Part shown: piece after piece, positions 1-64,000 of the stretch
Position numbering within the stretch: position 1 is the stretch's first letter
Layout: the number at the start of each line of letters is the position of its first letter
Assembly: GCA_000091205.1 (NCBI GenBank)
Contig: AP006492.2
Source: Cyanidioschyzon merolae
Lineage: Eukaryota
Reading direction: 5' to 3' (one strand)
Length of the DNA: 64,000 bases
Position numbers and translations under genes: made by a program
Notes under the pieces: generated by a model
The model's database searches: none
What the model was told of the DNA's origin: nothing
Seen by the model: only the letters and a program-made list of their open reading frames with translations

Positions 1-646
1 GACCACTGGCACGAACCTGTGTACCTCTTAGCATCGCTCATTTCGACCTCGAGCTGACACTCAAAAACGTGCTACATAGCCGTTTCGTCTCCTACCGCGT
101 CCGCAGCATTGATCCAGATGTCAGAGCGGGCGCGCACAACAGGCTCGGCACCTGTAGACTCGTTCGAGCAAACCATCAGCCCGATTTGAAGCCTGGTCCA
201 GGTTAAGCGGAACTTGAAGGTCTGGAGCAGACTGTAGCGCTGGTCGCCTCTCTATGCGCCAGTGAAAATCGTGTATCCCGGGCATCCCAGAGTCCGGGCA
301 TCGATCTGATACCATCGAAACGATGCGCCAAGCGGGGCAAGCCATGCGCTCGAGAACTTGCCAGGCCCTGCTTCGTGCGCAGCTGAACGATCCTCAGGCT
401 TAGGCAGCCTTTTCTACAATGGAGTGGAGCATCGCGCCATACCTGGATCTATATTCGAATCGGATTCGGATAGACTGCGGCGGGCTCCATGTTCATATAG
501 TCTTTTGCTGCAATAGAATTGAGCATCGCACCATATCTGAATACATATCCGACTTGAATCTGGATACACTACGAGACCAGCACAGTATTCCATCCAGGTT
601 CCAGACGAGCTGCCGCTGCGCCTCTGTGACTGCAGCGGCATCTGCC

Positions 647-675
647 CTGCTGCTGCTGCTGCTGCTGCTGCTCCT
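647..675. repeat. (CTG)n microsatellite
   Basis: Run of ctgctgctg... read directly from the sequence. It translates to a poly-L/poly-Q stretch in overlapping spurious ORFs. Confidence 0.8.
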
Positions 676-945
676 GTTTTCCAGGTCCAGAGGTAGGCGC
701 TGCCATTGCCAGCTTGAGCCGAGACACTTTGATCTCCCTCAGTGCGATTTCTGGGTACAAACGAATGCAACGAGCATTGCAGCTTCATTATTCTACATGG
801 CATCTGCCTAGTGAGCACGAAGCGACACGGTGCCTCATCCTGCGATATTGTGCTTGGCTTGCTCGTTGCTGCGCATCGCTGCGCCCTCATACCGTTCGAG
901 TCATGGTCCGTACAACCCATCCGATTCGGTATGCTACGCCAGTTT

Positions 946-2184
946 TTAGTGAGCGTGTTCGGGCCAGGACATGCCGATAATTTGCGGAAGCTCAGGTGCT
1001 ACGGGCGCTTTCCACTCGGTTGCTGCCTTCAAGACATGCAAAGCGTCAGCCAGCGTATCGCTTTCCGATCCCTGGCATGCATTACGTCCAACTCTCGGTA
1101 AATGTGCGGACCCAGGAGGCGTTTCTGTACAGAATTGCCTGAGGACACACGAACAGATATCCCATCGGCGACACTCCGCTGGTAGTCGCTTCCGCTCCAA
1201 TTGTTCCAGCGGTGGCTCGCGCACCTTTTTCACCACACGAAGCAGGGCCAGAAGGCGAATAAGCCAATACGATGGATCGAATTCATACCAGTAAAAGCCC
1301 TGCCGAGCACTGCCCATGAAGCTGTGGTGATTATTGTGCCACCCTTCGCCGAGCGTGATCAGCGCCAGCCACAGATTGTTGCGCGCGTTACAGTCGCCAC
1401 GGAACTCGCATATAAAACGGCGGCTTCCGTATATATGCGATAAGGAGTTGATGGTGAACGTTGCGTGCCAGAGTGCCACTGTGGAAACCAGAAAACCGTA
1501 CACAAAGGCCTGGTATCCGCCGAAGAGCCAATAGCACGCAAGGGCAAGAACCGCACCCGGAACAAGGTGCCATTTCTCCAGCCATACGAGCTCCGGATAC
1601 TGCATCAGGTCGGGTACGAGCGACGCAAGCACCTCGGTGTGCGCATCGCTGAGCAAAAACCAGCCAAAGTGGCTCCACCAGAAACCTAAGTGGACGGGTG
1701 AGTGCGCATCCTCTTCGCTATCCGCGTGCTGATGGTGGTGGCGGTGCCACGACGCCCACCATAAAACGCCTTTCTGGCAGGACGATGCCCCAAGCCAGGC
1801 CAACACAAACTGGAACGGCCGTGAAGTTTTGAATGAGCGATGTGAGAAATAGCGGTGGTACCCGACCGTGATCCCCAGCATGCGCACCAGGTAGGTCGCG
1901 AGACACAGCAGGAGTGCTCGGCTCTGAACACCAAATCCTATCTGAACCACGCCTTTCAGGGCGAAGACGTGCACAAGCGCGAAAGCCCAGAGCGCTGGTG
2001 AGGACGCAAGACGGCCGATGGAGCAGGGGCTTCGATTTCGGACCGCACGCATCCGGTGCTGCGCAAGAGCGTCTGCTGCTGTCGCTGCTCGAGGCGGTTC
2101 GACACGAGCCGACTCGTTTCCATCAGATCGTTGTTCAGCGCCCAGCAGAGAACAGTTGATCGTGCCGTCTCTAGCATCAATCAT
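946..2184 (-). CDS. Delta-9 fatty-acid desaturase (stearoyl-CoA / acyl-lipid desaturase family, DesC/SCD-like)
   Basis: 412-aa ORF carrying the three canonical histidine boxes of membrane Delta-9 desaturases: HRYFSHRSF, WHRHHHQHADSEEDAHSP and GEGWHNNHHSF. GFWWSHFGWFL and WLALITLGEGWHNNHH match cyanobacterial DesC / animal SCD. The start codon at 2184 is ATG; an alternative in-frame ATG lies near 2053 (MRAVRNRS...). There is no HPGG cytochrome-b5 fusion. The ORF runs on after the conserved core to a stop at 946, which may be a genuine C-terminal tail or an unrecognised intron. Confidence 0.85.
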   Translation of the reverse strand: MIDARDGTINCSLLGAEQRSDGNESARVEPPRAATAADALAQHRMRAVRNRSPCSIGRLASSPALWAFALVHVFALKGVVQIGFGVQSRALLLCLATYLVRMLGITVGYHRYFSHRSFKTSRPFQFVLAWLGASSCQKGVLWWASWHRHHHQHADSEEDAHSPVHLGFWWSHFGWFLLSDAHTEVLASLVPDLMQYPELVWLEKWHLVPGAVLALACYWLFGGYQAFVYGFLVSTVALWHATFTINSLSHIYGSRRFICEFRGDCNARNNLWLALITLGEGWHNNHHSFMGSARQGFYWYEFDPSYWLIRLLALLRVVKKVREPPLEQLERKRLPAECRRWDICSCVLRQFCTETPPGSAHLPRVGRNACQGSESDTLADALHVLKAATEWKAPVAPELPQIIGMSWPEHAH

Positions 2185-3203
2185 CTCCAGCGTCTTCTAC
2201 TAAACGACCTACTTGTTCGTGCTCACGCTGAAAAGCGCAGAGCCAGTACCCCACCACGAGCTGGAGGCGTTACTGGCGAAAATCGATTCGAGCGGATCGT
2301 TGCAGCGTCCATCGATTTCGCGCATGGCGATTCACAGGAAATCCTCCGCTGGGGTCAATGCGCCTGGGATGCGGCATTCCGGGATGCCGCGGTGATGCGG
2401 TGATCGGGCGCCGTAGACGGCTTGTGGATACTCAATGGCACGCATCTATGGTAAGTACAGAAAAGGTAATAATAGGTAATTATCGACCTAAACGTACAGT
2501 CGCTCTGTCATCATGGATCGATGCGTGCATGCTTGGTGATCCCGTAGCTCTGAACGCACGCGACAGAGCTACGGGATTTTAGGGCATTGGCGTCTTAGCG
2601 CCGCGCTACGTCTACCTAAACGACCTAACAGTCCACTTCATGTTGAAAACAAATAAATTTGGGGTGCTTGGGAGTTGAGGCGGCTCGTCGACGCAGGCCG
2701 CGCGAACGTCCCAAACACGCTTGTTTGGAACGGGTCTCTATCCGAGTAGAGTTGCGTGCCCCAGGGTACGCCCGAGTTCGCTGAACAGGCGTACCGTAAT
2801 GCGAACACGCTTCTAGTCTGCCAGGGCTGGGATACCAGCGGGCGCTTCAGCTCCGTCCGGCTGGAACAGCGAGCGTCTCGTGACTCGCATCGACGCCGGC
2901 GTTGTCCGCGCCAGCACCCGCGTAGACAGCCACGTCGAAGCTGCAACTGAAAGTGGTGTCTCTGTCCGTTACGCCTATGCGCAGGGCGAAGCCTGAATAT
3001 ACGAAGAACCACCCGAAACTTGACGAGAGTCACAAGAAGCTCAAGACGAGAGCATCATACCCTCTCCGTCGAGCTGCTCCTGGTGGTGAAACCGCGGTCC
3101 ATGCGAACGTCACAAACCAAGCATCAGCTCCAAATGGATGCAGTTTATCTAGTAAACTTCGAGATACTGTTCCCAACTCGTACAAGTCGTAACGAGCCCG
3201 TCA

Positions 3204-5726
3204 CTAGTAGGAGACATCCACGAGGCCGATGTGCCAGTAACCGTCGCGACTGAGGCGCCAGTTCGGAAACCCGCCACCACTTCCCCCGGGAGCACGATCC
3301 AGTATCCAGCCACATTCCATGCGCAAAGCGCCGAGCACACGCAACCCTAGTCCGACACTGATAACGCCGGACGCTGTGCTAGACCGCTGAATGGAGCCGG
3401 CGCTAGCTGGGGCATCAACGCCCGAGCTGGTGCTCTCAGCTGAGGCCGAATCCACAACGGTGCCGAGGCGGTGTCCGTGAGCGCCTCGACGGAACAACTT
3501 TGGAAAACGCACGAGATGCGAAGGTGGCTGAATCTCGGATCCCCAGTCCGTGAACGCCACAAACACGAGGCGCTTGTCGAGCGGGTATCGAAACTCTGCG
3601 CAGGTTCTCGCAAACGAGCCTACCTGTCCGAGTGATCCCTCACGCATCCCGCGAACGGTGGCTAATCCTCCGAAGGGATAACGCTCGGACTCGGGCAACG
3701 ATGCACTCGAAACACGTGCTTCAGCCAACAAAGCAACGCAGGCGCGGGCAGGCTGCTCTTCGTCTTGTTCTTGATTCTGGTGTGATGTTTCGGGTTGCTC
3801 GGTTTGTTTCCGACGACGACGCCGCAGGAGACCGCGAATAGGTGGTATTTTCTTGTACACACTGCCGGTGAAGCCAAAACGCGAATATTCTGGATTACTC
3901 GTTGTCACTGGAACCGCGTAGGCCGCATGCAGTGCAAGACGGTAGCCAGCTTGCGGATGGAGCGGATCCGATCGGGTATCACGGATAGCGCTGCTGTTCA
4001 GAACCAGGTGCGTGAAAGAGCGCTCTCGTGCGGTGGACGCTTCAGTCGTCGATTCATCGCGATTCCGTCTCGCTGACGCACCGTCTGCGGAAGCAGGAAG
4101 CGATGAGGACGCTGTCTGACCCGGATTCATTCCCGATGGAAACATTCGAACTTGCTCGCAGAGTACCCCTGTCTGGATATTCCATAGCTGCAGGGTCCGC
4201 TCCATGACGCTTCGCCAGGCAGCTGGTCGCAGCCAGGTTCGCGACGAGCGCCGAGCCTCATCTGTGGGTGCCGACCACAGCTGGGGCGCCATCAACGTAA
4301 CCTCTACCCCGCGACGACTTCCTACCGCCGTACTTCGTGATTCGAAGAGACGCACCTGGTAGCCGCCGGCCTTGGAACCTAGACGTGGATTCTGTAAGAC
4401 GATATGGGCTGCGTCATCGGATCGATCAGGCTTGGATCGGATATCTGCTTGAAAGCGAATCCCTCGGCCAGCGACATTTGCATCCTCCAAGGTTAGGTCT
4501 CCATAGAGCTTACCGCGGGAAAGCGTTATGCCGGGTTCGAAACGATGGAAAGGTCGTTCTCGCACGCGCAAGGTCAGTTCAACGTCACCTATTTCCGCAC
4601 AGCGTTCTGCTTGTGCGACTTGGCCTTCTGCTGCTGGCGAGTCGTGTGGCGTCACGGCGTCAATGACACGTACATCCGCTGTCACGGACTCGAACAGGCC
4701 CAACTGCTGCAGCCGCTGAAAGTGTTGTTCTGTCCAGCGGAACGGGACTTTGCGTGGACATGCCTTTTGCGCCGAACGCGACTTGCGCGAATGTCTCTGG
4801 TGGTCTGGCATTTCCTTCTCAACACCGAGTCCGTCATAGCCCAGGGCCCGGGCAATGACGCTGGCATGCGTCCGACCTGAGCACGGCTCCTGGTTGGCAT
4901 CCACGTATTCCACGAGGACTCTAGCGACGAGCGGCTCGTACGCCTCGAGGACCAGGATACCATCCTTGATAGGCGTATCGGGTGCTCTTCGTACAAGCGC
5001 AAGCGGGTATCCATGCTCGCCATAAAAAGCGTTCAAACTGTCGATTGAACGGCGAATGGCGGTGTAGTCAATGGACGCGTCAGCATTCTGATTAGCCTGA
5101 AGGATTCGATTCACCGCCTGCTCTAGGCGGTCACGTGGTAGCAGCAGACGATCAACGGGTCCACGGAGCACAACCTGGCGAAGTGGGCCTTTCGTCTGAT
5201 CGTTCGGATGTTCCGCGTAGATTTCGGCGGCTTCTTCTTCTGTAGCTGCAGTTGGGACGCTAAGCGCGAGAGCAGTCGGAGCACGCAGCCACACCTGTAC
5301 GGTGTGCCAGCATAGCGTCAGCCACAGCAGAAAACTTCCCCGATTGGGCAAGTCAGGAAAGCCACCAGCCACACCGTCGACGTAGGAGTTGCCTCCTCGG
5401 CCGCCACCGCCACGGAGAGTGCGGTCACCGATCGAACCGCACCAGGACCGTTTCACTCCAGGCTTGGTGGTGTTTCGGTGTCGCTTTCGACGAGAGCGTG
5501 CCATCGAGTCGAGCATTTGACTTTGCCACGAGCAGGTCAAAGGTTCTCCACGCTTCGATAACCACGTGGTGCTGCGGTGCCAGCGCTGCCCGGTACGATC
5601 CGCAGGAAACTGTTTCCTTGGTGCGTTCCGTCTTCGCTCGCGTGATGCAATAGATCGCGTACAGATTTTGAGAGCGTGAGCCCCTACACGAAGCGGATCA
5701 CCCGCCAGGAACCCCAGAACACACAT
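3204..5726 (-). CDS. Omp85-family outer-membrane beta-barrel protein (Toc75/OEP80-like or Sam50-like)
   Basis: The C-terminal part has the Omp85 barrel signature RYPFGGLATVRGMREGSLGQ...FRYPLDKRLVFVAFTDWGS and a terminal SVGLGLRV...DGYWHIGLVDVSY. Upstream is a POTRA-like segment (LRQVVLRGP...LEQAVNRIL...IDSLNAFYGEHGYPLALV...ILVLEAYEPLVARVLVEYVDANQ). The N-terminal extension contains a poly-Gly run (RTLRGGGGRGGNSYVDGVAGG) reminiscent of Toc75 targeting sequences. The ORF-track start at 5747 is GTG; the first ATG is at 5726. The true start may lie further downstream. Confidence 0.7.
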   Translation of the reverse strand: MCVLGFLAGDPLRVGAHALKICTRSIASRERRRNAPRKQFPADRTGQRWHRSTTWLSKRGEPLTCSWQSQMLDSMARSRRKRHRNTTKPGVKRSWCGSIGDRTLRGGGGRGGNSYVDGVAGGFPDLPNRGSFLLWLTLCWHTVQVWLRAPTALALSVPTAATEEEAAEIYAEHPNDQTKGPLRQVVLRGPVDRLLLPRDRLEQAVNRILQANQNADASIDYTAIRRSIDSLNAFYGEHGYPLALVRRAPDTPIKDGILVLEAYEPLVARVLVEYVDANQEPCSGRTHASVIARALGYDGLGVEKEMPDHQRHSRKSRSAQKACPRKVPFRWTEQHFQRLQQLGLFESVTADVRVIDAVTPHDSPAAEGQVAQAERCAEIGDVELTLRVRERPFHRFEPGITLSRGKLYGDLTLEDANVAGRGIRFQADIRSKPDRSDDAAHIVLQNPRLGSKAGGYQVRLFESRSTAVGSRRGVEVTLMAPQLWSAPTDEARRSSRTWLRPAAWRSVMERTLQLWNIQTGVLCEQVRMFPSGMNPGQTASSSLPASADGASARRNRDESTTEASTARERSFTHLVLNSSAIRDTRSDPLHPQAGYRLALHAAYAVPVTTSNPEYSRFGFTGSVYKKIPPIRGLLRRRRRKQTEQPETSHQNQEQDEEQPARACVALLAEARVSSASLPESERYPFGGLATVRGMREGSLGQVGSFARTCAEFRYPLDKRLVFVAFTDWGSEIQPPSHLVRFPKLFRRGAHGHRLGTVVDSASAESTSSGVDAPASAGSIQRSSTASGVISVGLGLRVLGALRMECGWILDRAPGGSGGGFPNWRLSRDGYWHIGLVDVSY

Positions 5727-6070
5727 AGCCCTACGACCCAGTCGCACGAGAACAACACATATCCTCAGCGATACAATGCTTCAGGGCGCGTGCGGCGCCT
5801 TGGCTGGCACAGCTGCTCGGTGTACTTGTCCTCTGAGACTGGTGAGACGTGCTGTTCCTCGACGTCGTTGGCGGTACGGGTCTCATGTTTGGGCTTTTCG
5901 TATAGCTTAGGGGAATTTCATGCGTATTGAGGGATTGAATAGTCCATTTTGCATAGAAGAGTGATCGGAAATCATCCCAAAAATGTCCAGGGTCATGTAG
6001 AGTAGCGGATCGTCGTGATCGTTCACCAAGGGTGCAGGAGAAACTTTCAAGCCATTTCTATACGGTGCTT

Positions 6071-6808
6071 CAGACGTTCTGGATTGATGGATCGTACCAT
6101 ACGATTGCCTTGATCCAGATGGGAATGCGAGACCGCCTCTCTTCTGGTCGCTGATATTGTTTCATCGAAAGTCTTCAGCGTTTCAGGACGAAGCGAATAC
6201 TGAAATTCAACGATTTCCTGGAGCGTTCTCTCGATGCAAAGGCGATGCAAGTTTCCACGGCGCGATACATAACCCGGATGTCGATTGACGCTTTGATTTC
6301 CTGGTTCGGAAAGCGGTTACCCGCATTATGGCTGCTGGGATCATTCCACAAAGTGCTTCTCAATATCGAGTGCCTTTCCATATGACGATCGGTTAGCGTA
6401 CCATGCAATATCGCGTGCTTCCGATGCTGTCTCATGCGCTGCTGCTCTACAAGCTTCAACTCGTACGAGTGCTCGTGATGCTAATATGTTGTCCTGAACG
6501 TATCGAATAACATCGATTCCAGCATTCGTTGTACGCTCTTTTCGAAAGAGCAGCAGTGCAGCTCCTGTCGGCTATAGCACTGTTTGCGCTATAACCTGCT
6601 TCGAAACGAGCCGACCTATCGGTCGTTTCCTTTTCCAACTCATTGAGACAGTTGGTGAAGGCGAGTTTCTTGCCTTTGTATTCCCGAAATTGTTGCTGAC
6701 TGCCCAGCGCGTTCTCATGTACTCTCTGAGAGAAGCATTCAAAGCATCAGACTCTGCTCAATACGGCGCTCAGGGTGTCGAGACGGGCTCTGACGCTGTC
6801 GTTCCACT
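6071..6808 (-). repeat. Dispersed repeat IR1, copy A (738 bp), inverted near-identical partner at 57110..57847
   Basis: The reverse complement of 6071..6808 matches 57110..57847 over the whole length with only a handful of mismatches. The encoded short ORFs differ by about 3 aa in total: ISITSTRTS vs ISIKSTRTS, AGNRF vs AGKRF, SRERSRK vs SSELSRK. Boundaries were read from where the flanking sequences diverge: agtggaacgacagcg...ccagaacgtctg. Confidence 0.85.
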
Positions 6809-8639
6809 AGTTGGTGTGCCCCGTGGCCTTTATCATGCTCGAATCCGGACAAAACAGCGCTCTCGAAAAACACAGGTCACATTGCATCCTGTGTCCCGAA
6901 AATCATTTATGTTGTCGCATGGGGTTTTTATCGAAAAGTTCCAGACGTTTGTGGACAGCTGATAGACCAGGGTCCGCAAATATTGCGAATCGTTGCATGT
7001 CGAGGTGCATCAAGGTGCGAGAAACCCGGTGAGACTTTCTCGAGTTCGAAGCTCTGCGACCTCTCAAGGCGTGCTAAATCTTTTTGCTGTCACAAATGCG
7101 AACGACTAGCCTATGGACACGGTAGCGTCACACTTGCGTTTGCCAACAGAGATGACGCTTTCGACTGGATTCAGCCAGAGAGAATAACTCGGCAAGAAGA
7201 GCAGCGCAACGCCATTCGCAGTTGCGTGCTCCTCGACCGCTGCCGAGTGATGGACAACGACGTTGTCTAACACCAGGACAGAAGCGTGCAGGATGGAGAC
7301 GCCATAAAGTGCTTCGACGAAGGATGAGGTGTTGAAGGACTCTGTCTGATCGGCGATTTCCAAGCGACCGAACGACTGAATCACTGCTCGGAGTGGTGTG
7401 TTCCGAGCGGTCGTTCGTCTCCTCTTGACGAATCGCCATATACCCACTTTAAGTAATATAATGCAGGTCTACCATTGCTCCAGAATAAAGTCTCATCGAG
7501 CGAGACGAGCACCGCTGTTGTACGCGCTTGCGTTTCAGTACCAAATGAAAAATGTGTTGTTCTATGCGCGAAAGGCTCACACAGAACTCGTCATTTTTCT
7601 CTGTGTATTCCGTGTCTAATCATCCTTGCTGGCGTTGACGGTATGGTAATCTCAAATCTTGTGGCCTCTTTGATGGGATATCTTGCAGAATTCACAGAAT
7701 GGAATCAATCGACGAGAAGAGATTCCCCCCGACAGAGATTCATAAGATTTGTTCTGTTTGTACGACATTAAGGATGAGGACCACAAGAACGGCTGTTTAT
7801 ACACCAGCTAATCATAAAATAACAGACTCGTCCAATTCATTTTCTGAAGCTGGCGATGAAGGCTTCAAGTTCTTTCGCGGGCATGTACCAATCTTCCAGC
7901 TGCGTTCTGTCTGTTGAATACCTGCAAGAACAACGAACAAGAATAAAAACACGATGCTGGAATAAGTATTCTAGAATGCACAGCTCCAAGTTCGACGCCC
8001 AGAAAAACAAAACTTTTGCGTGCAGATAGCTCGGTTTCACACGCTGCACGCTGCGTCCGGGCCCCGGAACAGAGCAGCTTGTCGTGTTGTGCACAGCAGT
8101 TGCGGTATGGGTTGCTGGATGTTGAACTCTGCGGCTGGAGCGCACGACCGCGGGACGTTAGCCTCTGCGATGCTGCGTCTAGACCCAGAGCGCGGGCATT
8201 GCTTGACAAGTGCGAGGCGGTGGGACCACGAACTGGAAAAATTCTCGAATACTGCTGTGCGGTAGCGTGTGTGGACGCGCAGGCCAGGAGGTTCTTCTCG
8301 ACCGGCGGCCAGCGCGTCGACGCTTATCGCAGCACCGAGCCCGAATGACGAGATGAATCCCTGTTCTCGTTGACACTCGGAGCTCTCGGTCGGCAAGGTT
8401 GTTTACCGTTGAGCTAGAGCAGCGCAGAAGCGTCTCTCGGGATGACGCCCTGTTTGCAGCACGGCTGCCAGGAACGTAATGGCGGGATACTTTACACCGT
8501 ATCCGGGTGTCACCTAGGTCAACGGATGACGGTATCAGCGGCGATCGTATCGCAAGGCGAAAACTCAGTAGCCTCTACAGCGATATTCTCAGTGAAACAG
8601 AAAATGACCCACGGCCACGGAGTATGAGTATTTATACCC

Positions 8640-9640
8640 ACCTGCAGACGTCTCCCAGTCTTTGTCGACCGGCCGCCTGCCATCGGCTTCAGTTTCTCTT
8701 TGTACACTTCGAACATGGGAGGCTATCCCAGGAATTTGAATGGTGTCAGCTCCCAGGGTCCCGTCTTCAGCACCGCACATCGTCTGGTATGGATGGCGGC
8801 ATCCAAGTCTCGATTCACGAAGTCCATGCGTCTACTGACATTGGTGGAGCTCATCAGTGCAAAGAGTCCACGAACTCGGGCCCTCTGTGCCATTTGGTGC
8901 AGTGCCAGCTCTCCGTGTTTTTCTCTTGCCGAAGCGCTCGGCTGCGCTCTCTCCATCTCGACCTTCTGTAATGGACACCCCAGCGCATCCATTAGATTCC
9001 CTACTTTTGAAAATGAATGCACTTGTTTATGCGCTTAGATGAGGAACCTCCCAGAGCGAGACGGCCTCGTACAAGAGAGGCGACATGTGCCTGGGTGTCA
9101 TCATGTGCTGAACGCTTCAGCGATTCGCTCAGTGCAGCGATCACTACTTTTCAGGATACAAAAATACTCCTTCGGCATGCTTGAACCACGAAGAGAAAGG
9201 AGGAATGAAAAGCATCTTTACCCCCATGGCATTTGCAAAGGCTCGAACGCGAGTAGAATGGTGGACTGCCACGTTGTCGAACACAGGAACGTCGCCAAGC
9301 GTCAGGGAAAGGTCTTCGATGATTCGACCGAGTGCTTGGTGCTGTTATATGAGCCTTCTCTACGAGCGAAGCTGAGGGCGCCGAATGAATCCAATGCACT
9401 TAGAACAGATGATGATATCATCGTTCTCTTCGGCTTCGATTTTACATACTACGTGCTCCCTGTTCCCCGAATACCCAAATACGCTCCGACCGTTTCGTCC
9501 GAGGCGATTCTGAATATCTGAAAAAAAGACGGACATGCCTAAGTTTTATAACGATCGCAAAGATCCAGAAATGCTGTAAGAGTTGCGATTTCGGTGGCAG
9601 ATGTATATGCTTGGACTAGGACTTTTTATTGCGACTGAAT
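8640..9640 (+). repeat. Dispersed repeat R2, copy A (about 1 kb), diverged partner at 55998..56845
   Basis: Nucleotide and ORF-level similarity to 55998..56845 in the same orientation. Examples: SMRLLTLVELISAKSPRTRALCAIWC vs SMRLLLLMELTVSRNPRTRALCAVCC, and on the other strand AQRARVRGLFALMSSTNVSRRMDFVNR vs the copy-B equivalent. The conserved blocks catccattag..ttttgaaaatgaatgcactt and ttgcgactgaatc are present in both copies. Coding potential is broken by frameshifts. Confidence 0.6.
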
Positions 9641-10593
9641 CGCAGTGTTTTCAGCACTTTGCCAATAAGCTGTTGAGTGACAGAGACACACCTAGTTGCT
9701 ACTATCGTAGCTTTTGCTTTCTCTAAAGTGATCAATGGATCGTTTTCTACCATTGCCCGCAAACAAGCTTTGAGAATATCGGTTTCTGGCGCGGAGCGCC
9801 TCTACTCGTTTCTTTCAGTCTTCCTCAATCATCTGAGCATTGTACCATGTCTGGCCTTACTGAGGAATGCAGTCCTCGTTGCGCTGTTCAGTAAAGTATA
9901 TATATCCTCCAGGCAATTCGTCATCTATCTACACGGCACATTGCGTATTTTCTTCGATCTGCAGTTACTCTCCGCATCGGGGGTAAACCGAAAATCGAGA
10001 TGAAACGCAATCAGGGCGTGCATCGGCAGTCCATGGAAGTATTCCTGCAGTGCTCATCATAGAGTGCTGTCAGGAACCGTTTCCAGATCGCCTGGACAAC
10101 TTCAAAGCATCCCATAACTTGAAATGGTCATGCAGGTAGACGCTCTTGTGGTATCGTGCTTCCTTTCAAGTACGATCCCAGCGTAAGGGTCCCCAGACAC
10201 GAGCGCGACATGAAACGCGATCAATTCTGCCCCAAGTTTTGAAACCTAAAACCCGTGCATACCGAGTCCATGCCTCGTGTGTTGTGAAACACGAGTCCCT
10301 GAATGCTGAGCGTCGTTTCTGGACCCGCTGGCATGCCGGCTGGCGAACGACGCAACAAGGTACTCGACGGCGTCTTGGAGCCAGTGAAAAGGACACAGCG
10401 ACTTGCACGCGAAACCGGCATCGATTGAGGCCAGATACAGCTATCTTGGGGGTGGCAGGGTGTCGGTCCTCGTCACGCAACCGGCGTCGAGAGTCCAACA
10501 ATAAACGCTTTAGCGGAGACTGAAACTGTGCCCTCGGGGAGTTGTTTGTACCCAATCGGTTGGAACTCGAAAAACCAGGCGGTTGGTTTGATC

Positions 10594-11511
10594 ATGCAGC
10601 GCGTGCGCCTGCTCTGGCCGCTCGTTCGGCGAGTTCATCAACGAGAGGCCCAGCTCGCCTCGTTACGAGCTCTGCACCGAATGCAGCCTGAGGCCTTACG
10701 TCAGGTGCGGTCCCTAACCTCGCTGGGCCAGCTTGGACACCAAAAGATGAAAGGTTCCGCTCGCAGGGACTCGATAGCGGGACTCTGGAAAGGTCCACTC
10801 CGGAGTGTGCTGCAGCGGCGGACGCTTTTCATTCAAACCGCTGCTACCCCGAACCCAAACTCTGTAAAGTTTTTACCTGGATCCGTTGTGATAGAAAACG
10901 AGGGGACCTATGACTTTCCCACGCCGCAAGCAGCGAGAGCCTCACCCCTTGCGGATAAACTCTTCCAAATTGACGGCGTCGTGGGGGTCATGTTTGGACC
11001 GGACTTTATCACGGTCACGAAGCGTGAGGACATTGAATGGAACGTTCTCAGACCCGAGATCTTCTCGGTCATTATGGATTTCTACATGTCTGGACAGCCG
11101 CTGTTCATGGATGCCTCAACGGGAAGCGCGGACGCGCCGGGTCTCAACGAGGATACACGGATCCTTGACGCGGATCCTGAACATGTAGCCATGATCAAAG
11201 AACTCATCGAGACGAGAATTCGACCTGCAGTCGCTGAAGATGGTGGTAGCGTTTTGTACCGCGGCTTTGAGGAAGCAACGGGTACCGTCCTCCTCGAGCT
11301 ACAGGGAGCATGCTCGAGCTGTGCCAGCAGCAGCGTGACACTGAAAAATGGAGTCGAAAACATGCTTCGGCACTACGTGCCTGAAGTGAAAGCCGTACGA
11401 GAAGTGAAGAATGCGGAACGCGAAATGATGGAGGCCGAAAGCAATCGAATGCTCCACGAACTGGAGCGTCGGTTTGCCCAGCAGCATGATGCGACGCCCG
11501 CCAAACGCTGA
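10594..11511 (+). CDS. NFU1: NFU1-type iron-sulfur cluster scaffold protein (Nfu N-domain plus NifU C-terminal domain), mitochondrial-type
   Basis: Nfu_N-like region (VKFLPGSVVIENEGTYDFPTPQAA...IDGVVGVMFGPDFITVTKRE...WNVLRPEIFSVIMDFYMSGQPLF) followed by the NifU-C motif IRPAVAEDGGSVLYRGFEEATGTVLLELQGACSSCASSSVTLKNGVENMLRHYVPEV. The track start at 10528 is GTG; the first ATG is at 10594 (MQRVRLLWPLVRRV..., a presequence-like R-rich N-terminus). Confidence 0.85.
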   Translation: MQRVRLLWPLVRRVHQREAQLASLRALHRMQPEALRQVRSLTSLGQLGHQKMKGSARRDSIAGLWKGPLRSVLQRRTLFIQTAATPNPNSVKFLPGSVVIENEGTYDFPTPQAARASPLADKLFQIDGVVGVMFGPDFITVTKREDIEWNVLRPEIFSVIMDFYMSGQPLFMDASTGSADAPGLNEDTRILDADPEHVAMIKELIETRIRPAVAEDGGSVLYRGFEEATGTVLLELQGACSSCASSSVTLKNGVENMLRHYVPEVKAVREVKNAEREMMEAESNRMLHELERRFAQQHDATPAKR

Positions 11512-12629
11512 TCGATTTCCGCGCTTTGACTGCACCTGTGCCGCGTCTGTCGAAGCAGTGTGGCGTTTGCGAGGCAAAAACACCGGTTGCATAGCTGTAG
11601 ATGGGGCAGGCTGGAATCGAGCGTACTTGCATGCATCGTGATGATGACGTCTTGGCGTGCGCTCTCTGCTGGCACCAGGACTTGCTCGGATGGATTACCG
11701 CTTCGTCTGCGATGTTGGAGAGCGTTGCGGCCGTCTGTAGGATACCGTTGTATGGGATGCAAACTGCTGCACTGCTCAGGTAGCGGTTTTGGCGAACGCG
11801 GTCTGGAAATTGTTCGCGCCAGGTCACCGCTGAACGCGAGATCGTGTGGCGAGCGCGCTTCTCAACGCATGCTGCTTTGTACCGCATCAAACGTTCCTGT
11901 ACACTTTTTAGCACAGAGATATTCTTTCTCTATTTCCGTCTCAGTCTGTGATGTGTTTTCGTGGATATCATGCGGGCGCCTCGTAACCGCAATGGAACGA
12001 TTCGCGACATCTTTTGGAAGCGAGCGCACCGTTGGACTGCAGTTCTGCAGTGGTGACACGTTTCCTAGCATTGGACAGAGCGCTCGGATACGGATAGCAG
12101 GCCACTGGGAATGGTGCTCGCGGACTGATTTTTTGTCTGGATCCAGAACGTGAACCCAAAGGCGTCACATCTGCGTCCGCGTACCTGTTCGTGCTGGCTT
12201 TGATAGTGACGGCATGCAGAACAGCACGAGCACCTCGGTGTCTTCGAATGGTACGAGGATGTATCGAACCGCGCCCAAGACGACGTGAGTGGTATGCGCC
12301 GACGAGAGCAGCATCGAGTGGACGCCGCTCGACATATCGCGTTCGTGTACTCCCCACGAAGGTGCGCGTGTGGTACGCGTTCATCATGGGAACCAGCACC
12401 TCATCGGGAAGGTCTACGAAGGAATCATTTGGAAAACGAGGGTGCTTTCTCATTTGTGTATTACCTGTAATGGCATTTTGCGATGACGCCCGCCCTGCGG
12501 CGACTCGAGATGCTCGTCTGTGCGCGTCTTCTATGAAAGCCCATTTCAGAATAGAATAGGACGGGTCCACTTATGCAACTGGGGTTTGCATACAAAAAAT
12601 CTGGATATCTTGCCAGTGTCATGAATTCC

Positions 12630-12800
12630 AGTAATTACGGGTTTCATTTGCGGCTGCTCCCTTTTCCTCCCTCTTGTATGAGGCTTTAAAAATGCCGGTC
12701 TGTCCTGTCAATCTAGTCTCGTTATTCGTAATTGAAAGATGTTGATGGCAGCGTGCGAAATCCGATTTGGCTGCTTCCGACGGTTGCCAACGCATATTAC
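12630..12800 (-). repeat. Short dispersed repeat family R3 (about 200 bp), copy 1 of 3
   Basis: The reverse complement aligns with 28905..29125 and 31570..31795. Shared blocks: gaagcagc(c)aaa(g)tcgga...cgctgccatcaa...gaggaaaagggagca. Pseudo-ORFs translate similarly (EAAKSDFARCHQ... vs EAAKSELERCHQ...). Confidence 0.6.
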
Positions 12801-13559
12801 GCACTGGCAAAAGTTTTGATAGACGTTTCGCCTCCCATTTCCATCCCGTTTGGACACAACCTCGGCGCTTTTTTCACAAATGTCGCTATGGACTTGGCTT
12901 AGACCTTTTCAAATGCCTATAATATCTTCTGGTTCGAGCACCGCGTTGCAGTGTTTGAATGCTTGCTGTACCGTTCGGTGCATGCCCTGAACCTGTGCGG
13001 AATGCTCCAGCCGATGATCTTGTACGTTTCCGTGCCCGGTGCCGTACGCAACGATCGCAACCTTCATCAGGGCGCTCCTACAAGCAAAGTAGTCTTTCAG
13101 ATGCACACAGAAGCACACGCCGCTCCATTCCGTACAGATTTCGGGGAACACGACCTTGTCCATGATGAAACTAGTCCCGGAAAGTTAATGCAGGTTAGAA
13201 ATCATGTCGACAAATTTCTACCCGTCTCGGCTCCGTTCGTACAAAGCGGGGTGTCTCTCTCTCCACGGGAAGCGATTGCTTCAATGACTAAAGACGGAGT
13301 TCAAGACCCTATTCCACGCGTACAGGTGAGACAAGAGCCTCTGAGAGCGCAAAACGTCTGAGATACCGTGCTGCTGTTGAATGCCTCGCCTCCAGTAGCC
13401 TCAAAGCTATTAGGATCTGTCTTTCGAACGAGACCCATTATTTGACCCAACAATAGCAGTTTACTTTAAAAAAAAGCTTGGGAAGAGGTCGTCAAAGGTC
13501 GATGACGTGCAACTTTCATCGTCCGTCGATTGGTGCGAATTGCCACGCCTACGACTCAC

Positions 13560-13680
13560 CGTGAAACAGAAATATTGAAAACCTGAAGATTTCGTTATCG
13601 AGTCGTGATATGCCTAGGGAAAGGAGAAAATTGATGGCCATACCTACGACTTGGATAATGATTTCGATTATTTTACGCAC
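13560..13680 (+). repeat. Short dispersed repeat family R4 (about 120 bp), copy 1 of 3
   Basis: gaaacagaaatattgaaaacctgaag...ggataatgatttcgattatt aligns with 18710..18830 (gaaacagaaagcttgaaaacctgaag...ggatagcgatatcggttatt) and with 52265..52375 (ggaaacttgaagcttgcgtga...gggtaatgatatcggttatg). Confidence 0.55.
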
Positions 13681-14191
13681 ACCCTTGCCCAAGATCGTAG
13701 ACGATCATCTTGATCCCGCTGACGTATCGAGTACCAGCGGAAAGCGTCAAAGGAGCTTCCCAGACCATGCTATCGAGGAACCTGAATCCAGGAATGTATC
13801 CGTAAGACCATCTTATCGCATTATTTCAAATTTCAAGGCAGTGCATATGAAAAAAAGCTGGGCAAAAATCGAAAGGCAGCAACAGACCGAGCAGTCCAAA
13901 AGATTCATCGGGATCTCGTAACGATGCGTCGTGATCCGACGAACGCTACCGCACACGTCGACTGCGGGATCGATGCCCCGCAGATCATCGAATGCCTGGA
14001 AAAGAACATGTCTGTACATTTCTGTACCTCAGGCGCTTTGATGAGGGCACGCATCGTACAGCGCACGGCGATGCGTGCTGCACTGGATCGCAGCGACGTC
14101 TGCGTGCCGAGCGGCGTCCATACATACCTGTCCAGCGCTGGGTACTCCACGCCCGTGCCTGTGCGGGACGTCGGCGAGTCGTGATCTGGCT

Positions 14192-15970
14192 ATGCCCATG
14201 AACGATGACTCGAGAGGCTTTTATGAAGACTATGGGTACAAAGAATACGCAGCAGAGACGGGCGCAAACTCAGAGCGGGGGAAACGTGCAAGCCGATTCA
14301 ACGTAACAGAGTCGTTGTTTCAATCAGAGTCAACGCTGGAACGCGTCGTCTTTGGAGGCAGACGCCAGCGCCGAGGCGCTCCTCTCAGCAACCATTTGAG
14401 TTCAAAGGACCAGTATGTGCAGGAATCGGAACTGGAGACCGCTCCGTCATCAGAAGGTAGCAACTCCCGCGAGCACGAGCTTGACCACTGGTCCGGGTCC
14501 GCCGCCACGCCTGCGCCGTCCTCTATCCGAGCGCGCCCGGAGTCAGCGACCGACTCCGAGTCCGAATACGTTTCACTTGAGGAAAGGGATCGTCGACGGA
14601 AACTGCGACATTTCGTGGACGAGAATGTCGTAAGTCGACGAACCTTTGAACAGCGGCTCCGAGAGCAGTTCGTCGCCTTGCATGGCATACCGCGCTGGGC
14701 GGCGCGACACGACAACACCGCGCGAGCTGACAACGGCACTGCCGCTGTGTCGCTGGTCTCGGATACCGGGAACGATGCCCTGGACCCGGAAGGCCCGGTT
14801 GCTGCGTCTGCAGCGTCGTCGCGAGGGGCGTCTGCAACCCGGCCACCGCTACACTGGAAAGCGTTGCCGATTCGACGGCTTACCGATGCGAACGCAGCTG
14901 CACCGGCGGCCAGCGTCCTAACAAGCGTCAGGTTTCACCCGGCGTCCGCACATCTATGCTTCACTGCGGGTTTTGATAAGCGGCTCCGTCTATTCCACTT
15001 GACAGAGGAGCCTGCTGATAACCTGCGATGGAAATGCGTTCGTGAAAACGAGTGTTTGCATACAGTCTGCTTCGCAGACATGCCCATTTATACCGCGGAA
15101 TTCGTCCGAGGTTCGCACGGAGCAATTACAAATTCCGTATTGCTTACGGGCCGACGTCGCTTCTTCTACGAATACGACCTAGCAGCTCAGAAAGGAATCA
15201 AAATCCGAACGCTCGAGAGCTTGCGGAAGGAGCGCAGCTTTGAGCGATTCACAGTCTCGCCTGATGGGAAACTGCTCGCCTTCACTGGGGACGATAGTCA
15301 AGTTATTCTGGTCGATGCCGTCACCAAGCAATATCTCGGATGCGTGCGAATCGCTTGTGGACCCCAGAGCGGCGCAGCGTTGCCACGAGTCGTCACGTTT
15401 GCACCAGACGGCCTGATGATCGCAGTCGCTGGTGAGACAAGCGGATACGTTTCGCTCTATGACCTGCGAATGTGTTTCACCGATTCTGGTATGAATGCAT
15501 CGCAGCCGTTGGCGCGCTTTCTTGATGAAGGCACCGTTCGCTGTACAGCTCTGAAATGGTCACCGACCGGACAGTACCTTGCGACTGGCTCAGACGCCGG
15601 CATCGTGAATATCTACGACGGGCGTGCGATCCGCGGGCAGGCGTCTACGAAAGCGAGCGGCGAAAGCGTGACGCCCCGGGAACGCAACATGCATCCGTTG
15701 GCTTCCGTGTCGAATCTGGTAACACAGATCGATACGTTCGCCTTTCTCCCGGACGATCAAGCGCTCTTTTACGCTTCTCAAGCGAAACGAAACGCCGCCC
15801 GCGTCTACCATCTCGCGTCACGCAAAACGTTTCCGAACTGGCCAACCAGTCAGACGCCGTTACATCGGGTGTGGAGCGCTTCCTTCTCTCCGGGCGGCGG
15901 TTTTCTCGCGCTTGGTAACGACCGAGGTCGAGCGCTTCTCTATCGACTGCGATGTTATGCGCCGACGTGA
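14192..15970 (+). CDS. UTP18: U3 snoRNP / SSU processome WD40 protein UTP18 homologue
   Basis: Acidic and Ser-rich N-terminus followed by WD40 repeats. Motifs match the yeast Utp18 C-terminal half: LTGRRRFFYEYDL (FTAGRRRYMHSWDL), LATGSDAGIVNIYDGRA (LAVGSESGFVNLYD), and FPNWPTSQTPLHRVWSASFSPGGGFLALGNDRGRALLYRL (FSNWPTSGTPLGKVTSVAFSPSGGLLAVGNEQGKVRLWKL). The track start at 14075 is GTG; the first ATG is at 14192 (MPMNDDSRGFYEDYG...). Confidence 0.8.
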   Translation: MPMNDDSRGFYEDYGYKEYAAETGANSERGKRASRFNVTESLFQSESTLERVVFGGRRQRRGAPLSNHLSSKDQYVQESELETAPSSEGSNSREHELDHWSGSAATPAPSSIRARPESATDSESEYVSLEERDRRRKLRHFVDENVVSRRTFEQRLREQFVALHGIPRWAARHDNTARADNGTAAVSLVSDTGNDALDPEGPVAASAASSRGASATRPPLHWKALPIRRLTDANAAAPAASVLTSVRFHPASAHLCFTAGFDKRLRLFHLTEEPADNLRWKCVRENECLHTVCFADMPIYTAEFVRGSHGAITNSVLLTGRRRFFYEYDLAAQKGIKIRTLESLRKERSFERFTVSPDGKLLAFTGDDSQVILVDAVTKQYLGCVRIACGPQSGAALPRVVTFAPDGLMIAVAGETSGYVSLYDLRMCFTDSGMNASQPLARFLDEGTVRCTALKWSPTGQYLATGSDAGIVNIYDGRAIRGQASTKASGESVTPRERNMHPLASVSNLVTQIDTFAFLPDDQALFYASQAKRNAARVYHLASRKTFPNWPTSQTPLHRVWSASFSPGGGFLALGNDRGRALLYRLRCYAPT

Positions 15971-16159
15971 GCGACCCGTGGGCATGGCGATGCGTAGTAG
16001 GTCGGGATTTCCAGGCGGTCACAGACCAGCCCGCGTCGGCTATTCGTAAACATCGATATGGTGGCTTTCGTTCGCACGTTGTGACTGGAGAGCGCGCTTC
16101 TGCGCGGTGCGCCAATGCTCGCCCTGGACCACGGGTCGGTCAAGATTCCGGGAACCCGT

Positions 16160-17473
16160 TTACGGCGACTTGGTTTCAGGCTGGAGTTTCTGGATCTCGC
16201 TGATCACGAGCTGCAAATCCTCGCGGAAGGCCTCGCTCGCGAATGCCGGATTACCAGTTGGAGCCTCGCTTCCGAGCGCGTTCAAGTAACGAATAAGCTT
16301 GTCGCGATTCCGAAAAAGAATTCGCTTCACATCGACGGGTTTGCTCGGGTTCGCTACAATCAGCTTGAAGACATGGAAGGCCTCCAGCTGAATCGACTTT
16401 CCAGGATCCAGCATCAGCGTCATGACCAGCTTCAGGTTTTCGACCATGCCAACGTACCGGATCATGATGTAGAAGTTGGAACGATCGAGAAGCAATTCGC
16501 TCAAGAGCTTGAGACCCTGTCGCTTGCTGACGTAATTGTCACATCGGAGAAGGTTGTTGTATTCGGTGAGGAAGAAACGATCGAAATGTTGCAGCATGAA
16601 TTCTGCGGCAAGCTTCTTATGGCGAGTGAGCGCTACTCGCAGTGTCGTGAAAGCATCGCTAGCGACGTCGAAGTTGCTCATCTGCAACAGGCTGAAGAAG
16701 ATCCAAAAAGTATCTAAGGAGAAAAGCATGCGAACGCAGTCCTCGTGCCGCAACGCTTCACGAAGCATCATACCGCACGACAATGCGACCTCGGGTCGAC
16801 CGTAGTCGACCAGAAGGCTTTCCAGGACACTAGTGGGCACCTGCATTCGTTGGTTCTCCGCTTGTCGTCGTAAAATATTGTGGAACACAGCCACAGCGTC
16901 TTTGCGTGACTCGAACTCCATCAGCGGTAGCGAGGAAGCGAGCAGCTCCAAAAGCTCTGTATCGTACACCACTGACTGCAGCGCCTCCGTCGACAGCCGT
17001 TCGCTCGCATCTTGCCCTCCTTTCGCTTGGTTTGCAGGCGTTGTCGTTGTAGCTGCCAGATCGTTGCGTTTCTCTCGGTTGCACGTATCCGCTATAACTG
17101 CCGACCGGGTCGCGGAGCGATCGAGCCAGTCTTCGCCATAGAGAAGCGAGCGCAAGGCAGCTAACGTGAACGCTACCCGTTCTTGGGCTTCGACGACACG
17201 CGAAAGACTAGAACCCGGTTGTGTTGAATCCACTGGTTGTTCGGTGCGGTCGTCGGGAGCACCAGCAGCCCCAGGCACATACTGGTCGCTGCCCGCCGCA
17301 GGTACCGGCAGTTTCGTCGCTGAGCCTGAACCTGTGGTTGTAGCTGTTGTTGTTGGTGGTGTTGTCGTCGTCGCCACCGCTTCGGAAATCCGCCGCAACG
17401 CTAACAGAGCATCGACGACCGCTCTCGATAACTCTGCGGGCCCTTCAGGAAGCGAAAACGTTTCCGTACCCAT
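16160..17473 (-). CDS. CAB39: Mo25 / calcium-binding protein 39 (CAB39) family scaffold protein
   Basis: Collinear match to Mo25: FESRKDAVAVFHNILRRQ, EVALSCGMMLREALRHE, FDVASDAFTTLRVALTRHKKLAAEFMLQHFDRFF, NYVSKRQGLKLLSELLLDRSNF, VENLKLVMTLMLDPGKSIQLEAFHVFKLIVANP and RNRDKLIRYL. A Thr/Pro-rich low-complexity insert lies near the N-terminus. The track start at 17476 is TTG; the ATG is at 17473. Confidence 0.85.
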   Translation of the reverse strand: MGTETFSLPEGPAELSRAVVDALLALRRISEAVATTTTPPTTTATTTGSGSATKLPVPAAGSDQYVPGAAGAPDDRTEQPVDSTQPGSSLSRVVEAQERVAFTLAALRSLLYGEDWLDRSATRSAVIADTCNREKRNDLAATTTTPANQAKGGQDASERLSTEALQSVVYDTELLELLASSLPLMEFESRKDAVAVFHNILRRQAENQRMQVPTSVLESLLVDYGRPEVALSCGMMLREALRHEDCVRMLFSLDTFWIFFSLLQMSNFDVASDAFTTLRVALTRHKKLAAEFMLQHFDRFFLTEYNNLLRCDNYVSKRQGLKLLSELLLDRSNFYIMIRYVGMVENLKLVMTLMLDPGKSIQLEAFHVFKLIVANPSKPVDVKRILFRNRDKLIRYLNALGSEAPTGNPAFASEAFREDLQLVISEIQKLQPETKSP

Positions 17474-18709
17474 CAACGAGTTTGTGTGTCAGCAAGTGTG
17501 GCCTTCGCATGCGCAGAATGCCAGCACTGCGAAACGCGTAGACGGTTGGCGGTAGCGCGGCCCTGTCGACGCGTCCATATTGAGCGGCACGGATGGCAAA
17601 CGCGTCTCTGGCGCCCGATACGTTCCTAGGAGGGCGGAAAACCCCCGATCATGCACGACGACTAGGTTACGCAAGAGCTCGAGTTACCTGCTCCATCAGT
17701 ATCAGCATAAAAGGAAATAGTTGCTCTAAATCGGGTGCGGGATCTAAAGTTATGGTTTCGTTTCAAGATCATCAACAATTGCGTTGCGGGCTTGCTCTGC
17801 AACTGCTTCCTTTGCTTCGCGCTCGTATTTGCGGCCTTACGGGTAGCGATCGATCGTTTCGCTCGAGCTTGGTAGTCAGCAGCGCAAGGGATTCGATGAC
17901 AGGGTTAAAGTCCCGATTGCTGTGCATCCAGCTGTTGTCGAAGCGTTTCAAGCACAGGCGGTAGTTACAATCGATGCATCGTCTCCTTTTTACATGGTGT
18001 TTGCATAGAGCCTTGATGTGCGCTTCGCAGCGATGACATTAGGCCATAGTCGGACGTTCCATTATGTTCATGAAAGGCATGCCTCCGAGTGAGGCCTTGT
18101 CGCACTCGAGGACTCGCTTCAGTGCCTGGTGCATGCCGTTGCCAGTTATGGAACGCTGCTCTTGATGCCCTCCACCGTTTCCGCGCGTGCTCGCTGCGGT
18201 ACCCTGCGAACACGGGCCTCTTCTGGGTGATTGTCTCCGCATGAGCACTTTGATCGCTGCAAGTACGGGTGCTTGCTGTTTCACTCGATAGCGGATTTAT
18301 GGAACGGAATGTTGTCCATAATGAGACACGTTCTGGAAGTATAATCCAGACTGCGGAACAAGTGCAGAGATTTCGAAGCGTCGACGTCCGCATCATGCAG
18401 AGCTTTGACGCACTCGCCACTAGAAGCGATCGCTGGGAGGACTGGAGCTCGAGCCCAAGACCCTTTTCCGTGCACACAGAGGATACGGAGGCCTCTGAGA
18501 GCGAATCCCGCAAGAGGTATCATGCTGGTATCGAAGTCCCTTAGGTCGATCGCCATTGAAGCGGATTTGCTTCACGGATGGAACAGATTATTTGATGTGA
18601 CAAGGTCAGTGAAGTTTCAGCATGAACGTGTGTGAAGCATTCATCGGTGGATGGCGCCTTGTATTGCGTGATAAAGCCAGCGGGGCGTATTCCTGCACCC
18701 ACGAGTTGC

Positions 18710-18830
18710 CTCGAAACAGAAAGCTTGAAAACCTGAAGTATGCGTGACTTGAGCATGGTGCGTGCAGAACGAAAAGGAAGCGCCAAGGCTAGTACTTGGG
18801 CATTGGATAGCGATATCGGTTATTTCAGCA
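18710..18830 (+). repeat. Short dispersed repeat family R4, copy 2 of 3
   Basis: See the 13560..13680 entry. The 5' block gaaacagaaagcttgaaaacctgaagtatgcgtgacttgagc and the 3' block ggatagcgatatcggttatttcagc are conserved. Confidence 0.55.
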
Positions 18831-21195
18831 AACTTTGTTTCAAGGCGAAGAGTATCATCAACATGAGGGTTACGTTCCGAATGCGAGCGGCAAGCGTCGA
18901 CGGAGCCATTCGCAAATGAAGATCGAGAATCCTCAACTGGCGTACGAATCCGTAAGCCTATATTGCAGCGCTTCGAAAGCCGAGGGCGTCCATCGAAAAA
19001 CTTTGGTAAACAATCGCAAGGCAGGAACGGAGCGAGCAGCTCACGAATCCATTTGAATTGGACACGGGCGTGGGGAGCTGCCTTGCAGTGTGCCGCCTTT
19101 GCCTCTTCACGTGTGCCGTCGATGTACCTCAAGATAAATGTCCGCGTCCGGAGGCATCCATCAACATCGAGAACAAACGTTTCTCCGCAGCAAACGACAC
19201 GAAAACGAGGCAATAGGTGGATCTTCTCGTACGCTTTTGTACGACGACGCTGGCGACGCCACATACATATCACCTCGTCCGCGCACATGTCCACGATACA
19301 CCAGGAGGGAAGCGTCAATCGTTTTCTTCTGTGTAGTGGCATCCGGACATGGGACCTTGGCAACAGGCATGCAAAGCTTGGGTAGTGTCAGCATCCAGGC
19401 AGGCGCACCTCGTGTTTGTTCGCTGCTATTCGGGAAGCGACAGGGACGCTTGGGATATGTGCGGCTGTAGAGACGCCGAGACCACAGCTCCTGCGCAGTT
19501 GGCGGATAAGCGACAAGGCGATGCATACGCGCTTACGGAAAGCTGATTTTTTCATGGTACACGATCCAAGAATTACTTTGAATATTCCTGGATGTACGGT
19601 TGATTTAGGCAACTCGAGGAGAGACCCATGATTGCATGCTTGGAGTGAACGATGTATGATCCAAGCATCGAATTGGAATATCCCTGGATGTGTGATTGCG
19701 ATACGCTATGTAGGATGCGGAAAACGTTCCTCTCCTGACGACGCTGCGATCAAGTGCCGAAAGAATAGACTTCCCATCGAAGGGTGTCGGATCGAAGATC
19801 CCCTGCTCATGTGTATGGGTGTCAAGCGTCTGGACGCCGCACACACTCGAAGATTCCATAGACGGGCTTCGAGCTAGCGCTTGCCGGAACGGCGATGTAG
19901 TGCCCATGACTTGGTGAAGTAGTTCCAACCTGGAAGCAGTTGCAATTTCTGTTTGCATAGTTGACGGCATAGAGCCGAAATCACACGAAAATGCTGGGTC
20001 CGCTTTCCGGCCGTCTTGCACAATGCCTAGCTTGGAGACTTTGCCCTGCCATGGATTCCCCTGAGTGCACCAATGTCGTCGTAGTCGTCGTCAGGAAGCG
20101 GCGCCCTTTGATACCCAGAATCGTCCCGCAAGCAGCACGAAGAACTGGGCACCGCGCTCTATATTCGGCAGACGCTGACGTTCGGTATACATTGTTTGAG
20201 GCGGCTTGTCCAGGTGTCGCATCCCGTTTCATGTCGTAGACAATTAGAATGGAGGCTGCGTTGCATGTCATGGACGAATACGCATCAACAGTTTCTTGCA
20301 TACCACCTTGGTTGACGTTCTCGGCACGACATGATACTGGACGTCATCTGGGCCGCTCGATGTTGGTTTAGGGCGCCGGCCAGGGAACCGGTAGCGTCTG
20401 CGAAGGGCCGAACGATGATGGAGGCATGTTGCTGGTCTCCATGCCTGCCTGTATAGCCTTCCGCGTCTGATGACCAACAAGGCTCTTGCAGTCGGACTGT
20501 ATCGCACGCAAGTCGTCCGAGTCGTAAGCGGACAGTGCGGAACACGCCCGAAAAATCTCTGTTGCGACATCTTTTCTCGGAATGCTCCGGGGCTTCAGCA
20601 GAGAGCTGGTACGCATCTTACTGGGTCGCTTTGCAGCAGCCGGTCGCAAGGAACCATATAGGCAGAATAGAGTCACAACTGGTGGCCCTAGTCGATTCGT
20701 CGTCGCTAAATCGTCAAACGAGATTCCCGAAGCATTTACGAATCCTACATCATTTGGAGTCTATAGCGAGGAGCCGCTGTACCACAGCCAAGAGCCAATT
20801 CTCGATAACGATAACGACTGATGCGCGTGATTGCCCTGAAGTAAACGCTGGTCTGTGCAGGGTCGCTATCGCCCGGTGAAGCAACGGAAAACGACACGCT
20901 TTTGCTTGCCCCACGAACTCGGATATCATTCTTTGGTCGGTATGATGCACCCGTCGCAGCTGCATATACCGCGTCCCGTTTTTCGTCGCCAGTTTGAACT
21001 GCACCTGCGCTGCGCACTTTGACTGCTGCGGGTCATGGGTAAGCGTTCGGCTTCGCAACCGCTACGACGCTACGGGGCATCCAGGTACATCCGTTCAGGT
21101 CATCGACGGACGACCGACTGTGCCAGAAAACAATGGCACTCTTGGAATGAACGGAAAATCTGCTGGTGCCGCAGCTCGTACTGCCGGACACGGAC

Positions 21196-21978
21196 CTAGT
21201 CCTTGGTATCGACCTCCCGAGCCTCGACGTTGATCACTGCACTCCGTGCGTCCTCACTCAAAACAAAATTGCCGTTTTTCTCCACAAGAATACGTTGCGT
21301 ACAGGACGGACAACGGAACTCCTTACCCACAAGGCCAGTCACAGGGAAACGGCAGTTCGGACAAGTCCCTTCACGCACGTTCGCCGCTATCCACCAGCGC
21401 AGTACGAGCGCCCCGACAACAGGAGCGATGCTCAGCAGCGCAAATAGAATGAGAAACGAATCGAAGATTACCCCGATGCGACCGCTGAACACCAGCCACA
21501 CAAGGATCGCCCAGACAACAAGCTGTCCCTGTGCAGAGGAAAGCCAACGTGAAGCGCGAATCAGTGCACTATCCCAATCGAACAGCGGACCACGGCGCTT
21601 CTGCTGGCCCACCAGACTACGTACTCCAGCGTTGCCGCTTTTGCGGAGGTGTGCCCGGCCAGAGCCGGCGGCAAGCGCTGCTTCCCGCTGTTGCCTCCAG
21701 GTGCACGGGTTGATGCGAACCGCACGGCACCAAGCACCTACGCGACGATCTGCTAGTCGATGCCGGTCCTCGGTTCTCGAGTAGCTCCCTCTCGCCTCAA
21801 AACTTGTGGAGTGAAGCGAGCACTCTACCGGAACCAACCAACAAGAAGAAGGTTTGCGACGCATATCCGAGCCTCGTGCAACTGGTACACGTTTCCACCG
21901 AGCGTCGTGCGGCGAGCAACGGGATCGACCCTGAGCGCGCCTCGCCGCCTCCACGATGCTGCTGGATACTTGTTGCAT
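21196..21978 (-). CDS. Hypothetical membrane protein with two predicted TM helices and a C-terminal CxxC-x13-CxxC zinc-ribbon
   Basis: The C-terminal 130 aa read LVVWAILVWLVFSGRIGVIFDSFLILFALLSIAPVVGALVLRWWIAANVREGTCPNCRFPVTGLVGKEFRCPSCTQRILVEKNGNF. That is two hydrophobic helices followed by a zinc-ribbon-like Cys4 motif. The N-terminal 130 aa is R/S-rich low complexity and may not be coding. There is no firm family assignment; the topology loosely recalls PGRL1-like proteins. Confidence 0.3.
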   Translation of the reverse strand: MQQVSSSIVEAARRAQGRSRCSPHDARWKRVPVARGSDMRRKPSSCWLVPVECSLHSTSFEARGSYSRTEDRHRLADRRVGAWCRAVRINPCTWRQQREAALAAGSGRAHLRKSGNAGVRSLVGQQKRRGPLFDWDSALIRASRWLSSAQGQLVVWAILVWLVFSGRIGVIFDSFLILFALLSIAPVVGALVLRWWIAANVREGTCPNCRFPVTGLVGKEFRCPSCTQRILVEKNGNFVLSEDARSAVINVEAREVDTKD

Positions 21979-22313
21979 GTTGTGACTCGCAGTAGGATGC
22001 TTATTCGTTTAAATGTTTGCATCCCGGGAGCTAGATGCCTGTTGCATGTTGTGACTCGCAGTAGGATGCTTATTCGTTTAAATGTTTGCATCCCGGGAGC
22101 TAGATGCCTGTTGCATGTTGTGACTCGCAGTAGGATGCTTATTCGTTTAACGGTTTGCATCCCGGGAGCTAGATGCCTGTTGCATGTTGTGACTCGCAGT
22201 AGGATGCTTATTCGTTTAACGGTTTGCATCCCGGGAGCTAGATGCCTGTTGCATGTTGTGACTCGCAGTAGGATGCTTATTCGTTTAACGGTTTGCATCC
22301 CGGGAGACAAATG
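21960..22313. repeat. Tandem minisatellite, 69-bp unit x about 5
   Basis: The unit ttgcatgttgtgactcgcagtaggatgcttattcgtttaa(a/c)(t/g)gtttgcatcccgggagctagatgcctg begins at 21973, 22042, 22111, 22180 and 22249, an exact 69-bp period. Copies 1-2 carry aaatg and copies 3-5 carry aacgg. Because 69 is a multiple of 3, long ORFs stay open on both strands across the array. Confidence 0.9.
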
Positions 22314-23098
22314 GACGTTCCGATGTTTAAGCAGTAGCACGCTGTGGTATTCGAATTCACGGACTCAGACGATCGAGTGGTACGAAACGCCGTGCGTGAG
22401 GAATTTGGGTTGCGTCTCTGGCTGTCCACAGCGTTGCAGCGCTTCGTGTATGTGATGCGAACGACCGCGAAGCGCGCAAGCTCTGAAGCTGGGTACTAGT
22501 GTCGTCAGGGAGAGGCGATGAAAAAAGGTTAAGTATGTAGGAGCGCTCGCGAGCTGCCCTACGTCATCACGAATATGCACCAGGCGACATGGAGCGCTCG
22601 CTGCAATCGCAAGGCGCCTCTTGAACGCTGGAGGCGGCCGTTGACCACGAGGGCACGATGTTTCGCTGGCAACTCGAAACATAGGAACACTTCACGCGCA
22701 AACCATGGAAAGCGAGAACTCATTGCGTGCCAGAGCGATCGCCTCCAGCAGCGAAAGGAGCAGCGAGAACCCTAGCCGACTGTTCCCAGACGCGACACTC
22801 GTCTGGTGCCTTTGCTGCTCAGTAAACGAGCGTGCCACCTGGTCGACAGCGCTCAGGCGAAAGCGCTCTGTACACTGGTTAGGAGAGCATCTAAAACTCG
22901 CATAACTCTGAATCTATCGAATCCTTCGCATCTAAGTAGAAACGTACCCATAAACGTCTTCGCTTTTGCAGCACAAACCCGTGAACGAACACCCTCCATG
23001 TCGTCGACATAGGTTGTCGACTATGGCTGTGCGCAGCGCATTCACCGGTCTAGTGGTGGAACTTGCTGCGCAAGAAGTTGCGAGCTCTCTGGAGCGGC

Positions 23099-24187
23099 AT
23101 GTTCCACGTCGTCGGTCCGGGGACGTCGAACATGGGACATGTGCAACGAGCGTGGGACCACTTTCGGGCCGTGGGCTCGCCACGGTTTCTCTGCGCTCCC
23201 ATGGTCGACGCGTCTGAGCTGGCGTTCAGGCTTCTCGTTCGCCGTTATGGCGTTCAGCTAGCGTACACGCCGATGCTCCATTCACTTAACTTTTTACAAT
23301 CTCCAAAGTATAGAGACGAGCACTTTACCACCTGCGCGTTGGATCGACCAGTCGTCGCACAGTTCTGCGGGAACGACCCGACGACGCTGGTTGCTGCTGC
23401 CAAGCTCGTCGAGTCGCAAGTCGACGCCGTTGACCTCAACCTGGGCTGTCCGCAAAACATTGCCCGACGAGGACGTTACGGTGCGTTCCTGCAAGACGAC
23501 TGGGACCTCGTCCAGCGCTTGGTCTCCGCGCTGAGCACCCACTGTAGTGTCCCGGTGTGGTGTAAAATTCGCGTTTTTCCGGATGAGCATAAAACGCTAG
23601 CGTATGCCAAACTCATCCAGGATGCCGGCTGTTCGGTGCTTGCTGTGCACGGGCGAACACGCGATCAGAAAGGAAACGATCCTGGTCCAGCAAACTGGAC
23701 CATGATTCGACGCATCAAAGAGCATCTAGAGATCCCGGTGCTTATGAACGGAAACATTCAGAGCTGGGCCGATGTACAGCGGGGCCTTGCGGAAACGCGC
23801 TGTGACGGTGTACTGGCTGCGGATCGTTTACTTGCATATCCCGCTCTATTTTCAGGTCGAGAAGACAATTGTATTTATGCACTGGCCCGGGAGTATCTGG
23901 GGATTGTGGAGCAATACGATCCCCAGACGCCAGCACGCATGATTCGAGGCCACCTTTTTCGGATGCTGAACGCAGATATTCGTCGCGACGAGGACCTTCG
24001 AGAGCGCTTGTTAGGAGCGCATTCTGTGCAGGGTTTTGCCGAGGCCGTGCTCATCGCTCAGCGACGAGCAGCAGAGATGCCTGTGGTCGCGGCGCCACTC
24101 GAGCGGGTACACGGACTCGGCGGGTCATCGCGTGTGGATGTCTCGCGTGGAGCATCGCAACCGCAGACGTATGCACGGCCTGTATGA
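23099..24187 (+). CDS. DUS1: tRNA-dihydrouridine synthase, Dus1/DUS1L-like
   Basis: Strong collinear match to DUS1L. Motifs: FLCAPMVDASELAFRLLVRRYGVQLAYTPMLHS, DRPVVAQFCGNDP, VDAVDLNLGCPQNIARRGRYGAFLQDDWDLVQRLV, VPVWCKIRVF, VLAVHGRTRDQKG, IPVLMNGNIQSWADV, GVLAADRLLAYPALFSG. The track start at 23063 is TTG; the first ATG is at 23099. Confidence 0.85.
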   Translation: MFHVVGPGTSNMGHVQRAWDHFRAVGSPRFLCAPMVDASELAFRLLVRRYGVQLAYTPMLHSLNFLQSPKYRDEHFTTCALDRPVVAQFCGNDPTTLVAAAKLVESQVDAVDLNLGCPQNIARRGRYGAFLQDDWDLVQRLVSALSTHCSVPVWCKIRVFPDEHKTLAYAKLIQDAGCSVLAVHGRTRDQKGNDPGPANWTMIRRIKEHLEIPVLMNGNIQSWADVQRGLAETRCDGVLAADRLLAYPALFSGREDNCIYALAREYLGIVEQYDPQTPARMIRGHLFRMLNADIRRDEDLRERLLGAHSVQGFAEAVLIAQRRAAEMPVVAAPLERVHGLGGSSRVDVSRGASQPQTYARPV

Positions 24188-25761
24188 GATCTAACGTCTG
24201 TTTTGGGAGCAAACTGTGCATCCCGGGTGCATTTGGAGAACGGCTGACATGATTTCTAGTGCCTTTTTCGGGAGTGTATGGCACAACGCTGATGGAATTG
24301 CGCAGCGGCGACGGCGAGCCGTTTCCTGAGGTATCGGCATCGCCGATGCCGCTTACCGTGGACGTCTGACCTTTGAATGTATTTGTGGTGATGGTCTGCT
24401 TGATCGGGGATGTCCCATGAATGCGTCCACAAAGGCTGTGTATCGACGAGGTAGATGATATGGCGACAAGCTCAGTATGGCCCGCATACAATGCGGAAAA
24501 GGCCCCGCCTCGGCTGTGCATGTAGCTTGATGCGCGCGCTCGCCTGCATTGTTGAAGAGCACGCGACCTGTCCACGGGAAGCTGGACCTAGGGCCAGAAT
24601 CGGATCCGAACTACATCATTGTATCAGCGCTTGAGCGCAACAAGCGACGCTCTGCAAGGCTCGTAAACAAGAGCTCGCATGCTTGAGACGTATCGTTGGC
24701 GCTAGCTTTGTCAAAAAGCCCCCGTATCGGTTCCCTAGGCCCGTTGTTGACCCATAACGAGTAGATCGAGCCTCCTCAGGTTCCATATTGCGCTGTGAAA
24801 GGATGCATGCACTTGTAGTCGTCGTCGTCGTCGTCGTTGGCTAAAGGCTCACAGCAATCACCGCTACGGAAACAACTCCCTGGTGCGTCGTAAACGCGTT
24901 GTGTTCCGAGTCCCCGGATCCATGGTCGTTTCCCAGGTCGATCCATCAGACGAGGCTACCAGTACGCACATCCACATATGATGCATAGGTGCGTTCTATC
25001 GCTGCGGCCTGCAGCGGCATATTCAGGGACTCCACCGCCCAACGTCAGAGATTGTCGAACGCTGTGCATGCTCCAAGCGCTGGCGAAACATACGTCTCTC
25101 GGAGCGACCGCCATTCAGAGGCGCTCGCGTTGGATGCGCTTTTGGTTGCATCCGAAAAGTGGCTTCGTTCTTCAGGGATGCATCTTGGAGAATACGCCTG
25201 GAAGACTGGACTGTTGGGGTCGTCAATCCGTATCGCAGCGCGAGAGCACGTACTGTACATATACTTGTCAAGGAACATTATCTTTCTTCTAAATTGTAAG
25301 TGCTTCTGATCTACGCCGAATGTCTAGCATCTGCAGTCTATAACGTTGTCAACGTGTCGGTTTCAAAGCAAAACCATGCCGACATCATACTCGACGTATC
25401 TTCCGCAAACAAGGAGGAGTGAGCGCCGTGCGCATCCGCCAGCATGCCTGGATGACATGAAAGTATCCGGTGCGGCACGTTTGCTGGTCACGCACGCACC
25501 GCGAAAACAAACCGCTTGACCACAGTGACATTTACTGGACGCTGACGCCTTCCACCAGCAAGTCCAGAGGCAACCGGCCTCGTCTGCCGGCTCTGGCAGC
25601 GCACTTCCCGGTGCTGTAGAGGCTTTGCTCCCGCAACGACAGCGGCATGACTTGGGGAATGCGTTCCGCACCACCCACGGATGACTAGTCGAACGCGCCG
25701 CCTGAACGCAGAACACCGCGCTTCCATCGGCAATCGGTCCACGTGTCTCGTCACCGTATCT

Positions 25762-27228
25762 TTATCGGTCAACTTCACCAAACACAAGATCCAGCGTACC
25801 AACCAGAGTCACAACGTCCGCAATCATATGGCCTCGAGCAAGCATATTCAGACCACTCAGATGCGCAAACCCGGGAGCGCGAATATGGACGCGATACGGC
25901 CGATTCGTTCCGTCGGAAATCATGTAGATGCCCTCCTCTCCTTTGGGTGCCTCTACCGCGACGTAGGTCTCACCAGCAGGAACAACGAAACCCTCTGAAT
26001 ACAGCTTGAAATGGTGGATAAGGGATTCCATGGAGGACTTCATGTCGTGTCGACTCGGTGGCGATACCTTGCGATCATCGACTCGAATCTCGCCTGAGGG
26101 CATCTGATTCAAACATTGCTGTATGATGTCCAATGACTGGCGCATTTCCTCGACACGTACGAGGTATCGGTCATACGAGTCTCCGTACACACCGACGGGG
26201 ATCTTGAAATCCACGTAGGCGTATGCGTCGTATGGTTGGACTTTGCGAATATCCCACGGAACGCCGCTCGCCCGCAACATCGGACCGGTAAAGCCCCAGT
26301 TCAGTGCGTCTTCGGCGCTCAGCACGCCGATACCAACGAGACGTTGTTTCCAGATTCGATTGTTGGTGAGCATCTCCTCGATCTCGTCTACACGCGAAGC
26401 GAACTGTCGGCACCAGGCGTAGATATCATCGCAGAGGCCCAGCGGAAGATCCTGGTGCACACCACCGGGTCTGAAGTAGTTGGCGTGCATGCGAGCGCCA
26501 CTGACACGCTCGAAAAACTCGAAGGTTTTCTCTCGCTCTTCGAATGCCCAGAGGAAGGGCGTCAGCGCGCCTACATCCATCGCATGGGTCGTGACAGCGA
26601 GCAGATGGTTCGAAATGCGCGTGATTTCCGCGAACATCGTTCGGATGTACTTAGCCCGCAGCGGCACCTCGATTTTGAGCAGTTTCTCCACGGCTAGGCA
26701 GAAAACTTGTTCATTACACAACATGGAGCAGTAGTCTAGTCGATCCATGTACGGCAGCGCTTGCAGATACGTTTTATATTCCATCAGCTTTTCCGTGCCG
26801 CGGTGGAGCAAACCGACGTGCGGGTCCGTCGACTCGACTACTTCGCCGTCGAGCTGGAGTACTAAACGTAACACACCGTGAGCAGCGGGGTGCTGCGGCC
26901 CAAAGTTGAGCGTGAAGTTGCGGATCTCTTTTGCGTTCTCCAGGTTTGCACGCATGCGCTCCTTTTCGTGCGGCTCGAGCTGCTGAACATCCACTTCCCC
27001 AGAGAAAGCGTTGTAGCTCTCAAGATCAACATAGTCCTTAGGTTGGAGCGCTCCGGGCTCAGGTCGCGTTCGTGTCGCATCAACGCAGAGTGCTCGCACG
27101 CCGGTACCCAGCAACCGACGCACCAGAAAACCGTTGTGAGGCGCAGGGTCGGCGTAGCGCCGCCCCAACTGGTGTAGGAGTAGGTTTCTGGCGAGCCCCA
27201 GACCCGAGCAAAAGCCTCGACACCACAT
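25762..27228 (-). CDS. NDUFS2: NADH:ubiquinone oxidoreductase 49-kDa subunit (NDUFS2 / Nad7 / NuoD), nuclear-encoded with N-terminal presequence
   Basis: [24 protein letters not shown]...[50 protein letters not shown]...[20 protein letters not shown]...[15 protein letters not shown]. The start codon at 27228 is ATG. An approximately 100-aa N-terminal extension ([24 protein letters not shown]...) is consistent with mitochondrial targeting. Confidence 0.9.
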
Positions 27229-28904
27229 ATTTAGGTCGCTTTACAAGTCTGCAAGCACCGTCGCCAACAGCACACAAAACAGCAGTTAACAGAAAGAAAG
27301 AATGAATGAATGAATGAACGATGCGATGCCAAGCGCGCCTGCGTTGTACTCAGTGTCTAGGGCGCAGCGGATGCGACGCACAGGTCGCTAGCGGCGCGCG
27401 TCTGGGCATCGAGTAGCGAGCCGACGCCCGCTGGGACATGGGAAAGCCGTACTTTCTCCGTTCTATGAGTGCACCAGCGCTCTAGTCGCTATCGCGGACG
27501 ATTAGGACAGGTACTCTACACATGGTAGAACGTGTAAAGCGACCAGAATATTCGAGGAGACGTATGGGTGATGGGATTTGGAAGACGGGCGTAGATCGAT
27601 GGATGCTTTACCACGCGCTCATATCGAGCGCGCAGTCGGGTAAAGCTGGCCGATATAACCATTCTTTCAAATAAAAACTCTGGAACTCCAGCGCGACAGC
27701 GGGCGCCGCAAGCACCGATACTGCGCTTACGACATAAGAGTTGCCGTGGCGCGGGAACTCAAGCATCTTTCCGCCTAGGTTTGTATTCGGGGTATTCACT
27801 AGTTCGTTAGAGAGTAGTGGACCACAACTGGCGCTCGTCTAGTGGAGTCGTGTCAAATGAGAATGGAATTCTGAACTGCTTGCTCTGTTCCTGCCTTTCA
27901 GTTTTTTAGAGCTTCTTTCGGACGTACAAATTTGACCTTACAAGTGCATCAAAAAGAACTTACTGGTTCATGTTTAAGTCTAGAATGTTCGGTGGTGTTT
28001 CCGCGGGGTGGTGCATTCGACGCTTTGCCGCTGGCATCCGTGACTTTATGGTCATCAAGATGATTCACAACGCCATCGAACAACATTTCGTAAACTAACT
28101 GACTGCGTTATCCAATGCAAACAAGCAAGTCGCCACGCTTCGCCTCTCCTTACGTGTAGCATGCTCGAATCACAGATTCTCCAAGTTTTCGATTATTCTG
28201 TTCCCAAGTCGCTCGTTGGCGCGGCGATGCGCGCCGCTGTATAGACGATGAAATAGTCTCAAAGGTGTCACTGGCAGACTTATTCACAAGACACGTGGCA
28301 AAGGTTCATTTTACCGCCAATGTTCAATATTCGATGCGGTTCGAGGAAGAAATTCTCTAATCTACTTAGTAGTCGACGAAACGGTATCCCACACCAGCAT
28401 GATAGCTCTGACAGGATATGCTCCAGGAGACTCCTTGTTTCTTCTATTTGCATGCGAGAGGGCGTTGAAAGCGGACTTTCGTCATCGCAGCGATCGCTTC
28501 TAGTGGAGCGTGGGTCACCGCTTTCCACAAACGGGGCGTAGACGCATCGGGTGCGCTCGAATGCCTCGCCGACCTGAATTGCCCTTCCGATACGTTTTCC
28601 AGCAACGAAAACATCGCGTACCCCGAAGCCTCTATCGAGTAGAACAGCGCGCACTTAGAGTTGCACCAAACAGAATACTCTCCGGGGTATCGCTCAGACC
28701 AAGACCGCCATCGTGGCGTATGGTGGTTGACGCGGAAACCGGGGCAGCAAGGGTATCCCCCTGGACAAGTAAAAGGCATGTATCGAGCGATGGGGCAAGC
28801 GTTCACGACCCACAGGACGACGCTCGGAGTAGGAGGCGGAAGAGGTTCGCTTGAAATATGGTAAAACCGGAGCACGGCCAGGCGTCACCGCTGTGAAGGG
28901 CACG

Positions 28905-29125
28905 CCAACGCTGTATACGTACAAGATGAATCTGGCAGGTGAAGCATCGATCGCAACTATTTTCTCTGCATGAAACGCGTGGACAACATCCGAAACCCGC
29001 GAAACCGAGACTTGAACGCTGCCCTCAATATCCTTCGACTGCTGAAAACGCAGCTGGAGGCTGGGAAAGGCCATCATACGAAAAGCCGGAGATAAGAAAG
29101 GACAAACCTGGAAACGCGCAGAGGG
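28905..29125 (+). repeat. Short dispersed repeat family R3, copy 2 of 3
   Basis: ctgtatacgtacaagatgaa...gcatgaaacgcgtggacaac...cttgaacgctgccctcaata...gga aligns with 31570..31795 and with the reverse complement of 12630..12800. Confidence 0.6.
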
Positions 29126-29972
29126 AGCTCACAGAAGCCGGCTTTGACGACAATTGGAAGTGACTCAAACATTAGTATGGACGCCAGACTAAGGGGACCC
29201 GTTCCACTTTATTCTGACATGGGAGTCGCGCGAGCATACGCCGACCTATGGATGTGAGCGCCGAGTCACTGGCGGTCGTCCGTTCAGCAGACAGCGGCAT
29301 ATAGACAAGCTGCGCACGAGCGTTTTTCGCTCAGCGACAACGCGTCGCGCCGGCGCGCAAACAACAAAGACGCAAACGCTTCGGTCCTGCTCTGGGGTAC
29401 GCAACACTTCTTAGAGTTCGAGTTGAAATGTCTGCCCTTATGCAAGGCTTTACCGGAATGAGCGGCACGAATGACCACACTCAGCGGACAGAGGTCGAGG
29501 TGAAACCTCGAACGACGTACGTTACAGTGCAGCAGTTTCAGACGCAGCTCAGTCGTGACTGGATCGCGGCAGTCACTCTGGACCCTTCTTTTCTTACCTA
29601 CCAAAGTCTATCAAAGGGAGAAAAGAGCATTTATCGAGAGCGATGCGTTCTTGTAGAGCGCTTCGCGGAGCTCTCGCGACAACAAGACCAGTCCGACACC
29701 CCATAACCGGGTATGCGGAGCGTCGTTCGGAGCCATGGTGACAGACGCGGTAGGCACGACGTCCGTATCCCGGCACAAGAGCGTGCAGCGTAGACCTGAG
29801 CATCGCATCCGGGACCACACTGGCGTTGCTACGAAGGACGCTAGAGTCGCCGATCGTGTGATGAGGAGCACGCGAGCCACTCCATTACACTACTGACGGA
29901 ACCAACGCCCTGCAGCACTTTTGCGTCCACCAGGCGCTGCTCTACGGCACGCTACGCCACCGTATTTACGGT

Positions 29973-30305
29973 TTACTCGCTCGTCGCTTTCTTGAGGAAA
30001 GCGATCAAGTCTGCTCGTTCCTGCGGCTTTTTTAAACCTGCGAAAACCATCTTCGTGCCAGGAATATACTTCTTTGGGTTCTCTAAATATTCGAATAGTG
30101 TTTCATCTTTCCATACAACACCAGAGTTCTTGTTTGCAGCCGTATACGCAAAACCAGGTACAGAGCCTGCCGGACGTCCGAAGAGTCCGTGCAAGTTCGG
30201 CCCTTGCTTCGTTGGACCTCCTTTCTCGTACGTGTGACACTGAGAGCACTTGGTTTTGAAGATCTTCTCTCCTCTAGATGCGTCTCCTTCGGGAATGTCG
30301 CCCAT
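29973..30305 (-). CDS. CYC: Cytochrome c (mitochondrial, class I)
   Basis: [110 protein letters not shown] is full-length canonical cytochrome c with the CSQCH haem site. The track start at 30308 is GTG; the ATG is at 30305. The stop is TAA at 29973..29975. Confidence 0.95.
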
Positions 30306-31569
30306 CACGCTCGCAACCTCGCAGACCCTCGAACCAGACGATGTTCACGCCCAAACGAATGCACAAAGCGTTCGTATCGATCGGCTCTGGATCCTTGCAC
30401 GCCCCGTTCAGGAGCGCCCGCGCCCGGGCGGCGGCAGCGACGGCGCGTTCATGAAGCCGCTCACCGTCGGATGCGCAGCGGCGGCGGCGCTTGCGCTGCG
30501 CCCCTGTCTGCCAGCATCCACAGCGGTATGGAATGGGGTACGGAACGACTGGATCCGTTCCTGCGCTTCGGGTTTCTTTTCGAGAGTTTTTGCAGTTGTG
30601 CAGTCTCGAGTTTCGACGTGTAGCGAGAGGGGCTTGGGGATTCACCTGAAGTCTTAGGAAACTCGGTCGACGTTTTGGAGTGGCTTGTTTAACGCTTTGC
30701 CGCTGGTGTTCCTTGCGTCACCGTAAACGAGATAATTCGCAAGAGTCCGTAAACAATGAATTGATAGTATTATGCATTGTTTAGGCATATACCACCATTC
30801 TCTTCAAATGATGCATAGCTTGCCTGCATCACGCAATCTTCAGGCTCTGGATCTTCCTCTTTGTAGGCATCTGGTGCGCCTAGCGACATTCGCCGATGGA
30901 TCATCGACGACAAATGGACGACGACGTTCCTTGAGAAGTGCTGTATGAGCTCGCGCCGAACGTTTCTTGAAGTTCTCATTCCAAATTAGCGAATCGGTTC
31001 GAAAGTCAAATCCTGATCTCTTTGTGGCCATGAACGAAACGGCATTCGACAGCAGCACGATACCTCTCGCATGAGGCATGCAGCCCCGAGCTTCCGCCTC
31101 TACTGTTTGCAAGAGAAAGAGTTTTGAAGTTGGAATCCAGCCATCGAATCGTTGGCTTCCAGGACAGCGTGCGTCACTGCTTTGCACGAAGCGAGCGTAG
31201 AAGCATCGACATTGTTCGAAGTTATCTCCAGTAGAGAGTGTGCCCCCGGTACTTGTTTGATGACGGACGACATTGCGTTTCATAAATCGCTTATCGAATG
31301 GAAATGCACGCTATTTCTCGTACAGCAAATAGCTTCATCACGTAGTGAATCGCCTAGAAACAGCCCGTGATTATCGGGTACGGGACCGGGCGCGGAAACG
31401 GAGGCGGGCATGAAGCAGAGCGCTCTATACCAGTTGAGTACATGAAACGATCGACAAAACAAGCGTTCACACGCTATAGGGTACACATTTTACGAAGAGG
31501 AAAAGGAGCAGGTGTGCTGCACATATGGAAACAACTCATCATAGCCATATGTCATTGCTGCGAAGCGCG

Positions 31570-31795
31570 CACCGAAGCTGTATACGAAAAACATGAACAA
31601 GGTAAGCGAAGCCCGGATCTCAACTGCTGGATGTGCATGAAAAGCATCGACAACAGCCTGAAGCAGCAAAGTCGGAACTCGAACGCTGCCATCAAATTCC
31701 GTCTACTGCCGACATCGGAGCTAGTGGTACCGGTGTATTTCAAGCGAAATATAAGGGAGAGGAAAAGGGAGCATTCGCAGATAACGCACGCAACG
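31570..31795 (+). repeat. Short dispersed repeat family R3, copy 3 of 3
   Basis: See the 12630..12800 and 28905..29125 entries. Confidence 0.6.
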
Positions 31796-33243
31796 GCCGG
31801 TGCCGGGGACACTGCGAAGCGGCTTAAACTTTAGTGCGCATGTGAGGGTTAGCGAATTAGAGCCGTTCCTTTTGCCTCCTGACGTGAATCCAGACAAAAG
31901 GGCTCATCGGTGTGCTCATGCTCACTCCAGGGGAGTTTTCCGCAGCATCCGCGGGCACCCGCCAAGCATCGCCCGGTCACCTGGATCGCTGTTCGGGCAA
32001 CATCAGAGGTGATAACGGTACGATCGTCACGCTGCCAGATGCACAGCATTACCCAGAGCATTTCGAAAGCCACTCGTATCTCAGCGTCAGTGCATTGCGC
32101 GCTGTTTCGCTGCGCGCACTGTCGCAGGACTGCATATCCATATCGCCGGACGTGCACATACAACCACACGGCGCTCGCTATGGAACGCATGAAGACAGAG
32201 CATCCATCCACGGCTGCCTCGGACCAGATACCATAAGGACAGGCCGACGACGCATGCCCAGCGTGCGCGGGACACGCGCTGTTTCAGTCTAGTGCTGAAC
32301 CTTTCGCTGCCTTCGTTGACACCCTTGGCATGCAGCACATTCGCAGACTACCAATCGACGTGCCCCCGCAGACACCATTTCAGCGGATCCGCAGATTTAC
32401 ATTCACGGTGAAGTGTTCAAGCTCGCATCCTTTTTCCGTGTTTCACTGTCGATGGCCACGGAACGTCTCACATCGACAGGTGCAAGCAGCATGTACCCGC
32501 GCTCGATCGCTCCAGAGTCATGAAGCGCAGCGTCGCGTGCACGATATATCGCTTGGAGAAGTACCCATTTGCTGCTGGCTTTCAGAAATTCTGTTCACAG
32601 AAACGTTATCGTCTGCAACCAGGAATATGGACAGAATGATAGCAAGTAGTTTCCTCTTGTATCGGGCCATTGTCGTCGAGTGCACTGCAGTGTGAAGCAG
32701 AACAGGGTGTTCGCATCGTGTCGCGTCACGGACAGCGTACCAAGTCTCTGATGAACTTGCAGCGCAAACGCTTCATATTCCGCTGTCGAAGTCATGGCCC
32801 ACGCGTTTATAGCAGAAGAGTAGCACCAAACCAGGTGAGCTGAGAGCAGTTTACATCCGAAGGGTGCCTACACTGCTGGCCGCAGTTTTACGACTTTTGA
32901 GGCCTCGCTCGAGGCCAAAATACCCCGTTTCTGTGCTACACCTCTCATCATCGCACGCCGATATTCAAGAACGTCAAAAAAACGCTAAAGTCACCGAGTT
33001 TCAGTGCTAGTGCGATCCGCACCAGGTTGACTACGACTGCGGGTGCAGCTCGCTCAGCGCTCACCGCTGCTCGCCGCATATCAGTCGCTGCCAGCGCAGC
33101 GCTTGCCGGCGCATTCGACGTCTCGTTGGTTTTTCCCACAGCGTAACGAACGGGCGACAGCTGGTCAAAGCTGTAGCGCTTCGGCTACGAGCACACGACG
33201 CACAGACACTGGCCCACGGCTTGCCGAAGCGTGCGAGTGTGCC

Positions 33244-34131
33244 ATGGGTACGCATTCTGGGCATGAGAGAAACGGGGAGAGCGCACGTGGCGGGGCCCTG
33301 CAGCGTCTAGAGCGTCGCCTGGCTGCAGCCTGGGCCGAGCAGGACGCTTACCAAATCGAGCAGCTAGCTGGAATGATCTACGATAGGCTTGTACGCTCAG
33401 ATCCGTCAGCCGCTGCAACCGTGTTAGAACAGAATGCGCATCGCCTCGCGGTAGCGGGCAAACCAGCTGAAGCAGCGGAGCTGGCGACGCGTTTGATTCG
33501 GCACTGGCGCGAGCTCGAGCAGCGACCTTTCTACCTCGCGCGACTCCAGCAGATGGTGCTCGAACCGTTGCAAGCTCTGAGTGGAGTCGAAGCTGCGCGG
33601 GCGCGCACCATGGTTCTCGAAGCTGTCCTGGCCTGGAAACGAGCATCGGCGACGGTGGACACAGAAGAGGCGGCACCCGCAGAGCTCGCACCCGTACAGG
33701 ACGCACTCGTAGACGCGTATGTGCTCTGCGGTGAATGGGCACGCGCTCAATACCAAGTAGTCTGTCGAGGCGGACCTGCTGAACGCGATCTTGCCTTCAT
33801 CGACGAGCAGCTAGGTCCGCATCTTGCAAACGATGTGGAAAGGATGCTGGCTCGAACTCGTTTGGTTCTCTTCTACGTGCTGGCTGGCAACCTGAAAGCA
33901 GGCCGGGCATTGGTCGAAGAGATTCAGCGAAAGCACCCAACTGCCCCGATGACGAACTTTGTAGTCATCCTGATGCAGGTTCTCGAGCGCGCCCGAAACG
34001 TCGACAGCAGCAAACGCCGCCTATTGCGAAACTTTTGCGATGACCTCAAGCGAGTCTATCATTGGGCGTTTTCTCTGGATCCTGAGCTTGATGCCATGCT
34101 TGATGATGTGCTCAAAGCTCAAGGTTTGTAG
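33244..34131 (+). CDS. GET4: GET4 / TRC35-like protein (tail-anchored protein insertion pathway)
   Basis: N-terminal [38 protein letters not shown] parallels human GET4 [60 protein letters not shown] parallels [21 protein letters not shown]. The C-terminal half has a similar helical-repeat pattern ([10 protein letters not shown]... vs TTYTQKHPSIE...). The track start at 33043 is GTG; the first ATG is at 33244. The assignment comes from remembered sequence, not a computed alignment. Confidence 0.5.
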   Translation: [295 protein letters not shown]

Positions 34132-37100
34132 AACATCACTCACGCGGGTTCAAAAAATGCGATATCCCGAAGATGGGTATCGTGGCGTGATCTGGGCGAG
34201 CGCATGTTTTCGTCCGCAGTGCAGGCTCGACGCCAACCAACAGGCATCATCGTCGTGCACGTCACGGGCGACGCGGGTTGTAGCCCGCCATAAAGAGCAT
34301 GTTGTAGATGCACAGCAATTCGGGATAAGTTTGAGCCCTTGAGCGATCGATGAGAGGGGTCCGGTGGAGAAGGTCGCATCGCCAGTATCGAGACCCTGAG
34401 ACGAACGTGTCGCCCTGGTATCTGATGATCTGCTCTGTGTGGAGACGCTGGGAGGTTGGTTGGGCTGCGCGGTGTCTCTCTGAGGGCACGTCACCGAAGG
34501 CGGAGTCTGAAACGATCGCACAACGCTGCGTTTTCATGGATGCAAGACTAGTTTTCCCGGTGCTGGAGCGCGAATCCTAGGCTTGCTGACCGCTGCAAGT
34601 CACCGCGCTTGAACGCGTCCTGGTGCTTTCTCCAGCCCGAGAGGTTCCTGTGCAAGTACCCTGGAAGTAGCCCATAATGTTTGCCACACAACGGCACACA
34701 GCGATAGGTATCCAATATCGCATCCATATTCCGATCAATACTGATCGGCTTGGTGTTGTGCTTGTACCAGCAATGTTTCGATTCCATGAAGAACGTCGCG
34801 AGTTGCTTCTCAGGCGTGCAGGTGCAAGGTCGGCGCCCCGGTTAAATGCAATCCATGGCAACTATTGAGGTATGCGCAGTAATATGGAATCATGGAATAC
34901 CCGGATCGTTCATGAATTGTCCAAAACAATCCCTTCTGATGTACGTAAACGGTCCTGCAGCCTTTTTTGGATTGATGAAGCGTTCCATACCAGGGTCTTA
35001 TTCGAGCGAGGAATGCAATTTGCTCTCTTCTGGCCACTGATCTATGCTTATCCGAAGTTTTTAGCGTTTGAGCACGCAGCCCGAACTACGCACAAAACGA
35101 TATTCTCGAAGCTTCGCTTGGCTCTACGCCGCTGGTCGCTCCGAAAGAACGAGGCATTTCCGGTCGTTGACTGAGGTACTGGATCCTAGGTGCAGAGAGT
35201 GCCAGCGTGCATTATTGCTCGTGGAATCATCCCATAGCAAGCCTCTAACCCCTAAATTGCCTCGTTACGTGACGTTCGGTTCGCATCCTATACACCCTCT
35301 CGTGTATCTGTCTCTGGATGGATCTCTTGCTCCCTGCGATTTTTCAGCGTGCATCCGCGCCTGCGATGCGTGTTCGTCGATCTGAACTTTTCCATACAAA
35401 TTTGGTAGAACCGATACCTACACGATTTGTAAGCGCTCGATGAATGACATGGGTGCAGCGCCTGTGCGCTGCTGTTCGTCAAGCGTCATGGGCTTCCACC
35501 GAACGACGCAATCTATCGCGTGTTCCCTTGCGAACTCTTTGAAAAAATGGCCAATGCACGCTTCTAGTCTCAATCGAATCGAAACTGCTCGTAACCCAAG
35601 CTCCACTTCATGCATTCGTGCCAGAGATCGTCCCGCGTGAAAGAGCAAGACGCTCATGTATGCTCTGAACGAAACAAAGAATGCAGCACTCTCTGCACCA
35701 TGTGGTGCTCAGAGCATCGAAATGGATTCTGACGTCGTCATTCCACTTAATGGTATGCGTCCTGGCGTCCACCATTCCCGACGCTCGATAAGACCGATCC
35801 CCCCGAAAACTTATAGATCACATCGCATCTCTTGCCTCGAGCATCCGCTGGGATGTCGCACTAGGATTTGCTCAAAAAGTTCCGGTGGAATGCGAACAGC
35901 TGGGTGCCCTGCATCCAGGGCTCGTCCGAGCAGTTGCTCGATGAGTTGTGTCAAGGCGAGGAAAGCTGGGCGAGCGCTCCTCAAGTAGGAGACGAAACCA
36001 TCCAAAATTGTACCTAGAAACTCGTTCTTTGAAAAATGCTCCCTGCTGGTCCGTTCTAGAGAGAAGGCCTTGACAACAGTTTCAGACTGATGTGTTCGCA
36101 ACGACACTTGATCGTCTTTGGCTTTCCTCATTCATTTTCACTGAGCATCTTGCTCTTCTTTGTCCGGCGATTTCTGCTCCCTCTCTTCAGATTGGCGGAT
36201 TGACGTGGATGTGATCGGTGTGACCCACATGCGTTCTTCCTCGGGATTCGGACACGCTGGGCGGACGGTGCCTCTAAACTCGCACTCTCGATGTACGTCA
36301 ATAATATTCCTCAAGTAAGTTTGTGTCTTCGTGCCCGACGCGAGCACGCTAGCGGTCTGAAGCGCGCCTCTCCGTTCCGCCCCCGTAGACGATCAGAGGA
36401 GCAAGGGAGCCCTGCTGGACTGGGGCAGGTAAAGAAAGACTCGCCAAAGAACGGTTCTACGGATGCGAACGACCCGCCGCTGGATTCTTTAGCATAGAAA
36501 TGGCATTTGACACCGGAGATGACGCTTTGGTCGGGTCTGTACCACGGAAAATAAGCTGGCATGCACAGCAACCTAACGAAAATTACAGCCTTGTTCTCTT
36601 TGACAGCCGTTGAGTCATGGAATGCGAAGATGTCTTAGACCGGAACGGAAGAACGCGGAACGGAACACCCACGTCGTAATGCGTCAGCGAAGAATGGGGT
36701 GCCAAACGATATCGTCCATTTAGTGAGATATGCAGGCGACCGTACAACGGCTACATCGCCAGGGCTGATTTGCTCGCCATGCTCGCTTATCTCTGCGTTA
36801 CGAACAGTTGCTCGCCCGTCATGAACTACCCTTGTATGGTTCAACCATTCCCCTCGACTACAGCCGCAGCGATTGAGACGATGTCCCGTGCCAGGTGGAA
36901 TACGTGCTCGCATCTCACGACGCGAACGATCGCGGGCTCCGCAATGCCCGACGCTCTCCGATAGAAGCGCGCTTTTTCTTTCCCATCTGAGTACTTTCAT
37001 CCCTGTGCGTATGGACGAGACGTAAGCGGCACATCCTATAGCTTCATTTGTAGTGTTTCGGAAAGAACGTATAGAGCGCAATAAATTGACTTCGAGACAT

Positions 37101-37580
37101 TCATTTCGACAGCGTTGGATATGTTCTCTCGTGGAGGCTTGGCACCCAGGATATGAACCACGGCATGCGTCATTCATCATCACCGTGCTGATCGTAGAAC
37201 GTCGGACGCTTTCATCTAATATGTTTTTCTGCAAGCAACTAGTCACAACGTAAAATCTTTCCGCAACCTCTCTCCAGTTCACATCGTACTTTTCTTTTAT
37301 TTTTTACCCTGGAAAAAATCAAACAAAGACGACAAATAAGATCTGGCACAGGTGTTCAAGAATCCGATCCCTCAAGTACCATACGCACGCTCGATACACA
37401 TCGAACGTGCTGCGAATGGAGTTTATTTGCATCGCACGGAAGCTCCGGGACGCCGTCGGCCGTGCTCGTGTTTGCACCAGAGGCCGCTGGGAAGCCCAAA
37501 ACGTCACCGAGTCTTAGTGGCAGTCACACGAGCACCGGTGGCAACTTTGAAGCAAATCTTTTATCAGTGATACGCTGACT

Positions 37581-37710
37581 GCACATGCACATGCACACGC
37601 ACATGCACACGCACACGCACATGCACATGCACATGCACATGCACACGCACATGCACACGCACATGCACACGCACACGCACACGCACACGCACACGCACAT
37701 GCACACGCAT
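37581..37710. repeat. Compound microsatellite (CACATG/CACACG)n, alternating purine-pyrimidine
   Basis: gcacatgcacatgcacacgcacatgcacacgcacacgc... runs for about 130 bp. It sits about 150 bp downstream of the stop of the minus-strand gene ending at 37859. It generates the spurious poly-(CV)/(HV) ORFs 37524..37706 and 37564..37797. Confidence 0.9.
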
Positions 37711-37858
37711 CAAGTGCGCGTCGCGGCCGCCAGTAGATCCTAGCCCTCGAGCCCTAAACGGCATACAGGGATGAATGCGCGTACCATCGAGGTACACGCA
37801 TCTGTCGACAGCTCATTCAACAAAGTGTGCTCATGGCTGCATGATTCATAGGCACATC

Positions 37859-40315
37859 TTATCGGTCAAGGAAGCGTGCAACCTCTTTCAGTGAACGGAA
37901 TTTGCGTCCGTCCGGGGATACATAGACACGATCGATGCGTCCGGCTAGGGATCCACCTTTGCGGATTTGCTCCTCGAGTCGCCAGCCCGGTGGGAGCGTC
38001 AGCGTCAGCGACGGTTTGCGTCCACCCCGATGACGACGGTCCGTCGCTCCAGCACCAACAACGAGGCCGTTCTGACCTGCCACGATCTCCGTCTGGTCAA
38101 GCATTCGGCGGGTTTCCTCATTCACCCTATGGCCAGTGCGGTGGCGTTTGCGCTTACGGGCAAGTGCACGATCACTGTCTTTTTTGATCACTGGCAGTGA
38201 CGATCGCGGAAATCGATGAGCGGGTTTCGAAAGTCTCGCAGCTGCACTTGCTGGCGATGTCAGCGGTGAGGTCGACGACGAACGCATCGCCGACGCGTTC
38301 CTGTTCCGAAGGGCCAAAGCCTCTTCCCGGGACGACCTGCGGGGGCGGCGGAGACCCTGCTCCGCATCTCGAGCTGGTTCTTCTGCTTCATCGCTCCATG
38401 CTTCCTCGGAGTCGTCTCCGTCGCTTAGCTCGTGGGTGTACCACGCCCGATGCGGATACATTTGCGCAGCCGGTGCGGCTATTGTCGACCGCGGGAGCGC
38501 ACGCGGTAGCGATTCGGAGACAGCGTGAGGAGCCCTTGCCGTGCTGCGCGACGCGTTCAGCGTCGCAAGACGCTGAGCGGCTTCGAGTGCTCTAAAGTTC
38601 GAGTCAGCTGCATTTGAATCCTCCGCTCTCGACGATTCGGCGGGAGGTGCGGCCCCGAGTGCGCGCCTCGTCACAGCGGGGGGTGCTTTGCTTTTGACCT
38701 GCCAGTGGTCCGCACCACGCCAGATGGCGTACGGACGAAGCTGATCCAGGTGGAACCATTCGTCACTGCCGTCCGCGAAAGCGACGAGAAAGCCCTTGCG
38801 TGCTAAAAAATTTCGAACTTGGCCAACAGTCCAACAGCAGCCGTGGCCACTGGTGGACGCAGTGCGCGACGGCATGTCCGTCGAGCTTGTGCTCTTTCCT
38901 TGGATTTGATCGACCGCTGCCTGTTCTGCAGTGCTTGTCGAAGCGGATGGTGTCGCTGATGTTCCCGCACGTCCATGAGACAGCGACAAAAGCGCCTCTA
39001 CAGCTTCGCCAACACCGGGACGCCATTCTGGCATTGGTGGCGGGGGATACGGCCTCAACCGTGCGCCCAGCACAACCCGGTGCGGGCCCTCGGGCATTGC
39101 TCCCGTTCCCCCAGCTGCAGCACCTTGAACATTTGCAGGGCATGCGCCAGCTGTTTCCGAGTTAGCACAAGCATCTGCCCGGATGCGGAGCACCTCGTCT
39201 GCACTGAGGAATGCAATTTCATAGGCGGTCTTCGTCAACGGTGAAACATCATCGTATTCGCACACGCGATTGATACCATCATCCTGCGCGATTTCCACCG
39301 CTGAGAGAAGCGACTCGGTGCTTGATGGCCATGAAACGTCCGCCGAGATAATCCGCGCCGGACACCAGGCCCGGGCTGCTCCCGCTGAATCTAACAGCTC
39401 CACAACCTCGCCCGGCTTGTAGACTCGCTGGCACTGAAGCCGCGGCGTGGGCGGTATGCCCATTGCCGTCGACCGATGTGGAGACTGTAGAATCGCTGGC
39501 GGCTCTGAGCGAACCGGAACACATCTCCAGTTCGAATCTGGAATCGCCGCTGGTTCCTTTTGCCCGTTGTCCGCAAAAGACCCTGTATTCGACCAGTCTT
39601 GCCCCAGGGCACCGTAAGCGGGCGAGATTCGCAGCACCGAATCCGGTCGAGGCGATATCAACGGCGACGATTGCGACTGGCCCCCGGCGCCCGGTTTCGC
39701 AGCTCGACCACGTTCGTGAGGCCGCTTTGGACGTCTACGCGGCGCCGCATCCACAGTGGAATCTTGTTGCGAAGCGGAGCTTTGCATCGGCCCTAAATCC
39801 TGGGCAATCGATACAGGATTGTACATCCTTGCCTCAAGCTGGCTATCGCCTGATGGTGCCTGAGCATTCCAGGCACTCGTTGAGCGAGGCAAACTTGCGT
39901 TGGACGAGACTGCGTCGGTGGTCCCCGATGGCCCAGCGGCACGCAGCCCACGAGACTCTGAGGCCGTGCGCTTCCCCGGGGTCCGTGCGCGGCGATTCTT
40001 GAACCATAAGCGACAGGAGCGAACTGGAACGCCACTTGCCGAAGACAGCGCCTGCAACTCCGCTGTGCTCGGCATTGGATTCTGCTCGAAGACGGTTTTC
40101 AGCATCTGCATCTGCTCTGGCGTAAAGCGATGCCTCTTCATTCGTGACGCTTCTTCGGAAGATCGTTCGCTTTGAGTCGCTGCTCGGCCATCCGAGTGCG
40201 AGCCCTCAGTGCCACGAGCCAGAGCGTCCACTGCGTCCGCTGTTCGAAACTCGTGCTCAGCGGGTGCCCACGTCGGCAGCGGTGAATGCACCAAACTGTG
40301 ACCGGCAACGTCCAT
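37859..40315 (-). CDS. Multi-domain chromatin protein: homeodomain plus Tudor/Agenet-like barrel(s) plus C-terminal methyl-CpG-binding domain (MBD)
   Basis: N-terminal homeodomain RHRFTPEQMQMLKTVFEQNPMPSTAELQALSSASGVPVRSCRLWFKNRRART with the WFxNRR signature. Central YKPGEVVELLDSAGAARAWCPARIIS and VGQVRNFLARKGFLVAFADGSDEWFHLDQLRP resemble Tudor/Agenet-type barrels. C-terminal LPPGWRLEEQIRKGGSLAGRIDRVYVSPDGRKFRSLKEVARFL matches the MBD consensus (LPPGWKREEVIRKSGLSAGKSDVYYFSPSGKKFRSKPQLARYL). A basic GRKP stretch just before the MBD is AT-hook-like. Long S/A/P-rich linkers. The track start at 40342 is GTG; the first ATG is at 40315. Confidence 0.6.
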   Translation of the reverse strand: MDVAGHSLVHSPLPTWAPAEHEFRTADAVDALARGTEGSHSDGRAATQSERSSEEASRMKRHRFTPEQMQMLKTVFEQNPMPSTAELQALSSASGVPVRSCRLWFKNRRARTPGKRTASESRGLRAAGPSGTTDAVSSNASLPRSTSAWNAQAPSGDSQLEARMYNPVSIAQDLGPMQSSASQQDSTVDAAPRRRPKRPHERGRAAKPGAGGQSQSSPLISPRPDSVLRISPAYGALGQDWSNTGSFADNGQKEPAAIPDSNWRCVPVRSEPPAILQSPHRSTAMGIPPTPRLQCQRVYKPGEVVELLDSAGAARAWCPARIISADVSWPSSTESLLSAVEIAQDDGINRVCEYDDVSPLTKTAYEIAFLSADEVLRIRADACANSETAGACPANVQGAAAGGTGAMPEGPHRVVLGARLRPYPPPPMPEWRPGVGEAVEALLSLSHGRAGTSATPSASTSTAEQAAVDQIQGKSTSSTDMPSRTASTSGHGCCWTVGQVRNFLARKGFLVAFADGSDEWFHLDQLRPYAIWRGADHWQVKSKAPPAVTRRALGAAPPAESSRAEDSNAADSNFRALEAAQRLATLNASRSTARAPHAVSESLPRALPRSTIAAPAAQMYPHRAWYTHELSDGDDSEEAWSDEAEEPARDAEQGLRRPRRSSREEALALRNRNASAMRSSSTSPLTSPASAAARLSKPAHRFPRSSLPVIKKDSDRALARKRKRHRTGHRVNEETRRMLDQTEIVAGQNGLVVGAGATDRRHRGGRKPSLTLTLPPGWRLEEQIRKGGSLAGRIDRVYVSPDGRKFRSLKEVARFLDR

Positions 40316-40713
40316 TGGCCTCTCACAACAAAAGGGTAGCACGGGCTGTACGATAAAATGCCCACTGGCTAGTGTTCAGGGCGGCCAACGCAAGCGGCCC
40401 CGGTGCCGCTGGCTTCCGCAAAGCCAAGCGTTCTTCCGAACACACGCGCACCAGAAAGTGCCGTTCGCAAGCGTTCGTTGCTAACTTCCGTGACTTTTCT
40501 ACAGTCACTCAGTGATGGCAGGCTCGAAAAAGCCCACTGGAAAACTGCGGTTTCCGCGCGAGGCTGCACGCAACGGAGCTGAGCGTCGCAAGCAGTAGAG
40601 ACCGGCTACGTTGATTTGCAGCGTCTCGTGGCGATCGCCGAACACGCAGCGAATCTCGGGCTTTGCAGTTGGCTTGCGGAGGTTGGCGCGCTGCGCACAC
40701 GCCGAACGCCTGG

Positions 40714-40826
40714 CAGCAGCAGCAGCAGCAGCAGCAGCCTGCCACATGCCATCGCGCTGTGCGTGCGCCGGCGGTGCGCTCATTGTGCGCGTTTCCCGCG
40801 CATGCCGATCGATCGATCGATCGGCA
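40714..40826. repeat. (CAG)8 microsatellite followed by (GATC)n, low-complexity region
   Basis: cagcagcagcagcagcagcagcag sits at about 40714..40738 and cgatcgatcgatcgatcg at about 40806..40824. They give poly-Q/poly-A/poly-C spurious ORFs on both strands (40505..41116, 40509..40745 and others). Confidence 0.8.
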
Positions 40827-43042
40827 GCGTCGGCACGCATCGGCAGGCTGGGTCGGATGCTGCTGTAAGGCATTGTATACACACGAGTCGTGATCTCCGT
40901 AGATGCGTACGGATGGTGATAATGGTAATGGTGATGATTCGCGGCGCTGGGCGGTCGTCGTGCGAATGAACCACTGCTGTCCTTGATGCTGTTAACGAAC
41001 GCGCACTCTGAGATCCGTGGTAAGACTGGACGACTCTTGAAGTTGAAGGAATTGCGGGTGGAAGGCCGATCGCCTGGGGCCCCAGACGCAACGTCGCTGC
41101 GCTGCTCTACATCCACGCCAGGCTAGAATGGGGAGCTTTTTCAAAGCAGCTTTGGTGTACAGTGCAAAGATTTCGATTATTCCGATAGTTATCAGAATCG
41201 ACTTTTCGGGATCTTTTTTCAATTGGTTTTCTTTCTGCTCCCCGTCTTTGAATACGCAGGTCTCTGCTATCAATCAAACACAATTATTGGCAGTGGCAGG
41301 GTATTGATGACAGCGTCATGGTCTAGATTTCGTTACTTGTCGCTGTTATGCTCAGACTTTTGATGTGCAGGTAAAAGTTGCGATGTGCGCTTCGTTCGCT
41401 ATGTTCATCTTGGTCGTAGACCGCCTTGGTGTGCGTTTCGCAGCGTGAAACTCAACTGCGTTCAGATAGTTGCATATGTGTGCGAGAACCCCTCCTATGA
41501 AGGTCACTATGTCATGCAAGAAAGCTTGCTTCATCGCTCGGCGCATGCCCCTCACGAGAATAGAAGGCCCGCTGTGATGCCCGGCTCCATTTTCGCGCTC
41601 GTTGCAGTACCTGACCGTGACCGGCTTCGGCTGAGCGATCCCTCGGCGAGTGCGGTGTCCGCTGCACGTGCAAGCGCATGCTGTTGGATTCAATGGGGGA
41701 TTTGTGGAGCGCCATGATGTTCTTGATCAGAAAGCACCAGCGGGATAATTCAGGATGGAAACCAAGTCGGGAAATTTCGATCCATTTACGCGTCCTTCTT
41801 CCAGAACGGTAACGAACTCTCCACCGGAGGCTATAGAGTCCGAGTAGAAAACCCTTTCCAAGCAAACGGAAGAGATAGCGAGCCTCTGGGAGCGTATCCT
41901 ATCAGGTTGTATGCTATGGGGGAATGCATTTTCGTCGATAGCTATTTAAAGAGGATGATTTATCTTTTCAAAGGCGCCGATTATATAGCGTGGCCAGTTG
42001 CGCGAGCGTTCCGCTTGAGCATGTGTAGAAGTTTTCAAGGGACGACGTCGAAGGCGTTTCGTCCCCAATCCAACGGTACGAGTTGCTGCGCCCAGAAGTT
42101 GCGTTGGAGCAGAAAAATACAACACTTAAAGAATGCGTGATTTGATTACTCCACACGTAAGGAACAGAGAAGCGTGGAGATTTTATTTATGAACCGGATA
42201 CTAATATCGGTTAGTTTACGGATCCTTGTTAAAGGGGGCGTCGCATATCACCTGGGTTCTCGAGGTGTCACGAATTTCAGCGACAGCGCGTCGAGCGAGC
42301 CACTCCGAAACAGCGCCAGAGAATCCAAAAACTACACACGAACCCGTAACATCTTATTACTGTACCTCGAGCGTCGAAGCACCACATCTGAGACCAGTGT
42401 CGGAAATAAATGCTAGGCCCAAACATGGGCACTACTCCCGTGCGCCATTTTCATCAGAGACGGATACAGTCGAGCGCGATCCAAGATGCCGCATCGGCTG
42501 CAAGTTGGCTGCGTTTGCCGGTGGAGCGTCAAGAACGTAAACATCAAGATATTCCTGGAACGCGCATGCGTCGCATACATCTCCGGGGAAACGGATGTCT
42601 TTCGAGTGCACCAGCACCAGGCAAGCTGAATATACCTTGGATCTTGGAGACTGGTGTGCTCAAAGTTGATAACTCCGTGCCACATGTGCTGTCATGCGCC
42701 ACGTGTGAGTCTGAGCTTTTCGTAGAGCATTTTATGCATACCGTCGGAGTGCTATGTCTATAGCATGTAGAGTGCTACTAAATCACGCTGTCGCAATCCA
42801 CTCACCAACAAGTAGTTTCGAGACATGTCTTACAATTCAGTTGCACTATGCCAAAGTTCTCACGTGCCAAAAACTCATAGCTAGCGACTGAGGTATTCTT
42901 GACAGACGGATCGACAGAGAGACCTAGTTTGCTATACGAGTGCGACTCACACCTTGAACCGTGTCTCGATCAAGGTTGGCACGGTTCGATGCAACTACCA
43001 ATCAAATGCACCGAATCATCATAGGGCGCGCGCGTGCAGCTG

Positions 43043-43280
43043 CGGCGATAGCCCGTGCAATAACAGGACGGCTCGCAGAAAAAGTACAGTTCTATACAAA
43101 TTGGCCATCGGCCGATGCCGGGCGGCGGCAGCCCGTGCAATTAATGGACGGCTCGCAGAAACTGCACACTTCTACACAAATTGGGTGTCGGCCAGTGCCG
43201 AGCCCTGCGGCCGTACCCTCGTGTGCGCCCAGACTGATGCCGAGATAGCGGCTGGTATCGCTGCTCGTGCCGGGCGGCTT
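43043..43280. repeat. Tandem repeat, about 80-bp unit x about 2.5, immediately upstream of the ABC-F gene
   Basis: gcccgtgcaataacaggacggctcgcagaaaaagtacagttctatacaaattggccatcggccgatgccgggcggc is followed by gcccgtgcaattaatggacggctcgcagaaactgcacacttctacacaaattgggtgtcggccagtgccgag, with an 80-bp period (gcccgtgcaa at 43051 and 43131). A partial third copy is gatagcggctggtatcgctgctcgtgccgggcggc. Confidence 0.75.
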
Positions 43281-43352
43281 TAGAACGCTGCCGATTCACG
43301 CCCGTTTAGGAAGCAGGAAACCACTTTACTGAGAAGTTTATCGACGTAGACC

Positions 43353-45368
43353 ATGTTCGTAGCAACCACGCCCTTGAAACTGCCGTTGGTTGGTTCCCAC
43401 GCTACGGTTGCAAGCAGGGGCCGGCGGTGTGCTTTCCTTGGCGACGCAGTGGTCAGCGTTGCTGCTGCGTCGCTCCGAGGCGAACGCTGTCGCGGACTAC
43501 CCATCGCCGGACGTTTGCACGTGCGCATGGGCTTGAATGCATCGAAACTTAAAAAACAGCAGCAACAACAGCAGGGCAAGAAGAAGAACAAAGTCTCAAC
43601 GAAACAAGAGGAGGCCTCCGATGCCCCAAGTCAGATTGACACGAACCGACGCGATTACATGTTCCAAATGCTTAGGGTCAGCAAAATCCTTCCTAATGGA
43701 AAACAAATTCTCAAAGACATTTCCCTCGCCTTCTTTCCGGGGGCTAAAATTGGTGTTGTAGGGCCCAACGGCGCCGGGAAGTCGACGTTGCTTCGTATCA
43801 TGGCCGGTGTGGATAAAGAGTTCGAAGGCGAGGCCCGTCCCATGCGTACCGCTTCCATCGGGTACCTGGCGCAGGAGCCTCAGCTCGATGATGGCGAGAC
43901 AGTTATGGATAATATCATGGCGGGCGTGAAAGAAATACGAGATAATTTGCACCGGTTGGAGACGCTGTCTCAGCGGCTAGCGGATCCCGCTTGCTCAGCA
44001 GCCGAGAAGCAGGAAATTGCCCAAGAGATCGACCAGGTTCAAGCCCAAATTGAAGCCGCTGATGGATACAACCTCGAGTCGATTTTGGAAAGGGCAATGG
44101 AGGCGCTTCGGGTTCCTGCTCCCGAGACGCCGGTTAAAATTCTTTCGGGCGGTGAGCGCCGACGGGTTGCACTCGTTCGTCTCTTGATTCGTCGCCCTGA
44201 TCTACTGCTCCTGGACGAACCAACAAATCACTTGGATGCAGAGTCCGTGTTGTGGCTCGAACAGTATTTGTCCAAGTATTACACGGGAACCGTTGTTGCA
44301 GTAACACATTCGCGCTCCTTCCTCGAAAACACCTGTGAATGGATCCTAGAGCTGGAAAACGGCCGCGGCATACCGCACCAAGGCAACTACTCCTCCTGGC
44401 TTGCCGCGAAACAGCTTCGTCTGGAGCAGGACAAAAAGGAGGCGGATGCGCGGCGACGACTCATTGACGCCGAGTTGGAGTGGATCCGAGCAACGCCCGC
44501 GGCTCGAATGACGAAGAACAAAGCGCGTATCGATCGCTTCGAGGAACTTTACCAAACGCAGCAAGAGACGGCGGAGAGTCGTTCGCAATCCCTTTCAATG
44601 AATCAGATTCGCATCCCCGTCGGGCCGTACCTAGGCGAGCAGGTCATCGAAGCCGAAGGTCTCTTCAAATGGTATGGAGATCGATGCCTTATCAGTGATG
44701 CGACGTTCTCGATCCCGCGCGGCTCAGTGGTCGGTATCATTGGTGGCAACGGTGCAGGCAAATCGACGCTCTTCCGCCTGATCACCGGACGGGAGCAGCC
44801 AAGCGCTGGCACCTTGCGCCTAGGCGAGACCGTCAAACTCATGTACGCTGATCAAGACCGAGAGACACTGGATCCCAACAAGACCGTATTTGAAGAGATC
44901 TGTGGCGACGCCCATGTCGATACAGTGACCCTGGGCAATCGCACATTGAATGCTCGGGCGTACTGCGCGTGGTTCAACTTCAGGGGCGCCGACCAACAGA
45001 AGAAAGTCGGCGTGCTGAGCGGTGGCGAGCGCAACCGCCTGAACTTGGCCAAAGCGATTTTGAACCGAGAACACGGCGGTGCAGGTAACGTGCTTCTGCT
45101 GGACGAGCCTGGCAACGACCTCGATACAGCCACGCTAGCGAATTTAGAGCAAGCAATTCTGGACTTTCCCGGTGTTGTTCTGGCGATCAGCCACGATCCG
45201 TGGTTTCTCAGCCGCGTCACCACCCACATTCTCGCGTTTGAAGGTGACTCGCAGGTGCGCTTCTTCGTGGGCGGTTTCGATGCCTATCAGGAGTACCGGC
45301 GGGCGCGCTTTGGTGATGAGTTTATCAATCCTACTCGTTTGAAATTCCGACCGCTACCCAAAATGTGA
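43353..45368 (+). CDS. ABC-F family ATPase of the bacterial EttA (YjjK) type, with an approximately 100-aa N-terminal organellar presequence
   Basis: From MFQMLRVSKILPNGKQILKDISLAFFPGAKIGVVGPNGAGKSTLLRIMAG onward the protein is collinear with E. coli EttA along its full length. It has two ABC cassettes with Walker A (GPNGAGKST / GGNGAGKST), signature LSGGERRRVALVRLL / LSGGERNRLNLAKAI, Walker B LLLDEPTNHLD / LLLDEPGNDLD, the EttA arm/linker (WLAAKQLRLEQDKKEADARRRLIDAELEWIRATPAARMTKNKARIDRFEEL) and the C-terminal FFVGGFDAYQEYRR. ATG at 43353. The extension MFVATTPLKLPLVGSHATVASRGRRCAFLGD... is hydroxylated/basic with no acidic residues, then a poly-Q/K linker. Confidence 0.9.
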   Translation: MFVATTPLKLPLVGSHATVASRGRRCAFLGDAVVSVAAASLRGERCRGLPIAGRLHVRMGLNASKLKKQQQQQQGKKKNKVSTKQEEASDAPSQIDTNRRDYMFQMLRVSKILPNGKQILKDISLAFFPGAKIGVVGPNGAGKSTLLRIMAGVDKEFEGEARPMRTASIGYLAQEPQLDDGETVMDNIMAGVKEIRDNLHRLETLSQRLADPACSAAEKQEIAQEIDQVQAQIEAADGYNLESILERAMEALRVPAPETPVKILSGGERRRVALVRLLIRRPDLLLLDEPTNHLDAESVLWLEQYLSKYYTGTVVAVTHSRSFLENTCEWILELENGRGIPHQGNYSSWLAAKQLRLEQDKKEADARRRLIDAELEWIRATPAARMTKNKARIDRFEELYQTQQETAESRSQSLSMNQIRIPVGPYLGEQVIEAEGLFKWYGDRCLISDATFSIPRGSVVGIIGGNGAGKSTLFRLITGREQPSAGTLRLGETVKLMYADQDRETLDPNKTVFEEICGDAHVDTVTLGNRTLNARAYCAWFNFRGADQQKKVGVLSGGERNRLNLAKAILNREHGGAGNVLLLDEPGNDLDTATLANLEQAILDFPGVVLAISHDPWFLSRVTTHILAFEGDSQVRFFVGGFDAYQEYRRARFGDEFINPTRLKFRPLPKM

Positions 45369-46165
45369 AATGCGAGTTGTGCTCCACCGAATAGACGGCC
45401 ATAAGAGCAGCAGTATGAGAGCAGGCCCGCGCACGAAGAATGGTGTCTCCATGCGATGACGCTGGTGTATTCCTGCATGCGTCTAGCGCTGCAGCAATGC
45501 ATTCGCAAGCACCAGGTGTATCCTTCTAACTAGGGTTCAATGGCCGCACTTGTACCTTTGCTAACGATTGCCGTTGACTTTCACTGACGCGGTAACGCGC
45601 ACTCTAAACAGCAGATGACGTTCGCCGTCTACTGGAAAGGGGATACTCCCGCCGGCGCGACTGCCTCCGCAATGCGTTCATATTCAGAAAATGCGAAACG
45701 AGTGCGAACTTGCTCGCGAACGAGGCCATTGCATGCGCTCTATTTTCTCGAAAGAATTACTCGCACGATCCAAAAAGGGATCGGGGATTCTTTCCGCTGA
45801 GCGCGAGCACGAGCGAGCAGCGCTGCGGTTTGCCCTTCGCGCCCTCCACTTTCTATCGGTGGTCGTTTGAAGGACCCTGGGTCATGGTGCGTTGTTTTGG
45901 TGAACCCGCCTGACTCGACGACGCACGCGGCGTGCTAGCTTCGTGCCCACGGAAGAAGCTGTTTGCGGGGCTTGATCTCGGCTCTGTCAGGCAGTCATCA
46001 GGCATAGTCGTTCTGTCTTTTTGATGAAGAACAAGTTCAAAGAACTGGTGTGCCGCAAACCCCCTAAACAAGCTTGATTTTTTCTATGGATGCAATTGCT
46101 CTCATACGTGCAGAGATACGTTTGCTGGATGCATCTGCGAACATCATACAGAATCGTGGATGCGC

Positions 46166-47449
46166 TCAGAGTTTGCCGAGCGCGAGAAGTGCTTCAATAA
46201 TGCCAGCAGCACCCTTTTGTGATGCCTTCACCACCTGGCAACGATCTGGTGCGTTAAAGTTAACCGCCACGTCACCAGAAGCGCTTGGTAACAGAACCAG
46301 CGTTCCACGATTGGCGCGCTCGGCATTCGCAGAGCCCGTTGCACCAGGTTTGAGGTCCGTCCACTGGGATTTTCGAACGTCGGGTGCGAGCGCTTCGAGT
46401 GAGGCCACCGGATCGCTGGACTCAAACACCTGCACAGCATCCTGTAAGAGTGCACTGGATTCCGACCCTACCAGCACCAGGTCGGCGGTAGTTAGTCTCA
46501 TCATCAGCATGATGAACTGAAGGCACTTGCTCATTCTCGCTTCGTCTGGAATCAGGACCAGGTTTCCAGCCAGCGGTGAGACGATACATCGGGTAGCCTC
46601 AAACCCCATCTCTTTCATTTTGCCTTGCACAGACTCGATCAGATGTGCACGGTCAATGGCCTCGTCCGGGTCGCTTCGCCAGGAGTACTCGAGATACGCC
46701 ACTTCTCTTGCGGAAGGATCTGTTAGTAACTTGCGCTTACTCAGCAGTTTCTCATCAAATTCTGGCGTAAGCCATTTTTCAAATGACTCGCGCATCATCC
46801 AAGCGATCGGCTTGGGATCGAAACCAAGGCCGACAGCTGCCATTCGCTGTTCCCAGTACGGATCTGGTGCCACGTAGCCGCGTTGGTAGATCTCAGTGCC
46901 ACAGAGCGTGCAAAGCACGTCAGGCTCAGCCATGATGGGGAAACGCTCAAGAAGCTCCCGTGCTTCCTTGAGAGTTCCCTCAAAGAAATAAACCAGTACA
47001 ATCTGTTGCTTCGTTACTGAGACATGAACCCGTAGGCGTTCGAAAAAGTCAGCAAGGCTCGGATCCGGGCTCGGGCGCTCTTCGTCGTGGTTGTTCGCAC
47101 CGCCAGGGGTGTCTCCGAAGGGCACCATAGCGCCAAGCTCAATGCATAGGAGGCAGCGCCCTGTCCATGGCAATGACCTGGCCTCGGAAGAACCGTCGCT
47201 GGCTATCAGTTGCAAGGCGGACGCGCTCGCTCTCTTTCGCGGCTCAACTAGGCACTTCGCGCAACCATCCGTACCGACCGAAGGTCGCTGGAGCCAAGAT
47301 GCGCTGTTTGCAGGGAACGGCTTCGTCCAGCGCCTCGTTCGAGGTTCGACGTCTCGGTCAGTCCAGTAGTGTCCACTCTGCTTTGCACAAAACGGCGGAA
47401 CAAAGCCCCCTACGAGCTGTTGCGCAGGGCTCCAGCAAAGGCGAGTCAT
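46166..47449 (-). CDS. Sucrose-phosphatase-like HAD-IIB family protein, catalytic motifs apparently degenerate
   Basis: Collinear with plant sucrose-6F-phosphate phosphohydrolase. [54 protein letters not shown] parallels SPP [68 protein letters not shown] parallels [29 protein letters not shown] parallels LACGDSGNDAELF. C-terminal [17 protein letters not shown] parallels ERCAGGIIQAIGHFKLG. The HAD motif-I position reads CIELGAMV rather than DLDHTMV. ATG at 47449. Confidence 0.55.
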   Translation of the reverse strand: [427 protein letters not shown]

Positions 47450-48826
47450 TTGGGGAGTCCTTGACTACGACTCCCGACGCTGCCCGCCTGGAACGCTAGA
47501 GCGCCTCCGTGTGCCCTACGCAACGTTGCCTCGCACGGGTCCAGTGCTCGGCTGTGCTGTATGTGCTCAGACGCCAGGCACAGCAGGCGTCGCGTCCAAG
47601 GGTCCTCCCCGAGACCTCTGTAGCGTTTAAAGCTCAGTTTACCGAAGCGAAACAGACTTCGCAGCGATGGTGCCTATAACAGTGTTCAAAGAGACGCGTT
47701 TCCACCGTACCTGCAACGAGGTCGCATCCGACAACCTCCGTACATCCAGGGGAGTACTGACAAGCGCCTCCGTGTGCCGCACCGCGTCCCTAGCGTCGCG
47801 GCGATTTCTTTCGATGACAATGCGTTTCCGTGGATCAGGGATCCCGGCTTGCGGGATGGATGGGTATTGGCATTCGGGAGAGTTTCGATAATGCAGTGCA
47901 ATACTCCCGAGTTCCATGACCTGTTCTCGGGTGCACCGGTCGTTTTGTGGATTCTACGGTGCGCGGAGCAGCTGCATTACTGCACCCGCCTTGGTGCCTA
48001 AACCGCATGCGCGCATGCATCATGGTGAAAGAGCGGCTTTGCGGTACCAGTGGGAGCGTTGGCTCGAGGCGCTGGATCCATCAGTAGCAAGGCAGTGCCT
48101 GACGCAAAAGGGCGTCTTGCGAGCAACGCTCTCGCAGTGTATTCGCAAATGATGGCCTCGGTCACCGGCACTGCATGTCTTCGCGCGTTTGCAGCCGGTG
48201 AATATGCATGGAAATGGATGAGCGCGTATCTATCGATTTCTGGTGGGCCGAAACGTACACGATTTTCAGGGTACTCATCTATGCAGGCTTTCCAGTATAT
48301 TCTGAGAAGCTTTACAACGGGCGTGTTCTAGGTTTATGCTTTTGAGGTCATTAGGGAGCACGGAGTATCTAACACCCATTTGCAGAGCGGGAGGAGCGGA
48401 ACGTGGTGCACCTGTGTGTGTGCAGCTTTCGCCATTGGATCGAGATTTGTCGTTGCACCCAGATACGTAGCGCTGCTGCAGCGTTCTCTTTGATGACGTT
48501 AGGCGAATTCGCGCATCACGAGCGTGCTACTTATACCTGGAATGTCGTTGGCGGTGAACGACTTGTGCGCCGGCCGCGTCACTAACGCACTTTGCTGCTG
48601 CAGAACGTCACCTATACGCGCAGACGCTGCCTCCTCCTTGAATCTCTGGTCTATTTGCAGGAGTGACTCGGTGCGCTTGCTGCTCAGCACGCGTCGCTGG
48701 TGTCCGCCTCAACGATGCAGAAAGGACGCAGTTTGGACACTTCCTCTGACGTCTGAACACCGAGCGCTCTATCGAGGCACCATGGATCGCGGTCAAGCGC
48801 AACAGCTGCTTTCAGCATGTCATCGA

Positions 48827-49050
48827 GCGCACGGACTGCTTCTCTCATGCTATGTCTATTCGGGTACATGAACGTTGTGTACACTTCATCCAACTGTGGA
48901 GTGTGCGGACTGCTTCTCTCATGCTATGATCATTCGGGTACATGAACGTTGTGTGCACTTCATCCAAGTGTGGAGTGTGCGGACTGCTCGTCGCAACCTG
49001 TGATCATTCGGGTATGTGAACAATGCGGCTACGTCATCCAAGTCAGCCCA
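48827..49050. repeat. Tandem repeat, 74-bp unit x 3, upstream of the AspRS gene
   Basis: cggactgcttctctcatgctatg(t/a)(c/t)(t/c)attcgggtacatgaacgttgtgt(a/g)cacttcatccaa(c/g)tgtggagtgtg begins at about 48832, 48906 and 48980 (74-bp period). The third copy is diverged. Confidence 0.8.
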
Positions 49051-49475
49051 TCCGTGTCCATGACCGAATGCTTGTGCGACTGTGACGAAGTCCGCCGCTG
49101 CGAACGCCTCCTCAGCTGGCACGACGCAAGACTTCACTCACGGGTGCGGCATCATGAACACGATCTCTGGATACCCATTCGGACTAGGCATATGAACGTC
49201 CGGGAGCGCGTTGATCACGCCGCACCTCATCTTCAAGTTCCATCTAAAATCAACAGCACTACCAACAACCATACTTTTCTTCAGTAGTACTGGATCGTTC
49301 ATTCGATCCTTTATGTGTGTCGAGCCTGGGATGAGCGTCGGTGGCACGCAGCCCCACTGGATCGGCGCAATGGACGACGACGACGACCGCAGCCCTCATC
49401 CACGCGCTTTCGCGAACGGCACGTCGTCGGCCTGCTCCGTAACACGGGCTCGTACACGTACGCCTTCTGGTGAGC

Positions 49476-51167
49476 ATGGACGTTTCAGCTATCGCAGAAT
49501 CTGTACGTCGGAAACTGGATGAGCGGATCCCTCGTACAGAATGGACGGAAGAGGAGCGCACCTGGTACAAAGAAGATAAGAAACGGCGAAAGGAGGCGGA
49601 GGCAGCCCTGAAAAAGCACGTCGATCTCGAGGGAAACGTTCCGTCGCCCAGTGAAGAAGCGGTTCTCTCTGCGCAGCTAGAGTCCCTGAAAATGGACGCT
49701 GACGCGCCCGCGTTTGGCCGCTATACGTTAAAGGCGCTGACGACGAGCTCTTGTGGCGATGACTCTGTGCGACGCACCTGGGTAGAGGCTGGAACGCTGG
49801 GTGTCGCACATCCGGCGTGTGCCACGAACCAGGAGGTCTGGTTGAGGGGACGTGTTCAGACCGTGCGCGCCCAGGGCTCCAAGGTGGCCTTCTTGGTGCT
49901 TCGTCACCAGTACGCCACTGTGCAAGTAGTTCTCGTGGCTGACTCAGTACCATCCGTAACCCGTGACATGGTTCGCTGGCTGGCACGCTCCGGGGAAGTG
50001 ACCCCCGAAAGCGTTGTGGATATCTGCGGCATCTTGGTGCCTGCACAGGTCAAGTCGTGCACACAGAACGATGTCGAAGTTCACGCCCGACGCATTTATC
50101 TAGTGAGCCGGGCGCGAGTCCCGCTTCCGTTTGAAATCGCTGACGCTAGCAGGAGGGCGGATGAAGATGGCCCCCATGTACACCGGGACACTCGACTAGA
50201 CCACCGTTTTATGGATTTGCGAGTTCCAGCGCACCAGGCGATTTTGCGTTTGCAGTCCGGAGTTTCGACGCTATTTCGTGAATGGCTCGTTGCACATGGA
50301 TTTACGGAAATCCATACGCCCAAAATCATCGGTGGATCCAGCGAGGGTGGCGCAGAGGTATTCCGTCTACGCTACTTCGACGAAAATGCGTGTCTATCGC
50401 AATCGCCCCAGCTGTACAAGCAAATGGCGATTTGCGGAGACATGCGTCGAGTATTCGAAGTAGGGCCAGTCTTTCGAGCGGAGAACTCAAATACTTACCG
50501 CCACCTTACCGAATTTGTAGGTCTTGATATTGAAATGGAGATCCAGGAAAGCTATCACGAGATCCTGGACGTCCTCGAACAACTCTTTCAGCACATTTTC
50601 GAAGGTCTGGAGCAGCGCTTTGGGGCGGAGCTTTCTAGCATCCAGCGCCAATATCCGTTTCAACCGCTCCGTTATAAGCGAGGTCGCGGTCTCCGCTTAA
50701 CCCATCGCCAGGCAGTGGACCTGTTACGTGAGCACGGCGAGCAAGTCGACGATCTGGTCGACTTTACCAGCGAGCAGGAAAAGGCACTCGGCGAAATCGT
50801 GAGCAAGGAGTTTCAAACGGACTTTTATGTGATTGACCGGTTCCCCGCAAAGTGCCGTCCTTTTTATACAATGCCTTCGCCCGACGACTCGCGGTACAGC
50901 AACGCTTTCGATGTTTTCATGCGGGGCGAGGAAATCGTCTCGGGTGCACAGCGTATCCATGACGTCGACCTGCTCCGACAACGCATCACCGAGAAAGGCC
51001 TCGACCCCGCCACCTTGCAGAGCTACGTTGAAGCTTTTCAGTATGGAGTTTTTCCCCATGGCGGTGCTGGTATCGGTCTAGAAAGGGTGGTCATGCTGTA
51101 CCTAGGAATCGGAAACATTCGAGAGTGTTCGATGTTTCCTCGTGATCCGAAGCGCCTCTATCCTTGA
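49476..51167 (+). CDS. DARS: Aspartate--tRNA ligase, cytoplasmic/eukaryotic-archaeal type (class IIb)
   Basis: N-terminal anticodon-binding OB fold (VWLRGRVQTVRAQGSKVAFLVLRHQYATVQVVL). The catalytic core carries class-II motifs: HTPKIIGGSSEGGAEVFRLRYFDENACLSQSPQLYKQMAICGDMRRVFEVGPVFRAENSNTYRHLTEFVGLDIEME, FYTMPSPDD and FPHGGAGIGLERVVMLYLGIGNIRECSMFPRDPKRLYP. The track start at 49470 is GTG; the ATG is at 49476. Confidence 0.9.
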   Translation: MDVSAIAESVRRKLDERIPRTEWTEEERTWYKEDKKRRKEAEAALKKHVDLEGNVPSPSEEAVLSAQLESLKMDADAPAFGRYTLKALTTSSCGDDSVRRTWVEAGTLGVAHPACATNQEVWLRGRVQTVRAQGSKVAFLVLRHQYATVQVVLVADSVPSVTRDMVRWLARSGEVTPESVVDICGILVPAQVKSCTQNDVEVHARRIYLVSRARVPLPFEIADASRRADEDGPHVHRDTRLDHRFMDLRVPAHQAILRLQSGVSTLFREWLVAHGFTEIHTPKIIGGSSEGGAEVFRLRYFDENACLSQSPQLYKQMAICGDMRRVFEVGPVFRAENSNTYRHLTEFVGLDIEMEIQESYHEILDVLEQLFQHIFEGLEQRFGAELSSIQRQYPFQPLRYKRGRGLRLTHRQAVDLLREHGEQVDDLVDFTSEQEKALGEIVSKEFQTDFYVIDRFPAKCRPFYTMPSPDDSRYSNAFDVFMRGEEIVSGAQRIHDVDLLRQRITEKGLDPATLQSYVEAFQYGVFPHGGAGIGLERVVMLYLGIGNIRECSMFPRDPKRLYP

Positions 51168-52264
51168 ACGAGCTGAATGTCACACTTGGATACGTCCGAG
51201 CGCACCCCGATTGGTGAGGCATTCGTGTGTGCGGCCTGGATGCGGTGCAGGAAGCGCTTTAAACGTACCGCTGTTCGAATATGCGGTCACTGTCATCGAC
51301 TCGGAATGTAGCGCTGCCGTTGGTAGCACGGATCGCTACAGCGTTTAGCGCAATTGCTTCGCTTGACGTTCAAAGCCGTCCCACAGAAAACAGTGCTAAT
51401 TCGAAGATCGCAGGCACAGGAGAGGAAGCTTTTCAGAGCGTGCGCGAGAAGAGCAAATTCTGCCTAGATTGATTCCAGTCCTTGTCGTGGTAGAGTCTCG
51501 AATAGCGCTCGGACTGCTGTGCACATTGTGTCCACAAGCAACGCTTCATAAAAGCCGAGTCAGTTCCGAGCACCTCACTCGCACGTATTGTGCGTGAGGT
51601 GGTTATCAGCGCGTTGGGCCAAGTTGAAAAGTCTGGCGGAGGTCGCTCGACTCCATGGGGTCAGGGGTTTTCGTGGCCGTCCATGTCCACCACTGCAGGT
51701 ACCCGTGCAACGCCGCATTGCATAGACATTGATTGTTCCGGTTTTGTGATGTTACATGGAACGTTCCAGTAGAACGGTACGAGTACACGGGCCGCTTCAA
51801 GGTGAAGGGAATCACCGCTTACCGACGAGTTTGGTCCGTGGCCAACTGAGTGAACGGGTGCCGCACACTGCACGCGTGTTCAGCGTCATGTGCCCTGTAG
51901 TACGGCACTGTGCAGACTTGAGCGCATGTGTGCAGTTTTTATCCAGTGCCGAAGTTTGAACGTCTCCATTACGAGCTCGATGGTGCGCGAAACCGCACCG
52001 TTGAGAAGCTGGTGCTTCCTGCCCTGCGGCGAGCTGCCTTCATCTACTTGATACAAGTACTATGCTGCTGTCGAGTACAGCTTTATGGATGATTGGAAGA
52101 GAGGAGCTTATTTCTTTCAAATGGACTCGTTAATCGTACTACGTGACAAGTACAGTGAGGTTCTCGATGAGCTTGTCAGCAAGTTGGCAAGAGACGACAT
52201 TGCGTATTCGCTTCCTTGTTAGAATAGCAGCCCGCATTGCTGCGTTCACTTGTCCCATGGACAC

Positions 52265-52375
52265 AGGAAGATCGGAAACTTGAAGCTTGCGTGATTTAAG
52301 CGCGTGAAATGTTAGCAAAGGAGAAGTGTGGATGCTTGTACGTATACATTGGGTAATGATATCGGTTATGTAACG
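52265..52375 (+). repeat. Short dispersed repeat family R4, copy 3 of 3
   Basis: See the 13560..13680 entry. This copy lies about 350 bp upstream of the COG4-like gene. Confidence 0.5.
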
Positions 52376-52720
52376 AACGCTGATTCGTATGCGTCGTGAA
52401 TGAACTCGATTCCTTTGCCGTAGCGAATACCAGCGGCAAATACTCTATGGAGATACTCGGAAAACAAGACCAAGCATCGTAAACCTACACATCGATCCAC
52501 AAGCGCTTGTCGCTGCATTTGGCATGTCGAGGCTGTGCATCTGAAAATTTCCGAAAGACATCGACAAGGCAGGAAAAGAGCGAGTACTTCAGTGTCCCAT
52601 GTCAGGTTGACGTGGGTGTAGCGCACCTTCATATAATAAGGTAATCTTTGTTCCAGTCGCTGATAAACCAGAGACACCTGCGCTCATGAGAGAATCGAGT
52701 GAGCGACTTGGTAGCCCTCA

Positions 52721-55363
52721 ATGACTATGAGCGATTTTTTGCGTATCGTATGGTTTTTACGGAACAAGAACCCCGCTGCCGATCATATGATTGACGCATT
52801 GTCGTTCTGCGGATCGTTGGTCTCCACAAGAAACACGCGGAAACCGGGATACGTGCACAGGTGCAGTGTTTCACCATGGCGGCCGAAAGTTGAGCCCACA
52901 ACGAGCTCTATACGCTACTGTGTTTCAATCGCTCGTTCTGGCTCCGTGATGACGTCTGAGAAAAGCGCAACTGGTGCGGCTGACCGAGCCCGCGCGTCGC
53001 TGCCACAGCTGCTCCACCAAGCCAAAAGTCTCCGAGCTGCAACCGGTGAAGCGGAGCGCGTATCCGAGCAACAGCTCCAAGAGCAGTTAGCAATATTCTA
53101 CGAGCAAGTTCCGAAAGATTTCGCTCGAGTTCAAGAGGCGTTGCGGCTCCTCCTCCAAAGTCGGAGCGAGTTCTTCGCACTGCTTACTTTAGCCAAAACA
53201 CAGGCAGAACGTTTATTCTCGGACACGACGGAGCTGCGACGGTTCGATGGACACTTGCGCAAGGTAGAAACGGCGTTGAAACTAGTGGAAGACTTGTTGG
53301 CCCTCCGGCAGACAGCACAGACGCTGCAGAAGCTCCTTCAAGCGCCGGACGTTGATACTGAGCGAGCAGCTGCGCTTATCGCCGAGTTTCACGTTCGCTT
53401 GCAGCAGTCTGCGTTCCATTCTCAAATGGACCTCTTCGGTTCCGCTGAAGTAGCTGCACTACAGCAGCAAGTCGAAGAAGCTCGACATCAACTGCGTGCG
53501 CTCGTTGTGTATCAAGCTGAACAGGTACTCAGCAGCGCAGCTTCAGCACCAGAGGTGCCTGCGACATCCGAGCACCCAATGCAGGCTCACATCATGCGTC
53601 TGCATGCGCTGGGATATGTAGACGACGCTCGACGGCTGCTGGTACAGCACACCAAAGCGCAGGCACTCTCTCGCATGAGCCAAAGGACGGCATCAGCGCT
53701 TGAACCAGAGACAGCGCACTTGGAGGAACTGACCGCGCTCTACGAGGCGATTGCGGAGACCATCGCGTATACGGAGCGTTCCGCGCAACGCTTCGATTCG
53801 GATGATGGAAAAGTCATTCTTGCCCTAGAAGAACTAGCGAATGAACGAGGGGCTGAAATACTACAGCGTTTCTGCGATGCAACCAAGCTCGCCGAACGAT
53901 GCCGTCAGCTGAACCGCCGTCGAGAGGCGAATGTCAAAGCAGCAACGGAGTCTGTGTATCGCTCACATGCGGGTCCTGTTTTCGATATAGAGTACGCACC
54001 GCTGAGCAATATGGCTGCAATCGGGGACTCACGAACCGGAGCTACCGCGCATGATTTTGATATGACTCGGGAGCAAAGCGAAACGAATGAACTTGAAGCG
54101 CTTCTGGAACAGATTGTGGTCATGAGCCGTCGCACGGCCATGTTTCGCCATTTCATGATGACTCGTCTGGGACTCGGAAATGATTTTGAACAGGAGCGTC
54201 GGCGTGAGGGTGCTCTTTACCTCAAAATGCAGGAGGTCATGGGGATGTACGTGCTTCTGGAGCGGGCTCTCCTGGACAGCGAATGGAAGCTTGCGCAACG
54301 CCTGGAAGCGCTACCCGCCTCGGGGTCTGCCGGTGAGCCTCCAGCAGCCTCGTCGGAGACAGTCTCACGAGCGATCGACTACACGTTCTACGCGATCAAA
54401 CGCATCATCGGTCGATCGTTGCAGGCATTCGATCCGGACGCTTTGTGTGCATCGCTGAACCACGTGCAGGCGCTGCTCGCCGGACCGCTCCTTGAACATC
54501 TTCGCCGAAGCCTTCCAACGCATGCCGCGTTGCCCAGTGTCTTCCCGTCGGCGCAAATGGTGTTCGGATCCAGTTTCAGAGCTGAAGCACTTGAAGGTTT
54601 GATCAAGGTGGCGAATGATGCACGCACCAGCGGAAGCTACCTGCGACACTTGGTAACAGTCAGTGTGTCTCGGGGACTAGCGGAACAGCAGCTGCCCCGC
54701 TCGGCGGCGCTAACAGCAATCATTTCTGATTTAGAAACGACCATCGAGGAGTTACGATGCGTAGCGAGTCAAGGTGTCCGACGAATCTTTCAGACACTCG
54801 TTTCAAATGTTCTGGAGCAAGCTGCGACACACGCTGAGCGCCTACTTCTGGGCGCTTCGCCGACTTCTGGAGCATCCAATGGCTCGCCGTATCTCGTCTC
54901 CGAATCCAGCTTTCAACCAGGCCCGAGTGCTTTTGTTACCGAACTATTCGAGCAGATGTACCGTGGCGGCTTGGACAGGATCCTCGCGCAGTTAGAGCCC
55001 GAAAACACCGCTGAACTTGTCTGCCTCGTTTCCGAATGGACACGGGATCGTCTGGATCAGGCGATACGAAGCCGTTCGCTGTCCATGAATGCGCTGGGCG
55101 GTCTCATATTCGATGCCGATGTGCGTTACCTAGTGAACCGATTCGCGGGCCTGGTGCTAGAGACCCAGCGCGCCAATATACGCGCTATTTTTCGGCCGCT
55201 CTTCCACATGGCGTTGGTGTTGACAGTTGATCGACCCGCCGAAGTCCTAGATCTCTGGGAACAAATTCGAGAGACGCAGATTCCGGACCGTGTCCGACAA
55301 CTTCTACGGATGCGGGTTGAATTTCGTGCAGAAACTATCGCGTCTCTAGAGCTCCCGACGTAA
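52721..55363 (+). CDS. COG4: Conserved oligomeric Golgi complex subunit 4 (COG4)-like tethering-complex protein
   Basis: 880-aa helical protein. The C-terminal end PDRVRQLLRMRVEFRAETIASLELPT parallels the COG4 C-terminus (...[25 protein letters not shown]). It is preceded by LDLWEQI... in the position where COG4 has LDFWG. The overall CATCHR-like helical-bundle character fits. ATG at 52721; an alternative ATG at 52949 (MTSEKSATG...) is plausible because the first 76 aa look non-coding. The assignment rests on recalled motifs only. Confidence 0.5.
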   Translation: MTMSDFLRIVWFLRNKNPAADHMIDALSFCGSLVSTRNTRKPGYVHRCSVSPWRPKVEPTTSSIRYCVSIARSGSVMTSEKSATGAADRARASLPQLLHQAKSLRAATGEAERVSEQQLQEQLAIFYEQVPKDFARVQEALRLLLQSRSEFFALLTLAKTQAERLFSDTTELRRFDGHLRKVETALKLVEDLLALRQTAQTLQKLLQAPDVDTERAAALIAEFHVRLQQSAFHSQMDLFGSAEVAALQQQVEEARHQLRALVVYQAEQVLSSAASAPEVPATSEHPMQAHIMRLHALGYVDDARRLLVQHTKAQALSRMSQRTASALEPETAHLEELTALYEAIAETIAYTERSAQRFDSDDGKVILALEELANERGAEILQRFCDATKLAERCRQLNRRREANVKAATESVYRSHAGPVFDIEYAPLSNMAAIGDSRTGATAHDFDMTREQSETNELEALLEQIVVMSRRTAMFRHFMMTRLGLGNDFEQERRREGALYLKMQEVMGMYVLLERALLDSEWKLAQRLEALPASGSAGEPPAASSETVSRAIDYTFYAIKRIIGRSLQAFDPDALCASLNHVQALLAGPLLEHLRRSLPTHAALPSVFPSAQMVFGSSFRAEALEGLIKVANDARTSGSYLRHLVTVSVSRGLAEQQLPRSAALTAIISDLETTIEELRCVASQGVRRIFQTLVSNVLEQAATHAERLLLGASPTSGASNGSPYLVSESSFQPGPSAFVTELFEQMYRGGLDRILAQLEPENTAELVCLVSEWTRDRLDQAIRSRSLSMNALGGLIFDADVRYLVNRFAGLVLETQRANIRAIFRPLFHMALVLTVDRPAEVLDLWEQIRETQIPDRVRQLLRMRVEFRAETIASLELPT

Positions 55364-55997
55364 ACCAAGAGGCTACAGTGCGTTGCGAATGCATGGCTTA
55401 CGGGCGCATGCTCCACTGGTACTATCCTTGGCGAAGCTCGTTTTCAGCGATTCCATGGCCACTAGTCGACGCGGTGGTATCGAATATGTGGCAAGTGCCG
55501 AGACACACGACAAGAAACACGACCATTGGGAAACGCGTTCGGCAGACGCGAGCCTTTCCTGGCAATCACCCACGGGCACCGTTTCGACAGACGTGTTGGA
55601 GACGACGTCGGGTGTCGACCGTGTCGGTGTGCGGGCTAGCGACGTCCGAAGCAGCAACACGCTTTTTAGCGGACAGTCAGTTTTTGTTCATGGGCATTGC
55701 AGGCGCTGTGCGGTGGTATGTTCATGGGCCTCGCTGAGACGCAACGTCGATCCCGAATCGATGCCTGGTGTCTGGAATGAGGCTTCAACTCGTGCGTTCA
55801 CTAGACAGGTTTCGATATGCTCCAAAAGTGATATTCTACATGCTCGATATGATCTAGAGAACAGCGTACGTTGAAGATGCCTCGTATCACGAGTACATCT
55901 GCAACACACTTGGAATGTATTGCAGCTTTGTGATTCATTCAAAACACGGTCAGCAAAGCGAGAAAAGATTTCACGACTACGGAGTGTATATACACAT

Positions 55998-56845
55998 CCA
56001 CTCGCAGACGCCTCTCAGGTTTTTTTGAACGGCCGCCTGTTATCGGTATCAGTTTATCCTTTTGCAGATTGAGAGCCTCAGACGCTAATCTACACAGATG
56101 GATCGCGTCAGCTCAGCGGGTCTCGGCTTCAACAACGCACAACATCTGATACGAAAGGCAGTGTTGAATTCTCGGTTCATGAACTCCATGCGTCTATTAC
56201 TTCTGATGGAACTCACCGTTTCAAGGAATCCTCGAACTCGTGCCCTCTGTGCCGTTTGTTGCAGAGTCAGCTCTCAGAACTTTTCGATCGCCAAAGCGCG
56301 CCGATGTCTTCTCTTCATCTCGACTTTTTGAAGTGTACGCCCCGGCGCATCCATTAGGTTTCTTATTTTTGAAAATGAATGCACTTTTTTATGCTCATTG
56401 TGAAAACCTTCCTGGAGCGAGAAGGATTTGCGGAAGAAACACAAAGCAAGGGGAATGGTGAGATGTCACATTGTCCAATCGAAGTTTGTCGGTAGGCTTC
56501 AGGGGAAAAGTCTGCAATGCTTCGAAGAAGTGGTTGTTGCTGCTGTATAAGCCTTCTGGACGCGCGAAACTTAGGCTGCCAGATGAGTCCACTGCAGCTA
56601 GAACAGATGATGATGTCGTCGCTCTCCACGAATTCGATCGCATATACAACGGATTCCTTCTCCGCGAATACCCATATACGCTCCGACCGTTTCGTCTGGA
56701 GCAAATCTCATCAACTGAGAAAAAAAACGACGTCCCTGTGCTTCATACGGATGGCGACGTTCGAGGAACGTCAAAGCACCGATTTCCGTCCAAGATGGCC
56801 GTGGGTAAACTAGGAATCTTTTTTCGCGACTGAATCCCAACGTAC
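55998..56845 (+). repeat. Dispersed repeat R2, copy B
   Basis: See the 8640..9640 entry. It lies about 265 bp upstream of IR1 copy B. Confidence 0.6.
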
Positions 56846-57109
56846 TCAGGCCCGCACAAACGAGCTGTTTGAAAACCTAGGCCGGAGTAGAGCATCAGTC
56901 CTCTTTTTCAACCTTCCAAGGTAGATGAAGAGCTACGTTTCGTGGATGGCGTCGATCCCGAGCTGAAGGACCTGATCGCCGTCACCCTAGATGTATGTAA
57001 AATAGATGGTGGTAATGACGCTCAGTCAAGCAGATGAAACTGCTCAACTGTCCCAGGGTTCTATATTATCGAGAGCCGGGCATGACAGACGCCAGGAGGC
57101 ATTGCAACA

Positions 57110-57847
57110 AGTGGAACGACAGCGTCAGAGCCCTTCTCGACACCCTGAGCGCCGTATTGAGCAGAGTCTGATGCTTTGAATGCTTCTCTCAGAGAGTACA
57201 TGAGAACGCGCTGGGCAGTCAGCAACAATTTCGGGAATACAAAGGCAAGAAACTCGCCTTCACCAACTGTCTCAATGAGTTGGAAAAGGAAACGACCGAT
57301 AGGTCGGCTCGTTTCGAAGCAGGTTATAGCGCAAACAGTGCTATAGCCGACAGGAGCTGCACTGCTGCTCTTTCGAAAAGAGCGTACAACGAATGCTGGA
57401 ATCGATGCTATTCGATACGTTCAGGACAACATATTAGCATCAAGAGCACTCGTACGAGTTGAAGCTTGTAGAGCAGCAGCGCATGAGACAGCATCGGAAG
57501 CACGCGATATTGCATGGTACGCTAACCGATCGTCATATGGAAAGGCACTCGATATTGAGAAGCACTTTGTGGAATGATCCCAGCAGCCATAATGCGGGTA
57601 AGCGCTTTCCGAACCAGGAAATCAAAGCGTCAATCGACATCCGGGTCATGTATCGCGCCGTGGAAACTTGCATCGCCTTTGCATCGAGCGAACTCTCCAG
57701 GAAATCGTTGAATTTCAGTATTCGCTTCGTCCTGAAACGCTGAAGACTTTCGATGAAACAATATCAGCGACCAGAAGAGAGGCGGTATCGCATTCCCATC
57801 TGGATCAAGGCAATCGTATGGTACGATCCATCAATCCAGAACGTCTG
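57110..57847 (+). repeat. Dispersed repeat IR1, copy B (738 bp), inverted partner of 6071..6808
   Basis: See the 6071..6808 entry. It contains three short back-to-back ORFs in three frames (57280..57462, 57459..57743, 57668..) with no recognisable domain. Confidence 0.85.
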
Positions 57848-58337
57848 GATTGCCAGACACCTGCACCGGTAACGATTTTCCTGGGCAATGAATACACCAT
57901 AATGTTATTGCAATACTCGATACGACGAAGCATACTAGATATGATGACGGCACTGCTTGAGATTCACAGCTATGAACCACAACGCGTAGCACGAGACTTC
58001 AGCTACCCAGTCTCTCGAAAACGAAAAATTCCAACTCGACAACTTGGAGCATCGACCTCCTGCAGGGCATATCCGGAATGGACTCGGACGCGTAGTCCCC
58101 AAGCGCCCGCCAGCACGGTCATGACATTTCGTACATCACGAGTGCCGATGCAGTCGCGCGTTCCAGGGTCCTGCTGATCAACACGTGCGCTGCATACCAC
58201 GAAGCGCAACTGTACGCCAAACTGAAAGCATTGTCACCATTGCGCCGTAATAAAATAAATGAGTTTCCTGCTGCATTCCGGGTGATGTATCTAAAACTCA
58301 CTGCCTCCGCAGCTGCTTCTAATACCCACTTGCTGGA

Positions 58338-59018
58338 CTATCGCAGGTCATCGGACGACGCGGGTACCGCGTCGAAACTGGCGGCTGTAGGAGCCACCGC
58401 AACCCCATGCGGCGTCGACTCGGAGCACGCTGACGCCAGTGCCTCGAGTTCAGCTCGTACACCGAATACCAATTCATCCACATGTTCATCTCGGACACCG
58501 ATTTCATCAAGACTTTCCTTTAAGCGGAATAAATAGGTCGCGTTATCACCGGATGGACCACGAGCGCGGGCAATAATACGACAAAGAACGGGTATCTGCC
58601 GCTCGTCCGCGGCTCGCACAAAATGCGGGTTATCCTCTCGAGCGATATAGACTAGAGCATGCTTCGTTATCTGCTCAGCGCTACGCGCATCATACACAGG
58701 TAAAGCGAGTCGAGAGTATCCTTGTTTCTCTCGTTCGTCCAGGTACGCCAGAACGTCAGCGGCCGCTTCGTTATCGACGCGGTACGCGCGGCCGTAGCAG
58801 CGCTCTCCTGGCTGCTCTGCTAGCACCAGCGTCGCAACGCGTCCCGGGTACGATTCCGTACCCCGGTGGTCCGTCGAGTGCTGCCAGAATCGTCTCCTCC
58901 AACCGGTTATGAACGCATCCCGACACTCCTCGAACGGAATGTCTGGCTTCCAGATCAGACTCCCAAACCCGAAAACCCAAAAGTCAGCACCGTCCCCAGT
59001 GCCGAGCGTCACGTTCAT
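58338..59018 (-). CDS. CHAC: ChaC-like gamma-glutamylcyclotransferase (glutathione-specific)
   Basis: FWVFGFGSLIWKPDIPFEECRDAFITGWRRRFWQHSTDHRGTESYPGRVATLV...GERCYGRAYRV...VLAYLDEREKQGY...ALVYIAREDNPHF is collinear with CHAC1/ChaC (LWIFGYGSLVWRPDF...[28 protein letters not shown]...). ATG at 59018. Confidence 0.85.
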   Translation of the reverse strand: MNVTLGTGDGADFWVFGFGSLIWKPDIPFEECRDAFITGWRRRFWQHSTDHRGTESYPGRVATLVLAEQPGERCYGRAYRVDNEAAADVLAYLDEREKQGYSRLALPVYDARSAEQITKHALVYIAREDNPHFVRAADERQIPVLCRIIARARGPSGDNATYLFRLKESLDEIGVRDEHVDELVFGVRAELEALASACSESTPHGVAVAPTAASFDAVPASSDDLR

Positions 59019-59342
59019 AGCCGTCCTACGAGGTGCCTGTACCTACGTTGCTATGCAGCGCATTCGCTTGCTCTTGGTACGCACAGGGCGTGCCTGCAGC
59101 ATGTCCAACGTACTGTCCAATCATATCCAGTTTAAACCATAAATATCCACTCATAAGTATTCTTGTACAAGCTGCCTCATGGATCCATCGCATTGCTGCG
59201 CAGCCGCGCCAGAAGAGGCCGATTCGCGCCCTGCGCCTCAACGTACCGCATCCGCTTCATGCAACAGCGCGTTATAGGTAACGCTGCGCGCTATCGTTTG
59301 CTGCGGCGTTGCAGGTAGGCTCGTCACATCGGTTCTGCCCGG
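59019..59342. promoter_or_regulatory. Putative shared bidirectional promoter region between the divergent ChaC-like (-) and NT5C-like (+) genes
   Basis: A 324-bp spacer separates two divergently oriented start codons. This is inferred from gene arrangement only; no motif was verified. Confidence 0.3.
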
Positions 59343-60185
59343 ATGATAACCGGTGAAACCGAACCTGCCTGTGTGGAGGATGCGAGTCAGCTGGCGGAGC
59401 AACGTAACGGGGCACCGGTGATGGAAGCCGGCTGCGCTGCCGTACCCGTGGAAGCCAACGCTACCAAGCGAGGGTACTGGCGCCAGCGGACCCTTCACTC
59501 GTGGTTTATAGGCCGAAAACCACAGCGAACCTGTATAGCTGTCGATATTGATGAAGTGCTGGCGTTTTTTGTACCGGAACTCTGTGCTTTTCATAACAAG
59601 CGGTACGGAACGCGGCTGCAAGCCACTGATTTCCACAGTTATCGCTTTGCGGAGGTCTGGGGCGGTACCGACACGGACGCGATTCGAAAAGTGCACGAGT
59701 TTTTTCGCACGCCTGCGTTTCAGGAGCTCCAGCCGATACCAGGTGCAAAGCAGGTCCTTCAGTCGCGGCTGGCTCGCTTTCGCTTCGTCGTGGTGACCTC
59801 TCGTCAGTTGGTGATTGAGCAAGAAACGCGCGCATGGTTAGACAAGCACTTTAGCGGTATTTTTGAAGCAATCTACCTTGGTAATCAATGGGCGCTACAC
59901 CCCAATGGTGAACACGGTACCGGAGTCGGTAGCGCTGCACAGGAACCGCAGCGTCTCTTTGCGAACAGGCGCCGCAAGTCCCAAGTCTGTAAGGCCTGCG
60001 GCGCGGCCGTCTTAATCGACGACTTGCCCCACAATCTGCTGGATTGCTCGGAAAATGGTGTGTTTGGTGTTCTTTTTGACTTTCAGGGGCAGTACGGATG
60101 GAGTAAATCTCCTGCATTCGAGTCAAAGGATATCGCCGTTGTGCATTCATGGGAAGCGGTAGGAGAGCTCCTTGACCGGCTCTAG
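59343..60185 (+). CDS. HAD-superfamily 5'(3')-deoxyribonucleotidase-like protein (NT5C/NT5M family)
   Basis: IAVDIDEVLAFF (HAD motif I DxDxV; compare VLVDMDGVLADF), LQPIPGAKQVL (LEPIPGALDAV), FVVVTSRQ (VFICTSP), TRAWLDKHFSGIFEAIYL (KYRWVEQHLGPQFVERIIL), AAVLIDDLPHN (DLLIDDKDT). ATG at 59343. Confidence 0.65.
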   Translation: MITGETEPACVEDASQLAEQRNGAPVMEAGCAAVPVEANATKRGYWRQRTLHSWFIGRKPQRTCIAVDIDEVLAFFVPELCAFHNKRYGTRLQATDFHSYRFAEVWGGTDTDAIRKVHEFFRTPAFQELQPIPGAKQVLQSRLARFRFVVVTSRQLVIEQETRAWLDKHFSGIFEAIYLGNQWALHPNGEHGTGVGSAAQEPQRLFANRRRKSQVCKACGAAVLIDDLPHNLLDCSENGVFGVLFDFQGQYGWSKSPAFESKDIAVVHSWEAVGELLDRL

Positions 60186-61112
60186 GTTGTGAGGGAATGA
60201 TCAAGGTCCCTAGTTCGCTATGCAGCTTGTACTCGGGACACTCTTGGGCCGAGTGCTGTTTGAAATAGTGCGGTTGCGACGTGTAACGCGACGTGTCTGC
60301 AATGTACAGCATAGATGGCTTTCGCACCAGGTAATTTTATGGTGCAGATTCGATGAAGTCTCTCATGCTCGCGCGACCTAGGTCATGAAGCGTCATACAG
60401 GATGTGCGAGTCTTTCTATTTAATTAGAGATTATCCATTGATGCTTGAACATAGCCAGAGCAGCGAATGCGCGGAGAGTCCGGCAGCAGCGACACGGTCG
60501 TCGTCGCATACATAGACTTGTCAAAATGTCGATTCTGTTTCTAGACGCCTTGTGCACCAAGCCTTGCTCTTGGTCGATATAGGACGAGTGTACTGGACCG
60601 AGGTCCGCATCGGCGCAGTGAAGCCGCACGAACATCGGCCGGACGAGCCGCTTTGAGGACGTCCAGCCTGACGAGTACCTATCCATCTTCGTAACAGCGG
60701 TTCCCGGCGTAGAGCGTTGTTCATTAATGAGCACCATGACGCTCCGTTCAGGAAAAGGGAGCATATGCGACGTAGACGACGATATCTGTGAGTGTAGTCT
60801 TGGATAAAACGAACCGTGCTAATGGACCGGCATGGTAAATCGAGTGTTTGTCAAAAATTTGTTTATTGCTGTCGAGCAGCGAATTCTAGAGCCATCCGTT
60901 GTCACATTTTAAGAAGCAAATGAAATTCTGATCAATAAGAAGCGAGGCCTTCCAATGGATGCGCGATGGACTTTTGCTCCGATTTGTTTTCGTCGGCAGC
61001 AGGATCGTTTCCATGAACCAGGGATTCCAGATGAAGCGATTACGACCGACATCCGGGGAGCGGGGCATCCACCATTCCGCACCATATCTTCAATTGGGAC
61101 CAGTGACCGCCG

Positions 61113-61170
61113 CTGCCACCACCACGACCATCATCATTACTACTACCACTACCACTACTACCATCCATAC
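61113..61170. repeat. Imperfect trinucleotide repeat (CAC/CAT/TAC)n
   Basis: caccaccacgaccatcatcattactactaccactaccactactaccat. It encodes His/Tyr-rich runs (HHHDHHHYYYHYHYYH) in ORF 60955..61461 and TTTTIIITTTTTTT in another frame. This is probably a non-coding low-complexity region. Confidence 0.7.
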
Positions 61171-62236
61171 TTCCATTCGAACTACGGCGCTGCGGACAGT
61201 GTGCGCTCAGGGGATCATTCGGATTGCGCAGCGGCTCCTCCATGTAGGTCATCGATGTTGTGGTCTAAAATGCACGATGCCACGTTCTCGATGATCTGGC
61301 ATCCATGCATCCAGTCAGATGTACCCCGGTGCTGTGCAAACGCGACCAGCAACAGGAGCAGAGCGCTCAGCTCACACGCATCTCTTTCTGCGCTCTTTTT
61401 CGAGTCCAGAACAGTGCACTCCTCCAAAATAGAGACTCGACAAACTCAGCGAAGTTCTTGATGAACAACTTAACACAGCATCGCGGTTGCGTTTTATATT
61501 ACAGGCCGTCCCTTCTTCATAGACACTCGATAGATCCAGCAGGCTTCCGCGAGTGCAGCGTAACACGGTGTTGCAGTTGCGTCCACGTTACATGGAAGTA
61601 ACCGACGAGAGGTACCGCGCCCCGTTCGACCAACTGACCCGTTCAGACGTACCACATTTTTCTGCGTAGGCATGGTTGCCACGGACGCAAGGGCCATGTT
61701 CACGGACAAAGTGTATGATACACAAACCAAAATCCCGCTTCCGCGTCTCGAAGACGGGAACAAGCGTCTCGATGCTGACTAGCGTCTCAGCGGCCGATAC
61801 AGCATGCGGATGCGAGCAATGCGACCGCCACCGATACAAACTAGCACCGGTTGTTTGCTCTGCAAACACGTGTCCGGGTCAAGGCGATGGCCCTTCGTGC
61901 AAAATTTCACATAGGCGGCTAGCCTTGCAAGAGGATACGAAAAGACACTCGCATGAGGCTGCAGCCTCAACGTCCATTCCAGAGCGACACGACATCACGC
62001 CTCGCAAAAGGAAACGCGCACCACTACTGCTGCGTCATGACGACGGGTCCTGCACCCGTGCATGCTCCAAAGCTTGGATTTGGACGTTCGATACCTCTTC
62101 AGATAGCGAAAAGCAACAACAGTAGCTATGATTCATTGTCGATGGGGTTGCAATGGGTCCAACTGCTTGCCATCTCTGAAGGCGCCTCGTCCCCCGAATA
62201 AGCATTGCAGATGGCAGTCGCCAGACGCCAGGTGTT

Positions 62237-63151
62237 TCATGGGCAGCGATCCTCTAGAATCGAGGGAGGTGATGCCTCCCAATCGGATCGAGATACCCAT
62301 AGTTGATGAAAAACGCCGAGCGTTCCACAGAGACTTGCACCCACCCAGGCGGCCGACACACCTGGATGAAACAGCTGCTCATTAGAGGCGTTCACAACTC
62401 GTGGGCGAAAGAGATGTGGGCAGACCTCTCCCAGGGTTTCGTCAAGTCGCTGCACCAGTGCTTGCTCCTCGAGCTGCGATAGGCCATCTCCCGTCACGAT
62501 TACGTTGTAAAAGAGCTCACGACGCACATCAATATCGGCGGCCATAATGGCATCAAACACCAGTCGCGTTAAACGGGGAAAAAGCTTCGCTTCGACTTTC
62601 TTCAGCGGCAGTCTGGTCTCTTCGGCAGTGGACGAGTCTCGCTGAGGCCACGGAAGGCCTACCAGAGGATCGGAACGCAAGCAGTTTAGTAACAAGTAGC
62701 CCTCAAGAACCGGTGCGGCGACTGCCCCGACTCGATCGATGTGCAAGACGAGGGCAGTCTTCCGGGCCCAGGCGAAAGTCGTAGCCACCGCTGAGCGCAT
62801 GAGGTATACGGCAGGCACGTGCAGCGTCTCGAACGCGAAGCGAACGAGTTCTTGGCGGGTCTCCTGCTCCCAGGGTTGCGCAGGCTCCACGAGCAGCAAC
62901 GGTGTTCGTTCGCTGCCCAATGATTCGGACTCGGCGGGCCTATTGTCTTCGGACATGGCTTCTCCAGCGCCGAAGATAGACACCAGTGACCCTCTCCAAG
63001 CGTCCTGGATAGAAGCGAGACTCTCTGGCCCTGTGGTCAGCTCAGGCAGAAGACGAACGCACGATGGACACGCACTACCCGCAAAGCCAGCACGGACCCG
63101 GTCCGAGGTAGTTTCGAGCACCACCGCCGACACGTCGTCGACAGCAGTCAT
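62237..63151 (-). CDS. Divergent short actin-related protein (ARP; Arp10/Arp11-like size)
   Basis: The N-terminus MTAVDDVSAVVLETTSDRVRAGFAGSACP aligns to the actin N-terminus ([27 protein letters not shown]). Central VYLMRSAVATTFAWARKTALVLHIDRVGAVAAPVLEGYLL parallels [40 protein letters not shown]. The C-terminus VIVTGDGLSQLEEQALVQRLDE...SAAWVGASLCGTLGVFHQLWVSRSDWEA parallels [21 protein letters not shown]...[27 protein letters not shown]. The track start at 63322 is TTG; the first ATG is at 63151, giving about 304 aa. Confidence 0.65.
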   Translation of the reverse strand: MTAVDDVSAVVLETTSDRVRAGFAGSACPSCVRLLPELTTGPESLASIQDAWRGSLVSIFGAGEAMSEDNRPAESESLGSERTPLLLVEPAQPWEQETRQELVRFAFETLHVPAVYLMRSAVATTFAWARKTALVLHIDRVGAVAAPVLEGYLLLNCLRSDPLVGLPWPQRDSSTAEETRLPLKKVEAKLFPRLTRLVFDAIMAADIDVRRELFYNVIVTGDGLSQLEEQALVQRLDETLGEVCPHLFRPRVVNASNEQLFHPGVSAAWVGASLCGTLGVFHQLWVSRSDWEASPPSILEDRCP

Positions 63152-64000
63152 GCCCAAACAGAGAACGTAGATGGAAATGTTGCGTTTGCCAGGCAGTAAG
63201 TGCGCAACCACCCGAGATAAAACCAGGGCGTGACCCGATGCCGTAGACCAGTGGCAGCGCCGGCGAGTACCGCCGTCTCGACTGACAGTCTTGTTCTGTA
63301 AAAGGCCAGGACCCCAGACCAATTAGGCGAAAAGGTGCAGGTAGGGATCAACTTCTAAGGAAGATAGCCACTCGAAACTTTCTGGCTCCACACTGGCTAT
63401 GTCGTACTGATGTATGCCGATAGTTTATGAGGCTTTGCAAGTAGGTTGCACGCAGATTTCAAATGAACTGTGCTCTACCAAGGCACGTCTATAGTTCATG
63501 AAGCGTTACCAGCAAACAGTAGGCACTCTGACTCCAATCTAACTGTCCGACGCTTAGGTACGTATGTGAATCTTGCGTCCTCGCAAGCAGTAGGCACTCC
63601 CTGTGTAGCTGCTGCCAGCTCAAGTCCAGCATATACCACCCAAATAGCGTCCCTGCACGGAAACGCAAACCATACGAAACCTATGCCTCATTGAACGTAT
63701 CTGTCAGTCGAACGACCATGCCTCAGTTGCCTTCGGGCACAGACTCCTGCCCTCCTGAGCACTGGGGAGACACACACACACAGGATCCCTCAAGTCTCTC
63801 ACTTGCGTGCTGCTCTCAGTGCCGCTGCGGCCTCCTGCAACCGTTCCGCCCAACGCGTTCGTTGGTCCCGCTCCAGTCCAGACCAGTAACCCATCGGTCG
63901 ACTTTCTAAAGCAAATCCGTTCCACTATGGTCTTATTCAGCAGTGTTCGTCGCCACTCGTCTGGTGACTAGTGCTGCCGCTACGAACACCCGGGCGACGC

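Follow-up and report, generated by a model that had tools for sequence, protein, structure and literature searches.

Results

A stand-alone gene with a sucrose-phosphatase fold

The gene CMJ217C is located at 46166..47449 on the minus strand of the 64-kb window, i.e., the whole stretch of Cyanidioschyzon merolae DNA that was analysed. In the list of open reading frames it is a complete, intron-less coding sequence of 427 amino acids plus a stop, for an SPP-like protein that we interpret as a probable pseudo-phosphatase, and it is also entered without an intron in PMC13353863 (Data Set 3). CMJ217C is a nuclear gene. Its product is an exact sequence match to BAM80332.1, XP_005534939.1 and UniProt M1VCM4 (CYME_CMJ217C), and the C. 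merolae annotation reads "hypothetical protein". Both peptide blocks on which the original prediction was built are present, the cap block at aa 176-201 and the C-terminal block at aa 412-427. Synteny comparison shows that the ABC-F and AspRS neighbours are kept beside the CMJ217C orthologs. A PetC gene adjoins one of these orthologs (L001); there is none in the 64-kb window, and this gene is irrelevant as context.

The likeness of CMJ217C to sucrose-phosphatase (SPP) is real and well above chance. Against the Pfam S6PP profile PF05116 it scores 27.9 bits (E 2.2e-6; gathering cut-off 20.3), the match being limited to aa 142-205 of the protein and positions 27-90 of the 247 in the profile. The homologs P0007-P0012 cover positions 2-246 with 58-89 bits. 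When the family profile is aligned with the SPP structure 1S2O by hhalign, core residues 55-333 pair with SPP residues 32-241 at a probability of 98.3 % (E 2e-14), and 1S2O is also the best PDB match for the CMJ217C model in Foldseek (E 1.9e-12). Searches of PDB sequences with single-sequence and 3-sequence profiles did not find SPP; the link needed intermediate homologs, hhalign or structure. Collinearity with SPP over about 300 residues, as originally predicted, emerges when profiles or structures are compared with each other, or via intermediates that match S6PP from end to end, but not from the direct HMM, which reaches aa 142-205 only. Of the two Pfam domains to which the prediction pointed, PF05116 was found over this partial span and PF08472 (S6PP_C) has no match in CMJ217C at E values up to 10.

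The AF2 model used here was built from a 26-sequence alignment and is confident; a 3-sequence model was poor (pLDDT 50) and was discarded. The fold of this model is complete, beta-1 strand included, and consists of a Rossmannoid alpha/beta core and an alpha/beta cap between motifs II and III, as in HAD subclass IIB (C2B cap). CMJ217C thus retains the whole SPP fold, core and cap. Together with hhalign, Foldseek and the absence of a GT domain, this upholds the proposal that the protein stands alone and has a sucrose-phosphatase fold. Motif IV is separated from the last core strands by an insertion of about 60 aa (about aa 343-402; 46244..46423, minus strand). In the family alignment (columns 450-530) it is filled only in CMJ217C and P0002-P0005 and is specific to Cyanidioschyzon, Cyanidiococcus and Cyanidium, and the model confidence is lower across it (pLDDT 61-81). 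The C-terminal helix (aa 412-427; 46169..46216, minus strand; core residues 321-332) is homologous to SPP HAGAILEAIAHFDFLS by hhalign and MAFFT.

Loss of the catalytic motifs

The HAD motifs were placed in CMJ217C with a MAFFT alignment that includes 1S2O, and with hhalign. The reference residues are D9, D11, T41, K163, D186 and D190 of SPP, which we take to be catalytic from general knowledge of the HAD motifs; their roles are said to have been set out in the 2005 SPP structure paper by Fieulaine. Strand beta-1 and the degenerate motif I occupy aa 100-108 (47126..47152, minus strand; MAFFT placement, with the strand at core residues 6-12 of the AF2 model). The strand itself reads LLCIE (aa 100-104). 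This segment is aligned with LLLISDLDNTW of SPP and lacks the pattern hhhhDxDx[TV], D9 being replaced by E104 (codon 47138-47140), D11 by G106 and T13 by M108; the orthologs read ELR and ELG.

The other three motifs were located by both methods, all on the minus strand. The degenerate motif II, YFFEGT (aa 154-159; 46973..46990), lacks the Ser or Thr that closes strand 2, with F156 in place of SPP Thr41. This Ser/Thr is present in most mesophilic homologs and absent in Cyanidioschyzon, Cyanidiococcus and Cyanidium. In the motif III region, PDEARMSK (aa 301-308; 46526..46549), the Lys/Arg is replaced, with M306 (codon 46532-46534) at the position of SPP K163, where family members have M, I, V, T, S, A, G, K or L. 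The Lys of RMSKCL lies two residues downstream of M306 and is not conserved by the orthologs. Motif IV, GSESSA (aa 328-333; 46451..46468), retains the Gly (G185 = G328) and has lost both members of the acidic pair for Mg2+, as VGSESSA stands against CGDSGND of SPP: D186 is replaced by S329, and D190 by A333 (MAFFT) or Leu (hhalign). The four blocks named in the original prediction had been correctly located, because MAFFT and hhalign place the substituted SPP residues there. All four are substituted, and both methods confirm that the nucleophilic Asp and the Mg-binding Asp pair are missing.

A hidden exon or a frameshift that would restore DxDxT was also considered, as the prediction had advised. 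Between 45400 and 49400 no hydrophobic strand with DxDx[TV] is found in any frame, the ORF has its own beta-1 and the gene is listed as intron-free, so that the motif loss stands.

The full motif set is kept in none of the 21 family members. At the nucleophile position, 14 have Glu, five have Asp and two have Gly or Gln, so that it is acidic in 19/21. The positions of Asp+2, Lys163, Asp186 and Asp190 are unconserved. That an acidic residue has been conserved at the nucleophile site may point to residual or altered chemistry, or else to the binding of a metal or a ligand.

A red algal family with its own signature

Among 1.84 billion representatives, at least 23 clusters make up the family of CMJ217C. 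This family reaches across the red algae, from the Cyanidiophyceae to Rhodosorus, Gracilaria and Eucheuma, with catalytic motifs that are degenerate throughout. The members that could be named, mostly from cluster look-ups, are from Cyanidium, Galdieria, Rhodosorus, Gracilaria and Eucheuma; word-indexed homolog searches with family alignments added hardly any others, probably because low-complexity words dominated them. Single-copy orthologs are found in 4/4 cyanidiophycean genera examined, and homologs also occur in mesophilic red algae. C. merolae and four other lineages all have an intact ORF, at identities of 57-59 % and about 38 %. The family signature was also sought in 185,579 genomes of bacteria and archaea and gave no relative, a pattern-based and hence weak negative. 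What had been described from one genome is no one-genome oddity but a Rhodophyta-wide family with a conserved signature of its own, a feature that the original prediction had missed.

This near-invariant hinge/cap signature is G-x-E-[IL]-Y-Q-R-G-Y-x-x-P-D-P-Y-W ... W-D-P-K-P-x-x-W. In the family alignment it extends over aa 176-223 (46781..46924, minus strand), from the end of beta-3 through the hinge to the first cap helices, as PD..C.L.G.EIYQRGY..PDPYW......(W/F)DPKP..W.....F. The invariant or near-invariant columns are D177, G184, Q189, Y192, P195, D196, P197, Y198, W199, K213, P214, W217 and F223. Conservation in the family has thus shifted from the catalytic motifs to this new signature.

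In comparison with orthologs, the core of CMJ217C has a pN of 0.26 and a pS of 0.78, the latter saturated, and the core dN/dS is about 0.15 for the ortholog pair L001 and L003. These values indicate that the gene is under purifying selection and is not decaying. The CMJ217C transcript is present at 85-130 TPM and that of the Cyanidiococcus ortholog at 85-107 TPM, and proteome data contain the ortholog in each of the two life-cycle phases (PMC13353863, Data Set 3). A gene of the family is also expressed in natural mats. Expression is constitutive, with no difference between the 2n and n phases nor between 45 and 30 C, and therefore gives no hint on function. In the main texts searched, nothing relevant was found on CMJ217C, on red algal SPP-like proteins or on SPS or SPP in Cyanidioschyzon or Galdieria. 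This conserved and expressed family has, as far as these searches show, not been described before.

A probable plastid transit peptide

Residues 1-99 (47153..47449, minus strand) form an N-terminal presequence and probable plastid transit peptide, as judged from its open frame, weak conservation and composition. The N-terminus had been taken for an unrelated part of 110 aa. It is about 99 aa long instead, since beta-1 (LLCIE) begins at aa 100, and in place of an unrelated domain we find a fast-evolving, basic and acid-poor presequence whose orthologs start with an F-motif. Three diverged lineages have an open frame here and an ATG upstream, yet the sequence is poorly conserved (pN 0.53; dN/dS 0.76 against 0.15 in the core). 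Every complete family member carries such an organelle-type presequence, which stops right at beta-1. Across the family these are 23-99 aa long with 4-15 R+K and mostly 0-3 D+E, and most members have [AS]F[VIL] near the N-terminus. The F-based starts are MSAFV and MTGFI, which are those of the ortholog presequences, and, with mesophilic red algal homologs included, MSHAFV, MIAFI, MAAAFV and MESAFV. The plastid-targeting signal of rhodophytes is an F-based motif at the N-terminus of the transit peptide (PMC7038456). The motif is of a bulky aromatic type, and transit peptides of this kind are basic, hydroxylated and poor in acidic residues. A CMJ217C ortholog is negative in SignalP and has no TM segments. 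The presequence of CMJ217C probably represents a red algal plastid transit peptide. In C. merolae itself, plastid over mitochondrial targeting is not secure, because the presequence starts MTRLCW (Trp6, not Phe), has seven acidic residues (14 R+K against 7 D+E in 99 aa) and is unusually long.

Discussion

We suggest that CMJ217C is a non-catalytic descendant with the SPP fold (HAD subclass IIB), probably a plastid binding module with a regulatory or scaffolding role, and we give this reading a probability of about 0.6. A pseudo-enzyme, as originally predicted, is the best reading because the SPP fold is kept, all HAD catalytic residues are absent, and the gene is selected and expressed. CMJ217C thereby falls under an operational definition of a pseudo-phosphatase: the fold is retained, the catalytic residues are lost, the dN/dS is 0.15, and a transcript and an ortholog protein are observed. 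The loss of phosphatase activity is what we infer from the loss of the motifs. In the mechanism that we propose, the presequence of about 99 aa would take the protein into the plastid and would be cleaved just before beta-1. The mature protein would be unable to form the aspartyl-phosphate intermediate or to bind Mg2+. The cleft between core and cap, where the substrate once bound, may serve it as a binding module, whose target would be a ligand such as a sugar or another metabolite, or a partner protein. Its role would then be regulatory or scaffolding. The ancestor of CMJ217C may have been a gene for sucrose synthesis in the cyanobacterial endosymbiont, with SPP or the SPP-like domain of SPS as the source.

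The nearest comparison is SPP of Synechocystis sp. PCC 6803 (1S2O; PF05116, TIGR01485), from which CMJ217C differs by D9E, D11G, T13M, T41F, K163M, D186S and the absence of D190, and to which it adds a 2-residue insertion and the new invariant signature at the hinge/cap, the insertion after motif IV and the presequence. Plant SPP (S6PP + PF08472) shares the N-terminal S6PP-type HAD domain with CMJ217C, which is without S6PP_C; plant SPPs are active dimers of the cytosol (PMC5113954). The SPP-like (PHD) domain of Synechocystis SPS is SPP-derived and non-functional (PMC4390843). The analogy with this inactive SPS domain (TIGR02471; plant SPS TIGR02468), which had been drawn beforehand, is apt: in both, a sugar-phosphatase fold has outlasted its catalytic residues. 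Unlike the SPS domain, the CMJ217C family has no glycosyltransferase fusion, has its own conserved signature and is predicted to be organellar. Its members score 16.6-66 bits against TIGR02471 (CMJ217C 16.6, homologs 35-66), far under the cut-off of 209.75, and about equally against the SPP equivalog TIGR01485 (CMJ217C 21.8, homologs 39-63, cut-off 183.65). The TPP-like domains of Tps3/Tsl1 (5HUS) and plant class II TPS belong to the trehalose-phosphatase subfamily, not to S6PP as CMJ217C does. They lie inside large multidomain cytosolic proteins and are structurally much farther from CMJ217C than SPP is.

It is also conceivable, though we regard it as unlikely, that CMJ217C has remained an enzyme and, as a divergent hydrolase or transferase, would use Glu104 and the polar hinge/cap residues Q189, Y192, D196, Y198, K213, K277 and E280 in a chemistry unlike the classical aspartyl-phosphate mechanism. 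The acidic nucleophile position in 19/21 members speaks for this, as do the strong purifying selection and the grouping of the invariant polar residues where HAD enzymes with a C2B cap form their substrate-specificity loop. However, CMJ217C has lost the acid/base Asp, the Thr and Lys that bind phosphate and the Asp pair that binds Mg, and the residues in their place are unconserved, two members have Gly or Gln at the nucleophile position, and an Asp-to-Glu change of the nucleophile generally kills HAD activity.

Somewhat less probable again is the version given in the original prediction, in which CMJ217C would regulate or scaffold sucrose- or floridoside-type compatible-solute synthesis as a partner in the cytosol, in the manner of the SPS SPP-like domain docking SPP. 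We found no evidence for this metabolic tie: SPS, SPP and TPS-like genes were looked for near CMJ217C in the 64-kb window and none was found, and the literature searched gives no link from CMJ217C or red algal SPP-like proteins to sugar metabolism. The scores far under the SPP and SPS C-terminal equivalog cut-offs and the organelle-type presequences ending at beta-1 also speak against it. Floridoside synthesis is cytosolic, and a plastid location would therefore put CMJ217C in a different compartment.

An artefact, i.e., a decaying pseudogene or a mis-annotation with the catalytic exon elsewhere or frameshifted, might be read from the missing motifs and the weak, partial direct HMM similarity, but as far as sequence analysis goes it is refuted, given the ORF that is intact across lineages at the stated identities and dN/dS, the complete model fold that includes beta-1, the lack of a DxDxT-bearing strand nearby, the intron-free listing, a transcript level of about 100 TPM and the detection of the orthologous protein by mass spectrometry.

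Pseudo-enzymes on sugar-phosphatase folds are known regulators, among them the C-terminal domain of SPS, Tps3/Tsl1 and class II TPS. The CMJ217C family stands out because its members are stand-alone proteins, single-copy and probably organellar, and because it is kept from Cyanidiophyceae to florideophytes. Sucrose use is, to our knowledge, not known in red algae. A bolder form of the pseudo-enzyme reading, which we offer tentatively and consider rather doubtful, is that a relic of the endosymbiont sucrose pathway outlived sucrose synthesis across the red algae. CMJ217C would then be a plastid-resident dead sucrose-phosphatase whose sugar-binding cleft was re-tooled (YQRGY..PDPYW/WDPKP) so that the protein senses a metabolite in the stroma or regulates, as a subunit, a plastid enzyme or complex, and it would represent a rhodophyte-specific control point in carbon partitioning. 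The genome of C. merolae is minimal and low in redundancy, and homologous recombination is routine in this alga; through its genetics, a function could be assigned to this lineage-wide protein. The family signature can also be used to fix annotations. For example, the homolog from Gracilaria domingensis is annotated "Sucrose-6F-phosphate phosphohydrolase", a name that, for an enzyme annotation, is probably mistaken.

Relation of CMJ217C to sucrose-phosphatase

CMJ217C is an ORF of 427 aa on the minus strand (46166..47449), and its product is identical over the full length to CYME_CMJ217C of C. merolae 10D (BAM80332.1 / XP_005534939.1). The protein was deposited as "hypothetical protein", and UniProt (M1VCM4) gives it the automatic name "Sucrose phosphatase-like domain-containing protein"; automatic annotation has thus already picked up the domain similar to sucrose-phosphate phosphatase (SPP). 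We show here that CMJ217C has the SPP fold, has lost all of the catalytic residues, is under selection and is expressed, and that conservation in its family has moved to the hinge and cap.

The similarity to sucrose-phosphatase is real, and the direct sequence evidence for it is thin. The Pfam S6PP model scores 27.9 bits (cut-off 20.3) with a match limited to aa 142-205, the NCBIfam models for SPP and for the C-terminal domain of sucrose-phosphate synthase (SPS) score 21.8 bits (cut-off 184) and 16.6 bits (cut-off 210), and PDB sequence searches gave no match. Searching 1.84 billion representatives with a profile yielded 23 relatives. In those that are mesophilic, the S6PP match spans the model from one end to the other (profile positions 2-246 of 247) with scores of up to 88.6 bits, and they can also be aligned to 1S2O, the Synechocystis SPP structure. 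With hhalign, a 26-sequence family alignment matches 1S2O with a probability of 98.3 % (E 2e-14; core residues 55-333 on SPP 32-241). Therefore, CMJ217C is collinear with SPP from beta-1 to the C-terminal helix, as the original prediction had claimed.

Catalytic motifs

The motif register was defined by aligning the family and 1S2O with MAFFT and hhalign, in full-length CMJ217C numbering. In motif I, the SPP nucleophile D9 corresponds to E104, the acid/base D11 to G106 and T13 to M108. T41 of motif II is F156 and K163 of motif III is M306. G185 corresponds to G328, D186 of motif IV is S329, and D190 of the same motif has no acidic counterpart. The roles given for D9, D11, T41, K163, D186 and D190 follow the general HAD motif definitions and, reportedly, Fieulaine et al. 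2005. The four motif blocks first read from the DNA were placed correctly, as judged by the alignment with 1S2O; the Lys of RMSKCL is two residues out of register with motif III and is not conserved. No frameshift or intron restoring DxDxT was found: beta-1 is supplied by the ORF itself, no hydrophobic strand with DxDx[TV] occurs in alternative frames or nearby exons, and PMC13353863 Data Set 3 lists no intron for the gene in any of three cyanidiophycean genomes.

A red-algal family with its own signature

Named family members come from Cyanidium caldarium, Galdieria phlegrea, Rhodosorus marinus, Gracilaria domingensis and Eucheuma denticulatum, together with one MMETSP transcript. Since just 23 clusters came out of the profile search and no member out of a pattern scan of prokaryotic genomes, the family appears, on present evidence, to be narrow and rhodophyte-centred. 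With the SPP equivalog model and the SPS C-terminal-domain model alike, members reach 35-66 bits, far under both cut-offs. The family forms a branch of its own within the S6PP clan, and this branch could have originated from either SPP or an SPS phosphohydrolase domain.

None of the catalytic positions is conserved among 21 members. Where SPP has its nucleophile, 14 members carry Glu, five Asp and two Gly or Gln, and there is free variation at the Asp+2, Lys and motif IV positions. Most mesophilic members keep the Ser/Thr of motif II; Cyanidioschyzon, Cyanidiococcus and Cyanidium have Phe instead. The main rival to loss of activity is that catalysis may be retained in an altered form around the conserved Glu/Asp.

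The residues that are invariant or nearly so are concentrated at aa 176-223 (P-D ... G-x-E-[IL]-Y-Q-R-G-Y-x-x-P-D-P-Y-W ... W-D-P-K-P-x-x-W ... F), a stretch that begins where beta-3 ends, crosses the hinge and enters the first cap helices; K277, E280, G282, P301, F312 and G328 are conserved elsewhere. In HAD enzymes with a C2B cap, the hinge and first cap-helix region shapes the substrate pocket. Here the family differs from SPP by a 2-residue insertion and by other conserved residues.

The Gracilaria domingensis member P0018 (KAI0565017.1) is deposited as 'Sucrose-6F-phosphate phosphohydrolase' and has neither Asp+2 of motif I, nor Lys of motif III, nor the Asp pair of motif IV. This enzyme name is probably an over-annotation, and our analysis corrects at least one such annotation. 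P0017 / P0028 (MMETSP transcript) and P0024 are divergent members. P0017 keeps DxD at motif I (GVDLDVL) and Thr at motif II, and motifs III and IV are missing. The range of the family may extend past the named red algae.

N-terminal presequence

The region before beta-1 had been described as an unrelated 110-aa N-terminus; we read it instead as a probable plastid transit peptide of ~99 aa. In all three Cyanidioschyzon/Cyanidiococcus-type lineages the frame remains open 5' of beta-1, where an ATG lies 87-99 codons before the strand, and the sequence is scarcely alignable (pN 0.53, dN/dS 0.76). All complete family members have a presequence (23-99 aa) ending right before the K/R-LLVVEL strand. 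These are basic and S/T/A-rich with nearly no acidic residues, and most carry [AS]-F-[VIL] within the first 4-11 residues (MSAFV, MTGFI, MSHAFV, MIAFI, MAAAFV, MESAFV, MKNAAFV). Plastid targeting in rhodophytes and glaucophytes is determined by a motif based on F, or another bulky aromatic, at the extreme N-terminus (PMC7038456). Taken together, these traits and this rule point to a transit peptide. An ortholog is SignalP negative and has no predicted TM segments (PMC13353863). In CMJ217C itself, Trp6 stands in for Phe and acidic residues are more numerous than usual, so that mitochondrial or dual targeting is possible.

Selection and expression

The syntenic orthologs P0002 and P0003 (57-59 % identity) lie on hot-spring metagenome and SRA contigs, probably from Cyanidiococcus and a relative; the Cyanidium caldarium ortholog CDCA09G2782 is ~38 % identical. 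Between the window and P0002/P0003, pS is 0.77-0.79 (saturated) and pN is 0.26; core dN/dS, measured between the two orthologs, is 0.15. Three C. merolae strains or phases show CMJ217C transcript levels of 85-130 TPM (PMC13353863, supplementary tables). The Cc. yangmingshanensis ortholog reaches 85-107 TPM and is in the proteome of diploid and haploid cells, and OrthoFinder gives one orthogroup, single-copy in Galdieria partita, Cyanidium caldarium, Cc. yangmingshanensis and C. merolae (PMC13353863). Natural mats contain transcripts of the ortholog, and the ortholog shows no response to 45 vs 30 C (PMC13200283). Diverged intact orthologs, purifying selection at low dN/dS, the transcript and the ortholog protein therefore exclude a pseudogene or artefact.

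Proposed function

We suggest that mature CMJ217C would neither form an aspartyl-phosphate nor bind catalytic Mg2+, and that it could serve, probably inside the plastid, as a module that binds a ligand or partner protein through what used to be the substrate cleft. The link to sucrose or floridoside metabolism in the original prediction found no support, either in genomic association or in the literature: none of 20 ORFs scanned with Pfam (>=200 aa; 24 such ORFs in the window) is a sugar-metabolism gene. Floridoside synthesis is cytosolic, and a plastid location would separate CMJ217C from it.

HAD-fold pseudo-phosphatases are a known kind, and a dead SPP of this type is not a great surprise to specialists. 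The closest functional analogies are the SPP-like domain of two-domain SPS, which is inactive (PMC4390843) and a proposed docking site for SPP (PMC4493782), and the regulatory trehalose synthase subunits with TPP-like character (5HUS). We found no published account of the family or of its degenerate catalytic motifs, signature or probable targeting. The novelty would be a dead SPP that is stand-alone, probably plastid-targeted and apparently pan-rhodophyte. CMJ217C is a clean unknown, tractable by experiment, in a minimal model alga.

Genomic neighbourhood

The window has a G+C content of ~55 %, with eukaryotic, intron-less genes that lie far apart. CMJ217C is flanked by the ABC-F ATPase CMJ216C and the cytoplasmic aspartyl-tRNA synthetase (AspRS) CMJ218C. 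Two copies of the exact 16-mer AGCGCCTCCGTGTGCC, a possible promoter or UTR element, lie 51 and 314 nt upstream of the CMJ217C start codon (47500-47515 and 47763-47778); it is absent from the rest of the 64 kb (chance expectation ~0.03 occurrences). Between CMJ217C and the AspRS gene, a 2-kb gap poor in ORFs contains a 74-nt tandem unit in ~2.9 copies (48825-49046), the later copies being 89 % and 68 % identical to the first. Small minus-strand ORFs over this repeat (48684-48893 and 48919-49137) share the recurring peptide motif F[MT]YPN.H..R.AVR.L. On L001, a Cyanidiococcus-like metagenome contig, a Rieske/PetC gene (8336-9130) lies between the AspRS and SPP-like genes, the counterpart of window 47450-49470. 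PetC has no tblastn match anywhere in the C. merolae window, and its presence or absence is a local synteny difference between the two genera.

A second HAD-superfamily gene (59343-60185, plus strand) encodes an NT5C-type 5'(3')-deoxyribonucleotidase homolog (PF06941, 58 bits). On the minus strand, 3204-5747 encodes an Omp85-superfamily protein of 847 aa (PF01103), a candidate plastid Toc75/Oep80-type or mitochondrial Sam50-type barrel. This gene is noteworthy because red-type Toc75/Oep80 is thought to recognise F-motif transit peptides (PMC7038456).
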